From contig OZ024740.1 of the NCBI GenBank assembly GCA_964016885.1, forward strand, positions 273,916,001 to 273,980,000: a stretch of 64,000 nt of DNA. The letters run 5' to 3'. A model generated the notes under the pieces. That model had not been told where the DNA came from and ran no database searches. It saw only the letters and a list, made by a program, of their open reading frames with translations. The position numbers were made by a program, and so were the translations under genes. Source of the stretch: Eledone cirrhosa. Taxonomy: Eukaryota. Shown here one piece after another: positions 1 to 64,000 of this stretch (positions are counted from its first letter, which is position 1; every line of letters begins with the position of its first letter).

Positions 1-84
1 TGGTTTTCTATTTTACTTGATCATTGTTCTAATGATCAGATTCAGTAGGTGTTAAGTTTCACCCTCTTTCCCCTTCTCTACTTG

Positions 85-155
<71 letters not shown>

Positions 156-313
156 ACATGTGTACTTTATATATATATGCGTATATATATATGTATACAT
201 GTGTACATATATATATATATGCGTATATATATATACATGTGTGTGTATATGTGCATATGTATGTATATTTATATGCATATATATATGTTTATGTATGTAT
301 ATAAATGTGTATG

Positions 314-369
<56 letters not shown>

Positions 370-418
370 TACACGAACATATGCATGAAAGTCTGCATGT
401 ATTTATATATATATTTAT
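85..418. repeat. (TA)n/(TG)n compound microsatellite
   Basis: Direct reading; the YIYI ORFs here are artefacts of the repeat. Confidence 0.95.
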
Positions 419-831
419 GAGTATATGTAATTTTTTTCTGTCTACGTAGCTTTTTCTCTACGTTTCGTTATTGCTTTTGGGGTGACATAATTTGCACCAA
501 TATTTTGCTGGATTAGGTAATAACATTATATTAATGAAAGTATTAGTATCCTATATGGCCAGTGGGAAGGAAAACCTGGCACAAAAACGGTAGAAAAGAT
601 GACTTTAGGCACATATTAATGGCAATCACTTCAAAAGGACTTGAAAGTAGTACAGTGGCAACTGATTTCTTCATATAATGGGAAATGAATTCATATTAAG
701 GAGATGAAACAAATTTATAAATATGACAGCTCTTGCCAACTACGCATTTCTTCAGAATACGTATCGAAAATTTTACTCTTTATATGTGTGTATTCGTGTA
801 TGCATTCACGCCCCCCCCCCCCCCCCCACAC

Positions 832-863
<32 letters not shown>

Positions 864-1040
864 GCACACACACATATATATATATGTATATATATAAATA
901 TTTGCGTGTGTGTATGTGTGTGAGTGTTTATGAGATACCTGAAAGCTATATCTTTACTAGGAAGTAAATACCATATAATTATCAGAGTTTTTCACATATG
1001 TGTGTGTTTCTCTTGCTTAAATCTTTCTGTATTTTATCTG

Positions 1041-1097
<57 letters not shown>

Positions 1098-2083
1098 TAT
1101 ATATAATCCGTATGTTTGTTAGTGTCTGCCTGTGTTTTTCTATATATGTATGTATTCATATATCTGTGCGTGTGTGAATGTATAGGAATGCAAAAGTGAA
1201 TGTACAGGAGTTCAGCTTTGATAGACATCATCAGAGAAAATATACACACACACACACACACTCTCTCCCTCTCTCTCTCTCTCCCCCCTCTCTCTCTCTC
1301 ACACACACACACATACACACATACATATATATATATATAAAGATAGACCTTAATAGTATGATTAAGTTTACTACAATTTTAGAAAGGACTCAATAAATTT
1401 GGATTGCAGGTGATAAAGAAAATTATTATTCTTGCATATACACATGTTTGTGCGCTTCACCAGCATTTCCGTGTAGTTTTCCGTAAGTTTATTGTCTCCA
1501 GGTGCCTTTGTCCCATTTATTCCGTATCTTATAGGGTTTCCTCACTTACATTTGTAATCCAACAGTTACCCAATTCACAAGAACCACCTCATTTATCCCT
1601 TACGTTATTCTCTTTGTCTTCTTATCTGCTTTTCCTCCCCTACTTTATGTCGAACACAGGTCAGACGAGTGTGAAGATTTTCTTGTGCTGAGGTACAGGA
1701 TTTTTATTTCTCTTCGTACATATAAATTTACTCTCAGCCATGTCTCTTATATCCATTTTCATGTTGGCCGCAATTTAACAACTGCATTTAATATAATTAG
1801 GCACATATTCATTGTATAATTTTATATTTCTCATTGAAATTTATCCCTGTTTCGAAGACATGGTGTTTGATTCAAGTGCTGTTAGTCTATTTCCTGGGTA
1901 GTTTGTGATTTAGCTCTGTGTATACCATCGTGTAAAAACCGTCCTCAACGGAATATGTGAAACTACATCTGATGAGAGACAAATCTGATAACCAGGATAT
2001 CTGCCTTGGATGTGTTTACTCTATCCATGCTTCATCGTCTTTGTCCCATTTCGAATGTTATATGTATATAAATGTTGGTACAT

Positions 2084-2120
<37 letters not shown>

Positions 2121-2579
2121 TACGCACACACACACACACACACACATACACACACACACACACACACACATATGTATATAGGTGTGTGTTTGTGCGTATA
2201 TGTATATGTATATTATATGTATGTATATATGTATATTATATGTGTGTATATATGCATATTTCTGTATATTTCAACATTAAAAATACAAGCGCAGATACGA
2301 TAACACAATTCATATTAGTTTCACCTCTGTTGGAAAAGAAAAAAATACTTCCACAAAATGCTGGACGTGAGTCCTTCATCAGCAAGAGCAAAGTTTGTAC
2401 AATGATAAGCAAAATGAAAAAATATGTATAATGCATTTAAGGAATCCTGTGTGCTGGATAGATAGTGCCAGAGCGTATACATCCATCAGTAGGACTGGTA
2501 ATCAGTATTTATGTACACATACATACACACACACAATCATCGACAAAGCTGTACCAGCTTTGGTCTTGTCACCAACTAT

Positions 2580-3760
2580 ATAAGGTTTTGCCATCTTAAC
2601 ATCCATAAGGGCACATGGATGCACCGCAGATCACAAATGTGTCATTACAATTACTTCATTATTGTGCGCAGCACAACATATCTGATCTGCTGGACTCTCT
2701 TGTTCGACGTAGTGCTGATTGCTGGACTGAGCATCAAATGGTCTGCGATAGGCTAAAATTATGCTTCCACAGGTCTGTCCAAAAGAGACGCAACACTGGT
2801 CCCAGATGAAATCGTCTGAAAGTTAAAGAAATAAAGGAACAATTCCGCCAGAAAATCCCCACCAGTCTGAACCAAGGCAAAACTACTCTTAGACCACCAT
2901 TGGCAATCTTTAAGCGATGTTCTGTATGAAACCATCAGGGAGACTGTTGGCTTGCAAAAATAAAAACATCGCAACGACTGTTTCGATGACAACAACGCCA
3001 TCATAACAGACTTGTTAAAATAGAAACATGACAGCTTCCAGGCAGTGCTTAGAGAGGATTTTCTGCACGACCGCCAATGATACAGAACTGCTAACAATAT
3101 ATGTCAAACTGAGCTAAGCCGTATGCAGAACCAGTGGTCTCTTGAACGTGCACGTGAAATTGAACGACATGTAGAATGCCACGATCCAAATAGTTTCTTC
3201 GAAGCTGTAAAATTTGTCACGCAGTCTCGCTCATCGAGGCTGACACTCATCAATGATTCAGCTGGCACAAGCTCAGAGAGAGGGATGAACTCTCTAAGCG
3301 TTGGAAAGAACGTTTTGTACAAAACTCCTATGCATATTAGAAGCCTTCCATCAACGCTCTTTGTGCCAGATACTTAAGATAAGATGGTGGCACAAGGGGA
3401 CAACTACAGAGGTTCTATGCCGTACAAGAACATCTATGGCTGAAGCAATGGTCAGGAACAACTGTCTCAGATGGCTCAACCATGTATGCCGAATGGAAGA
3501 TCGTCATATTCCAAAGGAACTCATGTTTGTGGAATTAGCATGGGGTTAGAGAAGCAGAGGCTAGCCACGGAAGGGGTCCATTGAAGAGGATCTGAAACCC
3601 TCCAGCTTCAATCTCTCAATATGGCACGAGATGACAGCAAACAGAAGTGTCTAGACGAAGAATACAAAGAGTGGCTGCAAATCATCTGGAGCGCAACATG
3701 TCGAGCAAGCGGAAAGGCGCCGGAGACGACGTCATAATGAGATCCCCATCATCAATTATG
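2580..3760 (+). mobile_element. Degenerate RTE-clade LINE remnant with the RT core deleted
   Basis: HKGTWMHRRS resembles the RTE APE motif TWxHPRS. It is followed by linker fragments and the C-terminal LEAFHQRSLCQILKIRW...LRWLNHVCRMEDRHIPKELMFVEL. Many stops; no RT motifs in between. Confidence 0.8.
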
Positions 3761-4064
3761 ACTGGGACGAGAATAATATGTATGTAATACGTTGACGAAG
3801 TCAAATACCACAAGCTACTCTACGTAATGTATGGTATTGCAATATCATGCCAGTCATTGTCCTACTCAATGGTACTTGGGATTAAACAGATGTAAATTAT
3901 ATGGCTATGGAATTCGGTAGTGTGGTGGCAAAATATGAACAAATTCGTCATGCACACACATACACAAACACACACACATACACACACATACACACACACA
4001 CGCACACACACACACAAACACACAAACACACACACACACACACGCACACACACACACAAACACA

Positions 4065-4133
<69 letters not shown>

Positions 4134-4138
4134 TTATA

Positions 4139-4411
4139 TTAGATAGTGAAATAGAGCTTCCGCGGTATTTTTGACTAAGTAAATTAGTCTAATTGTTGGA
4201 GTTATAAAAACTCCCATATTGGAAAAAGGATGACCAGTGACGTGCATATAACACGAACCCACATCTTTGGCTATCAGGACCACTGTGTTAACCATTACAG
4301 TGTTTACGATGGCCAAATATGTTGGTTCGTGTCCTATGTACATTAATACTCCTCCATTTTACTACATTTTCCTAGTAAAAAATACTGCGGAAGCTCTTTT
4401 TCACTATCTAA
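4139..4411. mobile_element. MITE-like element with ~40-bp terminal inverted repeats and an internal hairpin
   Basis: ttagatagtgaaatagagcttccgcggtatttttgactaag pairs with cctagtaaaaaatactgcggaagctctttttcactatctaa. Internal inverted repeat at 4251-4332; TA at both ends. Confidence 0.75.
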
Positions 4412-4451
4412 TTTTCAAAAACAACGTTAAGCTCTGTATCTTATATATGTA

Positions 4452-4614
<163 letters not shown>

Positions 4615-4718
4615 GAAAGTAGAGAAATTAATGTAAGCAAAAAGCCTATAATAATTAGACATATAAGGGACTATAAACATCAAGATGAAACATTTTTAAC
4701 GAAAGATGTATATATATA

Positions 4719-5126
4719 TTAGAATTGGAGCTCTGAAATAGCAATATATATATGGATGTATATATAATGTATTTTGCAATACACTTTATGCTTAATTAAA
4801 AGCATTTTGAAGACCGTAAGCGATTGTTTTTTAGAGTAGTGACAAATTCACTTACTTTGATCTCAGCAAACAGGGGAGATAAGCCGACAAGGCCTTGTTT
4901 CGCTTTTGTTGAAGCTTATCAAGGCTAACTACTCCCACCTGTCTACCGAGATCACTGATGTTATATTCTTATAGAATTCTAGTAAATAATCAGGAGCTGA
5001 TTATGCAGAGCGGTTGTTGGTGAGGCAGAAATTAAAAATTAGAATTGGAGCTCTGAAATAGCTTACGGTCTTCAAAATGCTTTTAATTAAGCATAAAGTG
5101 TATTGCAAAATACATTATATATACAT

Positions 5127-5135
<9 letters not shown>
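4719..5135 (-). mobile_element. Retrozyme-like/Penelope-derived ~320-bp non-coding unit with inverted partial copy
   Basis: Direct repeat ttagaattggagctctgaaatagc at 4719 and 5039 (320 bp apart). Inverted repeat 4748-4821 vs 5061-5135. Contains a hammerhead and is flanked by (TA)n. Confidence 0.75.
4882..4926 (-). ncRNA. Type I minimal hammerhead ribozyme, U3-A8 core variant
   Basis: Minus strand: agcc TTGATAA gctt caacaa aagc GAAA caagg ccttg TC ggct. Stem I agcc/ggct, stem II gctt/aagc, palindromic stem III, GUC site. Confidence 0.85.
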
Positions 5136-5204
<69 letters not shown>

Positions 5205-5205
5205 G

Positions 5206-5309
<104 letters not shown>

Positions 5310-5401
5310 TATATGTATATATATATATATAGTATGAATTACCATGTTAATGATTAAATAGTAAATAAATTTACATACATACTTATGTATGTAAACTTAC
5401 T

Positions 5402-5640
5402 TACGAGGATTGGCTGAAAAGTTCATAGGCTGATTATGAAGGATTGATGGTATGGCTGCAAAAATTTTGCATGCATTAATCTCAATTCTTTTTATTAATA
5501 ACTGCATTGTTTCTTTCCTAGGATTATGTTGAAAAATGAACACCATTCGGGCATTCCATGTGAGTATGTTGATCACTATCTCAACATTTCTACCGACTCT
5601 TGTATATTTTGTCACACTGTGTGTGAATGGTCAGTGTTAT
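5402..5640 (+). mobile_element. Possible Tc1/mariner terminal fragment
   Basis: Begins tacgaggattggctgaaaagttc, resembling mariner TIRs (TA-CGAGG...TGAAAAGT). No partner TIR found. Confidence 0.4.
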
Positions 5641-6076
5641 TTGAACGCATTATTTAAAAAAAAAGTGAAAAGAGAACGACTCGACTATTTTCGCGTGGAT
5701 TTTGCAAATTTAATCAGTTTATCTGCCTCATTCCGTTCTGCGGAGAGTGCGGAAGTAGCTTACTGGTAAATAAGAACCACGCATTATTGTCTCTTATTTT
5801 ATAAATCAAATGTAAGTAAAACTTCATTTCCTGATGGAATTCATTCATTCAATTGTAACGAAATTCGGGCAGTCTTCAAAGAAATGTGTAATGTCTCTTC
5901 CACATCCACGCCCATTTCATCAATAAATCGTCATTGCATTTTATTATTGCTCACAGGCATTTTATTGATTTTATCATTGGCGTGTGCAAAACGATACTTC
6001 AAACCTCGGTAACAAACAACTCGTAGTAGGATTAATCCTTCACTAATAACGAAAGTTTCTGGATTTGGTAACTAGT

Positions 6077-6208
6077 AATTGTTTCTACTTTTGGCACAGG
6101 GCCAGAAATTACCCAGTGCATTACTGGTACTTTATTTTATCGACCCCGTAAGGATGAAAGGCAAAGTTAACCTCGCGGAATTTGAACTCAGAATGGCAAG
6201 GGCCGTAA
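6077..6208 (-). mobile_element. tRNA-type SINE, family A, 5'-truncated
   Basis: Reverse complement of gagttcaaat(t/c)ccgccgaggttaactttgcctttcatccttacggggtcgataaaataaagtaccag, which recurs more than 12 times in the window. Confidence 0.9.
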
Positions 6209-6784
6209 TGAAATATTGTTAGCTGCACATAACCCGTTATATTCTTGCATAGATGTACATGAAAACATGTTTGACAATGTCAACTGTTTGCTAAATATGT
6301 TTCGAAGTGATTTAAAATAAAATAAATACTTGTCTCTTCAGCATGATTTTTTATCATAAAAAAAATAAATCGTCGATCGACTTTCGTCAAATCGGACCGA
6401 GGAAACAATTTTTCCGATGGTATTTCCAATTGCTAATACTATCTATCGGTCGCAACTCCAGGTAGAAGGAAAAAACGTGAAATAAAGTGTCTTGCTCAAG
6501 GACATAACGCATCGCCCGGTATCGAACTGACAGCCTCATGACTCTCAGCCACACGCCTTTTTATCATGTGCTCTTCTAATTTTGAAGTTTTCCTATATTC
6601 AACGGAAAACATTTTTCGGTAAATCGAAAACTCTTAATGGCGTTTTGTTGGTGACGAAATAAAAAGGAAAAATAAACGTTAGATATTTGACAGGAAATTA
6701 CCAATATGGTTATGGTTCGGCCAGGCTTATATCTGTAATAATTATACTAGTATAATGAAATGCTTTTTTTTTCATTTGTTTTAG

Positions 6785-6971
6785 TTATTCATTAATTCGG
6801 GTGACATGGTTAATATATATTCTTTGCACCTTTCCTACCTCGCACTTCCCTCGCCTTGCAAATCTCCTTTACAACAGTTATACATTCCAGAGACAGTGTG
6901 TTACATTGCTGCTCCCAGAGTTATACGTAGTGCCCACTTTGGGAATCGCCGACGTTGTCTTCAACTCTCTC
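6785..6971 (+). CDS. Candidate internal coding exon of an unknown protein
   Basis: Strong pyrimidine tract plus TAG acceptor (6781-6784). Open frame LFINSGDMVNIYSLHLSYLALPSPCKSPLQQLYIPETVCY...CLQLS. GTAAGC donor at 6972, phase 1. Confidence 0.4.
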
Positions 6972-7453
6972 GTAAGCATATGTTTGTTCCATTTTCATCT
7001 GCGTTTTTAGTGAAACTGGTATTTTGATTTCATAGTCTGATTATGTAGGAAACATTGAATTGTTTTTAACCGAAAAATATGTTCTGGTTATAATTGTAGT
7101 GGTGGTGGAGGTAAGCATGTTGCTTCTGTCGGTAGTGGTAGTGATTAGGATAGTAATGACGTTTGTCGGGTGTCTGTGGCAATACAATTAGGGGTGGTAA
7201 TATAACTGGAGGTGATGAGAATGCTAATGGTGATGATTGATGTGGTTTTGTTTGTATAGTGGTTTGGCTTTCGTAATGTTGGAGATGGTAGGAAGATATT
7301 TGTGATTATAGTGGCTTTTGTGGTGGTGTTGTTGTGATGCTGGTGATAATTGTGGTTTGGGGGCGTTGTTGAAGTTGTTTTTGTTGGCGTTGTTGGTGTT
7401 CGTTGTAGTTGTTCTTGTTGGTTCGTTGAAGAGCTGTTTACTTGACTTGCCAG

Positions 7454-7539
7454 CTGTTGACCTGGAAAGACAGAAACTTCCGCTGATGTCAAGCAGTTCC
7501 TGGTCACTGAGTGACCAGCCTTGCTATGAATCATTATAA
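7454..7539 (+). CDS. Candidate terminal coding exon
   Basis: ttgacttgccag acceptor, phase-compatible with 6785-6971. Encodes (P)VDLERQKLPLMSSSSWSLSDQPCYESL*; a complex-sequence island among simple repeats. Confidence 0.4.
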
Positions 7540-7787
7540 TCATCTTGGTCTCTAACTTAACACAGTTTCTTAATTTTGATTAAAACAATAACAGCAACAG
7601 AAACAACAACACCAACAACGACACCACCACCATCAACACCACCACCACCACCAACACCAAAAACAACAACAATAACAAAAACAACAACAATAATAATAAT
7701 GATAAAAATAATTATAATGTTGATTAAAACAATAACAGCAGCAACAACAACGACAACAAAAATAACAACAACAACAACAACGATAAT

Positions 7788-7825
<38 letters not shown>

Positions 7826-9009
7826 TAATAATAATAATGATAATAATGAATGCAGAAAGAGATAAAGAAATGTAGTCAGACATACAATTAAACAAATCTA
7901 AAACAATGTATCACAAAATTAAAACGAAAAATAAAAATATAGCCCCAGGAGACTCAGTACATTGGCAAGACGTTTCCACCTTCGCATTTCCCTTGACATT
8001 TGACACGATGACCTGTAACTATTAAACTTTAACCTTTTCGAGGGGAATAACTTAAAATAACAATCAAATTATCACCAACTACAACAGTACAAGGAGAATT
8101 AGGCAACAAGGAAAGCTGAAAGCTCATCAAAGAAAAACAACAGTAAGAAAATAAGGAATTTCTAATAATCATCTCATCTTTGCACACACATGTGAATGGA
8201 ATGCGGATGGACTTCCATCAGTTACGACGATGAATGTCGCTGTTATCTAATTAAAAGTTTGTCGTTAAAGTAACGTGCAAGTGGCTGATCGTTCTATAGT
8301 CACATGGGCCCTTAACATAATTATGAAGGAGTTTCAGTGTGATTGAATGTTGATTCTTTGAGTTATATACAGGCTATGAAGGGTTTCCAAACAGTGTCCG
8401 GGTATCAAATTCCAAAGATGAGGCTTAGATAAATAACACTTGTTGAATATATCACATAGTAGGATGAAGCCAAGGACTTTATAATTTCAAAGCAAATGAG
8501 CCACTTCGTGCACGAATTTCACTCTCACGGCATTGATATACTGGAAACTATATGTTTGCAAATGAACTCCATAACCATACAAAATTACCTGCATTCATAC
8601 ACCTACACACACGCACAGGCACATATATATGACATCTCTCTCTCTCTCTCTCTGTATATATATATACATATGTATATATATATACAGAGAGAGAGAGAGA
8701 GAGAGCGAATATGTGTGTGAGTGATATATATATATATGAGAGAGAGAGAGAAAGGGAGAGGGAAAACGTGGTGGAGATAAAGATGGATGAACAGACAGGA
8801 AAGATAGAGGAGAGAAAGGTATAAAATCCCTTCAGCGGCGCCATGTGGTTCCAGCCTATCTGTTCACCAATTCTTTTCAATACTTGCTGAACACACAAGC
8901 TGAAACCACCTGGCAACGCGTTCGGGATATTACCTATCTCTATACCAACTTTCCATCTCTCCATGCATTGAGTACTCCCATGATTAGTGGTCGCCTCGGT
9001 CTCGGCATC

Positions 9010-9013
<4 letters not shown>

Positions 9014-9065
<52 letters not shown>

Positions 9066-9130
9066 TGTATATTATTATATATATATATGTATATATACAG
9101 TATATATATATATATATGTATATATACAGT

Positions 9131-9161
<31 letters not shown>

Positions 9162-9163
9162 GT

Positions 9164-9245
<82 letters not shown>

Positions 9246-9247
9246 GT

Positions 9248-9278
<31 letters not shown>

Positions 9279-9301
9279 GTATATATATATGTATATATAC
9301 A

Positions 9302-9394
<93 letters not shown>

Positions 9395-9489
9395 TATATA
9401 TATATATATGTATATATACAGTATATATATATATATGTATATATACAGTATATATATATATATACAGTATATATATATGTATATATACA

Positions 9490-9556
<67 letters not shown>
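9014..9556. repeat. (CT)n followed by (TA)n with a periodic tatgtatatatacag sub-unit
   Basis: Direct reading. Confidence 0.9.
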
Positions 9557-9564
<8 letters not shown>

Positions 9565-11459
9565 AATAGAAAGAGAAAGTGAGTCCGTGTGCTTATACCG
9601 TCCATACTGTATTCACCACAAGAGTGTAGTAGCAATATCAGTTAGATACCTGACCTCATAGACTTCCCCCCACCTCATGTGCACATGCATATACGGCAAA
9701 ACAGGAAATAATATGTAATCTCCCCCCACCTGTGACACTATAATGAGGGATAAAATTACCAACTTAGCCGTAAGACATTTATTAGGACAAGAGGTAAGGT
9801 TTTTGTTTAGCTAGTTCAAAATTATTGCCCAATTATGGCATATACTAGTTGTGTTAAGGGTGAGAGTTGCTGGGTAGGGAATGGGCCACGGGCGACTGTA
9901 ACCACACACATTCTTTTTTTATATATTTATTTTGGTTCATAAATATAAGTTTTGGAATTGCAGTCTTTTTGGTCTTAATCACCCGTCTTTACAGGAAGTG
10001 GCAAAAGCAGTAGAATGGTGTTGGTGGCTGCGTTCATTAACGGCAGTTGATGATGATGCTTAAAATGGCGTTGAAGGAAAAACGATGTTCTTGCTGTTGA
10101 AGCGACTGAATGTTGTAAGAAGTTGGTGGCAGTTGTTGTTGTTGTTTAGCCCTGAGGTTAGTCATGATAAAACAAACATATGATTAACGACGTTCAATAT
10201 TGTGTCTATTCCTATATTTTCTTACGTATCCTTTCTTTCTGTGACGGTTGGTTGCTGTTTTTTTACTAAAATCTAAGGACCGCGTAGAAGTTGCTCCCTT
10301 GACTCGAGGTGATGTTGATTGAAAGCATGAGTATATGTTTGTATGTGAGTGTGTGCATGAGAGAGAGGGTAGGGAAGGGGGATAACGTTTATTGTTGGTA
10401 AGAGAGATGCGTTGGTTAGTTTTTGTCGTTTAGACTAGACTAGCTCTAATTAAACTGAACTATGGTCAAATGTTTTCTAGATATTGTATCTTAAACTATA
10501 TTATCCTGTTTACACAATAATATACAATGTGCCCATGTGGTATGTCAGCCCTGGTTGAATAAAATTATGATGCAAGGTATTCCGGATGTGAATAACCGGT
10601 ATTTTTCCTGTGCAAAGAACTAGGGATAATTTCCATTACATTGTTCTCTAAAAGTCTGTAATTTGTGGCGAGATTTCGCTGCTGTAGAGACACACACTTT
10701 AGCTTGTAAACTCTATGCTAATGATGTTATGTGATCACAAGCTAGATTAGCGCAGTTGTGACAGTTCTTAAACATCCCCCTGATCTACTATACACACATG
10801 CCGCCTTCTCACATTCAACTCGAAATTCTTTCGTATATAAAAGAGTAGTAACTTAGATAAAAACATAATAAACCTAAGTACTTAAACACACATATGAACA
10901 TATAGTTTATGCTATCATCCATATTGTGTTTCTAAACATATTTAATCACACTGTCATGTCCCTTTTAGACAAAACCTTAAGTTAATGAGATCATTTAGAC
11001 ATATTTTTAAGCTCATTTATCTGCCTTGCACTCGGTAAACATAAGGTATCTATTTATTTAAGCATGTATACTTAATTATTTACTATTTGCCTTTTATGTC
11101 GCTGTTCGTTATTTTTGTATTTGTTCCATGTAAACCTTATTTGAATAGTTTATTATCAAAGGTGATCCACCATATTTCTGTATTTATAACAGGGACAATA
11201 TTCGGAAAATTATTCTGCTTTATTCAAAAAGGTGGTCCGTGATTTCTAAGGTTATTTTGATTTTTCTATCAGATCGATGACCATGTAGTAAATCACTTCT
11301 TCGATGAATCGATTTGTGTATACTTGGACTCGCAAAGTTATGATCAGTGGCGTTGACATTTCAGTAACAATCTTTCTCACTGCTATTGAACCATACATCT
11401 ATATGTTTTTACACACACACGCTCACACACCCACACAGAAACACACGCACACACGCGGG

Positions 11460-11537
<78 letters not shown>

Positions 11538-11560
11538 ATTATTTAATATAGAAAATACAT

Positions 11561-11652
11561 TGACTTTGCCTTTCATCCTTACGGGGTCGATGAAATAAAG
11601 TACCAGTAATGCACTGGGTAATTGGTGGCCTTGTGCCTAAAGTAGAAACAAT
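11561..11652 (+). mobile_element. SINE family A, 5'-truncated, with 20-bp TSD
   Basis: attatttaatatagaaaata is present on both sides. Confidence 0.9.
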
Positions 11653-11851
11653 TATTTAATATAGAAAATATATCTACAGGACCAGAACTATTTTATTCGT
11701 ATGAAATCATCAGAAATGCATTGTTGGTGATTTCAAAGAAATGACTCGGCTGTATTACTGGAGAAGACATTTCTATATCAAATAAAGATGTTTATACTCT
11801 ACCGATGTATTCAGTACCTTTTTAAACTGTGGTTACCCCCAATGTCATTCG

Positions 11852-12193
<342 letters not shown>

Positions 12194-12241
12194 CATATAT
12201 ATATACAAACATATATATATATATATATACATATATATACA

Positions 12242-12347
<106 letters not shown>

Positions 12348-12352
12348 CAAAC

Positions 12353-12383
<31 letters not shown>

Positions 12384-12428
12384 TATATACATATATATAT
12401 GTATATATATACAAACATATATACAAAC

Positions 12429-12463
<35 letters not shown>

Positions 12464-12520
12464 CATATATATACAAACATATCTATATATATATATATAT
12501 ATAGTTACATATATATACAA

Positions 12521-12561
<41 letters not shown>

Positions 12562-12608
12562 TTTACAAACATATATATATATATATACATACATATATAT
12601 ATACAAAC

Positions 12609-12640
<32 letters not shown>

Positions 12641-12879
12641 GCATATATACAGATATACATATATATATATATATATATATATTGCCTTTCAGATAGACAC
12701 GCTCGATCACCAGCTTTTCAAACAAGTTTGTCATCTTACACAAAACCCCAGCATCAACAACATTTTTTTTTAGACATTGCGACCTGAATGGAACTGGTTT
12801 TTTTTTCACTAAAAACATTTTTTTAGTTTCTGCCACTGCTCGTCTCCTCAATGTTTATTTCTTCTTCAATTTCTCATTC

Positions 12880-12920
12880 TATTTTCTGATGAACGACGAA
12901 GGTCCGAAACGTTAAGAATA
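12880..12920 (+). ncRNA. Type I minimal hammerhead ribozyme (canonical CUGAUGA core)
   Basis: tatttt CTGATGA ac gac gaag gtc c GAAA cgt TA agaata. Weak base of stem II; palindromic AACGUU stem III. Confidence 0.65.
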
Positions 12921-12933
12921 TTTTCCTACTCTA

Positions 12934-13091
12934 TCAAGCGTAAAACTAATAACATATTTCATCATTGTACTGTGTCGTTTGCTTTGTTATTTCTGTTTGC
13001 CTTTTGTATATATATATACAAAAGGCAAACAGAAATAACAAAGCAAACGACACAGTACAATGATGAAATATGTTATTAGTTTTACGCTTGA
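12934..13091. repeat. Perfect 158-bp palindrome (tail-to-tail Penelope-like ends centred on (TA)n)
   Basis: tcaagcgtaaaactaataac...cttttgtatata|tatatacaaaagg...gttttacgcttga with no spacer. Confidence 0.9.
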
Positions 13092-14329
13092 AATATGTTA
13101 TTAGTTTTACGCATATATAGTGACACAGAGACCGAGAAAGAGAGAGGCCTAAATTGAGACACACACATGCCTGTGGGTTGTAAAAGCATGGAGACATAAA
13201 TAAGTACACATATACATTCGTTGTGATGTGGTCAAGGAGAGGTGTATAAAGATACGCTGATGGATAGAATGATGATAGATGGTAAGTGAAAAAGTTATAT
13301 GTGAATGAAAATCTTAAAGGAATTTCCTATATATTATTAGTGTAAAAGTTTGGAAATATAAAAAAATATATATATTTCTAAGAAATTTTTCGATCTGTTT
13401 ATTTTTTCAATTGCTTCTTTTCATTGCAATTTATTAAAATTTCATATGTATATATCGCAATTATGCTAACTAATCAAAAGTATAGAAGAGTCTAAAAGCA
13501 TAATACTGGCAAAATGCATATATTTCTAAAGAACGATGCATATTTTATATACACATGCCTGCATATATATATATATACAGAGAAATACACACATACAAAT
13601 ATTCACACATATACATAGAGAAATACACGCAGGCAAATACTCACACAAAGATATATACAAAGAAATACACACAGACAAATAATCTTTCACACACACACAC
13701 ATATATATATATATATACTTACATATATATCTTTATATATCTGTGTGTTTGTGTTTGTACGTATAGGTATGTATTCATATACATATAACATTAATGTATA
13801 TATGCGTGCACTTGTGCATCTGTACGCATTTAAACACATACCATTCCTCATTTAAAATTATTGAAGCTGTAAAAAATATTCTTTTTAAGCAAGTAAATAA
13901 AAATATATATAAATTAAAATATAATTAACAAAAAATAAATTTTGAAAGGGTTCTCTCTTTTCCGTTTGTTTTTAAATAAATTCCCTCTCATTAACAACTA
14001 GGAACACCTGCTAATGAAATTTGAACTGAAAATCACTTCCGTATTAGAAAAAGAATGTTGTGGAAGTTAAAATGAAATATTTTATTTATTTACCAACGTA
14101 GGTAGATTTTTGTGTATGCCAAAGGATACAGAAATTCTAAAATAATTATTTATTTGATGCATCTGGAAATTTTCTTAGTTAAAGATACATCTTAATTGAT
14201 TTTGGGTATGAACTAATACGTATAAAAACTTCGTATTCTTGGACAATGAAGAAATACACTGTTGCTGGGTAAATAAAATGTCAATGTAGGTATGTAACAG
14301 CGACATGCGATACGTTGTCCGCTTCATAG

Positions 14330-14545
14330 TTGTTATTTCGACCAGAGGACCCCCGCACCGCGGCTCACAATGCAAAGGAAGGAAGATAAGCAAATATCAA
14401 GACTTGTCCGGTCGCTTCCTCTTTGTCCCAGTCGCCGAGACCTCGGACTTTCCCGGACCCCATACAACTTACTCCCTCAGTAAAATCGGAATGACAGAAG
14501 CCCTTCTAAGGAAGGAATCCTGCGAGGTGGAGTGGCTGTTTTAGC
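14330..14545 (+). mobile_element. RLE-type (CRE-like) non-LTR retrotransposon C-terminal fragment
   Basis: RKISKYQDLSGRFLFVPVAETS..GP.T...LSKIG...EWLF matches the K..KY / F.P.A.ET.G region downstream of restriction-like endonucleases. Confidence 0.6.
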
Positions 14546-14549
14546 TTGA

Positions 14550-28588: not shown

Positions 28589-29075
28589 TTAATAATAATA
28601 ATTACAATCACAGCCATGGTTTATAATATGAGAGCAGGCACAGCAACAACACGAACAAGAGCAAAATGCATCGTAACAAAACGATGCAAGAAAATGATGA
28701 ACAAATAAATAAAGGCATAAAAGAAATCAGTGTAAAGAAGCATAAGACTATGTAATAAAAATGCTTTTTGTAAAATACTTGGCAGAACTGTAATCATTCA
28801 CTGGACGGAAATGGTTCAAAGTTCTTCACTCATCTCTAATTTGTCTCATTCCGTCATATTTGTTATTGTTTTATCTTTTTTGGTGGTTAATCAAAAGTTC
28901 TTTTTCTCAAAATTAAGCAGCTTTCTTTGAAAATTCCATCGATATCTGCTTTATTCTTTTTGACTAATGAATTTATTGTCATTGTCATTATATATCATCA
29001 TCGTCGTCGTCTTTGACATCATACACCTTATTCTTACCATCATAATCAAAATTATCATCATAATGATCACCACCT

Positions 29076-29149
<74 letters not shown>

Positions 29150-30487
29150 GTTCTTTGAGTCTCAGTCATTGATGTTAGTTAACTGGAAAGTTTGTTGAAA
29201 TGAATATCAAGCCGCTACCAGCAGCCTCAGATATTCAGGACGTATCGGAGGGTTCTTGCTGTTCCCAGCAAGCATGCCTTTTGAAGTGTTCCAAAAAGCG
29301 GGGCGGGGCCAATTTTCTTTTCCATCATTGGAAACTCTTTGAGATAGTACCTAGTGCGCCTATGACAATCGGGACCACTTTGACTTCATGGCAGTCCCAA
29401 ATCCTGTTTACCTCCCACTTTAAGTCCTGGTATCGGTTATTTTCTCCCTCTCCTTCTCTTGCACTCTCGTTTCAAATGGGCAGGCTACATCTACAATCAG
29501 GCACGATCTTTTTTCCTTGTCCAAAACCATCATGTCAGGCCTATTGTGTTCTAATTTCTTGACCGTCTGTATCCTAAAATCCCATAGCACCTTCACCTGA
29601 TCGTTTTCTATCACCGACTCTGGCTTATGCTCATGCCACTTCTCAGAATGTGGTAAATTGTTTACTTTGCATAGATGCCAGTGGATGACCCTGCCTATCA
29701 CATCATGTCTCCAGCCTTTATAGTGAGACTGGACTAGGTGTTTACACTCGGATACAATGTGAGCCACAGTCACCTCTCTCTCTCCACAGTGAGCTAGCCT
29801 CCTCCTTGTAAATATGGTGTTTCACCCATTTCGTTCTGAGGGCCTGCTCTTGCGCAGCCATTAGCATTCCTTCTGTAGCTTTTTTAAGGTCTCCTCTTTT
29901 TAACCAGTTCCATGTCTATGGATCTCTAAATTCAGTTTTCCTAAAGAAGGTACTAGGAATGGATTTTTCATGAAGGTTGCTCTTCCTTCTTATTGTTATT
30001 CCTTCCTTGGACATCCCCTGGTCTATTGTCTTATCCTAGTACAATTTTGAGCATTGGCACCCTACTGTCAGTCACGTATTTGTGCAGGGTTTTTTTTCTC
30101 CATCTGAACACAGTCCTCTATGGTGATAAGACCTCTTCCACCTTCAGATCTCTTTAAGTAGAGTCTATCGACATCACTCCTCTTGTGGAAGATGTAGTAG
30201 ATAGTCAATAGCTTCCTAGTCTTCCTATCCATTTCTTTTTGTTCAGCCACATTCCATCTCAGAATTCCCGCAATGTACCTAATAATTGTTTCTACTTTAG
30301 GCACAAGGCCAGCAATTATTCCAGTGCATTACTGGTACTTACAGCTCGGGACTCGGGAATTCACTGCACTTATGACATTCCTACTATTTAGATGTGATTA
30401 AATACACTCCTTACTCTTCTTATGTACTCAGATCTTATCAATTCCTTCATTTTTTTTGTTTTTGATGTCATCTGCCTCCAGAATACC
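29150..30487 (-). mobile_element. R4/Dong-like RLE non-LTR retrotransposon, 5'-truncated pseudogene
   Basis: TVAHIVSECK...RHD...VLWDFRIQT...HNRPDMMVLDK...IVDVACP (CCHC remnant plus PD..D endonuclease) and RLYLKRSEGGRGL. (TAA)n on both flanks; short SINE tail inserted at ~30283-30340. Confidence 0.88.
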
Positions 30488-30502
30488 TATTATTATTATT
30501 AC

Positions 30503-30535
<33 letters not shown>

Positions 30536-30540
30536 GGACG

Positions 30541-30722
30541 GTGGATTGGCAGTATTGGTAGAGGGTCGGACGCCATGCTTTGACGCATAGAGTTACGGTC
30601 CTTGCCATTCTGAGTTCAAATCCCGCCGAGTTTAACTTTGTCTTTCATCCTCACGGGGTCGATGAAATAAAGTACCAGTAATGCACTTGGTATTGTTGGC
30701 CTTGTGCCAAAAGTAGAAACAA
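30541..30722 (+). mobile_element. SINE family A, full length
   Basis: Head and core; attattattattatggacg duplicated on both sides. Confidence 0.92.
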
Positions 30723-30964
30723 TTATTATTATTATGGACGCACATATGTGAAGACAGTACAAGTCTGCGGGGGAAAATGTTCGTAACTCTAAGCTGTTTT
30801 AACGTATCATTTTTTGTATTTTCTTGTCGTTAACGAAACATAAGGTACACATCTTGGTTTCAAGGGAGTGATACCTGTCTATATTCGGGCTTTAAGTCCG
30901 AATATTCAGATTTATTTTTTAAAACTATTTAAACCCCCCCCCCCCCATACCACCCCCACCCCCA

Positions 30965-32933
30965 ATGGAAATTTTCGACCTTGAAACGGTAAACAACGTT
31001 CAGGACAACATTTTAAAAGCAGCCACTGTAGATTTCGCCACAACTACGAAAGCTACTCTACTGAAAGTGAAGGCAAAACTCAAAAGCTACCATCACAACA
31101 TTCTGTGTTAGCATCAGTATCATCTGAAAACGACATCACCACCACCACCGCCGCCACCGCCACCACAGTCACCACCACCACAACAACAACAACTCAGAGC
31201 AACAACGACAATAACACCGACAGCTTCAATGTAAACACAGATGGCGGTGGCAACAGCAACAACAAACAAAACAACAACAACAACAAACAATAACGACAAG
31301 AACGACAACACCAACAACAAGAGCAACAGAGGCAGCACCTTTGCTGCAGCAGCAGCAAAAACAAAGCGCCTATTGGATATTGATATTAGCGATAAAGACG
31401 AACAGTTGGCCCAGGCGTGGAGGCTAATTAAACGGGAGAAGTCCTCGGTAAACCTGACCATCCCGGACGGGGCAATAGCGGCCATGCAAAGGAGGACGGT
31501 GAACTTTCGATACATTTCGGTGCAGACGCGAAAAGTGGAACTTGCCAGCCAAGCAGAGGTCGAGGCTGTTTTGCAGTGCATCGGAAGTGACATAGAGTAT
31601 AAAGCAAGGGCCAAACAGTTCGGTACCATCTCGGTACTGTTCAAAACCGAGGCCCTTGCTATTAAGCACTCGGTGACCCCCCTGCAGAACGGAATACATC
31701 ATCATGCACCCGTCCTACATGGGTAAAAGGACAGTAAAGGTCTGCATTCCCAGCATCCCACCAGGAATGAACATATGGTGGCTGCTGGGATGCGTAATCG
31801 CGGAGGGGACAGACACTACCCTCCTGGATGTCAAAAGGACAGAGAAAGAAGACTGGTCCAGAATGGATTTGGAGATTCTTCTCCAAATGAAACCGGAGGA
31901 CATGAACAACATCCCAGATTTTGCCCGCCTGCAGGACGGGACAACAATCCAACTAATCACTGAGGGAAGAAGCCCACACTGCTTCGTCTGCGGGGAAGCA
32001 ACGCATCTGCAAGCCTTCTGCCCTCAGCGCAAAAAATGCAGAGTGTCGCAAACCACCTTTGTTGCCAACGCCAGTGTCAGCACGGAAAGCTGCACCACCA
32101 CCACCACCAAAAACAACACCAACAAAGACACGGACGCCAACATCAAAAACAGCCGGACCACCACCAACACCGAAACAAATCCAAGGGGAAAACGAGGAAA
32201 GCCACCCCCCACCTCTACCCCCAATTATACACATAGAATAAAACAATAAACGCACACACAGACACAGAGGGACTCACAGCCATAGACCCTTTGTCTTCCA
32301 GCAGCAAAGGAAAACCCCAAAGTGCAAAAAAACAGAGAAACCTCACAAAAAAAGCCCCAACAAAACACAAAAACACACACAACAAAAAATACAGACACCA
32401 CTAACGCAAACACTTCCCCAATAACATCAGCACCACAAGCAACATCGACACCACCCCCACAATCCCCGAAACGCAAACAACCTAAACAAACATAAGTACA
32501 AATAAACACACAAATACCTGAACTTGCAGACACCACACCTACAACAAACACAGACATACCCGAAACAGTACCACTAAAAGCATAACCATCACAGTCACCA
32601 AAACGAAAACAAATAAAACCACACCAACAAAATGTTAAAAACTTCGTGCTTGTCAGAAGGGCCAACGATAAACTGATGGCGCTCTTAACACGAAGCGAGG
32701 AAATTCAAACAGAGGGTGAGATTTTTGAAATGAGCACATTTTGCGTGCCAGAAGATTTGCTTCTAGTCCGAATGTCACTCGATTCCTTAAAAGAAATTCG
32801 AGAGAGCTTTCCTCAAGACGTGGGAACCCCGAATGTGAAACCTACATCGAGACTTTTAAAGGGGTTCCCAAAAGAAACCACACCAACCATGGAAGTCGAA
32901 CCACCCGATTTTTCACAAGACCCTGGGAGGTAA
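30965..32933 (+). pseudogene. L1/Tx1 ORF1 (gag-like, CCHC knuckle), frameshifted
   Basis: ATG at 30965; ORF pieces 31241-31726, 31704-32249 (HCFVCGEATHLQAFC) and 32646-32933; T/N-rich low-complexity linkers. Confidence 0.8.
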
Positions 32934-32967
32934 GTAAACCTCCCCTCTCTCTTTTAGCTTGCCAACA

Positions 32968-35900
32968 TAGCCATATTAAGAATAGGAAGTTTAAATGTTC
33001 TTGGCCTGAGGTCACCCTGGAAGCAGGGTCGCCTGCTCAACGACCTCAGGTCGCTGAAAATGGATGTGATTGCCGTCAGCGAGACCAGAATTTCCGACAC
33101 GCGCGCACTATCAGATCTTCGCATCTGTTAGCAGGCCTGGAATGCGGTGGGGGGTGGGGGTGGGGGGGCAGTGCTGTTTAGAAAAGGACTGGATATCGAG
33201 GTAAGGTCTATCTTCCGGGACCCGGACGGTAAGTTGGTGATCTTGAATGTGAGTAGTAGCGAAGGTGGTGCCTTTAGACTGCTGGCCGTCTACGCCCTTA
33301 CAGGTGCCGGACGTCCGGACTTCTTTAGGCGCTTGGAGACCTTTCTGGGTACGTCTCGCCCTTTACTGTTAGCGGGAGACTGGAATGGCATCTTAGACGC
33401 ACACTGGGATTTTATGGGAGTAGCCGATAGGAGCGGGGGGTGCAAAAGCCTCAAGCACCTACTCAACCAGTTCTAACTGTCTGACAGGTATCGACTAGAT
33501 TTCCCCAATGTACCAGTATGGACATGGACCAACCGAATAGAGTCATCTAGATCGTATATAGAGAGGATGCTCATTAGGAAAATAGATAGAAATAGTGTAG
33601 GCTGCCCACTTTTTAAAACGGTCGCCTATTCAGATCTCAAATTTGTGATCTGTACGGTCGACCTAGATAAAACGCGTAGGTTAGGACCAGGTTACTGGAA
33701 GCTGAACATGTCATTTCCGGCACGTAAGGCTTACAGGGACCGAGTCAACATTTAGTTAAGCAAAAGTTGACGAGGGGGATCATCAACAACAGATCGTGGG
33801 CAGCTCTCAAAAGAGAGATTAGAGTAACATCGATTGAGTTCAGAAAAGAACTAGCGTTAGAGAAAAATAGAAAGGAGGGGTAGCTGGTAGATAAGTTAGA
33901 CGAGGCTATTTGTAGTGGCATTTCAACTGACATGCTAGCGGCGAGAATGGCATTAGACCAGATCTTCAATGTGAAACACGAAGGTTGCATTGTCAAAGCT
34001 AAGGCGCGTGCGTTGAGAAACGAGGGAACCAAAGCTGTTCGATGGGGCCGCGTGGCGGAGGCGCAGCGTGGTAATAAAACCACAATTCTGTCTTCGGCGG
34101 AGCGAGACGGACACGAGATAAGCGATTCCAAGCGGATGTGTGAGGCCTTTCGCCAGCACTTTACTCGGTTGTTCGGGGAGAGCGGCGAGTCAGAGAGAGT
34201 AGCGGATTTCAGACCCTACCTTGACGGCTTGCCGCGCATCACGACGGCTGACGCTGAGCGCTGCGAAAGGCCGATTACTTCAGCCGAAATCATGACGCCC
34301 TCGTCGGCTGCATGAGGCGCAAGTCACCCGGTTTGGCTGGCCTGCCCTACGAGCTTTACGTAAATATGCCAGACTTGTTCTCTGAACTCCTCGAAGCACT
34401 CTACTGCAACTGGCAGCAGAATGGGAGTATTCCCAGTTCTGTGAGCAGGGGAGTGGTGACGCTGATAATGAAAGACGAGAACAAGAGGGATACATTAGAT
34501 AACTTCAGGCCCATAACTCTGCTCAACACAGAGTTTAAGATTCTGGCCAAGGTGTTAGCAAATAGATTGGCGCCTGTCGTCGAGGATTTGGTTGGGGTGC
34601 CGCAAACTTGCGCAATCCCAGCCAGGTCGATACACGACAATCTCCACCTCATGCTATACATCATAGAGAGAGTAGGGTGTAAACCTGGCTTTGGTGGGGC
34701 ACTGATCAATTTAGATCAATCGAAAGCATTCGATGGGTCGACCATCGGTATCTGGAGTTTGTCCTCAAAGCAGCTGGCTTCGGCCCTGTCTTCAGAAGCT
34801 GGATCGCTGCAATGCACAGCGGCACACGCTCGGTGGTCAAGGTTAATGGCAACCTCTCGGAACCATTTCGGCTCTCCCGATCGGTCCGTCAAGGGTTCCC
34901 TCTCTTTCCCCTTCTGTACGTATTGACTCTCGAGCCTTTACTGCGGAAGCTGGAGCCGTTGCAGAGCATCCCGATCGAACCGGGACGTGGAAAGGAGGTG
35001 GGGGCTTATGCGGACGACAACACCGTGATGGTGTCAAACATATCAGAAATCGAGGTGGTCAGCACCTTATTGAAGGAATATGAAAGGTTGACAGGAGCCA
35101 AACTTAACCCGGAAAAGTCGCTGGGCTTGTAGCTCGGAACCTGGAGAGGCAAGCCCATGCCGTCCAACAGCGTCGTGGTGTGCTGGACGGACGGACCGGT
35201 AAAGTTACTCGGTGGAAAATAATTGGGACGAGGTAACGAGCAGAGTAGCCAGTCTCACCAAAAAATGGGCTGGGAGGAAGCTATCACTGAAAGGTCGCGC
35301 GGAGGTGGCGAATGCGTACATCGCGTCCGTCATCTACTACCGCATGATCGTCGTGCCTTTCCCCCGTCCGCGACTCGTCAAGTTGGAACGGCTCCTCTTC
35401 AAATTCTTGTGGAGGGGACAAGTTCCGTTGGTGAGGCGGTCCATCTGCTGCCAGCACCCTCTACGCGGAGGGTTGGGCATGCCCTGTTTAATGATGCGCA
35501 GACATGCGTTGAGGCTGCGACATCTTCAGATATTCTGCCTAAATGGTGAACAGGTGTGATCGCCGTTTATCAGACGGGCCTTTCCGCAGCTCATTTCCTT
35601 GACTGAGCTGCAGTCCTGGGTCAAGGAGAAACGTAGACTGGGTGACTGGCACCTGGAATGTTGCCAGGCACTCACTGCCCTCTACCAAGCGGGCAATGCG
35701 ATCAGTGGAACTTCCACTCTTGAGTTCTATAGAGGATTAATGGTGGGCAAGTGCGATGACGCACTCGAAGAAGCTTTGGGCCTCGACGAAGTCGAACTGA
35801 CCAGTCTGTACCGGAGGTCTTTCGAACCGGGGACGATGGACAATTTCCAGCAATCCCTCGCTTGGCAGAGTTACCGGGGGGCAATGCCGGTTCGGGATAA

Positions 35901-36353
35901 ACTCTATAGGCACGGAAGTGCTGTCAGACGGACCTGCCCAAGATGCGCAGAGAACGACGAAACTGTTCTGCACGCACTTGTCCAATGTCCGTGCATTACT
36001 GACTTGTGGAGTTATGTCGAACAGCTACTGTCGCGTGTGAAACGAATCCGGCTATCGGCCGAGTCCATAGTGAAGATCGACCCGCCGCCTTCCTTAGGTC
36101 AGGAAGAGCAGGAAATTTTCCTCTGTCTGGTGGCAGTTGCGAAAGGGGTTATATGGTGGACCAGATTAAAAGGACTGAAGATAGACACTTTTCTCTTCGG
36201 CCAATCCCTCATCAACTTCTGCTTCAAGTTTCACATGGAAAGGAAGGTGAGGGTGGAGAGAGAAGTGCTGACCCCAGTACATTTGTTAAAAGGTGGATGA
36301 ATGTGGCGAGAAAGGCTCGTGTGAATGGGCCTACTCTGACCATGCGCCTATAG
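32968..36353 (+). pseudogene. L1/Tx1 ORF2 (APE endonuclease, reverse transcriptase, C-terminal zinc motif), disrupted
   Basis: IGSLNV.GL...SET, LAGDWN, SD.K, GPGYWKLN, KSPG..GLP.ELY, NFRPITLLNTEFKILAK, LDQSKAFD, VRQG.PL.PLLY, AYADD, CPRC...ETV.HALVQC. Confidence 0.92.
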
Positions 36354-36650
36354 GCTAGCTAACTTGAGGAGAGGGGTGCTCTCCCTGGGTGCCCTAGAAT
36401 CGCAGGGTGGTTAAGGATTGGTGGGGTACCCAAGTCACCCCAGGGTCGTCCACCCCTATTGGGGAATTTATTTTGTTATATTTATGCATAGTTTATTTTA
36501 TATTTTTATATCTTCATTGTTAAATTAGTCTTGCCATTATGCACTTTTACTCGACCTTATTGTAAACCCCCACTGTCCCTGTCTATGTATTGTCCCCTAC
36601 ATGTCGGCCCTTGTGGCTAATAAATGAAATCATTATTATTATTATTGTTC

Positions 36651-36826
36651 GGTGGATTGGCAGTATCGGTAGAGGGTCGTAACTATGCTTTCCAGCATAG
36701 TTACGTCCCTTTACGATCTGAGTTCAAATCCCGCCGAGGTTGACTTTGCCTTTCATCCCTACGGGGTCGATAAAATAAAGTACCAGTAATGCACTGGGTA
36801 TTTGCTGGCCTTGTGCCTAAAGTAGA
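36651..36826 (+). mobile_element. SINE family A; an older diverged copy follows at ~36920-37105
   Basis: Head and core. Confidence 0.9.
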
Positions 36827-37905
36827 AAAAAAACCCCAAAAAACTATTATTATTATTGTTGTTGTTGTTGTTGTTGTTATTACTGTTGTTGTTATAGTAT
36901 TGTTGTGTTTTGAAAGAGTGGTAGATTGGAAGTATCGGTAGAACGCCGGGCAAAATGTTTTGCCGTATTTAGTTACAACGTACATTCTCAGTTCAAATCC
37001 CGTAGAGAGCAACTTTATTTTCATCTTTCTGTGTTCAATAAAAGTAAGTACCAGTTAAATACTAGGTCGATAAATTAACCCCAAATGCCAGGACTTGTTA
37101 GAAATAACTATTACTCTCTTTTGATATGAATAGCTTTGGTTTTAGAACGAACGTTCAATGAAAATTGGATATTTGAAATGTTATGGTGGATCTTTTTATT
37201 TTTAATTGAGTTTGGACTTCGAAAGGTCTTGACGTCTGCACCTGTTCAAGTGATAGATAAATGGCTGTCTGGCTTTCAGATATATTGTTTTGTTTATAAA
37301 GAATTCTTCTGCTGTTTATATTTAGTTCATCGAGGTTCCTACTGTATAGGACCCATAAGCGATACTAATAACGACGTAGCACTGGGTAATCACCAAAAGG
37401 AAATCTTTATCAAATACATGTAAACAAATTTAAAACAAAATAAATGGAAACAAAAGATAGTCAGTTACAACAACAACAAAAACAGTCGCAATCTCGTATC
37501 TCAAAACACAAATTTGCTCGACGTCAATAAAGTACTAACAATAACAACAACGACAACATCAACACAAACTTGTACAATATCAACAAATACAATCACTACA
37601 ACACATTGGCAAGCATTACAATACGAAAGGACGTTTGAGACATGGTTTGAAAACAGTTAAAAATATTGTAGGCGACTGTCATATGCCCTTAAGGGAATAA
37701 TTTACAGGAGCTCCAAACGATGCGTGGCACTATGTGGTGCTAGTGACAGAGATAGACCACCTGCATGTATGTGCTTGGTCTTTAAACATTGCTGTTGTTC
37801 GCCAAACTGAAGATATGCAGTTTTTACCATCACTATTATATGAATGTCACTTCTCAGTTTAATACAATGAAGCATTAGGAAAATTGACATCGTGTACATA
37901 CATAC

Positions 37906-38067
37906 GATATTTCAGGTGACTAGGTTTATTAACTAGCTTTGCATCATATAATCTTGATTGATTAATAAAACCAACCTCAGAAATATAAACACGCTCACAA
38001 TGGGAACCTGGGAAAATACTGTTAATATATTTTGGGTCTCGTTTCACAGGCGCGTGTTTGGAACATA
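37906..38067 (-). CDS. Candidate coding exon of an unknown protein
   Basis: Minus-strand ctttctacag acceptor, open frame CSKHAPVKRDPKYINSIFPGSHCERVYISEVGFINQSRLYDAKLVNKPSHLKY, GTATGT donor. Confidence 0.35.
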
Positions 38068-38817
38068 CTGTAGAAAGCTACATAATGGCTACAGAGAGTC
38101 ACATATTTAGTGCTCGAGCTTTCTGTACTCAGTTATTAACATATTAAACAATCGCTCAATTAACATCCTATGATCTTAAAAACAGAAAGGCGCAGAAGAT
38201 AATGTAGTGATAGATACATTATGTCATGGTAGACTATGACCGAATACAATCCACTTGATACTGAAATACATTTACATTTGATCCTGGGCCACCGTGATAT
38301 TTGGAGGATATAAGTTTATTAGAAATTCTCTTACCAATATTATTTGATTTTTAACAGCAAATTCAGTAGTTTTTTGGTATTTAATGACATTTACATTCTG
38401 ATATCAAATACTGCTAGCTGCAATATTTGCCTTTCATCCTTCCGAGGTTGATAATATTAGTAGTTTGAGAGATTATAATTGACAGTTCCTTTCATTCAAT
38501 ATATATGGCCTTGTACGTATGTTAAAAACCAATATTATTTAATTCAATTATTCCATATAGAGGTGCAGGCATAGTTATGTGGCTAAAAAGTTCTCTCCGC
38601 AACCACGTAATTTCGAGTTCAGTCGCACTTTATCTTCTACTATTTTGTGGGTGAAATTTGGTAGGCTGAAATTAAGCAGAAGCTCATCGCATATATATAT
38701 ATACTGTATGTTTAATTAACTGTATGTAATATACTGTATGTTTAATTAAAAACATTCGCTATGAGTTTTAAAGTAGTGACTACGTCACTTACTAGTTCTA
38801 GGCAAATACAACAGAGA

Positions 38818-38867
38818 GCGGCCGACAGACAGTCTGTTTCTCGCTTGTGAGCGTTTATCAAGACCAC
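38818..38867 (-). ncRNA. Type I hammerhead ribozyme, U3-A8 core variant
   Basis: Minus strand: gtggtc TTGATAA a cgct caca agcg a GAAA cagac t gtctg TC ggccgc. Confidence 0.8.
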
Positions 38868-39228
38868 ACACTCAGTTGCCTTTGCTGAGAATTATACAGG
38901 TTGGATTCTTATAGAATTCCAGTAATAATCAGGAGCAGATTATACAGAGCGATTGCCGGTCCACCAAAAATTACGTATTAGTATTGGTGCTCTGAAATAG
39001 CAATGTATACATGAATGTATGTATAGTATATTTGGCAATATATTGTATGTTTAATTAAAAACATTTAGAAGACCATTCATTATGAGTTGTTAAGTAGTGA
39101 CTATGTCACTTACTTATTCTCCGCAAAAACAAAAGAGGGTGACCGTTACTTAATTAGCTCCTGATTATTACTGGAATTCTATAAGAATCCAGCCTCTATA
39201 ATTCTCGGCAAAGGCAACTGAGTGTGTC

Positions 39229-39278
39229 GTGGCCTTGATAAACGCTCACAAGTGAGTACCAGACTGTCTGTCGGCCGC
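39229..39278 (+). ncRNA. Mutated hammerhead copy (GAAA changed to GTAC)
   Basis: gtggcc TTGATAA a cgct caca agtg a GTAC cagactgtctg TC ggccgc. Confidence 0.6.
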
Positions 39279-39487
39279 CCTCTGTTGTTCTTGCAAAGAA
39301 TAAATAAGTGACATAGTCACTACTTTAAAACTCATAGCGAATGGTCTTCTAGATGTGTTTAATTAAACATACAGTATATTGCCAAGTATACTATATATAA
39401 ATATATATATATATAAAGAAAAAGAGATGAAATCGAAAATGCAACTGAAGTCTTATTTTTTAAAAAAATATATATATTTATTTGGTT

Positions 39488-39525
39488 CCTTTACCGGTTT
39501 CGCAGTTCTTCTGCTTTTCAAAAGG
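39488..39525 (-). ncRNA. Pseudo-LTR hammerhead ribozyme, U3-A8 core variant
   Basis: Minus strand: cctt TTGAAAA gcag aagaa ctgc GAAA ccgg TA aagg. Confidence 0.85.
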
Positions 39526-40689
39526 TGAGTTGAGATGGAGGGTCTGTGGTTTTTCTCACATCTGGTTGGTCTCTAAATGTTACTTGTTTTATATGGAAAA
39601 AGTGGGTCGAAAGCCAGGTTTTTCGAGAAGTAATTTGATTGGTTTGTCAATAATTATAATAAATTTCGCGCCAGTTCGCGTTACAATAGTTCTTCAAATA
39701 AGAGAGGGGGGGGGTTGTCACAGGTTGTTTTTTCATATATGAGTGTTTGAATTTCTTTTTACTTGAAACAAGGAGGCTCACGAAGGCTTTTTTTTGGTTG
39801 GTTATAAATGAAATTTGGCTGTCACGTGAACAAGTTTTCATTACATTTTTGCGCCCTTATTTGGAAAACTATTCTGTAGTCTTTATAGTGAATGTTATGA
39901 CAATGGAGAGATAGTGGTCAAGGGAAAAGGGATTGGGAGAAATGTTCTGGTTCAGTGAATATGGCCAGCTGTCAGAGTTCAGGTGTCAGAGTTCAGATTT
40001 TCTATTGAGACTGAAGATATGTGTTTATTTGTGTGCTTGTGTGTGTGTATATGTGTGTGTGTGTATGTGTGTATTGGAAGATGATTCTATTAGTAGAGAT
40101 GGGGGAGGGAGTTGTGTGTGTGTGTATATGGGTGTTATGTGTGTGGGAGTATGGTTAGCATGTTAAGATGAAGAGAATATATATATATTGTGTGTGTATG
40201 TGTGTGTGTAGGAAAGTGATTCCTTTAGTAGGAAGATGATTCTATTAGTAGAGATGGGGGAGGGAGTTGTGTGTGTGTGTGCGAGTATGTTAAGATGGAG
40301 AGAATATATATTTTGTGTGTATATATATATATATGTGTGTAGGAAAGTGGTTCTATTAGTAGAATGGGGAGGGAGTTGTAGGTGTGGGGGTTGTTATGTG
40401 TGTGTATGGGTGTTATGTGTGTGGGAGTATGGTTAGCATGTTAAGATGAAAAGAATATATATATATATATATATATATTGTGTGTGTGTGTATGTGTGTG
40501 TGTAGGAAAGTGATTCCTTTAGTAGGAATATTTTTGAATGAACATATTTTCCTGACTTTTTCGTGTTTGCTGTTGCATTTCCAGTGCAAACGTATGTTAA
40601 GGTTTATTTAGTTCGGGTTTTTATTTTCTAAACTAGAAGGTGTTATGTGTGTGTGTGTATGTCATATTGTGGTGTTGACATAATGTATA

Positions 40690-42015
40690 TTAAACCTTAT
40701 TTAATGTTGGTCTATATTTTTGAATAAACATATTTTCCTTATTTATTCGCATTTGTTCTGTTGTATTGTTAGCGCAAAGGTAAAATGGGAAGACTTGGAA
40801 TTTGGGTGTCTTATTACTTGCGCAAATGTCTAGATGTGCACTTAGTGGTATCTGTCTCGTGGTTGGATCTCCTGGTTGGCGATGAACTGTCATTCTGTTT
40901 CTGAGTGTGAGTTTACATTGCATCCTTTACATTTAATGGCATAAACTAGATTTTTTGATGAGCAAGTGAAGTAATTTTTTACAGTAAAATTTTGTCCTGA
41001 TTTAAATGTATACGTGTTGCCTTCAATGAGGTGAGTGCAGGTTCCACAATTAGAGCGACCACATTTTTTGATACTTGGTTGTGGGTTTGTGGTAGGTAAT
41101 TTGGCATTGGTGAGTAATGTTTTCAGTGATTTTGGTTGTCTTTTGCTTTTGATTATTTTGTGTGTTTCAAGGGCTTTTTTCATTCTTAGGTTTTGTTTTA
41201 GTAGTGGGATGTTATTGTGAATAGTGTTGTAAGCTTCCGCATTTCTTGGGTTGTGTGTTGAGATATATGATAGAATATTGGACGTACCTTGAATTTGTTT
41301 CTGTTTCCGTAATTCATCAATGCCTATTGCTTTAGCCCTTTCTATTCCATTATTTATTAGTAATAATGGGTATTCTCTCTCAAGTAGAATTTCCTTTAAT
41401 TCTTGAAGTCTTTTATTTCGCGTTTCATAATTGGAGACAATTGTGCACATTCTTCTTGCTAGGTTAAAAGGAATGTTCGTCTTCGTGTGCTTTGGATGGT
41501 TGGAGGTGAATAGCAGATATTGTTTGGAATCTGTTGGTTTGTATTGTATGTCAGTTTCGATATTTGTGTCTTTTTTTGTGATTAAGATGTCCAGAAATGG
41601 GAGTTGATCTTGGCTGTATTCCATTGTGAATTGGATGTGGTTATTGATGCCGTTTATTAAGTTTTTGAAATCCTTCAGTTGGTCGAGTGTGTGGGACCAA
41701 AGAATGAGGCAATAATCCAAGTAGCGTTTCCAATTCTCTGATAAATATTTGTGGAAGTTCAATCCGTATTTTGATTTGGACTGTTCATATATCTGGACTT
41801 CTAAGTATGCCATGACTAAGTTGGCATAAGTTGGAGCGGCTTTTGTGCCCATCGCAGTCCCCGATATTTGCTTGTAAGTATTGCCATCGAAATCAAAAAA
41901 GTTGTTCTGTAGGATGAATTTTAATCCCTCGGTGATGAAGCTTTTTTCTATTCTGTCAGGTATCTCATTGGGATATTTCTCTAGCCAGAATCCTATTGCT
42001 TCTAGTCCGTATTGG
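40690..42015 (-). pseudogene. Penelope RT/GIY-YIG polyprotein, N-terminally truncated and frameshifted
   Basis: YKQISGTAMGTKAAPTYANL, WKRYLDY (second catalytic Asp lost), LPFLD, YKPTD, CGRSNCGTC, NLVYAIKC. Frameshift into LRNRMTVHR...KENMFIQKYRPTLN; the YIG motif is missing at the junction. Confidence 0.9.
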
Positions 42016-42466
42016 TGACAGCTGGCCATATTCACTGAACCAGAACATTTCTCCCAATCCCTTTTCCCTTGACCACTATCTCTCCATTGTCATAACATTC
42101 ACTATAAAGACTACAGAATAGTTTTCCAAATAAGGGCGCAAAAATGTAATGAAAACTTGTTCACGTGACAGCCAAATTTCATTTATAACCAACCAAAAAA
42201 AAGCCTTCGTGAGCCTCCTTGTTTCAAGTAACAAGAAATTCAAACACTCATATATGAAAAAACAACCTGTGACAACCCCCTCCCCCTCTCTTATTTGAAG
42301 AACTATTGTAACGCGAACTGGCGCGAAATTTATTATAATTATTGACAAACCAATCAGATTACTTCTCGAAAAACCTGGCTTTCGAGCCACTTTTTCCATA
42401 TAAAACAAGTAACATTTAGAGACCAACCAGATGTGAGAAAAACCACAGACCCTCCATCTCAACTCA

Positions 42467-42504
42467 CCTTTTGAAAAGCAGAAGAACTGCGAAACCGGTA
42501 AAGG
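42467..42504 (+). ncRNA. Pseudo-LTR hammerhead ribozyme, U3-A8 core variant (inverted copy)
   Basis: cctt TTGAAAA gcag aagaa ctgc GAAA ccgg TA aagg. Confidence 0.85.
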
Positions 42505-43471
42505 AACCAAATAAATATATATATTTTAAAAAAAAAATAAGACTTCAGTTGCATTTTCGATTTCATCTCTTTTTCTTTATACTTCCACTCGTGTAGGACA
42601 CCTCGGTTATTTTTCATTTTGTAAAAAAAACCTCACTTTCTAATATATATATATATATAGAAAAGAGACATGACCCCAAAGAAAACAGATAATTGTAGGT
42701 GAAAAAGTTATAACAGCTCAAAAACATGAGATTTATTACAATAAACTGCTCATAAGGGTATATAGAATTACTAATATGATTGTTTAGGTATACGCAAAAC
42801 ATCGCATTGAAAATAAAACCAAACACTGCTAATTATATCATATTTTAATTAACATATGTTTTATCCATCTTACTAATTATAGTTAAAAATTAATTAATTA
42901 TTAATTAATTAATTATATATTTCAATAATTGGAATCTTCAGATGTAATAAGTCATATAAGTAACATTTTACCTTGACAAACACATTCTGTTTACAGACGT
43001 ACCGTAAGAAAACATTTTGCTTACAACTTAAAAAGACCAACGTCATACATGAGTATTATATTGCTTAACACAGTTATTTCGACCAGTAATTCGTGTAGCT
43101 ATTTAAACGAATAATCATATAATATGGGAAATCTATAGTAAGGGTTATAGGCAATTTTTCCTTTTTGCACAATAAATTATGTATAAATATTAGCAGTCTC
43201 AGGAAGGAGAACACATTTCACATGTTAGATTGTACGTACACCCATATATCTATACTTATATGCACGATACTATACATATGTATACACTCTCACTCTATAC
43301 ATATGTATACATTTCTTCAATTGAAATAAAAATTCAAGTAACTATTTATATAAAAAAAACATCAAAGTAAAAACAATTGATTTTAAGTACATCACAGATG
43401 AATGCCTAAATATACATACGCATACATACATAGATATACTTATATATATTTCTCACCCAGCTATGTGTATG

Positions 43472-43599
<128 letters not shown>

Positions 43600-43681
43600 T
43601 ATATATTATATATATATATATATAATATATAAAATGCAACTTCAGTTACATTTTCGATTTCATATATATATATTATATATA

Positions 43682-43759
<78 letters not shown>

Positions 43760-43847
43760 TTATATATATATATAATATATAAAATGCAACTTCATTTCGA
43801 TTTCATATATATATATTATATATATATATTATATATATATATATATA

Positions 43848-43888
<41 letters not shown>

Positions 43889-43933
43889 TAATATATATAT
43901 ATATATAATATATATAATATATATATATATATA

Positions 43934-43974
<41 letters not shown>

Positions 43975-44377
43975 TTATATATATATATATATATAATATA
44001 TAAAATGCAACTTCAGTTGCATTTTCGATTTCATCCCTTTTTCTTTATACTTCCACTCGTGTAGGACACCTCGGTTATTTTTCATTTTGTAAAAAAAACC
44101 TCACTTTCTAATATATATATATATATATATATATTAGAAAGATCGAGTATCGAAAAATCGGCGCACGAGTTCACGATAAACGAAATTCGATATGAGCGGC
44201 AGAGGGCTCAATAATTCAGATGAATCAGAGCTATAACTATCGTTAAAATACCGTCACATATAGAACAAGTCTACAATCAACCATACGATTTAAAATCGAT
44301 AAAGGAAGATTCGGGCCAAACAGATAAAAAATATCAATAAAACAATACGTCAATAATTTAAATGAATGTAAAATCAT

Positions 44378-44513
44378 ACCCGGACCCACTAGACAGGTGT
44401 TAAATCTAGCTTCATGGGTTTCTGTAAATCCTTAGACTGTACTCTATCAGCTCACATATAAATATAAAAGCCTACTAGAGTAAGTGGAACGGAGGTTTAC
44501 TTTATCAACGAGT
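44378..44513 (-). ncRNA. Extended type I hammerhead, U3-A8 core, long stems II and III (copy 1)
   Basis: Minus strand: actcg TTGATAA a gtaaa cct..act tactcta..ggctt.tatat tt atatg.gagct..tagagta cagt..agg a tttac a GAAA ccca tgaag ctaga..tctag tggg TC cgggt. Confidence 0.8.
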
Positions 44514-44993
44514 TTTTTCATGGCGGCAGAGGAGCCAACTACCAGTGAAAAACGCACATGGCATTAGACAAGGGAGATGACCCCTATATCCGCGAAAACA
44601 ATTCGAGTGAATGTGGAAATACACATATCGAATTAGAGTGCTCAATAGACATGTTAAAATAAAACAAAAGCTATTCATCACTCAATAGAATCGACAAAAA
44701 ATGAGCAATAAAATTAACTGGTGGATAGCTATGTCCAGAGCTAAATATATTAGAAAGATCGAGTATCGAAAAATCGGCGCACGAGTTCACGATAAACGAA
44801 ATTCGATATGAGCGGCAGAGGGCTCAATAATTCAGATGAATCAGAGCTATAACTATCGTTAAAATACCGTCACATATAGAACAAGTCTACAATCAACCAT
44901 ACGATTTAAAATCGATAAAGGAAGATTCGGGCCAAACAGATAAAAAATATCAATAAAACAATACGTCAATAATTTAAATGAATGTAAAATCAT

Positions 44994-45129
44994 ACCCGGA
45001 CCCACTAGACAGGTGTTAAATCTAGCTTCATGGGTTTCTGTAAATCCTTAGACTGTACTCTATCAGCTCACATATAAATATAAAAGCCTACTAGAGTAAG
45101 TGGAACGGAGGTTTACTTTATCAACGAGT
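44994..45129 (-). ncRNA. Extended type I hammerhead (copy 2)
   Basis: Identical to 44378-44513, offset 616. Confidence 0.8.
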
Positions 45130-45899
45130 TTTTTCCTGGCGGCAGAGGAGCCAACTACCAGTGAAAAACGCACATGGCATTAGACAAGGGAGATGACCCC
45201 TATATCCGCGAAAACATACTAAAATACAGCAAGAGGAATGCAAAAAGTATTGTAGAATACCTCTTTTCTCTGCTGCATCGACGATTCCGCTTTATCCATG
45301 ATTTCAAGACTAAATAATTATATATCACACTATATCTTGCCATAATCTGAATGGTATAAACTTTGAAGCACGTCAACTTAAAGGAAAGTGTTACGAGCAA
45401 CAGAACCCATATCAGTTACTTGTGTATTCAACAAATATGTTTGATACTGTGACAAAAGCTGCTCTGTGTCAGATCTTTATCAGATTAAGGTGCACGGAGC
45501 ACTTTGCCAATATAATCGGTTTGGGTAAATATTAGTGGTATCATTTCAGTGCCCTCAAAGTTTAAAATAATGTTATACAGGATGATCTCATGGCTATTTT
45601 TTTCTTTATCAATTTCTCTGTATTTCTCATAAATGCCACGGGACTGTAATGAAGGCAACTCCAACGGGTATCACTCATCAGGAAAGCTTTGCAGCATTAG
45701 GGATTTGCTGTAAAGATTAAAATCCTCCAAATTCTCACTTTCGTCATTCTTAACGATAGACGCTACGATCTAGTTGCCAATTCACAGCAAAGTTTCATTA
45801 ATAGACTGTCTTGTAAAGCATTTGGATTAACGCTTAGCTTCAAATAAATTGTAGTAATATTTCAACCTTCTCTGGGATCTCCTTATATATTGATAGATT

Positions 45900-46700
45900 A
45901 AGACTAAAAAAGTGCATAATTTACCATATTTGGTAAGTACACTTAACATGTATTGCACATTGGATAATGAAAGTGCCTCCCATAGCACGAAGCAACCGAT
46001 TCTCTCTTAGGTCTAATGGTACATATTTGAAGCCGGAAGGGATTTAGAAAAAAGACAGAATATGCAGTGTACATTGCATGTGATCTGTATATTCTCTTAT
46101 ATTACGGTAAAACACTGAGTGTCTACTGGAGTATACTCACAGCAAATACTAAAATATTACAAAATGCAGGTGCAGTCAGCATCGAAGCTCACATCCATAA
46201 GCACCAACTGCAATGGGTAAGCCTGGCTGTCAGATCTGACGATGACAGAATCCCAAAGTAAGTTCTTCACGGCGAGTGAAAGACTACAACACAAACCAAA
46301 AACTGCGCTTCATAGACTGTAATACATTCCTTAACACAGGGACAAATTGACCCAACTCGCACTTGATAGAAAAAGAAAGCACATCGTATTGTAATAATTG
46401 TGTAATACGTTTGCAGGAATCTGCTTCAGAATGGGCTAGCATTAAGGATGCAGTTAAAATAGCCAAATTCTATGCCCCCACCCCCAGTTTTTATGCAATG
46501 TATGTGACCGAATATCCCTGTCAAAAGCTGATTTTACAAGTCATCTACGTAAGCACACAGAAATGCCAAAGGTCGAATACGACCAAATCCTTGCATGCAA
46601 TTTTATATGTGGTAAATATGGCAGAAAACATTTCAATAACTCAGGACTTACAACGCATAAAAATATACATAATTATCGTCTGTATCAGACTGAAGAGCAA
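45900..46700 (+). mobile_element. Highly decayed RTE LINE 3' remnant
   Basis: NTKILQNAGAVSIEAHIHKHQLQWV...DDDRIPK and a C2H2 remnant CNVCDRIS...SHLRKH (~46495-46557). Confidence 0.65.
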
Positions 46701-47549
46701 AATAATGCAAGTCCCTAGCAGACTTTAAAGACACTGCAGGATTCATAACCGCCAGTAGAGATATATTATTTGTCACTGAAGGTCGTACTCGTCTAACGAG
46801 TAGACAGCCATTATATATGTATGAGGTCTTGTGTATGACTATCATTGCGTTTACTGCTCACTTATGTCACATAGTTTAGCAGTTCGACGAAAAGAGTTCG
46901 ATAGAATAGGCATAAGATACAACAGACAATTACTGTGGTCGATATGATCAACACAAATCCCTCCAGTGATGACCGAAGTCTAATGACTGATACTTGTTCA
47001 AGAATAAAATTCTATTCTAATATATGTTTCTCAATCTTTCATTGAACATTCCAAAATGTTCATATTTTGTGTAAGGGAAATTTGTTATACGTTCAAGTTG
47101 TATGGTTATAACGAGTATCATATTTGTACGTATTAAAATAACTTCAGATTGATGTTTTTTTTAATACTCTCACTTGCTTAAGTGTTCTTTTGCTTACAAC
47201 TTGGTCAATCAGTCAAATGACACTTCTTCCTTATATTCTGATGCTTAGAATGGTGACTCTCATAAATTCGTTGAGATCATTGCGAAAGAACTTCTATGAT
47301 CTTTAACATCAACCATAAAATTAGATTAAAATGTTTACTTTAATGTGTTGTTTAATGTAAGTTTCAATAGAGAATATGTGCTTCAACAAATTGTGGATGC
47401 AGACAGAATTGGTTCTATGAAAGAGAATTCCATTTAATTTAATTGTTGACAATCAAACAGTCCGACTAAAAAATTTCTATTGAAATTTTCCCTATATTCA
47501 CACTCACACAGACTCATATATATATATATATATATACACAGACAGAGGA

Positions 47550-47593
<44 letters not shown>

Positions 47594-48048
47594 AGTGTGT
47601 GTGTGCGTTCGTGTGTGTATGTATGTGTGGGTGTATATATATATATGTATACACACATATATATATACATACACGCATATATATATATATATATATACAC
47701 ATACATGATTGTATGTTGATGTGTATTCAACACACACACAAACGCGCGCACGCGATAATAACTATTTTCTATGAAGTTATGTTTTATCTCATAGAAATTA
47801 CAAATTAACATTATTATTTTATCATTATCATTAATATTAGCGATGTTGATTCATCAAAGATTTGGGTTTGAATACTTTGATATTACAACCATAGCAATAA
47901 CATTCTACTTTAAATTTGGGTAACTTAGATAAAAATAATTGTTTGCTTGTTTTTATTTTTTCTTATACAAAAGATAATATTTCTAAAATCAACCACAAAG
48001 TTACCATGAATTATTACAGGAAAGTACATTCTTATATATATATATATA

Positions 48049-49691
48049 TCTAATATATATTTGTGAAATGGGCGGTGGTTGAAATTCAAATGTGCACGGT
48101 TAAATGGTAGTAGACGTGGTCGAACTGACATAAAAATTTAAACACCTATGTAAAAAGTGCCAAGGAAGCAAATAAACGAGGTTTCAAATCTTTAACTTAA
48201 AAAATGTGGTCCCTGGGGCCCCAAAACTATCGCGTTCGGTGAGTTATTTCCCCCTGTTCTAATACTTTTGTCTTATTTACAATTTCATCAACGTTCTTTT
48301 GCTGTTAACATACAGTACCAATAATTTGAAAAATATTATTGAAAGTTTATTATAAAGAAGCAGTTTCAGGAAAAAGTGTAAACTATCATACAAACCTTCA
48401 TAATATGCATTTTTAAACTTGCATATCATCGACATTGCTATTTCGCTGTTAATAAACTATCATCCTTCTACATTTAACGATCATACAGTACCGTTTTATG
48501 AAATCGATTCTGCAGTACGGTCACTGTTTTCCATCAAAAGAAATAAAACCCTTGGCGATTTTAGTGTCCTAAATTATCATCATCGATATTCAATTATTAG
48601 CTCCACCCACTACACGATACGTCACGAAGGTAAATGTTTCGAAAAAATGTTAAACAATATATTGTTTAAAGAAATATTTTTTCTGTTGTTAAAAACTGTA
48701 AATCTGTTGAAAAAAAAATGTATTTCGCAGCAATTTTTTTTTCTGTTAAAAACTGTAAATAAATATTCATGTAAACATGAAGCATAGTGTTTCGGTTAAA
48801 TACATTTTTTTAAAAACAGATTTACAGTTTTTAACAACAGAAAAAAAATTTCTTTAAACAATATATTGTTGCGATATACAGTTTAAAGTTCTTTCGAAGC
48901 ATTCACCTTCGCGACGTATAGTGTGTTAAAAAAAAATGTATTTCGCAGCAATTTTTTTTCTGTTAAAAACTAAATAAATATTCATGTAAAAATGAAGCAT
49001 ATTGTTTCGGTTAAACACTTAAAAACTGTAAATAAATATTCATGTAAAGATGAAGCATAGTTTTTCTGTGAAAAACTGTAAATAAATATTTATTTTGTTC
49101 AAAAAATAAATCAAAAATCTAATTTTCTCTGTTAATATTTTAATAAATATTTAACCATAACAATTCAATGTTTTTTCGTGTAAGAAAATGAACATGTAAA
49201 TATCAAGTAGCAGCAGCTGATGACGTGTCGTAACGTATCGTGTAGTGGATGGAGCTAATAATTGAATGTCAATGATGATAATTTAGGACACTAAAACCAA
49301 GTATCGCCGCCTTGGCGAAATTGCGAAGAAGGGACGCGTGTTTTTTTATTTTAAATCTAATACATGTTAACCACCACTAACAGTAAGTAGTATTTTTTAA
49401 ATTGCATATCATCGACATTGCTATTTCGCTGTTAATAAACAACGCTTTTCACGTCTTTCCACTTCTCATTGTACGCCGTCCAGCCTCAAGTGCATATTTC
49501 TATTTTTTTCCTGAAACTGCTTCTTTATAATAAACGTTCAATAATATTTTTCATCCTTACGGGGTCGATAAAATAAAGTACTAGTAATGCACTGGGTAAT
49601 TGCTGGCCTTGTGCCTACAGTAGAAACAAATATTTTTCAAATTATTAACTTAATAAAAGTGGCCCCGGGTGCAACCGGGCTCAGCTGCTAG
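48049..49691 (+). mobile_element. Non-autonomous Helitron-like element with internal inverted and tandem repeats
   Basis: A|TC start in (TA)n; 3' hairpin cccgg gtgcaa ccggg then CTAG|T. SINE tail inserted at ~49551-49628 with TSD aatatttttca. Confidence 0.7.
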
Positions 49692-49769
49692 TATATATAT
49701 ATATATGAAACTAATACGAACTTGTGTAATTGTGTCTCTGTGTTTGTATCTTATGATATTGAATTCTTG

Positions 49770-50060
49770 TTGGCACTCCATCGGCTAAGACGACGAGCGT
49801 TCCAGTTGATACGATCAACGAAGTAGCTTGCTTATGAGATTAAAGGGCAGTTGGCTAAGCTTTCCACAGACACGCGTACACTTAACGTAGTTCTCATGGA
49901 GGTTCAGCATGACACAGAATGTGACAAGGCTGGCCCTTTGAATTACAGGCACAACTCAATTTTGCCAGCCAAGTGAACTAAAGCAACGTGGAATAAAGTG
50001 TTTTGCTCAACGACGGGACGCGCCGCTGGGAATCGAACTCGCGACCTTGCGATTGTGGCG
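49770..50060 (-). mobile_element. Second tRNA-type SINE family (B); diverged relatives at ~6470-6560, ~8200-8510 and a head at ~38560-38630
   Basis: Minus-strand gagttcgattccc box B, followed by ttgagcaa(a/g)acactttatt shared with the 6.5-kb copy. Confidence 0.7.
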
Positions 50061-50195
50061 GGTATATTTAGAACAATGAACATGGGAAGTTGTTGTAGAT
50101 GTATATTATTCTATATATATGTGGATGCATATTATATTTATATAATATGCATATATATATATAAATATATAAATATATAAATAAACATGTGATAT

Positions 50196-51218
50196 CTCTC
50201 TCTCGTCTACGATTTCACAGAACTTATGTTTACCTAATTCGCAGACCAGACCCGTTCTTCCCCCCGTTAGACCTGTGCGAAATTCCTTCCTTGCTCACAT
50301 TTCAACCAGGTTTGATGGTCTTTATTCTCTCGTTCACGATTTCACCGAATTTAAATTCATAGAAATTTGGGACTTGTCTCCTTCTTCCTCACTTTCTGTT
50401 GCTTCACCATTTTGTTTGTTTACCCTCGCGTCCCCTTTATTTACGTGTCCCAACGACTTTTTTTAGCCGTTGCTCGCACCAACCGGAGGTATATGGTCTT
50501 TAAAGCGATGAAATGCCTGTGATGGTTGGAAGATCACTGATGAAGGACAAACTTTTTTCATATGTAACCCATTTGCAACTCCGCAGCGCCCTTATTATCA
50601 TATTTACACATATTTTTTCCTCTGCTGCTACACCGTCTTTTTCGTTATATGTATCTTTACCCTTTCTAGCAGTCTCTGTCTCTGTTAGCCTCTTCCTCAC
50701 CCTTCACTCACTCATTCTTTGTCACTACCTCTCCTCCTCCTCTTTCTTCCCGTTTGACCTGTGTGTAATTCTTTTCTCTCGCACGCTCGGCCAAGCTGGT
50801 CGGAATTGTTTCTCTCTCTCGTTTACGATTTCACAGAACATATGTTTACCGAATTCGCAGACCAGACCCCTTCTTCCTCCCGTTAGACCTGTGCGAAATT
50901 CCTTCCTTGCTCACATTTCAACCAGGTTTGATGGTATTTATTCTCTCGTTCTCGATTTCACCGAATTTAAATTCATAGAAATTTTGGACTTGTCTCCTTC
51001 TTCCTCACTTTCTGTTGCTTCACCATTTTGTTTGTTTACCCTCGCGTCCCCTTTATTTACGTGTCCCAACGACTTTTTTTAGCCGTTGCTCGCACTAACC
51101 TGAGGTATATGGTCTTTAAAGCGATGAAATGCCTGTGATGGTTGGAAGATCACTGATGAAGGACAAACTTTTTTCATATGTAACCCATTTGCAACGCAGC
51201 AGCTCCATTATTATCATA
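50196..51218. repeat. Partial tandem duplication with 616-bp period, (TA)n-flanked
   Basis: ~50196-50600 matches ~50812-51216 with scattered substitutions. Confidence 0.88.
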
Positions 51219-51227
51219 TATACATAA

Positions 51228-51281
<54 letters not shown>

Positions 51282-51808
51282 CACTCTCTCTATGTATGTA
51301 TATGTGCAGATCCAACTTCACCCTCCACACCAAAGCGATCGAATACCTGTCTCTGAGTCGCAAAGTCTAAATAAATAGATTTTTATTGGATGACAATTGA
51401 AACCCCTTCTGTGTGGCTGGTGCACATTACATGAGAAAATCGGTCTTGGTGACCGATTACTGACTGATACTCACTGCTTCTGAATGGGAAGGATCTCTAG
51501 AAAACACTTTTTATACTCCCGAAGTAATTATAAATAACCCAGACCTAGACAGCAATACTTCCAGCATCACACACTTCTACAGGAAAAAAAAACTCAACCA
51601 CGTTGGTTTACCTGAGGTTCTCACCCGAATATCTCGAAATAAATCAAATCACGTAAAGAGTGTTCTTAGTTGTCTTAGGCAAATTTCCTTTATCGATATA
51701 TGAAATGTGTCTTCAACTAGAAGATAACTTGACTTTCATAATTTTGCCACATACATTAGAGGATACGTAAAACGTGTTGTATAAGCTAGAGCTGTAATGA
51801 TTCCACAC

Positions 51809-51856
<48 letters not shown>

Positions 51857-52204
51857 ATTGGTGTTGGATCCTTAAAGCGTCCGTTTGTGGTAGGCCGTTT
51901 GAGCACTCGATGCTCTCATAGAGCAGATTATGATATCACAGAAAAAAGAGAATCAGTGTTGCGACGAATGGATTTTATTGGACATATTACAATCGTTTCT
52001 TTGGCGACCAGCTCGAGGCAAGATCGATGTGATGATTGAACCTGACTCTGAAAATCGCAAGGTCCTCAGATGCGTCTTGATTCTAGGAAGCAGATTTTCC
52101 TTGTGTCCTTTTATATCGTTATCCTTCGTCTGTTGGCTTAGATCCTGTTGTTGTCATGACACTTTAAGACGTAAAATAATCAGATCTAGCGTAGTGTAAC
52201 ATTT

Positions 52205-52644
52205 GAACAAAGTAGGTTGATTAATGTGGGAGCTAGAGCCGAAAAAATGGAAATTTGAGACTAAAAGTGGTAGTTTTGCATATTTAAGCGGCTGCAACAC
52301 CGTCCCTGAACAACAAATGCAAAATATAAAGCGATTACAGGATGTCGAATGATAAATTCTATTTCGCTTTAAAATTTGAACGAAATCGGCGGCAAAATGT
52401 GGGAACTAGAGCCAAAGATCTTATTTTTCGATACCTAAAAAAAGGTGACCCCCGCTATCGATTTTTATCTGCAGAATGACCCCGGAATAAAAGAAACGAT
52501 ACGCTGATATATGGAAAACCCTCCCCCATAACTAATCTATGAACCTGTAAAGTTTCATGAAAATCGGTCGGAAGATGTAGGCCCCTATAGGTAATACACA
52601 GACACACAGACACACACGCATACTTAATTTTATATATATATAGA
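52205..52644 (-). mobile_element. Helitron-type non-autonomous repeat (5' part)
   Basis: Minus strand begins A|TCTATATATATATAAAA plus (GTGTCT)n. Internal aa.tt..a.gaaatcgg repeats; no clear 3' hairpin. Confidence 0.5.
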
Positions 52645-52799
52645 TAACATCACGTAAGAGCGACTCATGAATTAATACGAGCCACTGGTATGTCACTTTG
52701 ACATTTTTTCTAATCTAATCTAATCGGGCCGAGTTTACACTCGCAAATAAGAAGAACGAGGGCCGCCCCTAGGAGCATTGTATTTGGTGTTCTTCATAT

Positions 52800-53175
52800 T
52801 TGTTTCTGGTGCTGAATACAATCAAGGGTCGCTGCTCTTCCGGAGGTCAATAGTTCTCTTCTAACTCGAGCGGGAGCGCCTTTCCATTGTCAATTTGCAT
52901 TGATCATCTGCAAAGCCGCATTGTTCTCAGAACCACTACACCAGTCTTTCGATGCGTGCAGCTGGAACTACTGCCACCCATTGATTTGGTAGGATTTTTT
53001 TTTTGTAGATGGCCGTTGACTCTTATGAGTTGTTCCGCCGTTTGTTGTGTTTTGTATTGCAGGGTGTCCAAAATCACCCTCCTCATCAAGTAAACTTGGT
53101 GGGGTTGCCGGTTTAGTCGCCGACGAACCTACCATGTGACAGGTTGTACTGGGTTTCATGCTACCAGTAGCACTC
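52800..53175 (-). mobile_element. RTE-like 5' UTR fragment, diverged relative of 20635-21248
   Basis: gtgctactggtagcatg...gcgactaaaccggcaaccccaccaag...gaggagggtga.tttggaca.cctgca...taagagtcaa.ggccatc. Confidence 0.8.
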
Positions 53176-56100
53176 AAGACCATTTACCGGTATCTTTACT
53201 ATAAGACCATCAACCTATTGAAAGTTTCAGATGCATGATTGCATCTGATGAATATCTCATTGCTAACATTTTCTTTCTCATTCTCTCTCTCTCTAATCTC
53301 TATTTAGCTTATTTGACAATATCTTACTATTCACATATCTATCTATATTTATCGATGTAATTATGTATTAATCTATTTATCCATTTGTCTATATCTCTTT
53401 CTAGTTATTCTGTCTGTATGTCTGTCTCCCCCCCCCCTCTTTGTATGTCTTTATCTTTTTCACTATTCTTCTCTGTCTATCTATCAGTTATTCTTGCTTT
53501 CTTGCTACCATTCCCTTTATCACCTTTCTCTCTTTTCACTGTTTCTCTATCCATCTATCTGTTAACGTTTCTGTCTATAGACATGTGCTTTTCACTTATT
53601 CTTGCCTGTGTTTACGTGTGTATAACCAAGACAAACACGCACATAAAGTTCTCATTTTATAAAAAAAACAAAAACAAAAAAAAAACAACAACACCAAAGC
53701 AAAACAAAAAAAAAGTTAATGTCATTGACTACTTTCTTCTCGGTTCTAATAGAAGCAGGCACACACATGTGTGAAATAACCTTAGTAACATACAGATGGG
53801 ATGTAAATTTTCATATTCAGGTAATTTACTAACCAATCAGGAAAATTTATTCTGCTTTACCATTTTTGGCATTCAGTCTACACCCACCCTTATCCAGTTA
53901 TTGGCAGGAAATGGTTTAATATCCTGATTGGCACCAAGAGAATTCAATCAGCAACCTTTGACATGGCTCTGACGATCGGAATGAAGGTCGAGAGCCAAGT
54001 TCTTTCAGTGTTGTGATTAAAAATTAAAAATAAACATAAAATATTTGATTTAGAGGAATTTTCTCAAAGAAGTACTTGTAGAGACTGAAGGAATAGAATG
54101 ATGATAAAGAAGTTACCGAAGAAGAAGTAATGGAAGGAAAAGATGATCATAAAGTTGAAGGAGATTGAAGAAAGAAAATTGAATAAATTACGGAAAACAT
54201 AAAAATAAATATCAGATTGAAGGTAGATGGAAAAGATGCATTGGACGAATTAAAGAGGAAAAAATATATCACAGGAGAATCAAAACACGAGTGACAAAGA
54301 ATAACAAAAAATATAAACAAAAAGGTATGGCGTAGAATAAGTAGAATGAAGGAGATCGAGGATGAAGATAAAAGAACGAAAGAAAATGATAAATCTTTGG
54401 TAAGTTGAAGTGAAATGACCTTGAAAATCGAAGAATGAAAGAGATTGAAGATGAAATAAAACGTTAAAATGAATAAATAAGGAGGAATGAAATTATGACT
54501 TCCTATTTTGTCACAAGGATATCAATTTCTGGCAAGGGAACCCTGCCCATTTCTAGTACTGTATTATATCGCCCTATGAAGGATAAAAGGCGAATTTAAC
54601 CTGAGCGAGATTGTATCTCGGAACGTATGCTACAAATCGTTTTGCCCGTCGCCCTAACGATTCTCGCAATCCAGCACCCTGAAAATAAGAAATAATGGAA
54701 GAGGTTTACTAAGTAACGAAACTAGGGAGGAAAATTAATAAGAAATATAGAAAATAGAAAGAATATGAATGAGAATGAATGAGAAGTGATGGAAGAAAGA
54801 AGGAAGAGAATGATAGAAAATATGTATCTGAGGAGAATAAGGAGGCAATGGATCATTGAGGATCAAATAAATCCCCAAAATCGAAGTTGAAAGAAAATAA
54901 GAAGAAAAGAAAGAATGAATAATGTTTTTAAAAAATCACTGTGAAATTGAATGAAAACAAAAACAAAGAAACAGCGAATGAGATAATATGAATAGGAAAT
55001 AATAGAAGAATGTAAAAATGATTAATAAAAATTGAATATATAAAATAATTAATTTTAAAAATTAGTTCAATGAAAGAAATTTATACAAGAATGAATATAG
55101 GAAACATAAGATTGAAGAAGAACGAGGGAAAATAAGATATAGAAGAATGAAACAGAATGCAGAAGCAACGAAAGAATAAAACTGAAGGAACCGAAATACA
55201 ACATAGAAGGAGAATGAATGAATTAGAGCGCAAACACAAAATAAGAAAGAAGAAATAGAGGAATGAAAGTGAAGGAATTAGAGTTGATGGAAGAATAAAA
55301 TGAAACGAAGAAATATAGAATAACCACGGAGAAAAATAATAAATGAAAGAATTAACGAGAAGGAAGAAGGAAAGAGATTGTAATAATGAAGCAATGAAAA
55401 CTTCATTATTCCATGAACGAATACGACTAATGAAGGAATGAAAGAATGAGGGTGAATGGTAATGTAATTGACACGTTGAGACAGACGGAGAAATGAAAGT
55501 GATTAACAAGCTATCCAAGTTTGAAAGAAATTGAAACAGAAAATTAGGAAAATGAAGGAGAGTGTAAAAGAACCACATGAAATGGAAGCATGGAAGTGTG
55601 AATTAGAAGTGTTGGAAGTATACAGAACGCATAGCAAAATAATATACGAAGAGAATGAAATCAAGAATGATGAATGAATGTGTGTGATTGAAGAGGAATG
55701 AATTTGGGAAGAAAATTGATAAGAACAAATCAAAGAATGAAAGGGGTTTACGAGACAATGGAAAATTGTAAGAAAACATACGGGGAAAGCATAGAAGAAT
55801 GAAATCTAAAGCGATTAAAGATAAACTTAAAAATTAGAATAAGTTAAAGTATAAACTGGAAAAAAATAAAAAAAGAATGAAGGAGCAATAATGCAAAGAA
55901 GACTGAAAGAGGTTTTAGAAGCAATGAAGTAAGAATATTAATGAAAAGAAATGGATAGATGAAAAAATGGAATAATTATAAGCAACGAAATAGAAATTGT
56001 ACGTCCAACAGTAATTTGGACGATTTTACTCTTTATCCTTTCATTGTTTGAATAACACCAGTAAGTCGTGATTTACACCAGTCAAAAGCTTGGCCTCTCT

Positions 56101-56329
56101 CAGAAGATGCAAACTCAATGATAATATATCAGATACCAAACGAAATAAATATTTTTAAAAAAACAGCGAACATGTGTACATAATGTATAGTTTCATTGCT
56201 ATACCGTATGGAAGAAATAGATAATAGTTGACGCTAGTTCTATGTAAAAAATGGGACTGCTATGTATTCAATCTTGAGGTATCAAAAGTAGTTAGATGAG
56301 TCCCTGAGACTATACTTCAGGTTGGCTCA

Positions 56330-57340
56330 TACACATACTGTCTCTAATTGATTCGGTCTGACCTTCAAGGAAGATCAACCGAGCTCATGGTTCTTATCCA
56401 TCCGTCATGCTCGTGGTCTGTTTTGGGTTTCCTGTCGGTTGGTTTTGTCTGTAAATTCTCCAGCAATATTTTCCTTAGATATTCTAACTACATTTCTGTA
56501 ATATCAATACCGTGATTTCTCAATACGGAAGGCTAGCAGCTCTTCTTGGAGTGACTCCCTGTACTATGCACGCTATCAGTGGTGTTACTCCAAAGACCCT
56601 TCGAATGAATCCCAATTAAGCTGCTTGTATTCGGGATTGCATTATTTCGATCATTGACCAAACTTTATGACCATAGTTAAGGGTTGAGACAAACACCGAA
56701 TTGAAGCTATCAAGTTTGACTTTGGTACCCACCTTCCCTCCTCCGATTACCGACTGCTTAAGCCGACAGCTTACTGCACCAGCTCCAACAGTTCATGCAT
56801 TTAATTCAGCCGCCTACCTTCCATCACTCGTGAAAACAGCTCCGAGATACTTAAACTTCTTCACCTGATTGAGTGTAACTTCACTCCCATGCAGAGTGCA
56901 CTGCGCAAGCTCTCTTATGAGAAGAATGTTACAGTTTTTGCAGCACAGATTTTCATTCCTGTCGTGTGGCGGAATAGAGACTTCAAGGCATTCAGAAGTT
57001 GCGATTCCATGCTTATGCAAAACCTTCTGCAACAAGTCCCGAGGAACAAGATCGTATACCTCTTCAATGGTCATGAAACAAGCACACACCTTTTGGTAAT
57101 ACTCCCATTATTTCTCGGAGAACCACCGCAGAGAAAATACTTGGTCGCTTGTGCTACCCCCGGGGCAGCTAGTTTGAACTCGATAATATGCCCACCTTTT
57201 CCTTGCCAGAACTTTCGGACAAATGTTACTGGGGAGGCTTGACAAGGAAACTCCTTGATCTTTAGAGCAATCTTTCTTGTCTCCCTTTTTTGAAAATTGG
57301 GATTATCACTCCCGATTGGCATTACGTCGGTACTGGCAAA
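56330..57340 (-). mobile_element. Degenerate RTE LINE with internal deletions
   Basis: YDLVPRDLL.KVL..HGI...LNQVKKFKYLGAVFTSDGR and downstream ORF2 C-terminal remnants. Confidence 0.8.
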
Positions 57341-57615
57341 CTTGGTACACACGAATCAGCCATAGCATGTTTACTTTATTTTAAGCTTTTAACATATCGG
57401 ACCGAATTTCGCCCTTCCCAAATGACTTGCCACATTTCATCACTTTAATTGCTAATGTCACTTCATCTCACATACAGCATTTAGGAGATCGGACGAGTTC
57501 CTTATAGCGTGCAGAGAGAGGAAATTCTTATTATCAAGTTGATAGATGGTCTGCAAGCATATTAGGATAAGGTAGGAAGCGATGGCTGATGAGGCTAAGA
57601 CAACGTATGTGAACA

Positions 57616-57800
57616 TGGATTGGCAGTATCGGTAGAGGGTCGGACGCCATGCTTTGACGCATAGAGTTACGGCCCTTGCTATTCTGAGTTCAAATTCCGC
57701 CGAGGTTAACTTTGCCTTTCATCCTTAAGGGGTCGATAAAATAAAGTACCAGTAAAGCACTGGGTAATTGCTGACCTTGTGCCAAAAGTAGAAACAATTA
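57616..57800 (+). mobile_element. SINE family A, near full length
   Basis: Head and core. Confidence 0.92.
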
Positions 57801-58632
57801 TTACATCCAAATTTAGAGAAATCCCTGAACAAAATTAGGACGTTGGCGCAGAGTATAAGCCGTTCAGCTTGGCAGTTTTTCTTTGAATTGCTCAATGCAT
57901 AGGTCGAATGTGGCTCGGTAGTGATAGGACCCGCTGGAGTTTAAAGGTGTCATCCTAGCAAGAAGGAGGCTTACAAATCTTGGCTTCGAGTTAAGGCTTC
58001 TTTCGTTCAGTTGCTTCTTTCGGCACGAACAGTTACAGCAGAGTTATTAAAATCATCTAGGTTTAAAACATGGGAGTACTTTGGCATTAAGCTGGAATAA
58101 GACATTAGGCTAGAAATAATGATTTTCACATATATATTACATATATGAGTAACAGCCTTATTTCAAAAGCTTGTCTGCTTACCTTATAATCTACTTTTAG
58201 TTGACTATTTCCTCATATGGTTGTTATCTGCCTTCAACTTAACCATACTTTCATCCAGTGTCAATATATGTCTTTAATTTCCTCATTGTCATCATCGCCA
58301 ACTTCCTTCCTCAACAATAAATTCATATTTAGCCTCATCATCATAAACACCGCTTTCATTATCACCATTATAATAATCATTAACATTATTCTCATCATCA
58401 ATATCATCATTGTCATAGCCAACGCATTTATAATAATCATTGGAAGTATAAACGTTATACTAATGTATGTGTGTATGATGCATACATGCAAAACAAGTAA
58501 TCACCTTGTAACATTTAAATACAAATAAGCATATTACTAAATTAATGGCAATGTGTACAGAGTGAATATAGAGAAAGTATACAATAAGGTTATCTAAGAA
58601 AAATGAAACAAAATTTCTTATATTTCAAACAT

Positions 58633-59240
58633 GGTGTCTGCCAACTCGTTTTCGAGTACGGCCACTACTTTATATCCATGTAGGAGAACCCCTACCGATG
58701 CGCTGAACGAGTGTGACTTTTTAGTCCAGCCAGCGACTTGAAAACTCTGGTACAAACACTACACTTGTGACAATTATTGACACATAGGGCTGGGCCCATG
58801 GTACCATGTGACGACAAGTGCAGAGAGATTTCCAGATATAAAGCAATGCCTGTGCCGTGAAGCTTTTATAGTGAGCAAAGGCACTGCACAAAGCCAGTCC
58901 CACTCTCTTAACCAAGATGATATTTACCAAAAAGAAGAACAAGTCAACATCATTGGATACCATCAGCGTTGCAGGTTTTATATCAGAGATTTCCTTCTCC
59001 TAGAACTCTGCCTTGACAAAGGCTAAGGGGTCATCTCTCCCGGTGATTTTGGATGGCCATTGACTCTTAAGAGCTCCTTTGCCCTTTGACAGGTTTTGTT
59101 TTTAGTCCTGCAGGATGTCCAAAGTCACCCTCCTCACCAAGAAACCTTGGTAGGGTTGCCAGTTTAGTCGCCAACGACCCGACCATGGGACAGGTTCTAC
59201 TGGGATACATGTTACCAGTAGCACCAACTGGTGACCTGAC
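58633..59240 (-). mobile_element. Bipartite RTE-derived non-autonomous retroelement (copy 2)
   Basis: Reverse complement of 20635-21248; 13-bp TSD atatttcaaacat (58620-58632 and 59241-59253). Confidence 0.88.
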
Positions 59241-59475
59241 ATATTTCAAACATAATCTCTTCTATACATACATATATAGAGACGAAATCACACACAAACA
59301 CATACGTGTATGTATAAATGTGTTTCCATATACAAATGGCACATAAGACACACGCACTGAACACAGATAGAAATTCATAATGAATTATGGAGTATGATAA
59401 CAAATGGTTAATATATAACGTTTGTAGTATCCTTTAAAAATTCAGCACACTAATAGACACACATACACGCATATA

Positions 59476-59515
<40 letters not shown>

Positions 59516-59573
59516 ATGTGTGTGTGTGTGTGTGCACACGAACCAAATATACAAATATATCAAAATATGTATT

Positions 59574-59613
<40 letters not shown>

Positions 59614-60006
59614 GTGTGCATGTGTACATATATATATATATATGTACACATGCACACTAAAACAAATATATGCTGGCCCGTACTGATGCACTCATATAAA
59701 TATATATTCAGTAATATTTACATGCACACACCCAGGCACACATATATATTGTGTAGTAGTATTTAATGGCATACAAACTTGTTTTAACTCTATAATTTGC
59801 TTCCAGACAAACATATGTTGCCTCGGGTGAGAACAAAATCAATGTTTGAAAACATAATACTTCTCTCTCTCTCCCCACATCTATCATCCATCTATACATA
59901 CATATACATATATATGTATGTCTCTATAGATATTCATGTATATGTGTTCATATATATGTATGCATAAGTGTATATATGCATGTATATATATATATATATA
60001 TATATG

Positions 60007-60038
<32 letters not shown>

Positions 60039-60400
60039 CACATAAAATTGTATAGACACACAGACTCTCTCACACACACGCATATATATATATATATATA
60101 TATATAATCATACATATATACATATATAAAAACAAATGCCGATATTAATGTTTATGTAGGGAATATATGGATAACGCAATCAGTAGAACATTGGTTGAAA
60201 TAGTTTGTGATATTTTGGTATTTGGTTACGTTCTTTTATATTTTGAGTTCAAATGTAGTCTATGTAAACTTTGGTTTTAATTCTACTTTGGTCGATATAA
60301 TCGATATGTATATAACCTTGAAATTGACGCATGTCATGCCCAGGATCAAGTACAATAAATAAGACCAATGAAGGAATATATCAGTACCATACCCACCACC

Positions 60401-60432
<32 letters not shown>

Positions 60433-60538
60433 CAATTCCAACAATAATGGTAATAACAACATATATACATATATACTATATATAAATAGGAATGGAAAGG
60501 GACAGGGCTATGTGGTTACTAGTAATGAGTGTAGAGAA

Positions 60539-60671
60539 TAAAGGAAACACAAACATAGCGATAGACATTTCCCCTCATCAGTTTTCTGCCGCGGTTGCGT
60601 CGAAACATCCAAGACCTGCAGCAGACAACTGATGAGGGGAAATGTATATCTCTATGTTTCTGTTTCCTTTA
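60539..60671. repeat. Imperfect inverted repeat (~55-bp arms) containing CTGATGA
   Basis: taaaggaaacacaaacatagcgatagacatttcccctcatcagtt pairs with aactgatgagggggaaatgtatatctctatgtttctgtttccttta. Confidence 0.8.
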
Positions 60672-61029
60672 ATCTATGCTATATATATAAACATACTAGT
60701 TGAAATGCTGCCTCCACAGTGGTTTTGTTGTTGTGTGTGTGCTTTGTGTGTGGGTGTTTGTATGTTCGTGTGTGTTAGTATGTCTGTGTGTTACAAATAC
60801 CACAGCATTTAAGGAATTCAAGCATTAATTGATTCAGGACTCATTATTGGTAAATTGTTATTTGTAAAAGAGACAGATTCCACGGGTTGATTCACCGCTT
60901 TTTTTTTTCGCGCTTGCCGTCGTCGTCGTCGTGCTGCCCACGTGGGAGAGGAGTCCCATTGATGAAGGGTGACTATTGCAACGGGTGTTACTGACCATTT
61001 TCCACGACAGTGCTTCACCATTTTGGAGT

Positions 61030-61413
61030 ATGTATGTATATATGTGTGTTTGTATGTGTGTGTGTGTGTGTGCGTTATGTGTGTGTGTGTGTGTGTTTGT
61101 GTGTGTTTGTGTGTGTGTGTTTGTGTGTATGGGGCTGGGGTGTCGGTGTGTATGTGTGTGTGTTTGTGTATATGTGTGTGTTTGTGTGTGTGTGTTTGTG
61201 TGTTTGTGTGTTTGTGTTTGTGTGTGTGCGTGTGTGTGTGTTTGTGTGTTTGTGTGTATGTGAGTGTGTGTGTTTGTGTGTGTGTGTGTTTGTGTGTATG
61301 GGGGTGGGGTGTTTGTGTGTGTGTGTGTGTGCGTGTGCGTGTGTATGTGTGCGTTTGTATGTGTGTGTTTGTGTGTTTGTGTGTGTTTGTGTGTTTGTGT
61401 TTGTGTGTGTGTG
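61030..61413. repeat. (TG)n/(TGTT)n microsatellite
   Basis: Direct reading. Confidence 0.95.
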
Positions 61414-61479
61414 TTATCTATATGCAACAAAAATATCAACAAGACGAAATAGAGATGCACATCAGTGTTGCAAAGAGTG

Positions 61480-62145
61480 AGTAACCTGTCCTCTCAAGGA
61501 GGCCTGCAAAGTGCACTCTACATGTGAATGGAGCTCTACTGAAACAGGTGTAGGAATTCAAGTATCTCAGCGCTGTGTTCACAAGAAATGGAAGGCAGGC
61601 GGCTGAATTAATAGCAAGAATTTCCGAAAGCAAGTGCAGTAATGTGCCAGCTTCAGCATTCGGTAATCAGAAGAAGGGAGGTATAAAAGAGAAAATCTAT
61701 CTTTCATTCGGTATTTGCGACTCCACTTAACTATAATCATGAATCTTGGGTAATGTCCAAAAGAATACGATCACAAATACAAGTCGCCGAAATGGGGTTC
61801 CTCCGAAGGGTATTTGAAGTAACTTTATTCTATAGATTGTATACCTCAGAAATCAGAGAACCACTCCCGGAAGAGCCGCTATTTCTCCGAATTGAGAGAT
61901 CCCGGTTCCGATATTATGAGCATGTGTTTATAATATCTCACGAAAGAATCGCTAGACAGATTTTATGGGGACCCAAAGGTAGATCGGGAGCAAGAGGGTT
62001 GGACAAAATACATGAGCTCAGATTGTCTCGCTTGGGGATCCAGTCTGATCAACTGGAGTCAGGCGTTTCTGACAGGACACACTGGAAGGAATATTTGAGG
62101 ACTCTTTCCCCGCGACCCGTTCAGGAAGTGGGCGAAGGATAAAAA
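61480..62145 (+). mobile_element. RTE LINE 3' fragment, same group as 56.3-57.1 kb
   Basis: EFKYLSAVFTRNGR...RIRSQIQVAEMGFLRRV...EIRE.L..EPLFLRIERS. Confidence 0.85.
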
Positions 62146-64000
62146 GAAGAATACAAAGAAGGAGAAGTAATGCTCGCTATAAAAACAGAGCCAATATTAT
62201 TATGAATTACCAATATGATTCTCTATTTTCAATAAATAGTTTCATTTATTGCACCTGCATCAGGCTTGTAACATAAATTCGATTATATGATTATATATGA
62301 AGTTGAGGTTAGACCTGAGAATAACAACCAAGTATTCATCAGAAAGTGATATATATTAAAAACTAAGTTTATACAGAAGATTTAATGGTCTGGTTCAACT
62401 TTCAGACTCACTGGCACAGAAACAACTATTCTTGCGAAATATATTTGTACCTGTGAGAAAATTATAATACTACAGAGTTTAATATCAAAGTGAGATTTTC
62501 AAAAACTGATTATATTTAAAAAATATATATTTTTTTTTCCTTGAAACACAAATCTACAGACATTCAGCCTACACTATACTGAACTGCCAAACCCACCATA
62601 CACACTCTTTGAAAATATGCAGTCACTCATAACTTATTTTACAATATCCTCATGCATAGCTTCTCTCAATATATTACTTATTCACTTTATACATTCCCTT
62701 CCTTGTGCAAGACGGGTTTTAAATACTATTAAGTACAAATCTGTGCTTTACACGAAATAAATGCATGTCAACTCGAGCGTGTGAATGAGCTTATTAAGAC
62801 TGTTCCAAAATTTCGCAGAGGTTATCGTCTTGTTAAAACTATGTATATGAAAAGAAACACTTCTTTTACTTAAAAACAAGATGAAATTCTGCTTTAAAAT
62901 TGTCACGTATTTGTAATATATACCTTCTAGTCCAGACAAAACTAACTTATTTTCTACTATTTATTTGACGTAGCCTTTCCCTATTTACCGATTAGCCTGT
63001 TCCACATTTAACATCTCATATCAGTCAGTATATATTTGAACTGTTTTGATAAGCCAATAAAGTAGGTGAAACGTCGAACTAAACAGTCACTGTTAATAAT
63101 AATTATGTATATATAATAGCACTCTCGTGAAAGCAGTAATGAATAATAGCTGTGATGTTAGTTGTGTCCTGTCCACAATCCCATTAGAATACTCTAAATA
63201 CTGTAAAGCATTTATCATTATGCAGTATGTCGATAACGTTAAGCCATGTGGAACGTATTCCTCTTGAGAGTAATTCCATCATATCATTTGTATCCAGGAC
63301 AACATTTCAGGCCAAATGCAAAACAAAACAATTCAGCTCTCATCGTAACGTTTCACTTTTACAGTTCTCATTTGAACTGATGCGTAGAACCCATCTACAA
63401 TCGGCTACTCTAGAGCAACGAGAATTAAGCACCTTATGTATGGTTGCTGAATATTGCTGATGATAGGAAATCAGATAACTACTGTTGGTAGATCATCATT
63501 TTAACTTTTTCAGAGAACAAAGATCTATTGCTCTCCAAATATTGGACAATTGAACTGCTTTGTTAAACATTTCTGGCACCAATATCTATTCACTCCTTTA
63601 ACGTCTATAAATCTTCCAGATGTTTATTTAACTGCAATTAGATCTTGTAAAATATGATCAAGATAATTTTGATACCGAAAACTATCGAAGATATGCAATG
63701 CATCAGCCATTTCATCTAACCAAGATTCATAAATTAATTATATAAAAAAAGTGAAATACTTCTGACACGTATTCAGATTTTAAAAGTCGATATTTAATCC
63801 AACATTGTTGCCTGTTGGCTATATGATAGACATATTTTGCCGGTAATATTACGCTAGCAATAGTGGGTTTGTTTTAAATGCAAAAGATAATCCTGTAAAA
63901 GTAACTGCGAATTAACTTTTAATTAACCTCAGGTAAATTCCCTCTCCTTTAAATTTGCAGCTAGAGTCTTAGATAACGGTCTGGAATTACTGATTTACTC

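Follow-up and report, generated by a model that had tools for sequence, protein, structure and literature searches.

The window, by which we mean the whole 64,000-nucleotide stretch of Eledone cirrhosa contig OZ024740.1 analyzed here, carries a dead, 5'-truncated Penelope-like retrotransposon, noncoding hammerhead-bearing repeats that adjoin it, and further hammerhead families (Table 1). A first-pass annotation of this DNA had described a reverse transcriptase (RT)/GIY-YIG open reading frame (ORF) between inverted repeats of ~560 bp, each with a hammerhead, and we recovered this arrangement: the arms measure 563 and 566 bp and are identical at 557 of 563 aligned bases, with 3 gap bases. The 3' terminal segment of the main copy stops 81 nt past the ribozyme cut site. 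The element end at 42581 recurs in 38 contigs of public run X1, and the end at 42640 is joined to TA in 51 X19 reads, all from 1 start. The 3' untranslated region holds a degraded second copy of the ORF end (40528-40594, 80% like 40714-40782). The short extra 3'-end copy stands tail-to-tail with family B.

Table 1. Features of the Penelope-like element and of the hammerhead-bearing repeats in the window
Feature	Position	Strand	Remarks
Family C	4719..5130	-	Related to family A at 68-79%; main copy from 5062 to 4719, U3-A8 core 4922
Canonical C3-G8 minimal hammerhead, another family	12886..12919	+	One stem II mismatch; different 3' end
Canonical C3-G8 minimal hammerhead, another family	18244..18281	-	Between TA tracts
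Canonical C3-G8 minimal hammerhead, slightly decayed	23672..23729	+	~50 nt before TA tract; different 3' end
Noncoding family A	38703..39145	-	~320-nt unit, 1.4 units; U3-A8 core 38861; 3' end in (TA)n
Inverted, 5'-truncated family A copy	39151..39392	+	Second core, 39235 (+), has lost GAAA
3' terminal segment (pseudo-LTR part) of main copy	39412..39974	-	Ends in (TA)n
Minimal type I hammerhead, U3-A8 core, palindromic stem III	39488..39525	-	In main-copy 3' segment; core at 39521
3' untranslated region	39975..40689	-	(CA)n-rich internal repeats
5'-truncated Penelope-like ORF	40690..42017	-	RT from mid-core, thumb, CX4CxxC linker, GIY-YIG endonuclease; dead
Inverted, 5'-truncated copy of element 3' end	42016..42581	+	Head-to-head join to ORF, 2-nt overlap
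Second U3-A8 hammerhead copy of element	42467..42504	+	Core at 42471
Tail, right arm only	42582..42642	+	61 nt; ends TTCTAA then (TA)n
Short extra 3'-end copy of same element	43979..44127	+	Without hammerhead; edge of 535-bp TA expansion
Noncoding family B	44126..45216	-	616-nt unit, 1.8 units, 2 differences in 475 nt

The coding region is that of a dead EN+ Penelope-like element

The minus-strand ORF spans 42017 to 40693 and is 76% identical across 368 amino acids to a full-length relative of 772 amino acids (P0001), which matches RVT_1 below and GIY-YIG above the curated cut-offs; a Pfam search with the window pieces themselves matched 0 families. The closest named proteins (74%) come from Octopus. 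A single ORF with RT followed by a GIY-YIG endonuclease at the C-terminus is the coding layout of EN+ Penelope-like elements, and in this copy it is broken. A cysteine linker (CX4CxxC) precedes the endonuclease; the ORF also has a CxxC, and both histidines lie in the downstream frame. Across 46 sequences compared, the five cysteines are invariant and the histidines nearly so. Judged by the CX2-5CxxC linker and the CCHH residues, the element is of the Neptune/Nematis type. A Naiad identity was rejected: the endonuclease is C-terminal, not N-terminal, and a hammerhead is present, whereas Naiads have no canonical one.

The available accounts of Neptune and Nematis EN+ elements (PMC8557442, PMC3846280) describe the same order of RT and C-terminal GIY-YIG with the CX2-5CxxC linker and CCHH residues, as well as a hammerhead in the terminal repeat, a 5' inverted copy, a tail and a microsatellite target. 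The terminal-repeat hammerhead, the 5' inverted copy and the optional tail are all present here. In contrast to those accounts, the tail is 61 nt rather than 30 to 40 nt, and the direct tandem pseudo-LTR is absent from this 5'-truncated copy.

The copy had been called dead on account of its 5' truncation, a change of YLDD to YLDY and loss of YIG, and the lesions bear this out. The RT catalytic motif reads YLDY at 41712-41714, the YIG block is lost to a frameshifting 19-nt deletion at 40915, and 3 nt are deleted at 40874. In other copies the YLDD position reads D (18243/18260 depth in X1; 139/147 reads in X19; likewise in X2 and X6), and both deletions are absent from X6 contigs (3338/3422 depth) and from an X2 contig (record 10, 22 gap bases). 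Viral contigs searched with the element protein gave no relative and, with a degenerate pattern of its ribozyme, no match; a public-run search with the coding element returned no RNA run among the matches listed.

The six best-scoring hammerheads of the window share a U3-A8 core

A scored scan of the window (score of at least 18) found nine hammerheads, six with a U3-A8 and three with a C3-G8 core, whereas 60 shuffled versions of the window gave no more than 0.05 of either core type each. All six intact, best-scoring ones are U3-A8, and they include well-formed cores in both flanking noncoding families (38861, 44508 and 45124), as the first-pass annotation had claimed. For these three, all on the minus strand, the three-way junction is the minimum-energy fold; in the element hammerhead, the minimum-energy fold contains stems I and II. 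The ribozymes have the core, stems I and II, and the palindromic stem III that allows dimers in minimal type I hammerheads, stem III being palindromic or nearly so. Folding z-scores of the ribozymes alone were unremarkable (-0.1 to -1.9), and no hammerhead appeared among the 150 Rfam matches listed of 286, nearly all of which were microRNA models on microsatellites. A strict scan (7 U3-A8, 0 C3-G8) had suggested an all-U3-A8 genome, an idea dropped when the looser scored scan found the three C3-G8 hammerheads; one of its seven, at 23262, is an all-A/U chance match.

Both the element itself and the U3-A8 variant are of already known kinds. U3-A8 hammerheads have been published from nature and are active in vitro in other contexts (PMC3088659), and the available account of Schistosoma Penelope elements counts ~1,300 U3-A8 matches beside ~2,000 canonical ones (PMC4209133). 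The Cercyon hammerheads of Schistosoma mansoni described there have the same compensatory core, UUGAAAA and UUGAUAA forms, and a palindromic stem III, and U3-A8 coexists with C3-G8, in that case in one genome. The Eledone sequences differ in phylum, in that the element ribozyme has no extra base after A9 and a 4-bp stem II, and in adding, beyond what that account describes, noncoding tandem U3-A8 families with longer stem III.

These data bear on the idea, put forward in the first-pass annotation, that U3-A8 is a rare, lineage-specific variant. Across Penelope elements that idea failed, given the published Schistosoma cases and the C3-G8 hammerheads of the same window. In a quick RT tree of 21 rows, a single clade for U3-A8-bearing elements was rejected (AU p=5.9e-8); in a second of 42 rows, U3-A8 fell in two distant parts, forcing at least 2 core changes. 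Comparison elements in both trees all came from other hosts. Tree building omitted L083, L084 and L120, whose C3-A8 and U3-G8 matches were treated as chance; L113 and L144, which have the L095 ribozyme; and L107 (<200 amino acids).

In its strong form the idea holds that U3-A8 is, in this genome, the mark of a single Penelope lineage together with the satellites descended from it or dependent on it. Consistent with this, the six best-scoring hammerheads span three unrelated families, octopus-like RTs fall on a supported branch of their own (6 rows, 100) that may bear the U3-A8 core, and a TTCTAA end occurs in all three U3-A8 families and none of the three C3-G8 families of the window (p=0.05); this window-level link leans toward the lineage reading. 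Against it, position 3 (42471) of the element's own ribozyme is read as C in a run from organism C (21300/21569 depth), near-identical ribozymes are U3-A8 in S. mansoni and C3-G8 in S. japonicum, both core types occur inside one RT clade of another host, and the satellites have no sequence homology to this pseudo-LTR. We therefore regard the strong form as decidedly doubtful. U3-A8 would instead be a recurrent compensatory exchange at the 3-8 base pair, one that would keep the ribozyme active, and at most a local mark of ancestry, not a recognition signal.

The flanking families resemble non-LTR retrozymes

The units of families A/C (~320 nt) and B (616 nt) close head-to-tail and contain no ORF longer than 62 codons. 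Both 616-nt units of family B carry a U3-A8 hammerhead with long stems II and III, and the 3' terminus of the family is CTTTCTAA followed by (TA)n. Families A and C form partial tandems of ~320-nt units, and each copy has one intact ribozyme; their stems II and III differ while pairing and core are preserved, so that these ribozymes look selected. The 5' end of the family A main copy falls no more than 1 nt from where the ribozyme is predicted to cut (one case), and the inverted copy of family A and the Penelope 3' end have one TA tract in common. The family C main copy has a TTCTAA-(TA)n end and a tail of ~30 nt, with an inverted 3' copy at 5057-5130.

Noncoding tandem units with a type I hammerhead, co-occurring with Penelope elements, are what available descriptions give for non-LTR retrozymes (PMC7229834; bioRxiv 10.64898/2026.07.22.740005), and the unit sizes fit the reported range of 51 to 972 bp. 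Unlike the retrozymes described there, the present candidate families have a U3-A8 core and a Penelope-type inversion, tail and TA-end footprint, and show no detectable homology to the neighboring pseudo-LTR. Local alignment of this pseudo-LTR with families A, B and C, and of B with A/C, found no homology (scores 18 to 23; shuffles 21 to 22). The 2026 preprint sets out a model in which retrozymes derive from pseudo-LTRs, with 24 of 57 Xenopus families as support; the homology that it leads one to expect is seen in neither A/C nor B when compared with this element alone.

Families A/C and B might instead be terminal fragments of other autonomous Penelope families. Short 3' fragments do dominate the family of the present element (X1 depth over ribozyme and tail is 37x the ORF median), and PMC4209133, in the account available, interprets solo ribozymes as truncated elements. 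Head-to-tail closure of units devoid of long ORFs speaks against such an origin, as does a search of A/C and B that found no match to the RT/EN profile, and we consider it very unlikely.

Element and satellites share target, end motif and architecture

All 3' ends of the element, and all those of families A, B and C, run into (TA)n. TTCTAA, a motif picked after viewing the data, occurs at 4 of the 92 TA-tract flanks in the window, all four belonging to U3-A8 elements (background, 0.0005 per position). Half of the eight listed 3' ends have no TTCTAA, among them all family A copies at 38.7-39.4 kb, and anchored 34-nt comparisons of whole ends were weak (shuffle p 0.04 to 0.12). The head-to-head inversion of the element is repeated in families A and C, and the tail in C; family B has neither. 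Inversion and tail are both features that the available accounts report for Penelope elements (PMC8557442, PMC3846280). The helper/satellite system proposed earlier is indirectly supported by these footprints (target, end motif, inversion and tail), a comparison of 3' ends and target sites being what the first-pass annotation had called for; the missing pseudo-LTR homology counts against it.

Since Naiads of two Octopus species prefer insertion at (TA)n and three other hammerhead families of the window end near TA tracts, a common target does not by itself point to this helper. The satellites could have been moved by a different TA-targeting element, such as an octopus Naiad or another Neptune family, and their adjacency could reflect TA tracts collecting insertions. 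Naiads, too, have tandem or inverted structures and tails, Octopus vulgaris has 31 recently active Penelope-like families, and the absence of homology to this pseudo-LTR would fit as well. The TTCTAA end, common to the satellites and this element and found at none of the other 88 TA flanks, argues otherwise, and we rate a different mover as rather unlikely.

We favor the reading that the element, whose arms each hold a U3-A8 hammerhead, is a TA-targeting retrotransposon of the Penelope-like kind and that the neighboring noncoding repeats are probably retrozymes moved in trans by such elements. The insertion steps we infer from the Anolis Poseidon PAc system in vitro (PMC11167929), where, as here, two 3' ends downstream of the hammerhead bound a tail and the target is AT-rich. 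PAc belongs to the Poseidon clade, without the cysteine linker, and its ORF begins within the hammerhead, whereas the 142 nt past the cut site here are A+T-rich and hold no ORF of 60 codons. By analogy, the endonuclease would cut a (TA)n tract, identical on both strands, and reverse transcription would be primed from both cut ends, starting from either of two internal positions of the RNA, 81 or 142 nt past the ribozyme cut; alternative use of these start sites would produce the tail. Two incomplete cDNAs would then join head-to-head through a short overlap, giving the inverted arms, which extension on both strands, as in PAc, would explain. The TA-like 3' sites of families A/C and B would admit them to the same reaction, and the satellites would adjoin the element because all land in the same TA tracts.

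A wider conjecture, rather unlikely as a whole, is that in octopods one TA-targeting Penelope lineage mobilizes several retrozyme families, unrelated to one another, by way of a TTCTAA priming site that they share, and leaves its own inversions and tails on them, with U3-A8 tracking the group in the genome and the ribozyme cut setting the real 5' ends of templates. Arguments about the mover of animal retrozymes still rely on co-occurrence and homology. Should one TA-targeting lineage be the helper, a direct insertion footprint would connect a named helper with animal retrozymes in the absence of homology to the pseudo-LTR. Nonhomologous ribozyme repeats that bear this footprint (TA target, shared end, inversion and tail) offer, with the element, two defined partners for testing priming in vitro. 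Switching of the 3-8 pair among close relatives is, moreover, a naturally occurring example of compensatory evolution in the core of a ribozyme. Scans restricted to CUGANGA would miss six of the nine hammerheads of this window.

Anatomy and state of the coding element

The first-pass annotation described an RT/GIY-YIG Penelope element with inverted arms, each carrying a U3-A8 hammerhead, and this description is correct. The ORF remnant shares 76% identity across 368 aa with a full-length 772-aa relative (P0001), which matches RVT_1 and GIY-YIG in a family profile search; the remnant starts at residue 323 of that protein, within the RT core. Among named proteins, the nearest relatives come from Octopus bimaculoides (74%) and Argonauta (63%), which makes an octopod host likely. 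Upstream of the endonuclease lies a CX4CxxC linker, in agreement with the cysteine linker that PMC8557442 describes as a trait of Neptune, Nematis, and Naiad elements. The endonuclease is C-terminal, and Naiad identity was therefore ruled out. The element is a further member of already known kinds. The terminal stretch of an O. bimaculoides TRPV5 model (P0046) is 69% identical to the element RT and is likely a misannotation or an exonised fragment.

This copy had also been called dead, with YLDD changed to YLDY and the YIG motif lost. Both lesions were confirmed: the RT motif reads YLDY, and the YIG block was lost through a 19-nt deletion at 40915, with a second small lesion, a 3-nt deletion, at 40874. 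The claim that the element is dead covers this copy, not its family. When four public sequencing runs (X1, X2, X6, and X19) were aligned over window positions 40560-42640, nearly all other copies had D at the changed base (X1, depth 18243/18260; X19, 139/147 reads), as did the X2 and X6 copies, and X6 and X2 contigs were found without either deletion.

Features of the element and of the rest of the window
Feature	Position	Strand	Description
Inverted arms of element	39412-39974; 42016-42581		557/563 aligned bases identical
ORF remnant of element	42017 to 40693	-	Between the inverted arms (element region 39412-42642)
TA expansion	43468-44002		535 bp; three partial repeats of a hairpin-shaped junction from the element 3' end
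Short 3' copy of element	43979-44127		
C3-G8 hammerhead family	12886-13100		3' end tail-to-tail with inverted copy over short TA tract; ~85-bp arms
Related end	27935	-	
~300-nt element	17990-18530		C3-G8 hammerhead between TA tracts; short inverted flanks beyond tracts
Third C3-G8 hammerhead	23676-23778		TA-tract end ~50 nt downstream
Palindromic element	27685-27806		~120 bp; long terminal inverted repeats, TA on flanks; looks like a MITE
LINE with frameshifts	31200-36300	+	ORF1-like zinc knuckle, RT pieces; by eye, presumably L1/Tx1-like
Non-LTR fragments	29420-29821; 61687-62142	-; -	By eye, like C-terminal parts of other non-LTR retrotransposons
Rfam mir-184 match	60561-60649	-	Below threshold (33.9 bits; cut-off, 54.1)

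Hammerheads in the window

Scored scanning of the full window returned nine hammerheads at a score of ≥18, against a background of ≤0.05 matches per core type per shuffled window (60 shuffles). Six have the U3-A8 core (scores of 25 to 30): two in the element, two in satellite family B, and one each in satellite families A (38861) and C (4922). The remaining three are C3-G8 (scores of 18 to 22), with one stem flaw or other in each. Family C is a 68-79% relative of family A; their stem sequences differ, with pairing and core preserved. Folding prediction gave a three-way junction as the minimum-energy structure for families A and B and not for the family C monomer. Stem III is palindromic in the element, family C, and all three C3-G8 hammerheads and nearly so in family A, as expected for dimeric hammerheads. 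At the base of stem II, the unrelated families A and B have A opposite A [38861 and 44508/45124 (-)]; in family C and in the element, this pair is G-C.

The U3-A8 core across Penelope elements

U3-A8 had been taken as a rare core marking one Penelope clade; across Penelope elements, it is neither rare nor lineage-specific. It is a natural covariation with in vitro activity demonstrated earlier (PMC3088659). Cercyon of Schistosoma mansoni has ~1,300 U3-A8 matches versus ~2,000 canonical ones (PMC4209133), and near-identical ribozymes are U3-A8 in S. mansoni and C3-G8 in S. japonicum (PMC4209133 supplement). The accessible sections of PMC6765202 and PMC7151607 hold nothing further on U3-A8. In other hosts, 40 of the 146 related loci contained hammerhead matches: 29 C3-G8, 9 U3-A8 (two loci have both cores), and 4 with a mismatched pair. 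A single assembly is the source of all nine U3-A8 loci, and there both cores occur within one RT clade, ~30% identical to the query. Among scored relatives, the four closest to the window element (42-49% identity) all have C3-G8.

The proposed RT phylogeny was run on loci of other hosts as a quick tree (34 loci, the window element, and 7 unlabelled proteins), and U3-A8 did not form one clade. Constraining the U3-A8 rows together with P0001 was rejected (p=5.9e-8; 21 rows); with near-copies removed, the label clustered no more than in shuffles (165/500). The core comparison covers other hosts; the octopus-like rows on the element's own branch are protein only. Runs X1, X2, and X19 give U at position 3 of the element's ribozyme; X6 gives C (organism C; depth, 21300/21569).

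Three further observations concern these loci. L050 and L074 are sister RTs, one with a mismatched C3-A8 core and the other with C3-G8, possibly an intermediate of a 3-8 pair switch. Tandem Penelope arrays in one assembly (L049-L072) alternate C3-G8 and U3-A8 on the same contig (L060, L062). Animal-type Penelope elements in many prokaryotic genome bins (L075-L146) are likely host contamination.

A common insertion footprint

In the main copy, the end lies at 39412, 81 nt past the predicted ribozyme cut site; the inverted arm extends 61 nt beyond the equivalent of this end, to 42642. (TA)n adjoins both element ends, and the head-to-head junction of the arms has a 2-nt overlap. End 42581 recurs in 38 X1 contigs and end 42640 in 51 X19 reads, all with one start, a pattern matched by the two internal start sites that delimit the tail of an Anolis element (PMC11167929). 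In X1, the ribozyme and tail have 37x the median depth of the ORF, which is a depth ratio rather than a copy number but points to many short 3' copies.

Work on vertebrates has used co-occurrence with Penelope elements and homology to pseudo-LTRs to argue that retrozymes are non-autonomous Penelope derivatives (bioRxiv 10.64898/2026.07.22.740005), and non-LTR retrozymes have been described (PMC7229834). The helper/satellite system suggested for this window has partial support. Comparison of 3' ends and targets, as had been proposed, placed all satellite and element 3' ends in (TA)n. TTCTAA, a motif chosen post hoc (background, 0.0005 per position), precedes the TA tract at 4 of 92 window flanks, namely, the element (twice), family B, and family C, and at no other. 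Families A and C have the head-to-head layout of the element, with 3' ends facing outward, and family C has a tail of ~30 nt. The family A main copy starts ≤1 nt from the cut site, a hint from one copy that ribozyme cleavage produced the template 5' end. One TA tract is common to family A and the element 3' end and one to family B and the short element copy, an adjacency explained by common target choice. Against a helper link, TTCTAA is missing from half of the listed 3' ends, alignments of whole ends are weak, no inversion was found in family B, and (TA)n is also a target of octopus Naiads (PMC8557442 supplement). Sequence comparison detected no homology between the satellites and the pseudo-LTR or between families A/C and B. 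Target, end motif, inversion, and tail are nonetheless each shared by the element and at least one satellite family, and this footprint is the aspect worth following. A title-level literature search turned up no publication dealing with hammerheads of Penelope elements in octopus; subscription papers mostly and Repbase fell outside its scope, and absence from print is not established. The main text of the O. vulgaris repeat paper (PMC13282606), as far as accessible, does not mention ribozymes.

The observed anatomy and footprints probably reflect target-primed insertion, use of satellite RNA in trans, and recurrent swapping to U3-A8. Cut (TA)n would prime reverse transcription from both strands, beginning inside the RNA, and short overlaps would unite the two cDNAs. 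Alternatively, inversions may arise by self-priming on an antisense template, as proposed in PMC3846280. In the same probable reading, satellite RNA would be used in trans via TA-like end sites, and U3-A8 would be a compensatory swap that recurs. In the Anolis system, insertion was unaffected by ribozyme mutants (PMC11167929), which argues, by analogy, against the hammerhead core as the helper's recognition signal.
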